The notes below the pieces were generated by a model. It saw only the letters and a program-made list of their open reading frames with translations. It had not been told where the DNA came from and searched no databases. Both the position numbers and the translations under genes were made by a program. From assembly GCA_038087875.1 (NCBI GenBank), contig CM075994.1, forward strand, positions 1,800,001 through 1,864,000: DNA of 64,000 nt, read 5' to 3'. This document shows, in pieces, positions 1 through 64,000 of the stretch. Each line of letters opens with the position of its first letter. The stretch's first letter is position 1. This DNA is from Malacoraja senta. Taxonomy: Eukaryota.

Positions 1-85
1 CCACCTAAACTGTCATTTGGCAACCTAAAAAGCTGCCAAGGTTGCCCGGCTGGCAACAGAGAAAAAAAGTTAAGCGAGAGCCCTG
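1..85. mobile_element. Terminal fragment of a probable hAT-type DNA transposon
   Basis: Ends in ...ttaagcgagagccctg, whose reverse complement CAGGGCTCTCGC resembles a hAT terminus. The other end lies outside the window. Confidence 0.35.
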
Positions 86-2460
86 AGAGGGCAGGCCATC
101 CTGGTCTGGGTATTGGGTAATGAGGAAGGATTAGTTAGCGATCTTGTTGTGCAAAACCCCTTGGGCAACAGTGACCATAATATGGTGGAATTCTACATTA
201 GGATGGAGAGTGACATGGTTAATTCAGAGACAAGGGTCCTGAACTTGAATAAAGGAGACTTTGAAGGTATGAGACGGGAATTGACCAGGATAAACTGGGC
301 AAATTATATTTAAAAGGTTGACAGTGGAGATGCAATGGCGAAGATTTAAAGACCGCATGTATGAACTCCAGAAATTGTTCATCCCAGGCTAGCGAAAAAA
401 TAAAACTGGGAAGGCGGCTCAACCGTGGCTGACGAGAGAAATCAAGGACAATGTTAAAGCCAAGGAAGAGGCATATAAATTGGCCAGAGGAAGTGGCTTG
501 GAGAAATTTAGAACTAAACAGAGGAGGACAAATGGGCTAATTAAGAGGGGGAAAAAAGAGCATGAAAGAAAGCTTGCAGGGAATATAAAAACTGACTGGA
601 AAAGATTCTATAAGAATGTAAAAAGGAAAAGATTAGAGAAGACGAATGTAGGTCCCTTGCAGTCAGAGACAGGTGAATTTATATTGGGAAACAAGGAAAT
701 GGCAGAACAGTTAAACAAGTACTTTGATTCTGCATTCACTTAGTAAGACACAAACAATCTCCCGGAAATACTAGGAGACCAAGGATCTTGTGGGAGGGAG
801 GAACTAAAGGGAATCCTCATTAGTCAGAAAATGGCGTCGGGTAAACTGTTGGGACTGAAGGCAGATAAATCCCCAGGGCCAGATGCTCCGTATCCCAGAG
901 TACTAAAGGAAGTGGCCCTAGAAATCGTGGATGCATTGGTGATCATTTTCCAATATCCGTTATCTCGACTCTGGATCAGTTCCTGTGGACTGGAGGGTAG
1001 CCAATGTAACCCCACTTTTTAAGAAGAGGGAGAGAGAAAACAGGAAATTTATGGACCAGTTAGCCTGACATCGGTAGTGGGGAAGATACTGGAGTCGATT
1101 ATTAAAGATGTTACAGCAGCGCATTTGGAAAGCAGTGATGGGATTGGTCAAATCAGCATGGATTTATGATGGGGAAATCATGCTTGACTAATCTTTTGGA
1201 ATTTTTTGAGGATGTAACAAGTAGAATGTATAAGGGAGAGCCAGTGGATGTGGTGTATCTGGACTTTCAAAAAGCCTTTGACAAGGTCCCACACAAGAGA
1301 TTAGTGTGCAAAATTAGAGCACATGGTATTGTGGGTAGGGTATTGCCATGGATAGAGAACTAGTTGGCAGACAGGAAGCAAAGAGTAGGAATTAACGGGT
1401 CCTTTTCAGAATGGCAGGCAGTGACTAGTGGGGTGCCGCAAGGCTCGGTGCTGGGACCCAATTGTTTACAATATATATTAACGATTTAGACGGGGGAATT
1501 AAATGTAACATCTCTAAGTTTACAGATGACACAAAGCTGGGTGGCTGTGTGAGCTGCAAGGAGGATGCTATGAGGCTGCAGGGTGACTTGGATAGGTTGG
1601 GTGAGTGGCCAGAAGCATAGCAGATGTCGTATAATGTGGATAAATGTGAGGTTATCCACTTTGGTGGCAAGAACAGGAGGCAGATTATTATCTGAATTGT
1701 GTCAGATTAGGAGAAAGGGAGGTGCAACAAAACCTGGGTGTCCTTGTACATCCGTCACTGAAAGTAAGCATGCAGGTACAGCAGGCAGTGAAGAAAGCCA
1801 ATGGCATGTTGGCCTTTATTGCGAGAGGATTTGAGTTTAGGAACAAGGAGGTCATACTGCAGTTGTACAGGGCCCTGGTGAGACTGCACCTGGTGTATTG
1901 TGTCCAATTTTGGTGTTCTAATTTGAAGAAGGACATTATTGCTATTAAGTGAGTGCAGCGTAGGTTCACCAGGTTAATTCCCGGGATGGCGGGACTGACG
2001 TATGATGAAATAATGGGTCGACTGGGCTTCACTGGAATTTAGAACGATGAGAGGAAACATTTAAAATTCTTAGAGGATTGGACAGGGTAGATGCAGGAAA
2101 AATGTTCCCGATGTTCGGGGAGTCCAGAACCAGGGAATCACAGTTTAAGAATAAGCGGTAGGCCATTTAGGACTGAGATAAGGAAAAACTTTTTCACCCA
2201 GAGAGTTGTGAATCTGTGGAATTCTCTGCCACGGAAGGCAGTGGAGGTCAATTCACTGGATGTTTTCAAGAGTGTTACTGTAGATTTAGCTCTAAAGATT
2301 GTATATAGTGTTATAAAGGAATCAAGGGATACGGGGGAAAAAGCCAGAACGAGGTACTGATTTTGGATGATCAGCTATGATCATATTGAATGGCGGTACT
2401 GGTTCGAAGGGCCAAATGGCCTACTCCTGCACCTATTTTCTATCTTTCTATGTTACTATG
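86..2460 (+). mobile_element. CR1-clade (HER1-like) LINE, 5'-truncated, degenerate ORF2
   Basis: Broken ORFs give the APE endonuclease end (PLGNSDHNMVEF), RT motifs (KSPGPD, GKSCLTNLLEFFE, VYLDFQKAFDKVPH, GVPQGSVLGP, FTDDTK) and the C-terminus (FFTQRVVNLWNSLP). Short-repeat tail at about 2435-2460. Several stops and frameshifts. Confidence 0.93.
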
Positions 2461-2869
2461 TAAATACCACCAATGTATCTGCCTCCACCACCACCCCCTG
2501 TAGTTAATTCAATGTATCCACTACTATTGATATAAAACTTGCCTAACACATCTCCTTTAAACTTTACACCTCTCATTTTATAGCGATGCTGTCTGGTCTT
2601 TGATATTTCCACCCTGGGAAGAACGTTCTGTCTGTTTACCCTATCAGCACATCTCATCATGTTATAATGTTAACTACTTCTGTCAGATCTTCTCTCAGCC
2701 TCCGACACTCGGGAGAAAATAATCCAAGTCTGTCCAACTTCTCCTTATAGCTAAATACCCTCTAATATCCAGGCAACATTCTGATAAACCTTTTGCTGCA
2801 CCCTCTCCAAAGTCTCCGCATCCTTCCTGCAATGGGGCTACCAGAACTGTGCAAATATGGCCTAACTAG

Positions 2870-3680
2870 CACACCAACACCTCCACTTCCTCAGAAGGTT
2901 TAGGATGTTCAGCATTTACCCAACAACTCTCACCAACTTCTACAGATGTGGCGAAGATACAACACAAAATGCTGGAGTAACTCAGCGGGACAGGCAACAT
3001 CTCTGGAGAGAAGGAATGGGTGATGTTTCGGGTCAAGTCCCTTCTTCAGACTGAGAGTCAGGGGAGAGGGAAGGGTAAGGTGTGAAGACGAAATATCAAA
3101 GGGGACATTTATCAAGGAAAATGTAGAATGCAGATGCGCCATAGAAAGCATTTTATCGGGATGCATCGCAGCATGATTTGGGAACATCTACATTCAAGAC
3201 CGCAAGAAATTGCAGAGAATTGTGAACACAGTCCAGAACATCACACAAACCAACCTCCCTTCCATTGACTCCATCTACATTTCATGCTGCCTCAGCAAGG
3301 CCACCAGCATAATCAAGGACGAGTCACACCCTGACCACTACCTCTTCTCCCCTCTCCCATCGGGCAAAAGGTATAGAAGAGTGAAAACACACACCTCCAG
3401 GTTCAGGGACTGTTTCTTCCCAACTGTTATCAGGCAACTGGACCGTCCTACCAACGCCATACTAGAGAGCGGTCCTGAGCTCCTATCTACCATTTTGGAA
3501 ACACTCGGACTATTCTTGATCGGACTTTACTGGACTTTATCTTGCACTAAATGTTATTCCCCTTATCCTGTATCTGTACACTGTGGACAGCTCAATTGTA
3601 ATCATGTATAGTCTTTCCGCTGACTGGTTAGCACGCAACAAAAGATTTTCACTGACAATAAACAATAAACTTAACTGAAC
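2870..3680 (+). mobile_element. Rex1/Babar-type LINE 3' fragment, interrupted by a Penelope-derived repeat
   Basis: ORF 3210-3611 contains LPSIDSIY..C..KATSIIKD.SHP...LFSPLPSGKRYR...TSRFRDCFFP, followed by a tgacaataaa tail. Related copies at about 9615-10200, 12020-12470, 22565-22995, 36540-36760, 45600-46090 and 62505-62900. Confidence 0.8.
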
Positions 3681-4057
3681 CAAAGTAAAGACCTATAAAG
3701 CTGTATCATGACCTCTTATACTCAATGCCCCGATATATAAAGGCAAGCATACTGTATGCCATCTTTACCACTCTGTCTACTTGTGTTGCCACTTTCAGGG
3801 AGCTATGAACTTGACTCCCTGTGTTCATCAAAGCCGTAAAGGGTTTTGTTCTTAACCTTTATAATTTCCTATTACATTTCATCTTGTGCAACACCTCACG
3901 CTTGCTCGGATTAAACTCCATCTGCCATTTCTCTGCCCATATTTGTAACTGATAACTGATAATGGTAGAGTTGCTGCCATAGCGCCGGTGACTCGGGTTC
4001 GATTCTGACTGCAGGTGCTGTCTGTACCGGATGCTGTTTGTACCTTCTCCCTGTGAC

Positions 4058-5745
4058 AATAGACAATAGACAATAGGTGCAGGAGTAGGCCATTCGGCCC
4101 TTCGAGCCAGCACCGCCATTCAATGTGATCATGGCTGATCATCCCCAATCAGTACCCCATTCCTGCCTTCTCCCCATATCCCCTGACTCCGCTATCTTTA
4201 AGAGCCCTATCTAGCTCTCTCTTGAAAGCATCCAGGGAACATGCCTCCACCACCCTCTGAGGCAGAGAATTCCACAGACTCACAACTCTCTGTGAGAGAA
4301 AGTGTTTCCTCATCTCTGTCCTAAATGGCTTACCCCTTATTCTTAAACTGTGACCCCTGGTTCTGGACTCCCCCAACATCGGGAACATGTATCCTGCCTC
4401 TAGCGTGTCCAAACCCTTAACAATCTTATATGTTTCAATAAGATTTCCTCTCATCCTTCTAAACTCCAGAGTGTACAAGCCCAGCTGCTCCATTCTCTCA
4501 GCATATGACAGTCCCGCCATCCCGGGAATTAACCTTGTAAACCTATGCTGCACTCCCTCAATAGCAAGAATGTCCTTCCTCAAATTAGGGGACCAAAACT
4601 GCACACAATACTCCAGGTGTGGTCTCACTAGGGCTCTGTACAACTACAGAAGGACCTCTTTGCTCCTATACTCGACTCCTCTTGCTATAAAGGCCAACAT
4701 GCCATTCGCTTTCTTCACTACCTGCTGTACCTGCATGCTTACTTTCATAGACTGATGAACAAGGACCCCCAGATCCCGTTGTACTTCCCCTTTTCACAAC
4801 TTGACGCCATTTAGATAGTAATCTGCCTTCCTGTTTTTGATACCAAAGTGGATAACCTCACATTTATCCACATTAAACTTCATCCGCCATGCATCTGCCC
4901 ACTCCCCCAACCTGTCCAAGTCACCCTGCATTCCCATAGCATCCTCCTCACAGTTCACACTGCCACCCAGCTTTGTGTCATCTGCAAATTTGCTAATGTT
5001 ACTTTGAATCCCTTCACCCAAATCATTGATGTATATTGTAAATAGCTGCGGTCCCAGCACCGAGCCTTGCGGTACCCCACTAGTCACTGCCTGCCATTCT
5101 GAAAGAGACCCGTTAATCCCTACTCTTTGTTTCCTGTCTGCCAACCAATTTTCTATCCATGTCAGCACTCTACCCTAAATACCATGCCCTAATTTTGCCC
5201 ACTAATCTCCTATGTGGGACCTTATCAAATGCTTTCTGAAAGTCCAGGTACATTACATCCACTGGCTCTCCCTTGTCCATTTTCCTAGTTACATCTTCAA
5301 AAAATTCCAGATTAGTCAAGCATGATTTCCCCTTCGTAAATCCATGCTGACTCGGACGGATCCTGTTACTGCTATCCTAATGTGCGGCAATTTCATCTTT
5401 TATAATTGACTCCAGTATCTTCCCCACCATCGATGTCAGGCTAACTGGTCTATAAGTCCCTGTTTTCTCTCTCCCACTTTTCTTAAAAAGTGGGATAACA
5501 TTAGCTACCCTCCAATCCACAGGAACTGATCCTGAATCTATTGAACATTGGAAAATGATCACCAATGCATCCACTATTTCTAGAGCCACTTCCTTAAGTA
5601 CCCTGGGATGCAGACCATCAGGCCCTTGGGATTTATCACCCTTCAGTCCCATCAGTCTATCCAACACCATTTCCTGCCTAATGTGGATTTCCTTCAGTTC
5701 CTCCATCACCCCAGATCCTCTGGCCACTACTATATCAGGAAGATA
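4058..5745 (-). mobile_element. CR1-clade LINE, 5'-truncated, RT and C-terminus
   Basis: Minus-strand ORFs 5377-5802, 4794-5168 (GVPQGSVLGP, KFADDTKL) and 4149-4643 (VRPHLEYCVQFWSP). (CTATTGT)n tail at about 4058-4075. Confidence 0.93.
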
Positions 5746-5885
5746 TAGTATGTGGGTTTTCTCTGGCAAGCTTTGGTTTCCTCCCACACTCCAAAAACTC
5801 ACAGGTTTGTAGGTTAATTGGCTTGGTATAAATGCAAATTATCCCTCGTGTGTGTAGGATAGTGTTAGTGTGCGGGGAATCGCTG

Positions 5886-6632
5886 GTCCCACTTCGGCGA
5901 CATTTTAGGCGACTGCAGGAGACTATGCAGTCGCCACGTGGTTGCCGGGGAGTCTCTTTCATGGTCGTGAGGAGTTCCCGCATTCTGGGAACTGGTCGCG
6001 GCGTCATTATGGTCGCTGTGAATTTTTCAACCTGTTGAAAAATTAGCCGCGACTAGAATGAAGCCGGCATGGAGAGTAGCGAGAATTCTCGAGCCATAGG
6101 TGGGTTGCCAGGAGGTCCTAATGGGTTGCCAGGAGGTCAAAGGTTCTCGGAGGTTCTCAAAGATTGTAGCCGGTGCTGACCGGTGAATTTCATTGGCATT
6201 GGGAAAAAAAAGATAAGCCGCAGTTTTCACAACCAAGAATACGTTAAATGTCCGCCGAGCTTCACAGCCGTGTTTCTCTGGCTTCTTAAAAGTTGTCTCC
6301 ATTCCTTCTCCCACCCTCCCCCCCCCTCTCCCCCCCCTCTTTTAAAGGACTTACTGTACACTGTGGTTTAGCCGTCTTAATTACAGCGCCAACCTCCCTG
6401 CTCATCGCGGCATGTGTCTGTATCACCTTGGCTTTGCACAGTGTGAATTTTTTAGACAGGGCAAGCGGGGGGACCGCTGTCTAAAAAATTCACACGGGCT
6501 GGTGAAGGAAGCAATGTGTTTGTGTGTTCCACTCTGACAATCACCGTTCCAGTTGCCGTTTTTTCAGGCGACTGCCGGCAACTTGACAGTCGCCGGCAGT
6601 CCACTGAAAAATCGCCTAAGTGGGACAGGCCC
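5886..6632. mobile_element. Non-autonomous DNA transposon (MITE; Harbinger- or Kolobok-like TIR)
   Basis: Left end gtcccacttcggcga matches the reverse complement of the right end tcgcctaagtgggacaggccc. Same TIR family as 60083-60714. Confidence 0.6.
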
Positions 6633-6744
6633 ATAAGCTATATCCTGTTGTATACTTTGACAACCTTCCTCAATTGTTATGCAATCCCACCAATTTTGGT
6701 GTTGTGTGGAAACTTACTCACCAACACATCCACGTTTACATCCA

Positions 6745-6945
6745 AGTCATTTGTTGGCGAGACCAAGCACAGACTGGGCGATCGTTTCGCAGAACATTAC
6801 GCTCAGTCAGCCTTGGCCGACATGATCTCCTGGTTGCCAAACATTTTAATTCCCTCTCCCATTCCCACACTGACCTTTCTGTCCTGGGCCTCCACCACTA
6901 TCAGAGTGAGGCCACACTCAAATTGGAAGAACAGCACCTCAAGGA
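6745..6945 (+). mobile_element. Penelope-like element GIY-YIG endonuclease fragment
   Basis: Frameshifted GETKHRLGDRFAEH / LRSV...VAKHFNS.SHSHTDLSVLGL.H.QSEAT.KLEEQHL, typical of the PLE C-terminal endonuclease. Confidence 0.75.
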
Positions 6946-7489
6946 AGAGGGACCATCGGGACAATATTGAATACTTTTGTCAGTGCCTTATACATGACGA
7001 CTCTTAGCATAGTTGCGTATTGAATGCAAAACAAAGAATTTCACTGTACCAGGCACATGTGACAATAAAGCATCAATCAATCAATCAATCAATCAATCAA
7101 TGTGGTACGAGTTTGGCTTGATTGTATATATATATATATATAGTATTATCTGATCTTGACTGGATAGCATGCAAAACAAAGCTTTTCACAGTACCTTGGT
7201 ACGTGACAACAACAGACCTTAAGCTAAATCTCCCTCTATGTGAATGTTCACGTTGTTCCTCACCTGTGGGGGGGGTGAAACAATTTTCTCCCCTCTCCCG
7301 CTGAGTCCGTCCACCACCTTCTGACAATGAGATGCTCAGCAGCCAAATGTGTGCAGTGAGCTAATTCTCATAGATCCCTTATTTTCCTCCCGCTGTGGTG
7401 TTTGCACCAGAACTTTGTCATCTCCTGGCATCGCTTCCTGACCGTGCATGAAGAATCATATGGTGAGCTATCAATGAGCGGCTGCAGAA

Positions 7490-7795
7490 GTTTAGTTTAG
7501 AGATACAGCGCGGAACCAGGCCCTCTGGTCCACCAAGTCCACACCGACCAGCGATTCCCGCACACTAACGCTATCCTACACACACTAAGAACAATTTGCA
7601 ATTTTACCAATGTCAATTAGCTTACAAACCTGTACGTCTTTGGAGTGTGGGAGGAAACCGGAGCACCTGGGGAAAACCCACGTGGGTCACAGGGAGAACG
7701 TGCAAACTCCGTACAGACAACACCCGTAGTCAAATCGAACCCGGGTCTCTGGTTCGGTAAGGCAGCAACTCTACCACTGTGCCACTGTGCCGCTC
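7490..7795 (-). mobile_element. tRNA-derived V-SINE (HE1-like), near full length
   Basis: On the minus strand: A/B-box head (ggcacagtgg...gggttcga), V-domain core (gtttgcacgttctccc..gtgggtttt...ccggtttcctcccac) and CR1-like tail ending (ctaaa)n. Other copies at about 10245-10500, 11075-11335, 20840-21105, 32265-32570, 33705-33980, 35118-35405, 35898-36145, 41095-41355, 46395-46590, 46880-47150, 50565-50835, 60720-61012, 61385-61835 and 61975-62280. Confidence 0.85.
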
Positions 7796-10700
7796 AAAGT
7801 TTAGTTTAGTTTAATTTAGGGATACAGCATGGAAACAGGCCCTTCAGTCCACCGAGTCCGTGCTGACCATGAGGGGAATAAAAAAGGTGAGACTTCAACC
7901 AGGGTAGGAGAATCGAGAACCAGGGGACATAGGTTTAAGGTGACAGGGGCAAGATTTAATTTAACTTTGTCACACAGAGGGTGGTGGGTGTATGGAACGA
8001 GCTGCCAGAGGAAGTCGTTGAGGCAGGTACTATCACAAATACTACAGTAAAAGACATTCAGGAACATGGACAGGAAAGGTTTAGAGGGATATGGGCCAAA
8101 CACGGGCAGGTGAAACTAGTATAGATGGGCATGTTGGTTGGCATGGGTGAGTTGGGCTGAAGGGCCTGTCTCTGTGCTGCATGACTCTATGACTCTAACC
8201 TGTAAGACTGTTGATATCTAGACCTTGATGTCCCGAGTGAGCTGGGCACAAAGCTCAGTAACACCGGCAGCCACGGACAAACGGACCTTGCTGTCTTCTG
8301 CTCTTGCACACTCCCACAACTGGTATATCTTGTTCTCGCACCTTGGAACCTTTTATAAAAGATCCACAGCTTTGAGTTAACCCTTTCAGCCACAGGGCAG
8401 TGTGCAAAGACTAAGCCAGTGGTTTAAAAAAATACACAAAATACTGGAGTAACTTAGCGTTTCTGGAGAACATGCATCGGTGACTTTTCCGGTCCAAAAC
8501 GAAAACATCAATCATAGAGTTATACAAAACAGAATCAGGCCAACTCATCCATGGTAACCAGGATGCCTCAACTAATATACCCGTGTTTGGCCCATATCTC
8601 TCTAAGCTTTTCCTATCTATGTACCGGCCCATGTGTCTTTTAAATGTTGTTATAGTACCTGCATCAACTACCTCCTCTGGCAGCCTGTTCCATGTCGGTG
8701 CCAAACATGATGCCGTTAAATTAATCTGCCTGCACATGATCTGTATCCATGCAATCCCTGCATATCCATGTGCCTATCCAAAAGTGTCTTACATGCCACT
8801 ATCATATCTGCCTCCAATACTAACCCAGGCAGCGTGTTTTAGGCACCCATCAACCATAGAGTAATACAGCATGGGAACAGGCCCTTCGGCCCAACCTGCC
8901 CATGCCGACCAACATGCCCATCTACACTAGTACCACCTGCCTGCATTTGGCCCATATCCCTCTAAACCTGTCCTATCCATGTATCTGTCCAAATGTTTTT
9001 TAAATGTTATGATAGTACCTGCCTCAACTACCTCCTGCGGCAGCTCGCTTCATACACACACCACCCTTTTTGTAAAAACGTTGCCCCTCCAGTAACTATT
9101 AAATTGTTCCCCCCTCACCTTAAACCCATGATATCTGGTTCTTGATTCCCATACTCTGGGCAAGAGACGTTGTGCATTTACCCAATCTCTTCCTCTCATG
9201 ATCTAGTACAACGCTATAAGATTACCCCTCATCCTCAGACACTTCAGTTTCGATCCTGACCTCTGTGTAAAATACCTGCCTGGCACATCTCCTTTAAACT
9301 TTACCTCCTCACCTTAATTATCCACTGCGTATTGGCTTCCATTGGCGTCTTCCCCCGTTAGTCCTGCCCATAGTTGGCGAGGTGCTGTTTTGTGAGGTGG
9401 TGCTGAACGACTGTGTTGCTGGTATCCCCACAGTGAGGGGAACTGATGTCTGGGTCTCAGAGAACAGGAAGCAACCAAGAAAACACAGATTCCGGAATCT
9501 TGAGTAAAACACAGAGTGCTGGAGGAACTCAGCGGCTCAGATTCAGTGGTGCATCTGGTAGAGCCACTGCCTCATAGTGCCAGTCACCGGTGTTCAATCC
9601 TAACCTGCATATCCATGCGCATGTCCCCAACAACTCTCATCAACTACAGATGCGCCATAGAAAGCATTTTATCGGGATGCATCACAACATGGTTTGGGAA
9701 CAGCTCCAAGATCACAAGAAATTGCAGAGAATTGTGGACGCAGCCCAGACCATCACACAAACCAACCTCCTTCCATTGACTCCATTGACACCGCACGCTG
9801 CCTTGGCAAGGCCACCAGTATAATCAAGGATGAGTTGCACCCTGGTCACTCCCTCTTCTCCCCTCTCCCATCGGGCAAAAGGAAAAGAAGTGTGAAAATG
9901 CACACCTCCAGATTCAGAGACAGTTTCTTCCCAGCTGTTATCAGAAAACTGAACCATCCCATCAACAACTAGAGAGCAGTCCTGAGCTACTATCTCTTTC
10001 ATTGGAGACCCTTGGAGTTTCTTTGATCGCTTTACTGGCTTTACTTTGTACTAAACGTTATTCCCTTTATCCTGTATGTTTATACTGTGAATGGATTGTA
10101 ATCATGCATTGTCTTTCTGCTGACTGGTTAGCTCGCAACAAAAGCTTTTTGCTGTACCTGTGACTGTACCTATACACGTGACAATAAACTAAACTAAACT
10201 AATCAACCTAGAGTCATAGACTCATACAGCGTGGAAACAGGCCCTTCGGCCTGTGTGGATTTTGCACGTTCTCCCTGTGACCACCTAGGTTTCTTCTGAG
10301 TGCTCCGGTTTCCTCCCACATCCCAAGGACGATGCGAGTTTGTAGGTTAATTGGCCCTCTGTAAATTATCCCCAGTGTTTAGGGGGTGGATGGGAAAGTG
10401 GGAAAACATAGAACTAGTGTGAACAGGTGATCACTGGTCGGTGTGGACTCGGTGGGCCGAGGGGCCTGTTTCCATGCTGCATCTCTCTAAACTCTAAACC
10501 TGTGGAGGGATTGGACAGAGAATATTTTGGGTCAGTACCCTGCTTCAGTCCGTTTTTTGTAGCTTTTTTAAAAAACAGTTTGGATTAACAATTCCATTGC
10601 AGTCATAAGACAAGCCATATTTTAAATAAAAATATATACATTAGATGTGACCACTTGCACATCTGACAGAACGAGACGGTTCTTGATGTGGAACGTCACA

Positions 10701-13700
10701 TTCACAGACTCCTATGTTCCCTGGGGCGAAATTGTAATAATGATTTTGCTTCAATATACTTTCCACTCTTCCTGTTGTTTTCCCATTTTCCTCATGGAAT
10801 TGGTTTATGTCAACGTTTGACAAAGTCTGTCCTACAGAAACAAGTTTATGCAAGTAAATGATCTTTCCCCGATGGCACTCCGGGAAGCTTAGTGACAGAA
10901 GCAAAACAATGAGAGATGTATTTAATGGCAGCGCTGCTGGCCATGGCTTTACAAGGAACATCTAAGATAGTGATGATGAAGATGATGATACTTTATTGAC
11001 ACATGTACCTAGGTACAGTAAAATTATTTTAATTTGCATACAATCCAGTAGTTTTGTTTAGTTTTTACTTTTACTCTGGCCTACCGAGTCTACTCCAACC
11101 AGCAATCACCCCGTACACTAGCACTATCCAACACACAATGGGGAACATTTACAATTTTTACCAAAGCCAATTAACTTACAAACCTGTACTTATTTGGAGT
11201 ATGGGAGGAAACCGGAGCACCCGGGGGAAAAGCACATGGTCACGGGGTGAACGTACAAACTCTGTACAGACAGCATCTGTAGTCAGGATCGAACCTGGGT
11301 CTCCGGCGCTGTAAGGCAGCAACTCTGCCGCCGCCCAAATCATACTATAGATAAGCACAATTATAGATACGTACAAAAGCACATTGATGTGGTGTAATAG
11401 TGGACTTCACCGAGTCAGTACACAAAGAGTTACCACGTTTCTGGCGACAACAAAGCTTCAAAGTTCTTAAGAGTGCAGTCTTGGCCTTAAAGGCCCGTTG
11501 CCCTGGCGGCGGCAATCCTCTCATCCGTCAGCTTCCATCTTGAAAACGTCCGTTTGTTCACGTCCGCCGCCGTGCCGACTCCCTCCACCCTCCTCCCTGG
11601 TTCCCGGTCTTCAGGGTCGAGCAAGAGACGAGCCTTGGACGACTCCAGGAGGGTTCCCGCTTCTGCGGCGGGCGAACCAGGCCTGGTGTTGAGGTATGGC
11701 CTGGCCCCGGAGTCTGGCGACTCTTTGCGTGCTGGTCACCGAAGAGGATTTGCTATCATCCATTACAATCATTCCACTCTTTTACATCTTTATTTCAACA
11801 GCAGGTATTTCTTACATTAACAATGCTCTCTTTAATCTCCTCTCAGACCCGTTGATTCTCCGACTCCAAGGGCCAAACGACCTCCCGGGATGATGCCTCG
11901 AGCAGAGAGGACCCGACCAGCGAGGCCTACCGCCACTGTCGAGCCTGCAGCCTACTGACCTCCCAGAGCCTCCAACCCACTCTATTGCAGGCCCCTCTCC
12001 CCCAGAGCTGCCGACTCCCTCCTCTCCCCTCTCTCATCAGGCAAGAGGTACAGAAGTGTGAAAACGCACACCTCCAGATTCAGGGACAGTTTCTTCCCTG
12101 ATGTTATCAGGCAACTGAACCATCCTATCACCACCTAGAGAGTGGACTTGACCTCCCATCTACCTCATTGGAGACTTTTGCACTTTCTTTAATCAGACTT
12201 TATTGGATTTCAATGTTATATCTTTGCGCTAAATGTTATACCCTTTATCCTTTACCCTGTATCTGTGCACTGTGGATGGCTTGATTGTAATCATGTGTTG
12301 TCTTTCTGCTGACTGGTTAGCACACAACATGCAGTCTATTCTTTGACCGTATAGCACGTAACAAAAAGTTTTTCACTGTACCAGCTGGGAAGAAACTGTC
12401 CCTGAATCTGGAGGTGTGTGTTTTCACTTTTCACTCTACCTCAGTACAGGTGACAACAATAAACTTAACTAAACTGCGGATGCTGGAATCAGTGGGTCAG
12501 GCAGCATCTATTGAGAGAAATGGGCAGGTGACGTTTCGAGTCGGGACCCTTCTTCACATTGATAATGGCTGGTAATGGGTTTAAATAAGTGAAACAAGAT
12601 CTTTGATCTGAAAGGTTAACTGTTTCTCTCTCCACAGATGCTGCCTGTGGAGTGTTTCCAGCACTTTTTGATTTGATGTTAAAATTTCCAACATCAGCTA
12701 TTCTTTCTGGTTTCCAGCAATAATAAACATTTAACTGCAAATAAGCCAGGAATGCAAGAGGTGGTCTTACAAGGGGAGATGGGCAACTGAACCATCCTAC
12801 CAACAACTAGACAGCAGTCCTGAACTACTGTCTACCTCATTGGAGACCCTCGGACTATCATTAATCGGACTTTACTGGCTTTATCTTGCACTAAACATTA
12901 TTCACAGTACTCATTTTATCATGTATCTTTACACTGTGGATGGCTCGATTGTAATCATGTATTGTCTTTCTGCTGACTGGTTAATACGCAACAAAAGCTT
13001 TTCACTGTACCTCGGTACACGTGACAATAAACTAAATTCAAGTTCAAGAAGATAAAGAGCCAGGGAGAGTAAAGGACAATAGTTTATTTATTAAAGAGTC
13101 TACCTTTACTAGAGGTTGTGACTTTTATTAAAGGTGAGTGCCTGGAATGCAATGCTGGCGATGGGTGGCTGAGGTAGATACGATGGTGGTGTTGAAGTGG
13201 CTTTTGGATATGCACACGGATATTCAGGGAATGGAGGGCAGGGCCGGCCTTAGGAGGTGCGGGGCCCAATTGGGAACAATTTTGGTGAGCCCTAGGTTCC
13301 CAGTCAAGGTCTGTAGAATCATAGAAATATAAATAAAGTCTATTATAGACTTTATATCTCTATGGTAGAATGGAAAGTAATCAAAATGTGGGCTTAAAAA
13401 GTGCCTGCGACTTAATGGAACCAACAGACCTAAGCTACATTTTAATATAAAATTGCATACATGTAAGCCTACAAGTAACAAACAAAATGTGTAGATCACC
13501 TATGAAAAGTACATAGTTACAATACCACTTGTTTTAGTGACTGTGAAATGAAATAAAAAGTAATTTAATTAACTAGATCCTGGAAAACCAATAACCATTG
13601 GTGAAAAACCAGTCCAGGCATTAAATTTTGGGCTTCAGCCCCATCCTGCCCTTTGGGCTTCTACCCCATCCTAACTTAGTTGTATGTGTGTGTTAGTTGT

Positions 13701-13714
13701 CTGTGCGTGATGTG

Positions 13715-14434
13715 TGTGGGAGGGAAGGAGAGAAGGAAGGGAGGGAGAGAAGGGAGGAAGGAGAGAAGGGTGGAAGGGAAGTAGAGAAAGAAGGGAGGGG
13801 GGGAAGGAGAGAAAGAAGGGAGGGAGGGAAGGAGAGAAGGGAAAAGAGAGAGAGGAAGGAGGGAGGGAAGGCGAGAAGGAAGAGAGGGAAGAAGGGAAGG
13901 GAGGGAGGGAAGGGAAGGAGAGAAGGGAGGGAGAGAGAGGGCCGGCGGCGAGAGCGGATGATGGAGGTTCCCTTGTGACAGGGACGGCTTGTGGGAAGAG
14001 AGCTGTGTGTATGTGTTTCTATGTGTGTGTGTGTGTGTGCACGTGCGTATGTGTGAATGCATATGTGTGTGTGCGTGCATGTGTGTATGTGTGTGCGTGC
14101 AGCCGTGTGTGTCTGTGTGAGTGTGTTGGTGTGTGTGTGTGTTTGTGTGTTTTTGTGTGTGTGTTTTTGTGTGTGTGTGTGTGAGTATATATTACTGCGT
14201 GTGTATGTTTATGTGTGTATGTGTATATGTGTTTCTGTCTGTGTGTATATATGAGTATGTGTATGTGTGTGTGTGTGTGTATGCGTGTGTGTGTGTGTGT
14301 GTATGCGTGTGTGTGGGTGTGTATATGAGTGTGTGTATGCGTGTGTGTGTGTTTGTGTGCGTGTGTATATGAGTGTGTGTGTTTGTGTGCGTGTGTATAT
14401 GAGTGTGTGTGTGTGTGTATATGAGTGTGTGTGT

Positions 14435-14475
<41 letters not shown>

Positions 14476-14479
14476 AGTG
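13715..14479. repeat. Purine-rich (GGA/GAG) low-complexity tract followed by a degenerate (GT)n microsatellite
   Basis: Direct reading. The (GT)n tract resumes at 18563-18722 on the far side of the L1 and Helitron insertion. Confidence 0.95.
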
Positions 14480-16059
14480 TTTTTTTTATTTTTTTAAATT
14501 AATTTTATTAGAAGTTAATACAATACAAAACAATACAGTGGTACCTAATTTTAGGCGCCAACTATGTCATAACGTAATACATTCTACAACCTCTAGTTTT
14601 ATGTTTTTGAAAAGGAAGTAAAAAAAAACAAAAAATAGAGAGAAGAAAAAGAGGAAAAATAGATAGTAGAAAATAGAAAAACGTGAAGTGTTTATATAAG
14701 AAAAGAAAAAGTAGAAAGTAGAAATAGTAGAAAAAGGCCCTTAAAAAAGAAATTTTCAAATCTTTGTTCGGAGATGTAAATCTATCCGCGACCTGACCTG
14801 AAATCAGTAATCTTTACGGTACTGCTGCATCACATGATTCCAAAAAGTCGATGAAAGGGGACCAACTCCTTAAGAATTGGTCATATTTATCTATTAGGCG
14901 GAGTCTCATTTCTTCAAGATGTGCTATGTCCGTCACATTCCTAATCTACATTTTAATAGTTGGTATAGCTGTATTTTTCCAAAATTTAAGTATCAATTTC
15001 TTTCCAATTATTAATCAATAATTAAAGAATACTTTTTGGTCTTTGTTTAAATTGATATCTTCTACTATTATTCCAAATATAATCCATTCCGTATTAGGTT
15101 CTATTCTTGACTTGAAGAGCTTTGTAAATATATCAAATATATCGCTCCAAAATGTGTTCAACTTTGTACATCGTACAAATGAATGTGTTATATTGGCATT
15201 TTGAAACAAACATTTATCGCATCTGGGAGAGACGTTTGGGTAGAATTTATTCAACCTCGTTTTTGAATAATATAGTCTATGTAATAATTTAAATTGAATT
15301 AAATTATGTCTTGCATTAATGGAACAATTATGTGTGTTCATCAGATACTTTTCCCATCTATCGTTCGGGACCTTTATCATTAGTTCATGTTCCCAATCTT
15401 CTCTTAGTGCCTCTGTTGAGGGTAATTCTCTATTTAATATACTATTATAAAAATATGATATTAGTTTTTGTGAATCAGCCTTAATATTCATTGCTTCTTC
15501 TAAAGGGTCTAAAAATATAGTTTGAAATCTATGTATATATTTCTTCATAAAGTCACATATCTGTATATATTTAAAATATTGATTATCATTCAGTTTAAAT
15601 TTTAATTGTAATTGTTGAAATGATAACAATTTGCCCAATTCATACATATCTCCTACTTTCCTAATCCCCAGTCTATCCCATTGTTTATATGATTTGTCGA
15701 TAAAAGATGGTTTGAATGCAGGATTGTTCAATATTGGGGTTAGTACTGATAGATTATTTAATTTCAAGGATAATTTTATTTGTTTCCAAATTCTTATTGT
15801 ATTGTGAATAATTGGGTTCTTCTTATATATTATACTATTCAATTTTATCGGTGAGAACAAGATCGTTCCTATATCGTACGGGAAACACTCCTCATTCTCC
15901 ATTCTTATCCACTCCGACTGGTGAGTGGAACTATCCAACCAGTACATTATGTTCTTAATATGCACTGCCCAGTAGTAATACGTAAAGTTAGGTAGTGATA
16001 AACCCCCAACTTCTTTAGGTTTACACAAATGCTTTTGTTGAATTCTGTGTGCTCTATAA
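14480..16059 (-). mobile_element. L1-clade LINE, 3' part of ORF2 plus 3' UTR and poly(A)
   Basis: 337-aa ORF 15015-16028 with GGLSLPNF..YYWA and a CCHC knuckle CDKC-X8-H-X4-C. Poly(T) on the + strand at 14480-14496. Confidence 0.92.
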
Positions 16060-18246
<2,187 letters not shown>

Positions 18247-18562
18247 TCCCATATAAAATTAGTGATATTAGAATCTAGTTTTTTTTAAAAAATATTTCGG
18301 AATATATATTGGGATCGCTTGAAACAAATATATTAATTGTGGTAAGAAAGTCATTTTTATAGCGTTAATTCTACCTATCAATGAGAGTGGGAGCGTTTTC
18401 CAAAATTTAATCATAACATTCAGTTTATTTAATAGTGGCATAAAATTGGCGCTACATAATGATTTGTGTCTTCTCGTAATTTGAATACCTAAATACTTGA
18501 ATTTTTCTGTTGCAATTTTGAAAGGGAATTTTAATAAGTGTCTCACATCCTGTGGTTTTAAA
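18247..18562 (-). mobile_element. L1-clade LINE, upstream part of the same ORF2 (5'-truncated)
   Basis: FKYLGIQIT...W..LPLSLIGRINAIKMTFLPQLIYLFQAIP, continuous with 14480-16059. Confidence 0.9.
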
Positions 18563-19417
18563 GTGTGTGTGTTCGTGTGCGTGTGTATATGAGTGTGTGT
18601 TTGTGTGCGTGTGTATATGAGTGTGTGTGTGTTTGTGTGTGTGTGTATATGAGTGTGTGTTTGTGTGCGTGTGTATATGAGCGTGTGTGTGTGTGTGTTT
18701 GTGTGTGCTAATGTGTGTGTATGCATTTCTGCTCCCGGCATCTCTGCACTCTGCTTGCTCCTGGGCTGTATTGTTCTGTGTTCAATGTTCCAGAACAATC
18801 TCTGCTGATCTCTAGTCCTGACTTTAAAGCCCTGATGTGGTAAATGCCGCTGGACGTAAAGACTGGAGACTTCTGCTAGTTCCTATTCCGCCAATTCAGG
18901 CTGGGCTCATTCACAGCCTGGGTTTACTAGTGCTTTGGAGGGTATATCAATGTTTCTTTTTACAATCATTGATAATCCAGCCTTATTCCAGCACTTTGTA
19001 TCTTTTTTTGTAAACCAGTATCTGCAGTTCTTTGTGACTACATTTGTCTGCTCCACTGCAAAATCTCCACAAGGTATGACCACTTTGAAGAAGTTCTCCT
19101 CCTCTCTCTGACAGGAGTTCTGTGAGAACCTCTCTCACTGCCCCCCCACTGTGGTTCCAGCTGCTCTCCTAATCTTCAACTGTTCTGACCCAGACTCTGG
19201 CCTTTTTCCAACCATCTCCCCATCAACCCCACCCCCCCCTCCCTTGACTTGTATCCACCTATCACTTGCTAGACTTTGTCATGCCCATCCTCTCTTCCAG
19301 CTTTCTCCCCCCTATTACAATCTGAGTCTGAAGATGGGTCCTGAACTGAAACATCATCTATCCATGTTCTCCAGAAATGCTGCCTTATTGTAAACTAGCA
19401 TCTGCAGTTTCTTCATA

Positions 19418-20105
19418 ATCATAATCGTAATTTATTAGCCAAGTTGTTTTGCAACATACGAGGAATTTGGTTTGCCATACAGTCATACCAAAAAAGCACC
19501 AAGACACACAACCACATAAAAATTTGACATAAACATCCACCACAGCGGCTCCTCCACATTCCCCACTGTGATGGAAGGCAATGAAGTCTTATCTTCTTTC
19601 CTCCTTTCCTCCCGCGGTCGGGGGAGTCGAACCATCCGCAGCTGGCAATCGAGCTCCCACATCGGGGCGGTCTAAGCTCCCGCATCAGGGCGGTCGAAAC
19701 TCCTGCGGCTTGGAGTCCCTGAAATCAGCCGCTAATCAGGGACCACGAGCTTCACGATGTTAAAGTCCGCAGCTCTTGAAGTTTGGAGCACCAAAGGCCA
19801 ACCCCTGGCAAAGGGATCGCCTGCTCACGATGTTAAAGTCCGCAGGCTCCGCAGCTTTGGAGCTCTAGAAGTCCCAAACAAGAGGCCGTCAACTCCACGA
19901 TGTTAGGCCGCAGTGCAGACGGAAATACGACACGGAAAAAGGCGCAACTCCGTCGAGGAAAGAGATAAGAAAAGTTTCCCCCACCCCCCACAAATGCAAA
20001 AACTAAAGATAAGCTAAAACTTATATTTTACAACAAACTAAAAACACAAAGAATTAAAAAGATGAAGACAGACCGTTGGCGAGGCAGCCATCATGTGACG
20101 GCCCC
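19418..20105 (-). mobile_element. GC-rich non-coding retroposon with a LINE-like 3' tail
   Basis: On the minus strand it ends caaattcctcgtatgttgcaaaac..ggctaataaa plus short repeats. Homologous to 39115-40775. Confidence 0.55.
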
Positions 20106-21654
20106 TGGTTTCTACTTTATCTTTTCCTTGTTAATGTTACTGCTCCTGCCTTATTATTCTGCTGCTCTTGAACTCTGTGCATCTGTATTCCATTCCTCTC
20201 AATTTTTCCTAATTTATCTCACGTCTCAATTTAGCTACAGGGTTCCTCATTAGTGTTTGGTTTGTTCTTGCTTTTTATCTCTGTTGAGTCGTACTTGCAA
20301 AGTTCCTCACTGCTTTCTGCATCACTATAGTAACAGTCGAATAACGGCAGATTATAGTGACTGCGATGATTACAATGGTCTTCAAAGAAATTAACAGCAA
20401 AGTAATGACAATAAAATCATCAGAGACAGCTTCATGACAATTACAGTATCTCTCTTTATAATGTTCAAGAGCTGATGGTTGTTGGGAAGTAGCTGTTCCT
20501 GTGCCTGAACGTTACAGTTTTCAGACTCCTGTACTTTATTCCTGATTGCAGGAGTGAAATGTGAGAGTGGCCAGAGTGAAGCATGTCCTCAGAATGCCAA
20601 CAGTGCCATCCATTATCGTGAGACTGAATGTCACCATTCCTTATCGGTTCACGTCTGACTGGGCTTTGAAACATGAACTCATGAGCTCACTTGGCAACTA
20701 TCTGAGGCAGAGTCATCCATCAGTAAACAGTAGGAAGCGAGGGCCAACTTAGCCTAAAGACACTTTTTGGTTGTGTCCATGTGTTATTTTTACAAAGTTA
20801 AATTTATTCACTTATTTACAATAGTATTTAGTATTCATGGGGTGGCACAGTGGCGCAGCGGCAGAGACTCATGATTGATCATGACTACTGGTGCTGTCTT
20901 TATGGAGTTTGTATGTTCCCCCTGTTTTCTCCGGGTGCTACGGTTTCCTCCCATACTCCAAAAACGTACAGGTTTGTAGGCTAATTGGCTTGGTAAAATT
21001 GTAAATTGTCCCTAATGTGTGTAGGATAGTGTTAGTGTACAGGGATCTTTGCTCAGTGCAGACTCAGTGGGCCGAAGGGCCTGTTTCTGAACTGTATCTC
21101 TAAACAAAACATCAAGCTATAACAAAACACCCACCACCATATTACCACCAGCATAAAATTGCTAAATATCCTTTACTACTAAACATTAAATTACTATATT
21201 TCATCTGAAGAAGGGTTCCGACCCGAAAAGTGACCCATCCTCTTTCTGCAGAGATGCTGCCAGACCCGCTGAGTTACTCCAGCACTTTGTGTCTTCTCAA
21301 TGCTACAATCCTGATCCAGCATACAGTCGATCCCCCGCGGTGCCCAGGGGTCCCAGAAACCCTCTATGGTGCCCGGGGACAGCCATGTACAGACTTAACC
21401 CTGGAAAAGGGGCAGGCAGTGGTACCTGGCTATCATACCCCAGCAGAAACAAGGAACTACAGATGCTGGTTATTACACAAAAGGACACAGTGCTGGAGTA
21501 ACTCAGCAGGTCAGGCAGCATCTCTGGAGAAGATGGAAAGGCAGCCTCAGCAAGTAAAGATCAGAAAGCTCAGAATATTCCCAGAATAATCACTCCAACA
21601 AAAATCGAGAAGTCACGTTGCACCTTCAGAGAAGTTTGGTTTAGGTCACATCTA

Positions 21655-21708
21655 GGGGTGGAAGATTGCAACCTTCACGTGGTCCGCCCTGTTTCAACGA
21701 ATGCAATC
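21655..21708 (+). ncRNA. Minimal HDV-like (CPEB3-type) self-cleaving ribozyme fold
   Basis: P1 GGGGUGG/CCGCCCU with the G1-U wobble, P2 GAUUGCA/UGCAAUC, P3 ACC/GGU, L3 UUCACGU, GU after P1', and J4/2 CGAA with the predicted catalytic C at 21698. Confidence 0.85.
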
Positions 21709-21799
21709 AACCAGGCGTGCACAATCAAATAAGATCAAATAGAACAAGTTGTCCTACAACTTTAGGCTGTGCACGCCATACGCAAGAAGAAGAAGAAGA
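21655..21799 (+). mobile_element. 145-bp SINE-like retroposon with (AAG)n tail and 12-bp TSD
   Basis: TSD aggtcacatcta at 21643-21654 and 21800-21811. Tail ccatacgc(aag)n. Inserted into a CR1 RT remnant (the VRPHLEYCVQFW region). Confidence 0.9.
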
Positions 21800-23374
21800 A
21801 GGTCACATCTAGAATATTGTGTACAGTTCTGGTTGCCTCATTATAGGAAGGATGTGGAGGCTTTCGAAGAGGGTGCAGAAGAAGTTTACCAGAATGGCGA
21901 AGAAACATGGAACTGCAGATGCAGGTTTACAAAAAAAGACGCAAAGTGCTGGAGTAAGTCTGCGGGTCAGGCAGCATCTGGAGAACATGGATAGGTGATG
22001 TTTTGGGTCGGGACTCTTCTTCAGACTGACACCGGGATTAGTGGCTTTTAGCTATAAAGAGAGATTGGACAAATTTGGATTATTTTGTCTCTAGTGTTGG
22101 ACGTGGGAGGGAATTATATAAAATTATGAGAGGCATAGACAGTCAGAATCTTTTTCACAGGGACGAAATGTCAAATAAAGACATAGCTGTAAGGTGAGAG
22201 GGGAAAGTTTAAAGAAAATGTGCAGGTCATGTATTTTTTTAGAGAGTGATGGGGGCCTGGAACGTGCTGCCAGGGGTGGTAGTGGAGGCAGATACAATAG
22301 TGTTGTTTAAGAGGCTTATAGATAGGCACATGGATATGCAGGGAATGGAGGGAAATGAATCACATGCAGCCTGCAGAGGAGGATTAGTTTAACCTAGTTT
22401 AACATGGACTGATCCTGGAACGTGCCTGGAACGTGCTGCCAGGAAAGTAATAGACACAGACACCATAGCAACATTTAAGAGGCTTTTAAACATACGCATG
22501 AACTGGCGGAGGATGCAGAGATATGGACCATGTGCAGGAGGATGGGATTAGGATTGAAGAGAGATGTGGACGCAGCCCAGACCATCACACAAACCAACCT
22601 CCCTTCATTTGACTCCATCTGCACTTCACGCTGCCTCGGCAAGGCTACCAGCATAATCAAGGACCAGTCTTACCCCGGTCACTCCCTCTTCTCCCCTTTC
22701 GCATCAGGCAAGAAGTTTAGAAGCGTGAAAATGCACTGCTCCAGATTCAGGGACAGTTTCTTCCCAGTTGTTATCAGACAACTGAACCATGCTCTCACCA
22801 ACTAGAGAGCAGTCCTGACCTCACATCTACCTCATTGGAGACACTTGGACTATCTTTAATCGGACTATACTGTACACTGTGGATGGCTTGATTATAATCA
22901 TGTATAGTCTTTCCGCTGACTGGATAGTACCCAACAAAAAATCTTATTGTCACGTGTACTTCGGTACACGTGACAATAAATTAAATCAAACTAAACTAGG
23001 TTAGAGTTAGAGGGAATTTTGTACTTTACCCGTACTCAATATCTGACTTTACTCAGATAGGCACAGACACAAAATAAAACATTTCATAAATCAGTGGTGA
23101 GTTTATCGAACAAGTCGGTTTAATAAAAGGCCTTAGCAATGTACATTGAGAAGCAGTGTGAGCAAGCTCAAACTACTTCAATATCCTACAGTAACTGTAG
23201 GATTCTTATACCCTCATGACACAATGGTTATTTGTGAAGTTGAAATAACAATCATTAATCAGTCTCTGTAACCTTTCATCTTTGTGTTTCCCCAAAGTTA
23301 ACTTTAATCTTGAGTTTCTTGTTGTTTAGAAATCTTCCTCCCATATACAATATCTAACATGTAGATCCCATATA

Positions 23375-24991
23375 CAGTGGCTTGCAAAAGTATTCATACC
23401 CCTTGAACTTTTCCACATTTTGTCACGTTACAACCACAAGCGTAAATGTATTTTATTGGGATTTTATTTGATAGACCAACACAAAGTGGTGCATAATTGT
23501 GAAGTGGAAGGGAAATGATACATGGTTTTCAAAGTTTTTTACAAATAAAAAACTGAAAAGTGTGGCGTGCAAAAGTATTCAGCCCCCCTGAGTCAATACT
23601 TTGTAGAACCATCTTTCGCTGCAATTACAGCTGCAAGTCTTTTGGGGTATGTCTCTACCAGCTTTGCACATCTAGAGACTGAAATTTTTGTCCATTCTTC
23701 TTTGCAAAATAGCTCAAGCTCAGTCAGATTGGATGGAGAGCGTCTGTGAACAGCAATTTTCAAGTCTTGCCAGAGATTCTCAATTGGATTTAGGTCTGGT
23801 CTTTGACTGGGCCATTCTAACACATGAATATGCTTTGATCTAAACCATTCCATTGTAGCTCTGGCTGTATGTTTAGAGTCGTTGTCCTGCTGGAAGGTGA
23901 ACCTCCGCCCCAGTCTCAAGTCTTTTTCAGACTCTAACAGGTTTTCTTCCAAGATTGCCCTGTATTTGGCTCCATCCATCTTCCCATCAACTCTGACCAG
24001 CTTCCCTGTCCCTGCTGAAGAAAAGCATCCCCACAGCATGATGCTGCCACCACCATGTTTCACAGTGGGGATGGTGTGTTCAGGGTGATATGCAATGTTA
24101 GTTTTCCACCACACATAGCGTTTTGCATTTAGGCCAAAAACTTCAATTTTGGTCTCATCTGACCAGAGCACCTTCCTCCACATGTTTGCTGTGTCCCCCA
24201 CATGGCTTGTGGCAAACTGCAAATGGGACTTCTTATGGCTTTATTTCAACAATGGCTTTCTTCTTGCCACTCTTCCATAAAGGAACGATTTGTGGAGTGC
24301 ACGACTAATAGTTGTCCTGTGGACAGATTCTCCCACCTGAGCTGTGGATCTCTGCAGCTCCTCCAGAGTTACCATGGGCCTCTTGGCTGCTTCTCTGATC
24401 AATGCTCTCCTTGCCCGGCCTGTCAGTTTAGGTGGACGGCCATGTCTTGGTAGGTTTGCAGTTGTGCCATACTCTTTCCATTTTCGGATGATGGATTGAA
24501 CAGTGCTCCGTGAGATGTTCAAAGCTTGGGATATTTGTTTATAACCTAACCCTGCTTTAAACTTCTCCACATCTTTATCCGTGACTTGTCTGGTGTGTTC
24601 CTTGGGCTTCATGATGCTGTTTGTTCACTAATGTTCTCTAACAAACCTCTGAGGCCTTCACAGAACAGCTGTATTTATACTGAGATTAGATTACACACAA
24701 GTGGACTCTATTTACTAATTAGGTGACTTCTGAAGGCAATTGGTTGCATTGGATTTTATTTAGGGGTATCAGAGTAAAGGGGGCTGAATACTTTTGCACG
24801 CCACACTTTTCAGTTTTTTATTTGTAAAAAAATTTGAAAACCATGTATCATTTTCCTTCCACTTCACAATTATGCGCCACTTTGTGTTGGTCTATCACAT
24901 AAAATCCCAATAAAATACATTTACGTTTGTGGTTGTAACATGACAAAATGTGGAAACGTTCAAGGGGTATGAATACTTTTGCAAGCCACTG
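23375..24991 (-). mobile_element. Full-length Tc1 IR/DR transposon, Passport-like
   Basis: TA TSD. TIRs of about 215 bp start CAGTGGCTTGCAAAAGTATTCA and carry the internal direct repeat tgcaaaagtattca. Length 1617 bp. Confidence 0.97.
23593..24612 (-). pseudogene. DD34E Tc1 transposase, 339 aa, one in-frame stop
   Basis: ORFs 24241-24612 and 23593-24222 are in the same frame, separated by TAA at 24241-24243. Paired-like HTH with GRPPK, then WSDETK, QQDND and PDLNPIE, with 34 residues between the second D and the E. Confidence 0.95.
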
Positions 24992-25317
24992 TATGTCCAG
25001 ATTCCTCCACCAAATGGAATCCCTGGTAAAATAGGTCATTTGTTAACCTTTGGGTGACTTGCCTGATAAACACATTGACCAAGAGCAGCTTGTAATGCAA
25101 GATTGCAACAGGTAAGAACCCACACAGAACTACAAAGACTCATTCTCCACCCCCCCCCCCACTGATAAGGAAGCTTGTTTTCCAGCAAAATGTTTTAGCT
25201 TTGATATTCTGACTACATTCTTGATTATTTTCCCAACATGCTCGCCAGTATGTGAACTCCAGGATTAACTAAACTATACCCTACTCATCTTCCTTACAAT
25301 TTTCAGAAATCCATACA

Positions 25318-25329
25318 TTTCCCCCTCTT
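25318..25329 (-). promoter_or_regulatory. Polypurine tract of the LTR element
   Basis: AAGAGGGGGAAA on the minus strand, immediately before the TG of the 3' LTR. Confidence 0.85.
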
Positions 25330-25372
25330 GGCAATTGGCCACACCCAATTAAGCCATATTAAACAACACCCT

Positions 25373-26380
25373 CTAATACTGGAGCCTTCCTACCTGCCTA
25401 ACTAACATCAGAGTTCTCAACTTATCATATTGTTTCCTGTTATACCAAAATAACAAAATCAAAACAATTACAATCAATAACTGTACAAATACCAATACAT
25501 GTGATAAAATCTTATTCCATGGGTTCTATTCCAAAATCCTATTCCATCAGCATTCCGCCCCCAGTTCCAGTCCTACCAAGTCCATTTTCTCCAAATGTCC
25601 TCTGCTTCTCTGCCATGCTTCCGAATAATCTTAGTGCCCTCAGACCAGTCACGAATTACCATCTCACCCTCCTTCATCAGTGCCTTCCAATCAGCATGGA
25701 GGTGTGGTATTGGTTGAAGTTTGGTGCGACAAATCCTCTTAATGTCTCATCCACGTCATTCCGTACTACATTCAAGCACACGGTTACCGATTTTTCCTCC
25801 GACGGTACCATCATTTCCTTGTCTCAGATAGTGATCTGGCTCGTAACACCCTGGATTACGACATTATAACCACATGGAATATACTTCCAGCCATTTGTTC
25901 CATACCACTTAGCAGAGGTAGCGACGTACTGTAATATTTCCCCATTGATAGAGCAATACCTGCAAAAGAAGCATTAGGTTTTACATCAATCGCAAGCTTA
26001 CAGTTATTATATGAGTTAATCAACAACCAGACTCCATCCAACTCATTATTTCTTCTTTGATGACATCGGTGCAATCTGATCCCCCCTTGGTTCCTCATCA
26101 ATTTCTACAGAGTATTCAGGAGCATTATGCACTGTTATCCAAGCTCCCTATTTAGATTGTCCAATATTATGCTGCTGGTACAGGGGAAAAAGTCTTATTC
26201 TTCAGCTGGTGTGGAACATGGAGAAAAACTCCAATAATATGTTCCCTGAGCATCTTGGCATATTTGATCCACTTGACTCGCTATAGTCAGCGATCTAAGG
26301 TGACAATCAGGCTGCATATCCTGAGTCCTCTTTTGTATATTACCAGACGCATGCTGAACTTCCAGAACTTGCATCAAAAC
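25373..26380 (-). pseudogene. Envelope glycoprotein remnant (C-terminal half), frameshifted
   Basis: Manual translation gives IIGVFLHVP..FPLYQQHNIG..VHNAPEYSVEI..IRLHRCHQ..., a Trp-rich stretch WRKWTW*DWNW, a TM segment ILSHVLVFVQLLIVIVLILLFW and a basic tail YNRKQYDKLR, with the stop just before the PPT. Confidence 0.7.
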
Positions 26381-26694
26381 AAGCTTTTACAAAATAACTT
26401 ATAAACTCGAAATCAGCAATCAGTAACTCTTGAGCAATATCCGTAAAACCTGCAGAAATACATTGTTATTAGGAAAAGCAATGTTTAAGATTATTCCCCA
26501 ATTGTTCCAATCGATCTCCCAAAATAACAATTTAAAATTCATAGTCCAAATGTATACCATTCACAATTTCCCTAAATGCCAATTTCTTCCTGAAATGTTG
26601 GCATCTCATATCTAGAAAAGAGGCACTCACATTTCTAACACTAACCTGGATTCCACATTTCGTTCAGACCGAAAGGTCTGAATGACAATAAAGG

Positions 26695-29422
<2,728 letters not shown>

Positions 29423-29779
29423 ATCCAGGTCTGTCTTTGAAATCAATAAAAAATGAAAGAATTAGAAAGAAAAGAAACAGACAAAACACAGATAAAACAA
29501 AAAAACTGCATCTTTGCACATCTCCTTCATTCAAACCTTTGGAAGAAAACAAAGAATAAACAATCAATTTCCACATTGAAAGCTTCTCACAAATGTCCAA
29601 ACAATAAAAGATGAATGGGTTCGAGAGGTCTCCTCATACAAATTCTTAAAGGGACACTACCTCAAGAGTACTACAAATACATTCACATAGAGGAGCAGAA
29701 TCATTTAGTCACATCCTATTCCATCTGAGTAATTCAACATTCTCCGAGAACAAATGAGCAAACAATTTAACAATCACTG

Positions 29780-30075
29780 TTTAAGAAGGAACTGCAGATG
29801 CTGGAAAATCAAAGGTAGACAAAAGTGCTGGAGAAACTCAGCGGGTGCAGAAGCATCTATGGTTTTAAGAAGGAACTGCAGATGCGGGAAAATCTAAGGT
29901 ATTTTAAGAGGGAACTGCAGATGCTGTTTTAAGAAAGAACTGCAGATGCTGTTTTAAGAAGGAACTGCAGATGCTGTTTTAAGAAGGAACTGCAGATGCT
30001 GTAACGTTGCCTATTTCCTTCGCTCCATAGATGCTGCTGCACCCGCTGAGTTTCTCCAGCACTTTTGTCTACCTT
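29780..30075. mobile_element. Penelope-derived fold-back repeat with internal 25-bp tandem copies
   Basis: Inverted arms ggtagacaaaagtgctggagaaactcagcgggtgc / gcacccgctgagtttctccagcacttttgtctacc, with tandem ttttaagaaggaactgcagatgctg between them. Confidence 0.7.
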
Positions 30076-30189
30076 AACAATCTTTGTGCTCTCTGACTTC
30101 ATGCTTTTTCTCGCTTCCTTTCATACAAATCTAAATTAACTAGCGAGTTGCCACAACACCTGCAACTCTCTGTTGACTCCCACAGACAT

Positions 30190-30728
30190 TCACACACTTA
30201 TAACATCCCGGTTGCTCAGTCATATCTCTTATCATGCTGGTAATTCATCCTCCTCTCGTACTGACTACTGTTCGAATCAGAGTTACTGGGACTGCAGCTC
30301 GTTTCTTCACATTTATGTCCTCGGGTGGGGACAGTCCATAATCCTCACCATACCCATCTCATTGATACATCTCATTGTCTAAACTTCCCCAGTCAACATT
30401 GTCTCCGTCCATTGGCGGGGCGGTTGGTGACAGCCACCATTCTCCCACAAATTTTAATTTTGTTCTTCCTCCTGTGCACATTCTAATGTTGCTATGTTTA
30501 CCGTTTGTTGTTGGTCCTTTGCCATGGCTGGGAGTATAATTACTCCTTTTTAATATTTCCTCTTCTCTTGTCCCTGCCACCAAGCTTTTTGCTCAGCGAG
30601 CGATGCCTCCGGATTGTACCCTTTCTCTATCATTTTCTCATTACTTTTTTATCACAGTCGACTATAGTTTGTACTATGGATCCCTCGGGCCCCCATTTGA
30701 TGCCAGCACTTTTCTTATCGGCAGCCAT
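30190..30728 (-). pseudogene. Gag N-terminal remnant with PTAP late-domain motif
   Basis: MAADKKSAGIKWGPEGS...EKGYNPEASLAEQKAWW...SPTAPP...VPVTLIRTVVSTRGG, with stops and frameshifts, located downstream of the PBS. Confidence 0.6.
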
Positions 30729-30824
30729 ACTCAGCACATTGAGTGCCCTACAGGTACTTTATACTGTTTGAAACCACTTTCAAGTTACTTACCAACACAA
30801 GCTGTCCTCGTGTCTGCCTTATTG

Positions 30825-31100
30825 CACCAGAGGCTGATGTCTGCCCACACCAGAGGCTGATGTCTGCCCACACCAGAGGCTAATGTCTACCCTCACCAGA
30901 GGCTGATGTCTATTATACCCGAGGCTGATGTTTATTGCACGAGAAGCTGATGTCTCTTCGCACCCGAGTCTGATATCTACCCGCACCAGAAACTGATGTC
31001 TCTCCACACCAGAGGCTGATGTCTACCCGCACCAAAAAGTTGATGTCTACCCGCACCAGAGGCTGATGTCTCTCCGCACCAGAGGCTGATGTCTCAGGCA
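30825..31100. repeat. Minisatellite of about 12 units of 22-24 bp in the ERV leader
   Basis: Unit caccagaggctgatgtct plus 4-6 variable nt. Confidence 0.9.
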
Positions 31101-31399
31101 CAAGAGGACGCTATCTCATGCCACGCGCTGAGTTAGTACCTGTCGTCTAACGCTACCTTTGGAACAGTATCTAATATGTTATAACCCCATGTTAGTATCC
31201 GATGTCGGACACTTTAACCGATCTTGTTCAGCAAAGTCACCACACTTTTCCCCTTTGCTTTCCTCCAGTTTGTTCTTTTGATAGCACAACTTACAGTCAC
31301 CAGACAATAAAAAGGAATCTACTCCTCTAACTATGGGTGGTAAAATCAAACATTCTCACCCGATTAGGAGCCACATTGTTGACGGTTGTCCTGTGTAGG

Positions 31400-31417
31400 A
31401 TCCTGCCAACTACGCCA
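31400..31417 (-). promoter_or_regulatory. Primer binding site, tRNA-Ser
   Basis: TGGCGTAGTTGGCAGGAT, 2 nt after the 5' LTR. Complementary to the vertebrate tRNA-Ser 3' end AUCCUGCCGACUACGCCA with one G-T mismatch. Confidence 0.88.
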
Positions 31418-31419
31418 AT

Positions 31420-32120
31420 TGTTTGAGGGAATTTTGTACTTTACCCATATCTATATCTGACTTTACTCAGATAGGCACAGACACAAAATAAAACATTTCA
31501 TAAATCAGTGGTAAGTTTATCGAACAAGTCGGTTTAATAAAAGGCCTTAGAAATGTACATTGAGAAGCAGTGTGAGCAAGCTCAAACTACTTCAATATCC
31601 TACAGTAACTGTAGGACTCTTATACCCTCATGACACAATGGTTACGTGAAGTTGAAATAACAATCATTAATCAATGTCTCTGTAACCTTTCATCTTTGTG
31701 TTTCCCCAAAGTTAACTTTAATCTTGAGTTTCTTGTTGTTTCAAAATCTTCCTCCCATATACAGTATCTAACATGTAGATACCATGAATGTCCAGATTCC
31801 CCCACCAAATGGAATCCCTCGTAAAAGAGGTCATTTGTTAACCTTTGGGTGACTTCCCTGATAAACACATTGACCAAGAGCAGCTTGTAATGCAAGATTG
31901 TAACAGGTAAGAACCCACACAGAACTACAAAGACTCATTCTCCCCACCCCCCCCCCCCTACTGTTAAGGAAGCTTGTTTTCCAGCAAAATGTTTTAGCTT
32001 TGCTATTCTGACTACATTCTTGGCCATTTTTCCCATCATGCTCACCAGTATGTGAACTCCAGGGGTAACCAAACTATAACCTACTCATCTTCCTTACAAT
32101 TTTCAATATTCCACACAACA
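31420..32120 (-). repeat. 5' LTR
   Basis: TG...CA ends, adjacent PBS, matches 23005-25317. Confidence 0.92.
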
Positions 32121-35100
32121 GTTAGTTTGGCATCATGTTCAGCACAGACATTGTGGGCAGGAGAGTCTGTTATTGCCCTGTATTGTCCTATGCAATCTGT
32201 GTGGAGACAGCTGTGGTATTACAGCACCAGTCATACTGATACTGTGCTGGGCTGCATTATATAGAGATAAGGACACAGCATGGAAACAGGCCCTTCAGCC
32301 CACATAGTCCACGCCAACCATCGATCACCCATTCACACTAATTCCATGTTATCCCACATTCTCATCCACTCCCTACACACTCGGGGCAATTAACAGAGGC
32401 CAATTAACTGACAAACCTGCACGTGGGAAGTGGGAGGAAACTGGAGGATCCAAAGGAAACCCACGCGGCCACAGGGAGAATGTGCAAACTCCACACACGG
32501 ACAGCACCCGAGGTCAGGATCGAATCCGGGTCTCTGGCGCTGTGAGGCAGCAGCTCTACCAGCTGCTCTTCAAACCTCCCTGCTTTTGGGGTGTAGATGT
32601 CGGCCGGCTGGCTGAACAGTAGACACATCCTCCGCATTACATAAAAGTTTCCTACCAAGGAAGAATCCTCCTGCTCTCAAATGTTTAAGGCCCAGGCTAA
32701 TCTAAACCTTATTGAGGTTTGGACATTGAATTAAAACTCAAACAATTCACCAATGATTCATCTGTGATCAATATGGTAGGAGACAGCTAAGCTCATTAAA
32801 ACACATGCACTGTGTCCTGAAAATTAGTCTCAATGAATTGATTCTTTATTTGTAAATCATTTAGAAGGACAATGTCTTTGTGCACAGGGTGGAATGGAAG
32901 ATCTGTCACTGTTTTCAATTAACAAGAGTTTCATAAATGATTAGAGAAGCAAGTAATAGCAGATACTGGAATCTAGTACAAAACACAAAGTGCTGGAGGA
33001 ACTATTGTTGTTGGTTACTGGTTGATACGTTGGAACGATGTTGGATACAGCGTTCGTGCCTCTGAACGGGCAGGTCAGGTAGCATCTGTGGAGGGGAATG
33101 TACTTGAGTGCAGTCCTGACCCATCTACCTCATTGAAGACCTTTGAACTATGTTTAATATGAGTTTATCGGACTTTAATGTTATATCTTGCACTAAATGT
33201 TGTACCCTTTGTTCTTTATCTGTGCACTGTGGACAGCTTGATTATATTCATGTATAGTCTTTTCGCTGACTGGATAGCACACAAACAAAAGCTTTTCACT
33301 GTACCTCCGTACACATGACAATGATAAACTAAACCAAACTAAACTAAACTAAACTAAACCAACATTTGGGGTCGCCTATCCTTTCTCTCCAGAGATGCTG
33401 CTTGGCCCACTAAGTTACTCCAGCACTTTGTGTCTATCTTTGGTATAAACCAGCATCAGCAGTGCTATGTTTCTACAAACCTTCTTCAAACCTGTTTGGA
33501 GTAGGAGAGGGAAAGCAGGAAAAGAGAAGTGGGGGCAGGACAAAGTCTGGTTAGTGATAGGTGGATACAGGTGGGGGGGGGGTGGATTGGTGGATGAGTG
33601 GTGCACAGAGCAGAGGAAGGGGCACTGTTAGATGTTAGACAAATGTTGAAGCATTCAGCTTAATGCCTGAAACATGAAATAACCAGTAAGGACAAAAACT
33701 GTCAAGTTTAGTTTAGAGATACAGTGTGGAAACGGGCCCTTCGGCCCACCAGCGATCACCCGTACACTAGTTCTATCCTACACATTAGGGACAATTTACA
33801 GAAGCTAATTGACCTACAAACCAGCATGTCTTTGGAATGTGGGAGGGAATTAGATCACCCAGAGAAAACCCATGCGGTCACAAGGAGAACATACAAACCG
33901 CATACAAGCAGCACCCGGGTCGAACCTGGGTCTCTGGCGCTGTAAGGCAGCAACCGTATCGCTGCACCACTGTGCCGCACAAATAAGCAAGCAAATAAAA
34001 TAACACAGAGAACTTCAGTAGGAAGCAGAGCTGTAATAATTCAGAAGGTTGCCTGTAAGCAACGACTGGCACTTCGGGAGTTGTGTGGTTGATGCCCTGA
34101 TTACAAAACAAAATACATCAAAAACAAGTCACTCAGCACTGCAAGACATTTTAAATGATCAAAACCTTGCCTTAAGCTTTCACATAATTCACTGACAATT
34201 TGGCTCCATCAGAAATGCTGCCAGGACAGTCTGTACAGATGTAACGAGGTTTCACTCCAAAGCCCAATCCACTCTTACATGGTTCTCTAAGAAAGGCAAA
34301 GGCCAAGGTCCTCAATGAGGTAGAGGTGAATCGGACAGTATCCTAACATGGAAGGATTGTTCAGAAGCCTGATAAAAGAGGGGAAGAAGCTGTTCCTGAG
34401 AAACAAAGAACTGCAGATGTTGGTTTACATATAAAGACACTAAGTGCTGGAGTAACTTAGCGGATCAGGCAGCATCTCTGGAGAACATGGATAGTTACAA
34501 ATAAGTTACAGTCTGAAGCAGGGTCCTGACCCAAAACGTCACCTATCAATTTTTCCAGAGATACTGCCTGACCCATGGAGTTACTCCAGCACTTTGTGTC
34601 TTTAAAGTTTAAAGGAGATGTGCGGGCAAGTTTTTTTACACAAAGGATGGTGGGTGTCTGGAACGCGCTGCCAGGTGGAGGCAGGTACAACTGTGGTGTT
34701 TAAGAAGCTTTTGGATAGGCGCATGGATATGCAGGAAATGGAGGGATACGTATCATGTGCAGGCAGATAGAGGTTTTCTTGGCATCATGTTCAGCACAGA
34801 CATTGTGGGCCGAAGGGCCTGTTCCCATGCTGTACTGCTCTATGTTCTTTGTTTTGTTGCAATTCATACAATTTTTGAATTATGTTTAGCTCATAAAACA
34901 TGTAACACCTTGAACAACAGTATTTTTTTGAGCTGGAAGCTGCCTATAGATAGAAGCCTGGATTCACTAGCAACTTTAAACAGGCATAACCATGGCACCA
35001 CACTCTGCTCATGTGACTGGGGAGAGGGGATCAGAATAAATGTAACAAACTAAAGTGTGAAGCATCACCCAATTAACTGGCACCCAAACATGGGATGTCC

Positions 35101-35409
35101 CACACAAAGGCACATCCTTTAGAGAAACAGTGTAGAAACAGGCCCTTCGGCCCACCATTACGACCACAATCACCCTGTACACTAACACGATCCTACACAT
35201 GAAGGACAATTTACAATTTAACCAATTATCCTTCAAACCCACACGTCCTTAGAGTGTGAGAGGAATCCGGAGAACCCAGGGAAATCCCGCGAGATCACAA
35301 GGAAAATGTACAAACTCCGTACAGACAGCACCCGTGGTCAGGATCGAACCCGGGTCTCTGGTGCTGTAAATCAGCAACTCTACCAGCTGCGCCACTGTGC
35401 TGCCCATTG

Positions 35410-35870
35410 CCAATCTCCTAATGTTGGACATCAAGTGCTGCTGGAAGATCATCAACTTGGTGAATGATGCTCTTTGGTCGGCCCGAACCTTTTTGGTCTC
35501 CAAGCAGAGCAAGCTGTCCATCAGGGAATGTTGCCGACTGGCTTATTCCACAGACTGCAGGAGTACGTGCTGAGGGACGCACTGAAGCTCGGTACAGCCA
35601 ATGCCAAGGCTCGTTAGGGGAGAACCACAGTCTAGGATCCTTCCCCTGCTGGACATTGAGGGGCAGAGTCTGGTGGGGACACCCCTGAAACAAGGGAGGG
35701 AGATCACACCAGGGGGCCACGAGGCAATTGATGTAAGGATAGTTTGTGAACACTACCGAATATACTGTAACACTAATGAATGCGTGAACGCTGAGAATGT
35801 TTTTGCATTGTTCATGTTTTGTATATATTTTATTATTCTGAATAAAGTTTATTTTTAGAAATAAAATAAT
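35410..35870 (+). mobile_element. Tx1-clade LINE 3' fragment
   Basis: CWKIINLVNDALWSAR...RECCRLA..RLQEYVLRDALKLGTANAKAR, followed by AATAAA and an A-rich tail. Confidence 0.7.
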
Positions 35871-37171
35871 GTTGGCAACAAAATCGTTGAATACCAATTA
35901 GTTTAGTTTAGTTTAGAGATACAGCTCGGAAACACGGCCTTCGGCCCACCGAGTCCATGCCGACCAGTGATCCCTGTACACCTAGCGACAAATTACAATT
36001 TTACCAAAGCCAATTAACCTACAAAGCTGTACATCTTTGGTGTGTGGGAGGAAACAGGAGCACCTGGAGAAAACCCATGGCAGATCACAGGTAGAACCTA
36101 CAAACTCTGTACAGACAGCACCCGTAGTCAGGATTGATCCTGACTTACAAGCAATCTATAGGATCCGAAACAGCACCTAACCATATGCTCCAGAAATGCT
36201 GTCTGACCCACTGAGTTACTCCAGCAATTTGTTTCTTTTTTTGTAAACCAGCATCTGCAGTACCTTGTATGTCTCTTGTTTTTTTCCTGCTTGATTCTCA
36301 GTAGCTGTATTTATGAAGCCTGAGGTTATAGTACGTGCCTCAACTACCTCTTCTGGCACCTTGTTCCATATACCCATCACCCTCCGTGTGGAAAAAGTTC
36401 CCCCTCAAACCTGTTAAATCTTTCCCTTCCCACCTTAAACCTGTGTCCTCAGGTTCTTCATTCCCCTACTCTGGGTAAAAGACTAAGCATTCACCCTGTT
36501 GATTCCACTCATGACATTTGTCAAGAGATTTCCCATCATTACGACATTTCCCACCGTCGTAGGGATCTACAAAAGTCACTGTCTCAAAAAGGCAGCCAGC
36601 ATCAACAGCAACCCACACAACACTGGTCATGCTCTCATTTCACTCCTGCCATCAGGAAGAAGGTACAGATGTCTGACAACTGTAACGTCCAGGTTCAGGA
36701 ACAGCTACTTCCCCACAACCATCAGGCTATTAAACATTACAACCTTTTAATAAGCTCCATAGACTTTGGAGCATTGTTTTAGTCTTTTTGCACTGTTATT
36801 GTTTGTTTGTTTTAGTATTAGAGTCATACAACACGGAAACAGGCCCTTCAGCCCAACTTGCCCACACTGACAAACCTGTCACATCAACACTGGTCCCACC
36901 TACCTGAGTTTGCCCCATATTACTCTAAACCTATCCTATCCATGTATCTGTCTAAATGTTTCTTAAACATTATAATAGTACCTGCCTCAACAACCTCCTC
37001 TGGCAGCTCATTCCATACACCCACCACCCTTTGTGTAAAAAAGTTACCCCCTCAAGTTCCCATGAAATCTTTCCTTCCTCACCTTAAACCTGTGTCCTTT
37101 GGTTCTTGATTCCCCTACTCTGGGCAACAGAATCTGTGCATTTACTTGATCTGTTCCTCTTAAACGATATA

Positions 37172-39069
37172 TCTATATAACTAAATGTCTCATTTTGACC
37201 ACTTCCTGTCTGCGCTGTATATTGATTTTAGAAAAAATGCTACCCTATATCGCTATGATTTTTGGCCATCTTACTCACAGTCCTCCTCCGCTGAGGCAGC
37301 CCCGAGGATTTTTCCGATCGATGAAAAATAAAAAAGTTTTGAGTGTTTAAAAAATCTTGAGATCAGCTGATTGGTCCTCTTGCCTGTCAATCACCATGAT
37401 GAAGGTAACGCCCCTTCCGGGGGGAGGGCAGGACTATAAAACCCTGGATGCCTGGCCATGAGTCAGTCACTCTGAAAGATCACGAGGGAGAGGCCACAGC
37501 TCTGATTCTGCTGTGAGTCTACTGAACTGTGAGTCTACTGAACCGTGAGTCTACTGAACTGTGAGTCTACCGTTTATGTGCTTTATCTGGTTTATGTGGT
37601 TATGTGCTTTATGTGGTTATGTGCTTTATGTGGTTAACCCTTTATGTGCTTGCAATAAATGATTTGTTAGCCAGCAATGTGCTTGCAATGAATGATGATT
37701 TGTTAACCCTTAATGTGCTTGCAATAAATGATTTGTTAGCCCTTGGGTGGGCAGCGCGACCCACGTCGCAGCGGCCTCTGCAGTCCGTCTGTCATTAAAA
37801 AAAAAATTGTCCCGTTGAGTGTAGTTTATAGTGTTTTTTTAACTGGGTATGTGTGGGGGGTGGCGGAATCTTTTCCCTGTATGGGGGACCCGACCCTTTC
37901 CCTGTCGGGTCTCCGTTGTCGTTGGGGCCGAGCACCGTGGAGTGGCCTCCAACCGGAACGACCTGGGGGCTCCAGTCGCGGAGCCTGCACACTTACCATC
38001 ATGGAGTTGGCCGAGTTCGGAACGGGAGGAACTGTGGTGGCGCGCTGCTGCGGCCCGACCCCGGAGCTTCGGAGGCTCCAGCCGCAGGCCCGGTGGACGA
38101 TGACATCGGGAGCTCGCGGGTCCCTGGTGGGAGACAGCTTTTCGGAGCTCCTGCAACAGCAACTTCTCCCGCCCGAGTTGCGGGGTTGAAAATGACCTGG
38201 AGCGGGGCCTAACATCGCCCGGCATGGCTTTAATGGCCGCGGGACTTGCTAGCGCCCGCCGGGGGCTCCAACATCAAGACCCGGAGCGCGGCCTTGCATC
38301 GCCCGGCGCGGCCTTAATGGCCACGGGACTTACTTGCCATCGCCCGCCGAGGGCTTTGATTTTGACATCGGGAGGAGAATGGGGAGTGCAGGGGAGAGAT
38401 AAGACTTTGCCTTCCATCACAGTGAGGAGGAGATTCACTGTGATGGATGTTTGTGTAAATTGTGTTGTGTCTTCGTTCTTTTCTTGTTGTATGACTGCAG
38501 AAACCAAATTTCGTTTGAACTTCAATGAGGTTCAAATGACAACAAACCAAATTTCGTTTGAACTTCAATGAGGTTCAAATGACAACAAATACATTGTATT
38601 GTATTGTAATGAAATGAAGTGAGTTGTTTGGCCTGCCCTGTGCTTTTGCTTTTGCTTTGCCTTTGCTTTGCTTGAGCTCACCTGAAATGAAAGCAAATGG
38701 ATTGTAGTGTTGGCTGGCCCTGCCTGCCCTGTGCTTTTGCTTTTGCTTTGCCTTTGCTTTGCTTGAGCTCACCTGAAATGAAAGCAAATGGATTGTATTG
38801 TTGGCTGGTCCCACCTGCCCTGTGCTTGACTTGACTTGAGTTGAAATGGGTTGACTTGATATGAAATGAATTGAAATGGATTGTTGGCCCTGCACCCACT
38901 GTGCTTGACTTGACTTAACCTTCAACACCCATGCTAGTGCTCCAGACCCCCCCTCCCCCCCCCCCCCCACTGGCCACCAATATTGGAATTGGTGGAGAAA
39001 TGGAATATTGCATTGGGGGACCAGCCCTCCCGTGTGAACCTGGGACCCAACGGGTCCCACTTAGTCTAG
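37172..39069 (+). mobile_element. Second non-autonomous Helitron, with a nested retroposon at about 37745-38610
   Basis: A|TCTATATAACTAAA start. Hairpin gggaccc-aac-gggtccc, then ..gtCTAG|T. Internal tandem repeats at 37512-37570 and 38630-38830. Confidence 0.8.
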
Positions 39070-39114
39070 TATATATGTATACTAAACTTTTTTGATGTTT
39101 ATTATGATGTTTAC

Positions 39115-40775
39115 AATATCATAGTCATAATCATACTTTATTATCCAAGTATGTTTTGCAACATATGAGGAATTTAATTTGTCATACTAATAAAAAGCAA
39201 CAGAACACACAAAATACATTTAAACATAAACATCCACCACAGTGACTCCTCTACATTCCTCGGTGGTAGACAAAAATGCTGGAGAAACTCAGCGGGGTGA
39301 GGCAGCATCTATGGAGCAAAGGAAATAGGCGACGTCGCCTATTTCCTTCGCTCCATAGATGCTGCCTCACCCGCTGAGTTTCTCCAGCATTTTTGTCTAT
39401 CTTCGATTTTCCAGCATCTGCAGTTCCTTCCTCCACATTCCTCAGTGTGATGAAGGCAAAAAAAGTTCAATCTCTTCCCTTCTTTGTCCTTCAGCGGTTG
39501 GGGGCCTCTAACCTTCCATTGACGGGACGATCTTACTCCCGTAGCCGGCGGCGCGCCTCCTCGTCGGGGCGATCAAGCTCCTGCATCAGGGAGGGAATCT
39601 CAGCTCCCCCGCACCGGGCGATCTACCCCGGGTCAGGGCTTGCCGAACATCGTGCGGTTTTGGAGCTTCCTGACTCGGTCTCTCCCGAGACTACTACAAC
39701 CTCATCCTATTACTGCAATTTCTGGGCTACCAATGTTATGATTCTATTCATTTGTTCCGTTCCGCCCATCGGCTGATTACTTTTACCACATTAATCGGCA
39801 GAAGATCTATTTTATTTAAATGGAAAGACTCTAACCCTCCGACCACACTCCATTGGTACTCTGAAACTATATCATGTTTAAATTTAGAAAAAATCAGGAG
39901 TGACATTGTTGAACCCTTGGTTAAATTTGATAAGACTTGGGGAAAATTTATTCAACACTTTCACACAACATAAATTGCTCCCTCTCCAACCGTTATAAAA
40001 ATTATTTTACCTTTATATGGTGGAACGGACTTGACGACAAACAGGGACTTAAATTGTTGAAATTCTCAGCTGAGATTTTTGCTTTTTTTTCTAGTTTAGG
40101 GGGGTTTTGTTTCTTCCTTTTTTCTCTTTTTTTTACCTTTTTTTTATTTTTATCTTTTTTTTTTCTTCTACATATATAAATGTTCTTTTAAACATTTAAC
40201 TATATTTAAATAGAGACCGGGAGGTCTATATTCAATGTGTATTTTGACATTGGACTCATATTTAGGTTATACCTGTTATTAATGTCATCCTGATCCCTAT
40301 GTATCAATATCATTGTAATGTTTATCATTATTCTTTTTGTTTTGTTTTTTGTTTTGTTTTTGTTTTTTGGAAAAAAACGAACAAAAAGATTTTAAAAGAA
40401 AGAGACTGCGAGCTCTTTGATGTTAAAGTCCGCAGGCCGCAGTTGGAGCATCGAAACCAGGCAAGAAATCGGCTCCGATGGTAAGTCCACGCCCCTCGGT
40501 GGAGCTCAAAGTCAGTCCCCAGCAAAGCCTTCAGCACCACGATGTTAGGCTGCAGAGCGACCGGAGATACGACCCGGAAAACAATCGCATCTCTGGCAAG
40601 GTAAGAGATTGAAAACAAAGTTTCCCCCTATCCCCCCCCCCCCCCCCACCTACCTACCGCCCACATAAAACAAACCGGTGAACATTAACACAAACTTTTT
40701 AAACACACTAAAAATTAACAAGAGACGAAAAGGGCAGACAGACTGTAGGCGAGGCTGCCATCGAGACGCCACCGG
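39115..40775 (-). mobile_element. GC-rich non-coding retroposon interrupted by a Penelope fold-back (39266-39432) and an L1 fragment
   Basis: Homologous to 19418-20105 on both sides of the insertions. Confidence 0.6.
39693..40401 (+). mobile_element. L1-clade LINE 3' end
   Basis: LIGRRSILFKWKDSNPPT..HW....L.LEKIR...KFDKTW, an A-rich tail, and a short flanking duplication gagact. Confidence 0.8.
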
Positions 40776-41479
40776 TATATCTGTTGTGTTGCTGCAAGTA
40801 TGAATATTGTTGTTCCCTTTCAGGACATATGACAATAAAACATTATTGACTCTTGAGTCATTAGTCATAACTGGCTTGGGAACACAATATTCATGGAAAA
40901 TATACAATTAAACGTAAATCAGCTAAGAACCATAATTCTGGTGCAAAAAAAAATTGTCCTAAGTGCAACCGGTAGCATCATAGAATTTCGTCGTTTTTGT
41001 GAGTGCTGTGTTTCCTAATATAACTTCTCCCCCTCCCTCTAATCTTAACCCCAGAAACATCTCCAATATATATCCAATATGAGGAGGTCATTAGGGTGCC
41101 AGAGACCCGGGTTCGATCCTGACCTCCGGCGCCGTCTGTGTGGAGTTTGCACGTTCTCCCTGTGACCGCGTGGGTTTCCTCACACATCCCAAACGCGTGC
41201 GGGTTTGTAGGTTAATTGGCCCTCTGTAAATTGCCCCTAGTGTGTCGGGAGTGGATGAGAAAGTTGGATAACGTAGAACTAGTGAAGGGGTGATCGATGG
41301 TCGGCATGGACTGGGTGGGCCGAAGGGCCTGTTTCCATGCTGTATCTCTAAACTAAGACTGTATCTGCCCACCTATGTGCCTATTTTTGTTTCAAGAAAA
41401 GTCTGCTTTAAATGAGGCAGTCTGAAGAAGGGTCCCGACCCATCCCTTTCTCCAGAGATGCTGCCTGAGTTACTCCAGC

Positions 41480-41960
41480 ACCGTGTGTGTGTCTGCAGTA
41501 TTTCACGTTGTATCGGGGGCTGGTGGGGCTGAGAGTGATGCATTTGTTGGCGAGGGCGTTCGTTCAGCGAGTCACAGCGCGGTGGATGGGGACGGCGTGA
41601 TCTGCTGGGGATTGTCACATTCACACAGTGAACGGGCGATGCAGCAGACGCTGCCGTTCACATGCAGAGTGGAGCAGGGCGGTGTTGGAAAGACTTTACC
41701 GGCGGCTTCTGGTAAGCAATTGGAAACAAGGGTGGGGGAGAGAGAGAGAGGAGGGAGGCGATGAGAGACTGGCAACTAGCGGGACCCCCGGCATCTCACG
41801 GGCTGGAGCTCTCGCCGCCGCTCAGCGCCCCGTCCCGTCCCGTCCCGTCCCGTCCCGTCCCACAGCCCGGGTCGCTGAAGCCCGGCACCGTCCCCCGGAG
41901 CCTCTCCCCATCCCGAGATAAGATGTTGGGGTCAGAGCTCCCTATTCCGTGTCCACCCTT
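41480..41960 (+). promoter_or_regulatory. CpG-rich non-repeat island, candidate promoter or non-coding first exon
   Basis: High CpG density, a (GTCCC)n tract and a donor-like CTG|GTAAGC at about 41712. Lies 6.8 kb upstream of the HTR1E ATG. Confidence 0.35.
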
Positions 41961-44900
41961 CCCATCGCCTCACTCAGCAGGACCGACAGGTACTCCCGTT
42001 CCCAGTATCAATACCTCGCCGTCCCTTTCGTTTGCAATTGAAGTCAAAAAGGCGTACAGCATGGAAACAGGCCTTTCGGCCCAACTCGCCCATGCCGACC
42101 GAGGTGCCCCATCTACTCTAATCTCATCTCCTCGCGTTTGCCTCATATCCCATGAAACCATTTTTAGCCATGTACCTGTCCAAATGCTGTTACAGTACCT
42201 ACTTTAACTACCTCCTCTGGCAAATCTTTCCATAAACCCACCACCCTGTGTGTGACAAAGTTGCCCCTCAGGTTCCTATTAAATCTTTCCCCGCCTTAGA
42301 TGTGAATAAGTCTGAAGAACGATCCCAACTCTAAACGTCACCTATCCATGTTCTCCAGAGATGCTGCCTGACCCACTGAGCTGCTCCAGCACTGCTTTTG
42401 TTTCCGTAAACCAGCATCTGCAGTTCATAAGTTCATATGTTATAGGAGCAGAATGAGGTCATTCGGCCCATCAAGTCTACTCCACCATTCAATCATGGCT
42501 GATCTATCCTTTCCCTCTCAACCCCATTCTCCTGCCTTCTCCCCGTAACCCTGACACCCGTACTTATCAAGAATCTGTCAATCTACGCCTTAAAAATATC
42601 CATTGACAGCCTCCACAGCCGTCTGTGGCAATGAATTCCACAGATTCACCACCCTCTGACTCAAGATGTTCCTCCTCATTTCCTTTCTAAAGGTACATCC
42701 TTTTATTTTGAGGCTGTGCTCTTTGGTCCTTGACTCTCCCATTAGTGGAAACATCCGCTCCACATCCACTCAATCCAGGCCTTTCACCATTTGATGTTAC
42801 TATGAGGTCCCTTCTCATCCCCCAAGAAGGGTTCCAACCCAAAACATAACCCAACCTTTTTCTCCAGAGATGGTGCCTGACCTGCTGTATTACTCCAGCG
42901 CTTTTGTGTCTATCTTTCGTATAAACGAGCATCTGTAGTTCCTTGTTTCTACCATAATCTTTACCTGTCTATGCGCTTTTTTTTAACATTACAATGTTTA
43001 AGAACCATTTAGACAGGGACATGGATAGATATAGGGGGATATGGGCCAAACGCAGGCAGGTGGGACTAGTGTAGATGAGACATGTTGGTCGGTGTTTTGC
43101 AAGTTGGGCTGATGGACCTGTTTCCACGCTCTATGACTCTATGACTCGAACACCCACTGTGATATATTCGCTGAGTTCTGGTGCATTATAACCTTTGATT
43201 CCGGTGATTTGTAGAACACACCTGTATGGATTAAACCCATCTCACAGGTCACTCGCGTTTGTTCACCCAATCCTTTTATGATACCAGACAGCATCTGTAC
43301 AAACAAAGACATCATATAAATCCACGATAAGCCACACAGCATCTATCATCACCAGTAGAACCATTGGATTCAACTCATTCAACCCGAAAATCCGATTTGC
43401 TCATCTTAGCGGCCAAGGGCTTCACAAATAACACCAGGTCTGTGTGCTCCACTCTCCCTTCCATATCGTTCACTGCCACAGGGACTCAGCCACCAACCTG
43501 AAGAGTCCAGCTGGTTCACCCCAGAAAAATACCTGAACTATTTCATTAAACTTCATAAATAAACTATATTCGTAATAAAATGTATATGGAAAACAAAAAA
43601 ACACATATAAGTCTTAATACATTCTCATTACCTGTAATTCATCAGTCTTTTGGTATCTAAAAAATGAGTATATGTTAGTGTATTTAGTATAATTTAGTAT
43701 ATTTAGTATAATTTGTATAGATTTTTGGTATAAAATATTTAAAATATATGTTTATACTAAAAAAGAATCTATACGATTATACCAAATTATGCTAAATTTA
43801 TTTTAAAATCTGTTTTTATAGTTTCTTTTTTAGGACAAAATTATTTTGTTGGAATATCTTCTAATGCAAAACAAATCATGTATATCTATGAATACATTCT
43901 TAGAGTCTATACTTTTAAGTATTATTTTAATTTCAAATAAAAACCTTATTCGTAAAAAGATTTGCAAACAAAAACTGTGTATAACTCTTAATACATTCTC
44001 AGAGTTTATACATTCAATATTGATAGTGTTACACACAATAGTTTAGTTTGGTGATACAGCATAGAAACAGGCCCTTCGGCCCACGGAGTCCATACCGGCC
44101 ATCGATCACCCATTCACACCAGTTCTATGTTATCATGATATCACCTCCCTTATTCCTGTCACATGGCATTATTGTCATTCATGTGGCCCCCTCCTCTGGT
44201 TAATATGTGAAGTGTTATCACTTGGGAGGTGGGGGTGGATGTCAGAGCGACATTTACTTACCCATCCCTGTGCCCCCTGAAGACAGGGTAAATCACTTCA
44301 CAGTGTCAGCATGAGACTGTAATCGGATACGGTCCAGTGTTCAGAAAGACAAGAAGTTTCTTGTCGAAACATCGTTGATTGTGTTATTACAGTTCAGACA
44401 CTTTGTGGACATTGTTAGGTAGGAACAAAGAACTGCAGATGCTGGTTAATACACAAAAGGACACAAAGTGCTGGAGTAACTCAGTGGGGTCAGGCAGCAT
44501 CTCTGGAGAACATGGATAGGTGACGTTTCGGTCTGAAGAAGGATCCTGACCCGGAACATCTGCTACCCATTTTCTCCAGAGATGCTGCCTGACTCCTGAG
44601 TTACTCCTGCATTTATTCATCATAAGACGTGGAACCAAGAGTGAGTCTATCCCACCTCGATCAAACCTGTCCCACCCACTCAGGTGGCAATCAGCATCTC
44701 TAAAGAATATGGATAAGTAACGTTTTGGGTCAGGACTCTTCTTAAGACCTCTGTTAATGTTTCTTCTGCACGATTTACACCGTTACCAACTCTATGTTAT
44801 TGGCATGCTTGTATATAGAGATAAAACATAGTGCTGGAGGAACTCAGCGGGTCAGGCAGCATCCCTGGATAACATGGATAGGTGGCGTTTTGGATTGGGA

Positions 44901-47489
44901 TCCTTCTTCAGACAGATTGTGGTGGGGGAAAGAAAGTTGGAAGAGAGGAGTGGCAGGTCAAAGTGTACAGGTGAGAGGTCAACACAGGTGAGAGGTCAAC
45001 ACAGGTGAGGGGTCAACACAGGTGAGAGGTAGGGGGGGGAGGGGTTGATAAGCAGATGGTTGTACAAAGGCCAGTGATGAAAAAAGCAAATCTAAAACCT
45101 TGTTTACTCTGGGTCTTTTTTCTATTGATCATTTATCTTTCAGACAGGTGTGCATGGCATCTTCATGGAGTTGCCTTTCCACCAATCAGGTAACTGGAAC
45201 ATTGACAATCATTCACCACCACCAGACTGCAGATGCTGAACACATTTGGACACATTCAACATGTAATTATTCCATTCTCTCTCTGCTGTAAACAAAACTG
45301 ATTTTTCAATGGCTGGAACTACTGCTGCCAAGTCTCTGAACTTGCCGCTAATTACACCTTTCACTCCATCCAACCAACTCGCACCCTGAAAGCCTTCTCG
45401 CCTGGCTCTCGTTTCTGCATTGAATAAAGGGACATATGTGTGGGATCATACAGCACGGAAACAGGCTCTTTGGCCCAACTCGTTCATTGTTCATCGTTCA
45501 ACAAGGTGTTCCATCTGCCCGCATTTGGTCCATATCCCTCGAAACTTTTCTTTTGTCCAAATGTTGATTATGGGACAAACACAGGCAAACGGGACAAGCT
45601 GAGGACATAGCCCAGACCATCACGAGTTGTGGGACGTAGCCCAGACCATCACATAAACCAACCTCCCTTCCATCGACTCCATCAACACCTCATGCTGCCT
45701 TGGCAGGGCCACCAGCATAATCAAGGACCAGTTTCACCCCGGTCACTCCCTCTTCCCCCCGCTTCCATCAGGCAAGAGGTGCAGAAGTTTGAAAACACAT
45801 GCCTCCAGATTCAGGGACAGTTCCCAGCTGTTATCAGACAACTGAACCATCCAATCACCAACTAGAGAGTTGTCCTGGCCTACCATCTACCTCATTGGAG
45901 ACTCTTGGACTATCTTTAATCGGACTTCATTGGACTTTATCTAACACTAAATATTATTCCCTTTATTTTGTGTAGGTACACTGTGGATGGCTTGATTGTA
46001 ATCATATACAGTCTTTCCGCTGACTGGATAGCATGCATCAAAAAGCTTTTCACTGTACCTTGGTACACGTGACAATAATACATTAAACTAAGCTAAGCTT
46101 AGATGGGGCATTTTGGTGAACATGGAGGAGCTGGACTGAAGGGCCTATTTCGTGCTGTATGACTATGGTTCTATGACTCTAACTCCTATTTGTTTGATGG
46201 TAGAACAACAACACTATTGCTTATTAAAGCAAGAACACAAAGCAGAAGCAGAGGCAGGTCAAGGGAGTGACACACTCAGGCAATGGAACCCATAGTATTT
46301 GCAAAGGCTTTACACAATAAAAAATACAAAGGCAACCTTGATGATATTTTGCACTGGGACTTTGTATATATTTTTTTGTTTAGTTTTAGTTTCTAGTTTT
46401 AGAGATACATTGCAGAAACAGGCCCTTCAGTCCACTGTGCCAACCAGTGATTGCCCAGTACACTAGTCCGCACACTAGGGACAATTTACAATATTACTGA
46501 AGCTAATTACCTACAAACCTGTACGTCTTTGGAGTGTGGGAGGAAACCAGAGCACCCAGACAAACCCCACGTGGTCACGGGGAGAGCGTACAAAAACGTA
46601 CAATTAAAAATACAAAGGCAACCTTGACAAGATTTCACAACGGGACTTTCTATTGTTTTTTTTGTAGAGATGCTGCCTGACCTGCTGAGTTACTCCAGCT
46701 CCTTGTGTCTACATTTTACTGCTTCAATGCAACATCTTCTCAAGGTATGTCTACTATGAACCTACTTTGAACTCTCTGACAGGAGTTCTGTGAAATCCTC
46801 TCTCCCTGCTCTTCCAACTTTCCACAAGTCCCTCCCCTCCTCAATCAGTCTGAAGAAGGGTCCTGACTTTACTTCCTATACTTTAGAGATACAGCGCAGA
46901 AACAGGCCCTTCAGCCCACCAAGCCCACTGGCACTATCCTACACACTAGGACTATTTACAATTTTACCAAAGCCGACAAACCTTTATGTGTTTGGAATGT
47001 GGGAGGAAAGTGGACCACCCGGAGAAAAAACCTACGTGGTCACAGGGAGAATGTACAAACTCCGTACGGACAGTACCCAAGGTCAGGATTAAACCCTTGT
47101 CTATGGTGCTGTAAAGCAGCAACAGTACCATTGCCCCACTGCGCTGCCCAGCACCTATGACACGAAACATCACCCATTCACGTTCTCCAGAAATGCTGCC
47201 TGACCTGTTGAATTACTCCAGCACTTTGAATCATTTTTTTAAAAACGAGCATCTGCAGATCCTTGAGTCTATTAAAGCTTTACACAAGAACCTTTTTTCC
47301 CCCAGCAGATACCTGCACTGTGTTGGGCTCTGGATGGTTATTTGCAGTTTGGACCCATGTCCTTGCTTCTGCTCTGAAGATCAAACTCAGTCCATCAGAG
47401 GATGTCTTGGTGACAAGCCGCTCCAAGCACCTTGGGCAGCTTACAACCCAACAGTATGAACATTGAAAATCTCCAGTTTTAGGTAACTA

Positions 47490-48523
47490 ACCAACAAACA
47501 ACTCCGCCCACCTCTCTTCCCTGTGTCTCACATGGATGTGCATCCATTTCTCCCACTAATCCCACCCTCACTTCCTCTTCTCCCCTTTGACCTACATCCT
47601 TCCTCTGGCTTCACATTTCATGCCTCTTCTCTCTGTCTCTCCTTATCTCACAGCCTTTTGTCTCCTTTTCATCTCTGGCCTTTGTCCACCCATCTGCCAA
47701 TTAATCCGTCCCCCCTCCCCCCTGTATCCACCTATTCTGCAACCCAGGCTGTACTTTTGGAAGAAGGGACCCCACCCGAAATGTTGCTTGTCCCCATCCT
47801 CCAGAGCTGTTGCATGACCCACTGAGTTACTCCAGCAGTTTTGTGACTTTATTTGTAAACCAGCTTCTGCAGTTCCTTATGATTCCACTCGCCAGGCTTT
47901 TTCCTGGCCCCACCTCTCTTCCAACTTTCTCTCCCCTACTACAATCAGTCTGAAGAAAGGTCCTGACACGAAACGTCACCTGTCCATGTTCCGGATGTAG
48001 AAACAAGGAATTGCAAGAACTGCTGAGTCTGAAAAAGGGTTCTGACCCAAGATTTCACGTACACCTTTTCTCCAGAGATGCTGTCTGACCGGCTGAGTTA
48101 CTCCAACATTTTGTTTCTATCTAAAGAATTGCAGATACTGGTTTACAAAAAGAAAGGCACAAAGTGCTGGAGTAACTCAGCAGGTCAGGTAGAATATCTG
48201 GTGAACATGGATAGGTGACATTTTTGTGTTGGGACCCTTCTTCAGACCGACCCACTGAGTTATTCCAGTATTTTGTGTCTCTTTTAGTAAACCAGCATCT
48301 GTAGTTTCTAGTTTTTACATCACTGCAGAAATAGACAGGTGATGTTTCTGGACGGGACCTTCTGCAGACTGACCCGCTGAGTTACTCTGGCACTTTGTGT
48401 CTTTTTTTCAGTAAACCAGCATCTGCAGTTCCTTGTTTCTACATCTCTGGAGAACATGGGAAGGTGACGTTTCAGGTCGGGACCTTTCTTCAGACTGACC
48501 TGCTGAGTTGCTCCAACACTTTG
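47490..48523. mobile_element. Cluster of Penelope-derived repeats in both orientations
   Basis: Repeated ctgaagaa..gacccgaaacgtcacc / gatgctgcctgacc..ctgagttactccagca units. Confidence 0.75.
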
Positions 48524-48560
48524 TTTATGTTCCGGCCACCACCTCCATCAGCGTAAGACG

Positions 48561-49557
48561 ATGAACATCACCGACTGCCCGTCGGGCTCTGGCCCAGAAC
48601 GGACAAAGTCTTTCGCTGAGAAGACGGCGGTCGCTCTGACCCTGTCCCTGGTCATGATACTGACCGCGGCACTGAACGGGGTGGTCATCGCTGCCATCTC
48701 GCTGACCAAGAAACTCCATCAGCCGGCCAACTATCTGATCTGCTCGCTGGCATTGACGGACCTCCTGGTTGCCCTGACGGTGATGCCCCCCAGCATCCTG
48801 TACATCAGTGCTGAGACCTGCTCCTGGGACAGGCCGTCTGCCAAGCCTGGCTTAGCTTGGACATGACCTTCTGCACCTGTTCCATCTTCCACCTGTCTGC
48901 CATTGCCCTGGACAGGTACTGGGCTATCACCGACGCCGTACAGTACTCCCGGAGGAGGACGGGCAGAAGGGTGGCAGGCATGATACTTGCAGCCTGGGTC
49001 CTTTCCGTCTCCATATCCGTGCCGCCCCTGTTCTGGAGAAGCCGGACGGTCAATGGACAATGGGGCAACAGTGTACAATCAGACATGACCATGCCATCTA
49101 CACCATCTACTCCACGTTTGGAGCTTTCTACGCCCCGCTGGGCTTGATCCTCATCCTCTACTACCGTATCTACCGTGCGGCCAGGACTCTTCACCGCCGG
49201 CGAGCTTCCAGCTGCAAATTGGCTCACACCTCTTGCCCGTCAGAGGCGCCGCGATCGGGTAGCCAGCCGGGCCGGGAGAAGGGGGTCGGCGAACAGCCTG
49301 TGTCCATGGGGAGGGAGCGCCGGGCGGCCAGGGTCCTGGGTCTCATCCTGGGCGCCTTCGTTCTGTGCTGGCTGCCCTTCTTCATTAAGGAGCTGCTGGT
49401 TGGGATGCAGGTTTGGACCGCCTCGCCCACCTTGGGCGACCTGCTCACCTGGCTGGGCTACCTCAACTCCCTGGTCAACCCCCTGCTCTACACCAGCTTC
49501 AACCAGGACTTTGCAACTGCCTTCCGCAGGATGGCTAGCTGTGGGAGGTACGGATAG
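48561..49557 (+). pseudogene. HTR1E: 5-hydroxytryptamine receptor 1E orthologue with two frameshifts in this assembly
   Basis: Three consecutive ORF pieces give [111 protein letters not shown] and LTWLGYLNSLVNPLLYTSFN. The N-terminus, the CKL motif and the CGA synteny point to 1E rather than 1F. Confidence 0.9.
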
Positions 49558-49574
49558 CGCTCGGAGTGAATGAG

Positions 49575-49860
49575 GCACAACATGACCATAGCACCATAAT
49601 ACACCACGCCATACACCCATGACCATAGCATGGCACAACATGACCATAGCACCATAATCACCATGGCATACACCATGACCATAGCATGGCCCACCGCTAT
49701 ACACCACGGCACACCGACATAATACACCACGCCATACACCGTAACCATAGCACGGCACAACACGACCACACACCACACCACACACTCTCACCATAGTAGC
49801 CACCCACACACTGACCACAACACACATGCACACCATGACCATAACTCTCCACACACACAT
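49575..49860. repeat. Degenerate CA-rich minisatellite (catgaccatagcac...) just after the HTR1E stop
   Basis: Direct reading. Confidence 0.8.
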
Positions 49861-52416
49861 CCTTGTTTGCAGACCCCTCCATACTTTGCTTCTGCCTCTC
49901 ACATCCTCTTCTAGACGTTATGTGCTCTAATACCCCAGTGCTTCTGCGAAATAGGTGCAAGTCCTAGGAAGACAAATGAATTCTTGAAGAAATAATTGAA
50001 TTAGGGGACAGGATCAATGGACATGGTTTTGTGGACTTCCAGAAGGCATTCACACGGATTCCACATCAGGGCCAACTGAAGTTAAAACGTGTGAAACTAA
50101 AAGCAAATTCTGGGTCCCCTCTAGAGACCGGTGCAGCAATAGGTCGCAAACAGTGGCCGGACACTTGAACTGGAAGTGGCTTTCAGCAAACGATTTGTTT
50201 TATTAAGCATCAGTAATTAAATGTCTGCTGTAAATGAGCCGGCAAATGCATCTGAAGATAGACAGAGACCTGGATCTCTATGTTCTCTAAACCAGACACT
50301 GTTGTTTCTTTGTGCCTAACTCTATTTTAAAACAAAACACCTTTAAAATATCCAGGCAAAAATGTTGTCTTTGGTTTTAAAATGTAAATGAACGATGCTA
50401 CCAAGTGCAAGTTCTCAATTGCCACCTTATTTGTATAAATGTGAAAATAATTTACCTATCATATGAATATGTCCGGAACGTTGGAGGTTGCAGGGAGACC
50501 TTAGAAGTATATCAAATTATGAGGCATAAATAGGGTAGAGAGTCAGGATTGTTTTTCCAGGATAGGTGGCATATGGTGCATCTGTAGTGCTGCCTGTTTG
50601 AACCTGATTACAGGTGCTGTCTGTGCAGAGTTTACACGTTCTCGCTGTGATTGTGTGGGTTTTCTTCAGGTGCTCCGGTTTCCTCTCACACTCCAAAGAC
50701 TTACAGGTTCATAGGTTTCTGTAAATTGTAAATTGTTCCTTGTTTGTAGGATAGTGATGGTGTATGGAGTGATCGCTGGTCATCATGGACTTGGCGGGCC
50801 GAAGGGCCTGTTTCCGCGCTATATCTCTAAAGTCTAAAGCAAAAGGACAGGAAAAAAATCAAATACTAGTGGCCGTTGCTTTAGGGTTAGAGGGGCAGTT
50901 TAAAGGAGATGTGCGGGGCAAGTTTTTACACAGAGGGTGGTGAGTGTATGGAACATGTTGCCAGGGGTGGTGGCTGAGACAGATACAGGAGTGGCATTTA
51001 AAAGACTGCATATGCAGGGAATGGAGGGATATGGGTTATGAACAGTGAGATGAATGATTGTCTTGGCATCATGTTCGGCACAGACATTGTGGGCCAAAGG
51101 CCTGTTCTTGTGCTGTGATGTTCAAAGTTCTATAATAGTAAATGGATGATTGATGGACAGCATAGGCGGCGGGGTGAATGTCCTGTTTCATGCTGCACAT
51201 CTGTATGACTATATATATATATATACCAATGAATTAGATGCTATAAGAGAAATCTCTATATACAATGGAGACACAAGGAAATGCAGATGCTGGAATCTTC
51301 AGTAAAAAAGTGCTGGAGCATCTCTGAGGCTCAGGCAGCATCTCTGGAGGTCAACCCCTATCGGTCTACAATCAGACTGAAGAAAGGCCCCAACCCAAAA
51401 TGTCACCTGTCTATTCCCTCCAGCTCCAGTTTTATCTCGATAGACAAGCCTGCCAATAACATAAAGTCGGTTACATTGTAAATCGCACAAAATGAGGCTC
51501 TGAAGAAGGATCCCGACCCGAAACGTCACCTATCCATGTTCACCAGAGATGCTGCCTGACCCGCTGAGTTCCTCCGGATCTTTGTGTCTTTGTTTTGTAA
51601 ATCAGCATCTGCAGTTCCTTGTTTTTACATTAATAGAGGTAGGATGGATTAAACTGGTGGATAGAACTTATTATTTTTCGTGAATATAGACACAAAATGC
51701 TGGTGTACCTCAGCGGGTCAGGCTGCATCTCTGGAGAAAAGGAATTGGTGACGTTTCGGGTCGGAGCCATTCTTCAGGCTCAATGCTTTCTCATTACTTG
51801 CTGCTTTCAGGAATAGTTTCACGAGACCCTTGGTGACGAGCAGCTATGACACCATCAAGCAACACAGACCAATAACCAGGAAATCACTTTTAATTAACTT
51901 TTTAGCTTTATATAGAACATACATGAAATGAAACTCAAAGCAAAAATATTGTCAATATAATGTGAAATGTAGTAAAATTATTTTGGTTATTCATGTAAGG
52001 ATATAATAATCCATGCACATATAAAGAGAGGAATAGATTGGGTAAACACATAGTCTTTTGCCTAGAGTAGGGGAATTGAGAAGCAGAGGACAAGTGAGGG
52101 GAGGAAAGATTTAATAGGAACCTGAGGGGTAACTTTTTCCACACAAGGGTGGTGGATGTATGGAATGAGCTGCCAGAGGAGGTAGTTGAGGCAGGTACTA
52201 TCGCAACGTTTAAAAAGCATTTAGACAGGTGCATGGATAGGACAGGTTTAGAGGGATATGGGCCAAATGTAGGCAGGTGGGACTAGTGTAGATGGGACAT
52301 GTTGGTTAGTGTGGGCAAGAGGGACAATTTACAAGTTTTACCGAAGCCAAATAACCTACAAACTCCGTTTTTGGAGTGTGTGAGAAAACCGGAGCACCTG
52401 GTGAAAACCCATGAGG

Positions 52417-53456
52417 TAGCAATGTTACAAAATTTTGAGATTTTAAAAATAAAGTCTGCAATTTATCCCATAAATAAAGCATAAAAAGAAGTTTAATTTG
52501 ACACCTAATTCACTTTCATATCTTCAGTATTAAAGAAGTTATGGCCATTTTCATACTTGGAAATTAGCATTTTGTTCCCTATTGCTTTTCCATTGACTTA
52601 ACACAAAAGCTGTGATCGAGGACAGTTAAAAGCCCATAACTTTCTTAAAAATTAAGATAACTGAAAGAAATTTTCAGTTATTATAGATTGAAGCATTCTG
52701 AAACAAATATGAAACAATCTTACTTAGAAGACATGAAAGTAAAGCATATAATTAGTTAGTTACCTAATTGTAGCTAATTACAAAATTCAATTACTAGATC
52801 TAAACATCTATCAATTTCTTAAGAATAGATTAACATTTTTAAATAGCCTAAGTGTCCAAATAACATTCACACAATAATTCACAATATAACATAATTTTTA
52901 AATCTAATTTTCATGAATTTACAGGCCAAATGGAAGGAATTGAATGTTTAATACCTGTAAATTAATGGGGATTTAAATCATCTTGTGAGTGAGGATTTCT
53001 GGAACGCGATCTTTTGGAACGTTCATTTGCGGTGAATTTAACCCCGTATTGGCATGAAAAATACTGCCGTTAATTCGGGGAATAAAATCACCGTGTCGCA
53101 TGAAAAAATGTGAATTAAAGGCTTCTTAAGAAGCACTTTTATACATTTAAAGAAACCACTTTCGTTTACCTGTCCTGTGTGTGAAATCCGTCCCCGTTAT
53201 CGGCGTTGACGCTTCAGGAGCTGCTTTTAAAATTACTCTAGCGCTGACATTGACGATTTAATAAAAATAAAAAATACACAAAAGGCCACTAGGAACGATT
53301 TGTCAGCCAAGGCTTGTACTCCAACAAAATATCAACCAGGACAAGGGAGGAGAAACCCGCGTTTTAACCCCGCCCCCCCTTAAAGGCGCCAAAATCGCGC
53401 ACACGGCCAGTGACAGAATTACAGCGTGACTGAAGGTAAGTTTTGTAACATACCTA
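52417..53456. mobile_element. 1.04-kb non-autonomous DNA transposon with TAG...CTA ends, inside a V-SINE
   Basis: TIR tagcaatgttacaaaa / ttttgtaacataccta. Flanking duplication catgagg at 52410-52416 and 53457-53463. Confidence 0.8.
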
Positions 53457-56309
53457 CATGAGGTCAAGGGGAAAATGTTCACTACATACAGACAGCACCT
53501 GTAGACAGGATCGAACCCGGATCTCTGGCGCTGTGACTCAGCAACTCTACCGCTGCGCCACTGTGCCGCCCCACATCTGGCCATTGTTCCTTCGTGTCAG
53601 CCTTGTGTGGTTTTGATGTCATTCAATTCAATGATGTGCAGGTGTGATTTCCACATCGAGTGACTTTTGTGTGTTTTCCGCCATACGGACAAAATTGTCT
53701 TATGGTCGTATGTTAAAACATTACCCGGGGATGTCTTGTATCTGAAACTGAAATGTCTTGTATCTGAATCTGATACTTCACAATTACTAATTACTTCACC
53801 TAATTACTTCACAAACACCAGAAATTCGTATCCATTCGAATGACTTCAATGGAGAAGGTTGCAAACAGCACAGCCTGGGGAGTGAGTTACCAACACTAGC
53901 TTTGAGATTTCCATGGTAAAATAGACATGCATGTAATATGACAATGTTGCTGTCAGTAACTGTGGAGGAATATATACTTGTTTGTCATTATTGTTGTCCC
54001 AAGATCTAGGCCAAAACTTTCTCCATGTGTTGTACTTTTGATGGTGCCTTGATTTAGATGCCATTCATTACAATGCTATGGAATACAGTACAATAATCTG
54101 ACAGCTCGCCGAGGGCTGTGGGCTGCTGCCAAATCCTGACATGCCGCAGGCCTGACTCACCCGCCGTGCAACAGAGGGAGTTCACCTGGAGTTGGTCTGA
54201 GACTCGTCTCCTGCTCGTCCCCAAAGACTGAGAACCGGAGGGTGGAGAGAGTCGGCAATGGCGGCAGATGCTGGAACAAAGGGCCGGGGTTCTTACCTTC
54301 TGTTCCCACAAGGACGGCTGCGGGAGGTGCCCCCTGGGCCATGAAGGCTGAAGTTGGTGTGATTTTGGTTTGGAACAACGGTTCGCTGGCGATCCAGACG
54401 AATATGATGGCTGCAACGGGCCTTTATGGCCAGCTGCAGCTGGGACTGTGAAATGACACCAAAACTTGGGGACTTGCATATAGTGGGCTCTTTCTCTGCA
54501 TTCGGTACATAATCATCTTACTGATGATGCAAAAAATGAATGTCACTGTATTTTGGTTAATGTGATAATAAAAGAACCATTGATCTGCCCTGACTGGCAG
54601 ATCCAGATTGTGAGCGCCCTGCCTATCGCTGTCGTTGTGTTCCTTTACTTCCTTTGGATGGGTGTGTCAGACTTCGGTGACGCTATGGTGCAGAGTTGCT
54701 GATGTGTTAGAACATAGAACATTGAACAATACAGCACATGAACAGGCCCCTCGACCCACAATGTCCATGTTGAACACGATGCCAAGATCATCTCTTAACT
54801 GCCTGCATATAATCCATATCCCTCTATTCCCTGCATCTCCATATGCCTATCCAAAAATCTCTTAAATGCCACTGTGGAATCTGCTTCAACCACCACCCCC
54901 AGCAGTGAGTTCCAGGTGCTCGCCACCCTTTGTGTAAAAACAATTGCCCCGCACATCTCCTTTAATCTTTGCCCCTCTTACCTTAAAGCTATGCCCTCTA
55001 GTATTTGAATTTCCAATCTTAGGACAAAGGTTCTGACTGTCTACCCTATCTCTGCCTCTATATCTTTAATCAGACTTTACTGGACTTGCATTAAACGTTA
55101 TTCCCTTTATCCTGTATCTGTAAACTGTGGACAACTTGATTGTATTCATGGATAGTCCTTTCCGCCGACTGGATAGCACGGAACAAAAAAGCTTTTCACC
55201 GTACCTCGGTGACAATAATCATTGTCAGTCTTTGACACCAGGTGAGGCAAGTGATGCAGCTTTTGAAAACGTTGCTTCTAATTTAGCCTCAGTGATTATT
55301 TGTTTTCTTATTTTCTACATATCACGCAATCTTCAACACACATCATCTTCACTTCAGTAGCTTTCTCCTCCATATCATCCACCTTTACCAACATGGTTCT
55401 CCATCATATTCCCATTCTTCCGACTCCCAACATCTGACACCTCCTCCTCTTTCCTCCTCCTCCGCCACTCTTTGCTCCTTCCCTCCTCTTCCTACTGATC
55501 TGACTCATCCCTCAGAACATCTGTCCCCTTTCTCTCCTCCACCATCTCCTCTTTCGACAAGTAAATCTGTTGCCACGGCAACTTTTCTCTTGATCTAGCA
55601 CCGGGAGCTGTCAAACAGGGAGAGGTGAAGGTATGATTTTTTTTTAGGAGGCTGGTTCTTTATACATCATTGGCAATTTCTGAACATTTGGCTTTGATCA
55701 CAAACATCTGAGATATGAATTTCAGTCTGAAGTTGAAACAAAGGCAGGTACAAAGGGATTCTGTCTTAGCCTGTTTGGAATAGAGGGATAAGAGCCAAAT
55801 GCAGGCAGGTGAGACTAGTGTAGGTGGGGCATGTTGGTCGGCATGGGCAAAATTAGGCCAAAGGGCCTGTTTCCACGCTGTATGACTCTATGAATAAACA
55901 TGCACAGGCTGTGTCTCTGTACATTCGGACTCACTGAATCAAGTGTAAGTGAACTTGCGGTGGACGGAACTGCAGGCAGCCAACACTAAACCGAGTGGTC
56001 ACCACTGGACCACGTATGAATTACACCTGTGGAAGCTGCAGTATGACAAAAGTTAAGATAGCGTGCAAATAGCTACGGCTGTAATAGTGTAGAACTGCAG
56101 ATACTGGTTAAAATCGAAAGTAGACCCAAAATGCTGGAGAGCGAGACAGGCAGCATCTCTGGAGAGAAGGAATGGGTGACGTTTCAGGTCAAGACCCTTC
56201 TTCAGACTATGGCTGTACATCTCCTTGAGAGGCATCCTTTGATGTGCAACTAGTTTTATCTGTACAGCACAAGGTTCTTGAGAGTCATCCTTGGCACCGT
56301 TAGCTATAA

Positions 56310-56800
56310 GTTCATAACACACAGGAGCAGAATTGGCCCATCGAGTCTACTTCGTCATTCAAACACGACTGATCTATCTTTCTGTCTCAGCCCCATTCTT
56401 CTGCCACAACGTTTTACACTCGTACTGATCAAAAATACCCAATGACTTGGCCTCCACAGTGGTCTGTGGCAATGAATCCCGCAGATTCACCACCTTCTGG
56501 CTAAAGAAATTCCACCTTATCTCCTTTCTAATGGTACGTCCTTTTATTCTGAGGCTGTGCCCTCTGGTCCTAGACTCTCCCACTAGTGGAAACATCCTCT
56601 CCGCATCCACTCTAACCAAGCTTTCCACCATTCTGTAAATTTCAACAAAGCTCCCTCTCATCTTTCTAAACTCGAGCAAGTACAGGCCCAGAGCTGTCAA
56701 GCACTTGTTATACATTAAACCAATCATCCCGGGATAATTCTCGTAAACCTCCTCTGGACCCTCTCCAACACCAGCACATCCGTCCTCAGATATGGGGCAT
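56310..56800 (-). mobile_element. CR1-clade LINE 3' fragment
   Basis: LERVQRRFTRIIPG...ESRTRGHSLRIKG...FFSQKVVNL. Confidence 0.85.
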
Positions 56801-57540
56801 AATACAGCTCAGAATAACAGTACAGCACAAGGCCCTTGAAAAAGTCTTCATAAAGGTTAAATGTAAATAGAGAATTGAATAGCATGTAATTTTTATTAAA
56901 TATTTTTAAGAACATATTATGATTGGTGATTATTATTCTACATATGCTAGTAAGAAATTAGAGAGTGTGCAAGATTTCAATTGGTCAAAACCTGTATAAA
57001 AGCTGACAGTTGCGAGCAGAATTCGGGAGCAGTACAGTAACTGGAACTGTGCTGGGTTCCTCGTGCACAGTAAATAATGTTTGTCTGGGAAATGGATGCA
57101 AGTTGTCAAACTCCAGTTGAATGGCAATGACACACCTCACCCCCCCTCCCCCCCCTATCACTTCTCTTGAGGTGTTTAATTGAAAGGAAAGAACTGAGAT
57201 GTTGAGTAATCGAGCTAGACAAGGAACCACAGATGATGGTTTACACAAAGTGCTGGAGTAACTCAGCGGGTCAGGCAACATCTCTGGAGAACACGGATAG
57301 GTGGCATTTTGGGTCGGGACCCTTCTTCAAACTGTAGCAGTGGTGAAGAAAGCTGGAAACAAGGTGATGGTGGGACATATCCTGGCAAGTGCTAGGTGGA
57401 TATAGGTGAGTGGGGGGGGTTTGATTTGGCAGATAGATGGATAAAAGCCAGAGTGAAAAGACAAAAAGTGTGAGATAAGGATATAAAGATAGAAGAGGCG
57501 TGAAATGTGAAGCCGGATGAATGAATATAGGTGGTAGGTG

Positions 57541-59580
57541 ATAGACAATTGACAATGGACAATAGGTGCAGGAGTAGGCCATTCGGCCCCTCGAGCCAGC
57601 ACCGCCATTCACTGTGATCATGGCTGATCATCCACAATCAAGACCCCGTTCCTGCCTTCTCCCCATATCCCCTGACTCCACTATCTTTAAGAGCTCTATC
57701 TAACTCTCTCTTTAAAGCATCCAGAGAATTGGCCTCCACTGCCTCTGAGGCAGTGAATTCCACAGATTCACAACTCTCTGGGTGAAAAAGATTTTCCTCA
57801 TTTCCGTTCTAAATGGCCTACCCCTTTTTCCTAAACTGTGACCCCTGGTTCTGGACTTCCCCAACATCGGAAACATGTTTCCTGCCTCTAGTGTGTCCAA
57901 TCCCTTAATTATATTATATGTTTCAATTAGATCCCCTCTCATCCTTCTAAATTCCAGAGTATACAAGCCCAGTCGCTCCATTCTATCAACACATGACAGT
58001 CCCGCCATCCCGGGAATTAACCTCGTGAACCTACGCTGCACTCTCCCAATAGCAAGAATGTCCTTCCTCAAATTTGGAGACCAAAACTGCACACAATACT
58101 CCAGGTGTGGTCTCACTAGGGCCCTGTACAACTCTTTGCTCCTATACTCAACTCCTCTTGCGATGAAGGCCAACATACCATTAGCTTTCTTCACTGCCTG
58201 CTGTAGCTGCATGCTTACTTTCAGTGACTGATAAACAAGGACCCCCAGATCTCGTTGTACTTCCCCTTTTCCCAACTTGATCATAATCTGCCTTCCTGTT
58301 TTTGCCACCAAAGTGGATGACCTCACATTTATCCACATTAAACCGCATCTGCCATGCATCTGCCCATTCACCCAACCTGTCCAAGTCAACCTGCATCCTC
58401 ATAGCATCCTCCTCACAGTTCACACTGCCACCCAGCTTTGTGTCATCTGCAAATTTGCTAATGTTACTTTTAATCCCTTCATCTAAATCATTAATGTATA
58501 TTGTAAATAGCTGCGGTCCCAGCACCGAGCCTTACGGTACCCCATTTGTCACTGCCTGCCATTCTGAAAGGGACCCGTTAATCCCTACTCTTTGTTTCCT
58601 GTCTGCCAACCAATTTTCTATCCATGTCAGTACCCTACCCCCAATACCATGTGCTCTAATTTTGCCCACTAATCTCGTATGTGGGACCTTATCAAAGGCT
58701 TTCTGAAAGTCCAGGTACATTACATCCACTGGCTCTCCCCTATCCATTTCCTAGTTACATCCTCAAAAAATTCCAGAAGATTAGTCAAGCATGATTTCCC
58801 CTTCATAAATCTATGCTGACACGGACCGATCCTGTTACTGCTATCCAAATGTGTTGCTATTTCATCTTTTATAATTGCCTCCAGCATCTTCCCCACCACC
58901 GGTGTCAGGCTAACTGGTCTTTAATTCCATGTTTTCTTTCTTCTGCCTTTATTAAAAAGTGGGATAACATTAGCTACCCTCCAATCCACAGGAACTAATC
59001 CTGAATCTATAGAACATTGGAAAATGATCACCAATGCGTCCACGATTTCTTACGTACCCTGGGATGCAGACCATCAGACCCTGGGGATTTATCAGCCTTC
59101 AGTCCCATCAGTCTACCACACACCATTTCCGGCCTAATGTGAATTTCCTTCAGTTCCTCCCTCACCCCAGATCCTCTGGCCACTAGTACATCTGGGAGAT
59201 TGTTTATGTCCTCGTTAGTGAAGACAGATCCAAAGCACCTGTTCAACCCTTCTGCCATTTCCTTGTTCCCCATAATAAATTCACCTGTTTCTGTCTTCAA
59301 GGGTCCAACTTTGGTCTTAACTAATTTTTTCCTCTTCACATACCAAAGAAGCTTTTACTACCCTCCTTTATATTTTTGGCTAGCTTACCTTCGTACCTCA
59401 TCTTTTCTCCCCGTATTGCCTTTTTAGTTATCTTCTGTTGCTCTTTAAAAGTTCCCAATCCTCTGGCTTCCCGCTCCTCTTTGCTATGTTATACTTCTCT
59501 TTTATTTTTATACTGTCCTTGACTTCCCTTGTCAGCCACGGTCGCCCCTTACTCCCCTTAGATTCTTTCTTCCTCTTTGG
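57541..59580 (-). mobile_element. CR1-clade LINE, 5'-truncated, degenerate ORF2
   Basis: ORFs 59028-59339, 58532-58747, 58181-58525 (KFADDTKL) and 57712-58389. Close relative of 4058-5745. Confidence 0.93.
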
Positions 59581-59838
59581 AGGGGAAAGGGGGAAATGGG
59601 TGCAGTTCCAGGTGAGGTACAGAGAAGAGAGGGGGAAAAGTGGGAGAGTATTTCTAGATTAGTTACCTAAAATTTGAGAATTCAATGTGCATACTGATGA
59701 CATGCAAGTTCCACATAAGACTGGAGAAGATTAACTAATTTCCTACTGTATGTCCATTACACAGCTTAAAAGCATAATTACATAAAATGACCGCAGATTC
59801 AAGCACATGCAATTAATATACTCTTTCAGTTTACAGTT

Positions 59839-59916
59839 TTAGGACTTGTGATAGTAACAAGTCCCACAGTGACAGTCAGTGTGATTCTCGATCTTCAGAT
59901 TTCCCATTAAGGTCAC
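59839..59916 (-). CDS. CGA: Glycoprotein hormones alpha subunit, last coding exon (partial gene)
   Basis: Acceptor ttcttaatctttttcAG followed by [25 protein letters not shown], which has the NHT glycosylation sequon and the CxCxTCYYHKS terminus. No upstream exons were found in the window. Confidence 0.95.
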
Positions 59917-60082
59917 CTGAAAAAGATTAAGAAATGAAAGAACGTCATGGTGATATCCAACACATACATTTTTTCTTGGGCTAGTTACAGAGGTTCATGC
60001 ATATGTATCAGGCAGCTGTTTGTTTTTTTGCACTAGTATTGTGGTTATTTATTTAGCGTAGTTCAGTTTTGTTTAGTGTTAA

Positions 60083-60714
60083 GGCCCTGTCCCACTTGGC
60101 CGTCATTTGCACGCCATTTACGCGACCTGGTAGCGTGTGGGTAGCGCGGGACGGGCGCATGGAGTGGCGTGGAAGAGTGTGGAGTTGTGCGCGGTATCGC
60201 GCAGCGCTCCAGGATTTCGTTCTGCACTAAATCTTCGCGTGCCACCGGCCTGTCACGTAAATGACGGCCAAGTGGGACACCCTGGCGCGGCGCAACGTCT
60301 CGCCTCCAACAGCAGCAGAAGCAGGCAAACGATCGCCGAGCTCGGCCTGGGGCTCACGGCCGATGCGGATCCGGATCCGCCCCCACTCCCAGAGCGGGGT
60401 CGAGATAGACACAAAATGCAGGAGTAACTCAGCGGGACCGGCAGCATCTCTGGAGAGAAGCAATGGATGACGTTTCGGGTCGAGGCCCTTCTTCAGACTG
60501 AAGAAGAGTCTCGACCCGAAACATCATCCATTCCTTCTCTCCAGAGATGCTGCCGGTCCCGCTGAGTTACTCCTGCATTTCGTGTCTTTCAAATGACGTC
60601 ACGCGCTCCAGACGGCTGTGCGGACGCATGATGACGCGCACGACCGTCGCGCGAGTGTCGCGCGTCAGTCACTACCAGCCTGTCGCGTAAATGACGGCCA
60701 AGTGGGACAGGCCC
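60083..60714. mobile_element. TTAA-flanked MITE with 26-bp TIRs and a nested Penelope fold-back
   Basis: TTAA|ggccctgtcccacttggccgtcattt ... aaatgacggccaagtgggacaggccc|TTAA. Confidence 0.85.
60402..60590. mobile_element. Near-perfect 190-bp Penelope-derived hairpin with hammerhead-like cores
   Basis: Inverted arms centred on cttcag-a-ctgaag. Each arm has CTGAAGA-A-stem-GAAAC(G/A)TC. Confidence 0.7.
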
Positions 60715-63269
60715 TTAACAGTGTGGAAACAGGCCCTTCGGCCACCGAGTCCGCACCGACCAGTGATCATACACTGGTTCTATCCTACACACTAGGGGAC
60801 ATTTTACAGAAGCCAATTTACATTTTACAGAAGGCTTTGAAATGTGGGAGGAAACCCGAACACCTAGAGGATTACCCATGCGATCACAGGGAGAATGTGC
60901 AAACTCCGTACAGACAGCACCTGTAGACAGGATCGCATGGGTAATCCTCTAGGTGTTTGGGTCTTGGGTGCTGTAAGGCAGCAACTCTACCGCTGCACCA
61001 CCATGCCGCCCCTCAGCGCCATCCTGCTGTAAACTGAAAAAAATCAACTAATTTATTGAATTTTTGTATATTATATATTATCCAAGTGCACTGTGTTTAC
61101 AGGCCTGTTCTGTAAGAATGTCATTGTTCTTTTTTCTGTACATATGGCAATTAAACAATCTTGGCTATTCCTGCATTCTCTCCTCTCCAGTATCTTTGCC
61201 TCCTTGTTCAGACAATCCTCGCTTTCCAACATCTGACAAGTGACCATCATTTAACGGGAAGCTTTAACAAAGCGTTTTAGCATTGAACATCCTCCACTAC
61301 ACATTTTCAGCAGGTGTCTATCAGGGGCAGCACATTTCGAGATACAGCAGGGAAACAGGTTCTTCATAGAATTTTTGGGCGAGCATGGTGGCGCAGCGGT
61401 AGAGTTCATAAGTGATAGGAGCAGATATAGGCCATTTGGCCCATCAAATCTACTCCACCATTCAATCATGGCTGATCTATCTCTGCCTGCTAACCTCATC
61501 CTCCTGCCTTCTCCCCATAACCTCTGACACCTGTACTAATCAAGAGTTGCTGACTTACAGTGCTTGCATCTCCGTATACCCGGGTTCGAACCCGACTACG
61601 GGTGCTGTCTGTATGGAGTTTATACGTTCTCCCCGTGACCTGTGTGGGTTTTCTCCAAGATCTTCAGTTTTCCCCCACACTAAAAAAGCCGTACAGGTTC
61701 GTAGATGAATTGGCTTGCGTTTGTATAAATTGTCCCTAGTGTATGTAGCATGGTGTTAATGTGCAGAGAACGCTGGTTGGTGCGATACTCGGTGGGTCAA
61801 AGGGCCTGTTTCCGCGCTGTTTCTAAACTAAACTAAACATCAGCCCACCGAGTCCATGCCAACCATCAATTAACCATTCACACTAGTTCTGTGACATCCC
61901 AGTTTCTCATCCACTCCCGAGGGGACATTTATGGAGGCCAATTAACCTTAAAACCTCCACATCCTTTTAGTTTAGTCCAGTTTAGAGATATAGCGCAGAA
62001 ACAGGCCCTTCGGCCCACCGAGTCCGCATTGACCAGCGATCCCTGCTGACTAATACCATCCTTCACGCACTGGGCACAATTTACTATTTTACCAAGCCAA
62101 TTAGTCTACAAACCTGTACATTTTTGGAGTGTGGGAGGAAACCGGAGCACCCGGAGAAAAGCCACGTAGGTCATGGGGAGAACATATAAACTGTATACAG
62201 ACAGCACCCATTGTCAGGATCGAACCTGTGTCTATGACGCTGTGTAGCAGCAGCTCTACCAGCGGCAACATTGTGCCACCCTTGTTCCACTGTGTCGCCC
62301 AGACAATCTGGTCACTACTGTCCACACGTGAATACATGCACACTGAAGATATCTGCACCATCCCTACCATCTAGATTTGGGAAAGACCTGAGCACTCCCT
62401 GATTGATGAGCTTCAATGATACTCTGCACACTCACCAAGCTATGAGGGGAGCCAAAACAAGGTATTGCTCAAAAGGTTCACAACACACAATAAACAATTA
62501 ATGGCAAGGTCCTTAACTCCATCTACACTTCACACTGCCTCGGAAAAGCATCCAAAATTATCAGCCCCATTCCGGTCATTCTTTCTTCTCCCTGCTCCGG
62601 TTTGGCAGAATGTACAGAAGTTTGAAAGTGTGCATCAGCAGACTCAGGAACAGCTTCTTCCCCTCTGATATCAAGCTTCTGAAAGGCCATTCCCCAAGCT
62701 AGGGGACTGTCTGATTCACCTCTACTCCATTGCAGACATTGGATTTGTCTCTGGAACTGATGCGCTACAATGCTGAGAACTATATTCTGCATCCCGTATC
62801 TTCCCCTTTGCTCTTTCTATTATACTTGAATTGACTTGATTGTATTTATGTATAGTATTATGTGATCTGACTGGATAGCATGCAAAACAACGTTTTTCAC
62901 TGCAGAAACAAAGAACTGCAGATGATGGTTTATTACAAAGACACACACAAAGTGCTGGAGTAACTAAGCAACTCAGGCAGCATCTCTGGAGAAAAGGAAC
63001 AGGTGACGTTTCGGGTCGGAACCCTTCTTCAGACTTACGAAGGGTTCCAACCCGAAACGTCACCTGTTCCGTTTTTCCAGAGATGCTGTCTGACCCACTG
63101 AATTACTCCAGCATTTTCTGTCTATCTTCGGTGTAAACCAGCATCTGTAGTTCCTTCCTACATGGTTCTGATGAAGGGTTTTCAACCTGCAATGATAATT
63201 CTGTATCTCTTTACACAGATACTGCCCAACCTGCTGAGTGTTTCCAGATTATTCTGTCTTTATTGCAGA

Positions 63270-63535
63270 TTAAGGGAAGAATAAGGGGTAGGCCATTTAG
63301 GACTGAAATGAGGAAAAACTTTTTCTGCCAGAGAGTTGTGAATCTGTGGAATTCTCTGTCACAGAAGGCTGGATGTTTTCAAAAGAGAGCTAGATTTAGC
63401 TCTTAGGGCTAACGGAATCAAGGGACGGGGTACTGATTTTGGATGATCAGCCATGATCATATTGAATGGTGGTGCTGGCTCGTAAGGCTGAATGGCCCAC
63501 TCCTGCACCTATTTTCTATGTTTCTATGTTTCTAT
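63270..63535 (+). mobile_element. CR1-clade LINE 3' end
   Basis: Matches 2145-2460 and ends in (ttctatgt)n. Confidence 0.85.
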
Positions 63536-64000
63536 TTCCAGCATCTGAGTTTTAAAAAAAATTGTTTCACGAAGTAACCATACCCTGGGGTGTTGACAGA
63601 ACCTGCAGGTGGGCACCTAAGATGCAGCTTAATCTGGTTAGCATCTCTTCTGAGGTCTACCTTCTCCCTTGTGCAGCTCACATACAAAGGAATTCCCACT
63701 GGCAAGTCTATTAGAGTCATTAACAGCCTGAAGTTAATAAACAGCACTGAGGCAATTATAGCAAAGTCTCTTGCAGGTACAAAAGACAGCAGGTTGGGCA
63801 GAGCAGGGATACAGGGAGCTGGCTTACAAGAATTAAGAAACTCCCTCTGCCGCTAATCATTCCTAACCATGATGGTCCTGTTATTGGTGTTCTGCAAATT
63901 ATTCTACTAAGTCGAATGAAAGATGTGAGAAAATAATTTTCATCTCTCTCCATGCCTATTTAAACATCACTGAAGTTGGCAACTTCCATTACCAATTGCA

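What the first reader, a model, noticed from the sequence alone, without database searches (positions are those of the whole stretch)
23000..32125. Complete-ended ERV-like element with tRNA-Ser PBS, 5-bp TSD and no pol
Seen: both LTRs, TSD GTTAG, an 18-nt Ser PBS, a PPT, and gag and env remnants in retroviral order. I found no RT, RNase H or integrase motifs between them. The LTRs differ by scattered substitutions, so the insertion is old. Inference: an internally deleted or non-autonomous retrovirus from a lineage poorly sampled in cartilaginous fishes. The ORF track does not show it.
Basis: partly seen in the sequence, partly recalled or inferred. Interest (0 to 1): 0.72.

Follow-up and report, generated by a model that had tools for sequence, protein, structure and literature searches.

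The report
Gutted ancient fish retrovirus, odd envelope
This is a real but long-dead retroviral insertion that lost its enzyme genes and was later peppered by other mobile DNA; its front end resembles a known shark retrovirus, while its envelope gene remnant is of a different, unidentified type.

Summary
The anatomy is real: minus-strand LTR element 23005-32120, 701-bp 5' LTR, TSD GTTAG, PBS 17/18 complementary to tRNA-Ser(AGA/TGA), PPT, and no pol motifs. The core is about 4.5 kb. LTR divergence is 4.4-5.1% (K2P). No protein or Pfam search hit gag or env. By eye, about 55 gag codons match, in order, the published SnRV-like elephant-shark ERV (CmiERV lineage I), which has the same PBS, so a class III retroviral origin is likely. 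The env remnant has a real membrane anchor (0 of 500 shuffles) but no gamma-type ISD or CX6CC motif, unlike CmiERV; an F-like envelope is suggested by eye only. Contigs from four organisms show a multi-copy family: some copies are colinear with this short form, others leave it near 30230. Best reading: a decayed copy of a pol-less, helper-dependent SnRV-like ERV subfamily. Pol-less Ser-primed class III copies are already described (XtERV-S).

The parts
23000..23004 (.). Left target-site duplication GTTAG
   Evidence: the junction reads GTTAG-A-GTTAG, so the boundary is ambiguous by 6 nt
23005..23374 (-). 3' LTR, outer part (terminal dinucleotide mutated)
   Evidence: 95.7% to 31421-31785; ends printed
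23375..24991 (-). Secondary insertion: complete Tc1 transposon, about 220-bp TIRs, TA duplication; transposase interrupted by one in-frame stop
   Evidence: inverted repeat 96%; DDE_3 E=3.6e-12 and HTH_Tnp_Tc3_2 E=4.4e-17; ends; ORFs
24994..25317 (-). 3' LTR, inner part
   Evidence: 92.2% to 31785-32117
25318..25329 (-). Polypurine tract, 12 nt
   Evidence: directly abuts the 3' LTR
25364..26650 (-). env-like remnant, broken by many stops (25-31 per frame) and frameshifts; membrane anchor at 25442-25498 followed by a short basic tail; no ISD or CX6CC
   Evidence: no homolog found; upstream limit approximate
26658..26694 (+). Probable 3' tail of a non-LTR retroposon (perfect hairpin 26663-26682, then AATAAA) leading into the microsatellite; inferred secondary insertion
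   Evidence: sequence; single copy in the window; the assignment is inference
26695..29419 (.). Compound microsatellite (TATC)n/(TGTC)n/(TGTCTCTC)n, 2.7 kb
29420..29775 (-). Unassigned internal sequence ending in a pyrimidine-rich tract (possible env splice acceptor or signal peptide)
   Evidence: covered by family contigs in all four runs; no Pfam hit; role is inference
29776..30073 (.). Secondary insertion of head-to-head SINE-like pieces with a 9-bp duplication (29767-29775 / 30074-30082)
   Evidence: joint skipping 307 bp in contigs of 3 of 4 runs; many similar pieces elsewhere in the window
30074..30230 (-). Unassigned internal sequence; some relatives leave the window's sequence at about 30230, 30181 or 30128
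   Evidence: table 8
30230..30800 (-). 5' gag remnant: PTAP late-domain motif at 30427; acidic NVDWG-type motif at 30400; probable start of capsid. Upper limit approximate
   Evidence: collinear by-eye match to CmiERV scaffold-2 gag
30824..31094 (-). Leader tandem array, 23-bp unit, about 12 copies; shorter in relatives
   Evidence: records 10 and 11 of run X2
31400..31417 (-). Primer-binding site, tRNA-Ser(AGA/TGA), 17/18
31420..32120 (-). 5' LTR, 701 bp, TGTT...AACA
32121..32125 (.). Right target-site duplication GTTAG

Best explanation
A dead copy of a short, pol-less subfamily of an SnRV-like (class III) endogenous retrovirus. Shown: it has every cis signal needed for retroviral copying (LTRs, Ser PBS, PPT, a 5-bp duplication of the kind integrase makes) but encodes no enzyme, so it was either copied by proteins from a full-length helper or lost pol after insertion. 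Inferred: its RNA, with leader and 5' gag as packaging signal, was packaged, primed on tRNA-Ser, reverse-transcribed and integrated by a helper. The deletion of most of gag plus pro-pol predates this insertion, because paralogous copies are colinear with the short form. After insertion it decayed neutrally (LTRs about 5% apart) and took up a Tc1, a SINE-derived insert and a retroposon tail whose microsatellite expanded. Its env remnant is not gamma-type.
For: Cis anatomy. CmiERV lineage I, which groups with SnRV, has the same PBS next to its LTR. About 55 gag codons match it in order by my by-eye translation; the NVDWG-type motif occurs once in six frames of the window. No tblastn hit at E<=1 to the 18 loci fetched with this PBS, 4 of which were shown to encode Gypsy-type RT-RH-IN. 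All 30 bins of 29425-32265 are covered in 4 of 4 runs, with 15-27 variant contigs at one internal site and 53-61 at one LTR site. X9 record 23 (54 other letters in about 450, depth 88 where most listed X9 records have 7-10) and X2 record 9 run colinearly from gag into 29500-29766. X2 record 10 and X9 record 24 leave the window at 30232 and 30230 and continue for 774 and 498 letters, as longer forms would. Precedent: 19 deleted XtERV-S relatives keep LTRs, PBS, leader, 5' gag and PPT, with 5-bp TSDs.
Against: The gag link is by eye only; every database search was empty. No pol-bearing relative was seen: the letters of the departing contigs are not shown, those contigs are 12-17% divergent, and they could simply fall under the 80% cut-off or carry insertions. 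Only 27 records of about 248,900 pieces were listed. The far side of the microsatellite was not examined in other copies, so part of the loss may be specific to this locus. The host class is unverified.
Confidence: 0.6

Rival explanations
1. An ordinary full-length SnRV-like provirus inserted here and lost gag-3'/pro/pol in place, for example at the retroposon-tail/microsatellite insertion; the colinear contigs in other organisms are orthologues of this locus.
For: The 2.7-kb microsatellite sits where pol should be. X2 record 9 and X9 record 22 are low-depth, about 4% divergent and lack the SINE-derived insert, which fits orthologues. Retroposon insertions can delete target DNA (recalled).
Against: X9 record 23 is about 12% divergent, high-depth and still colinear across 30230, which fits a paralogous group. 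No protease or RT motif lies in the roughly 500 bp between gag and the microsatellite.
Confidence: 0.25
2. A non-autonomous Gypsy/Metaviridae (or lokiretrovirus-derived) element that carries an env-like gene.
For: Gypsy-type gag-pol elements use the identical Ser PBS after CA+2 nt. 4-6-bp TSDs are general for LTR elements. The env remnant has by-eye echoes of loki Env.
Against: No similarity to those elements. The gag motif match is to a retrovirus. The two loki consensus PBSs that I read differ, and the Ser-PBS word occurs once, inside a coding region, in the held (cut) loki supplement. Loki was found in 0 of 6 chondrichthyan genomes.
Confidence: 0.1
3. A segmental duplication or assembly artefact that mimics an LTR pair.
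For: The assembly may carry indel errors: a nearby HTR1E-like coding exon has two frameshifts, and the microsatellite is very pure.
Against: PBS, PPT and TSD all sit at the expected junctions. Independent contigs bridge leader-PBS-LTR (X2 record 11, X5 records 20 and 21), and one X1 contig is identical to 30367-30682.
Confidence: 0.03

Closest known systems
CmiERV lineage I (elephant shark, SnRV-like; Han 2015, PMC4422223)
   Same: tRNA-Ser PBS beside the LTR, TGTT...AACA termini, tandem repeats in the leader, collinear gag motifs just before the probable capsid start (by eye); LTR divergence of the same order (0.033 there).
   Different: CmiERV is full-length with pol and a gamma-type env (ISD and CX6CC read by eye). 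This copy lacks pol, and its env remnant has neither motif.
XtERV-S and its deleted relatives (Xenopus; PMC8278194)
   Same: Class III, tRNA-Ser(AGA/TGA) PBS, TGT/ACA ends, 5-bp TSD, about 700-bp LTR; 19 deleted copies keep PBS, leader, 5' gag and PPT (passages).
   Different: ERV-L-related gag-pol and a class I TM there. Here the gag resembles the SnRV-like CmiERV, and about 1.3 kb of non-gamma env is kept.
Lokiretroviruses (Wang and Han 2021, PMC7947760)
   Same: Env with a long cysteine-containing segment between cleavage site and membrane anchor; three short motifs in the same order and similar spacing (by eye).
   Different: Different PBS in the two consensuses read; no gag resemblance seen; not found in 6 chondrichthyan genomes; no statistical support for env homology.
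ERV3/ERV4 classes (Chong et al. 2014, PMC4299795)
   Same: 5-bp TSD typical of ERV3 and ERV4, against 4 bp for ERV1 and 6 bp for ERV2.
   Different: These classes are defined by Pol phylogeny, which cannot be tested here; that paper leaves SnRV-related ERVs unclassified.
Ser-primed Gypsy-type elements (L002, L004, L013, L016)
   Same: Identical PBS context.
   Different: Intact gag and pol ORFs; no detectable similarity to this element.

Membership tests
LTR retroelement (Ortervirales provirus) | Paired LTRs with TG...CA ends | tested here: met
   95% alike; 3 of 4 terminal dinucleotides intact; 3' LTR split by Tc1
LTR retroelement (Ortervirales provirus) | 4-6-bp TSD, PBS next to 5' LTR, PPT next to 3' LTR | tested here: met
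SnRV-like / class III ERV | RT phylogeny groups with SnRV or spuma-related ERVs | not testable with these tools
   no pol in this copy; no genome held
SnRV-like / class III ERV | 5-bp TSD | tested here: met
   typical value; one locus only
SnRV-like / class III ERV | Gag homologous to a member of the group | tested here: inconclusive
   strong collinear motif match by eye to CmiERV-I; no scored alignment; database search empty
Gamma-type Env | ISD and CX6CC upstream of the membrane anchor | tested here: not met
   no exact-pattern hit inside the element in six frames; decay could hide one motif
Lokiretrovirus | RT sister to Retroviridae, with tether and RH | not testable with these tools
   no pol
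Lokiretrovirus | Env similar to paramyxovirus F (PF00523) | tested here: inconclusive
   no Pfam or PDB hit on single broken frames; fold at pLDDT 35; by-eye echoes only
Gypsy/Metaviridae | Gag or Pol similar to Gypsy elements | tested here: inconclusive
   no tblastn hit to 18 loci with this PBS and no Pfam hit; small comparison set, decayed query
Non-autonomous (helper-dependent) subfamily | Several independent insertions share the same internal deletion | tested here: inconclusive
   divergent, high-depth colinear contigs, but flanks and TSDs of other copies were not seen

The most novel reading that the evidence does not exclude
An undescribed retroviral lineage of cartilaginous fishes joins an SnRV-like, Ser-primed gag backbone to an F-like (paramyxovirus/loki/foamy-type) envelope, where the described shark ERVs have a gamma-type one, and it spread through several related host species largely as a pol-less, env-keeping satellite of a helper. 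That would place an F-like envelope in a third retroviral lineage and bear on whether F-like Env is ancestral for retroviruses.
Probability: 0.3. Interest if true: 0.65.

Novelty: new member of a known kind. Interest (0 to 1): 0.36.

Why it matters
As a locus it is a neutral fossil, and pol-less ERV copies are common. Its value is as a pointer. RT-based screens and gamma-Env-based screens would both miss this form, and the family is present in at least four organisms. If full-length relatives confirm an SnRV-like pol with a non-gamma, F-like env, this gives a new data point on the origin of retroviral envelopes, which Wang and Han left open among four scenarios. The nested Tc1, the SINE-derived insert absent in relatives and the LTR pair also make a usable clock for neutral rates in the host group.

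Tried and rejected
Own-genome search: no genome held. Pfam on 12 internal frames: 3 weak, unrelated hits at E 0.13-0.59. Word-indexed protein searches: 0 of 1897, 0 of 56 and 0 of 34 candidates. Full phmmer of one of the three minus-strand env frames against 1.84 billion representatives: 0; the other two frames were not run there. PDB phmmer of three env frames: 0, 0, and 1 irrelevant hit at E=1.7. ESM Atlas: no result obtained, so it is untested. AlphaFold2 of a 100-aa env piece without alignment: pLDDT 34.6, so no fold search was run. IMG/VR: the Ser-PBS scan gave 1 match in a GC-rich contig with long ORFs and no tRNA, taken as chance; loki-PBS scan 0; gag and env pieces 0 of 16 and 0 of 10 candidates. 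ARAGORN and Rfam: nothing in the window. Orthology of the insertion in other organisms: no listed record bridged the LTR-flank junction, and that flank is repetitive. Earlier scan findings: none. Literature: nine searches showed no description of this family. Repbase and Dfam were not available, bioRxiv supplements are closed, the loki supplement is cut, and 2 of 14 supplement files of PMC10435555 were not searched, so absence from print is not established.
Full report
Observation. The element is on the minus strand, from 32120 down to 23005. The 5' LTR is 31420-32120, 701 bp, TGTT...AACA. It matches 23006-23371 at 95.7% and 24990-25317 at 92.2%. The 3' LTR is split by a complete Tc1 at 23375-24991 with TA on both sides, about 220-bp inverted repeats, and HTH and DDE Pfam hits. 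GTTAG flanks both ends. The outer end of the 3' LTR has lost its terminal dinucleotide, and the junction reads GTTAG-A-GTTAG, so 'complete-ended' is slightly generous. The PBS at 31400-31417 is unique in the window even with three mismatches (0.05 expected; 5 of 100 shuffles had a match). It pairs 17/18 with the tRNA-Ser AGA/TGA end printed in PMC10359600 (passage seen). A 12-nt PPT abuts the 3' LTR. Inside lie a 2,725-bp compound microsatellite, preceded by a hairpin and AATAAA that I take for a retroposon tail (inference), and a 307-bp SINE-derived insert with a 9-bp duplication. Without these the element is about 4.46 kb, with about 3.07 kb between the LTRs, too little for pol as well as the remnants. 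No pol domain or convincing motif was found.

Age. Pairwise LTR comparison gave K2P 0.044 (29 of 685 sites) or 0.051 (34 of 691 sites with corrected ends, SE about 0.008). That is about 12 Myr at the mammalian rate or about 116 Myr at the tenfold slower shark rate assumed by Han 2015, so the date is uncertain tenfold. The Tc1 repeats differ at 10 of 223 positions, which suggests a comparable age if they began identical.

What the PBS does not show. A metagenome scan for this PBS after CA+2 nt gave 17 loci. I scanned long ORFs of 5 of them: four encode RT, RNase H and integrase of the Gypsy type, and the fifth reference was misframed. None of the 18 loci held resembles the element by tblastn at E<=1. 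So a Ser PBS alone does not make a retrovirus.

Gag. Database searches were empty. The supplement of Han 2015 (main text part 1 of 2 and supplement parts 1-2 of 3 read) shows that CmiERV scaffold 2, lineage I, which groups with snakehead retrovirus, has the same PBS beside its LTR. Translating part of its gag by eye, I found four motifs in the same order as in the window over about 55 codons from 30400 down to about 30245: NVDWG.LD.E..Q, ED.G..PP, K.R then PV, and RT.V then GG. The first occurs once in the six frames of 64 kb; the pattern was chosen after seeing both sequences. A PTAP motif lies just upstream, at 30427. I could not score this alignment, but it is the best evidence for a class III retroviral origin. 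The 5-bp TSD agrees (typical of ERV3 and ERV4; passages of PMC4299795). I cannot follow the match beyond about 30245.

Env. All three minus frames hold 25-31 stops in 460 codons. A 19-residue hydrophobic stretch at 25442-25498 (mean hydropathy 3.0) was reached by 0 of 500 dinucleotide shuffles. A short basic tail follows and ends just before the PPT, where a retroviral membrane anchor belongs. The ISD and CX6CC patterns are absent, while both complete CmiERVs have gamma-type TMs by my reading. No homolog was found, and a fold failed. By eye, against the Loki-Oja Env in the supplement of PMC7947760 (main text parts 1-3 of 4 and supplement parts 8 and 15 read), a cysteine cluster and three short motifs appear in the same order and similar spacing before the anchor, spread over different reading frames. 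This is a lead chosen after the fact, not a test; I put an F-like envelope at about even odds. A non-gamma env in such a lineage would not be shocking: foamy Env is F-like (title and listing of PMC11468914; keyword passages), and epsilonretrovirus Env is neither gamma nor beta type (passage).

Family. Twenty of 21 listed runs hold some words of the env stretch, only one more than half. I laid 4 runs, from four organisms and four studies, on 29425-32265. All 30 bins are covered in each. One X1 contig is identical to 30367-30682. The SINE-derived insert is skipped exactly in contigs of X2, X5 and X9. Records colinear from gag past 30230 include X2 record 9 and X9 record 22 (about 4% different, low depth, possibly orthologues), X9 record 23 (about 12% different, depth 88), X1 record 1 and X5 record 15. 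Records that leave the window's sequence are X2 record 10 at 30232 and X9 record 24 at 30230 (774 and 498 further letters), X1 record 3 at 30181 (103) and X1 record 2 at 30128 (1,286). Two organisms leaving at the place where the gag match ends suggests longer relatives and a deletion point there. Their letters are not shown, only 27 records were listed, and depth is no copy number.

Mechanism and verdict. Shown: retroviral-type integration, intact cis signals, no enzymes, neutral decay, secondary insertions, and a family spread over four organisms. Inferred: SnRV-like origin (strong by-eye evidence), deletion before insertion with helper-dependent spread (0.6), loss of pol in place (0.25), Gypsy or loki derivative (0.1). 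Complementation in trans is an established route of ERV spread (passage of PMC10435555), and XtERV-S has 19 deleted relatives with the same PBS and TSD length (passages of PMC8278194). Clade III ERVs are the majority in cartilaginous fishes (passage). This is most safely a new member of a known kind, and the unidentified envelope is the part worth following.

Noticed in passing
window 48474-49557 (+): HTR1E-like serotonin receptor coding exon (best PDB hit 5-HT1E, E=1.2e-55) spread over three reading frames, that is two frameshifts: a pseudogene or assembly indel errors. If errors, some frameshifts in the ERV may be artefacts too. The ERV lies about 16 kb upstream, antisense; whether it is inside a 5' intron is unknown.
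   Followed up: partly
window 23375-24991: Near-intact Tc1 (Sleeping Beauty-type HTH) with one in-frame stop between two ORFs; TIRs 4.5% apart.
   Followed up: partly
window 31420-31800: In run X1 a few LTR-matching contigs have very high depth (14,000-20,000 at single sites, against about 20-30 for the listed records) and carry short deletions. This may be an LTR-derived repeat or subfamily amplified in that organism.
   Followed up: no
window 26643-26650 and 29423-29430: An 8-bp inverted match flanks the retroposon-tail and microsatellite block, and no direct duplication was seen; may be chance.
   Followed up: no
window 4794-5838 (-) and 15015-16064 (-): Decayed LINE pieces with RVT_1 and zf-RVT hits.
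   Followed up: no
L002, L004, L013, L016, L018: Apparently intact gag-pol elements with the tRNA-Ser PBS in metagenome contigs (four shown to be Gypsy-type, one gag with a PNMA-family hit), probably host-animal DNA.
   Followed up: partly
window LTR pair: Transversions equal or exceed transitions between the LTRs (16 ts, 18 tv), unusual for neutral decay; unexplained.
   Followed up: no
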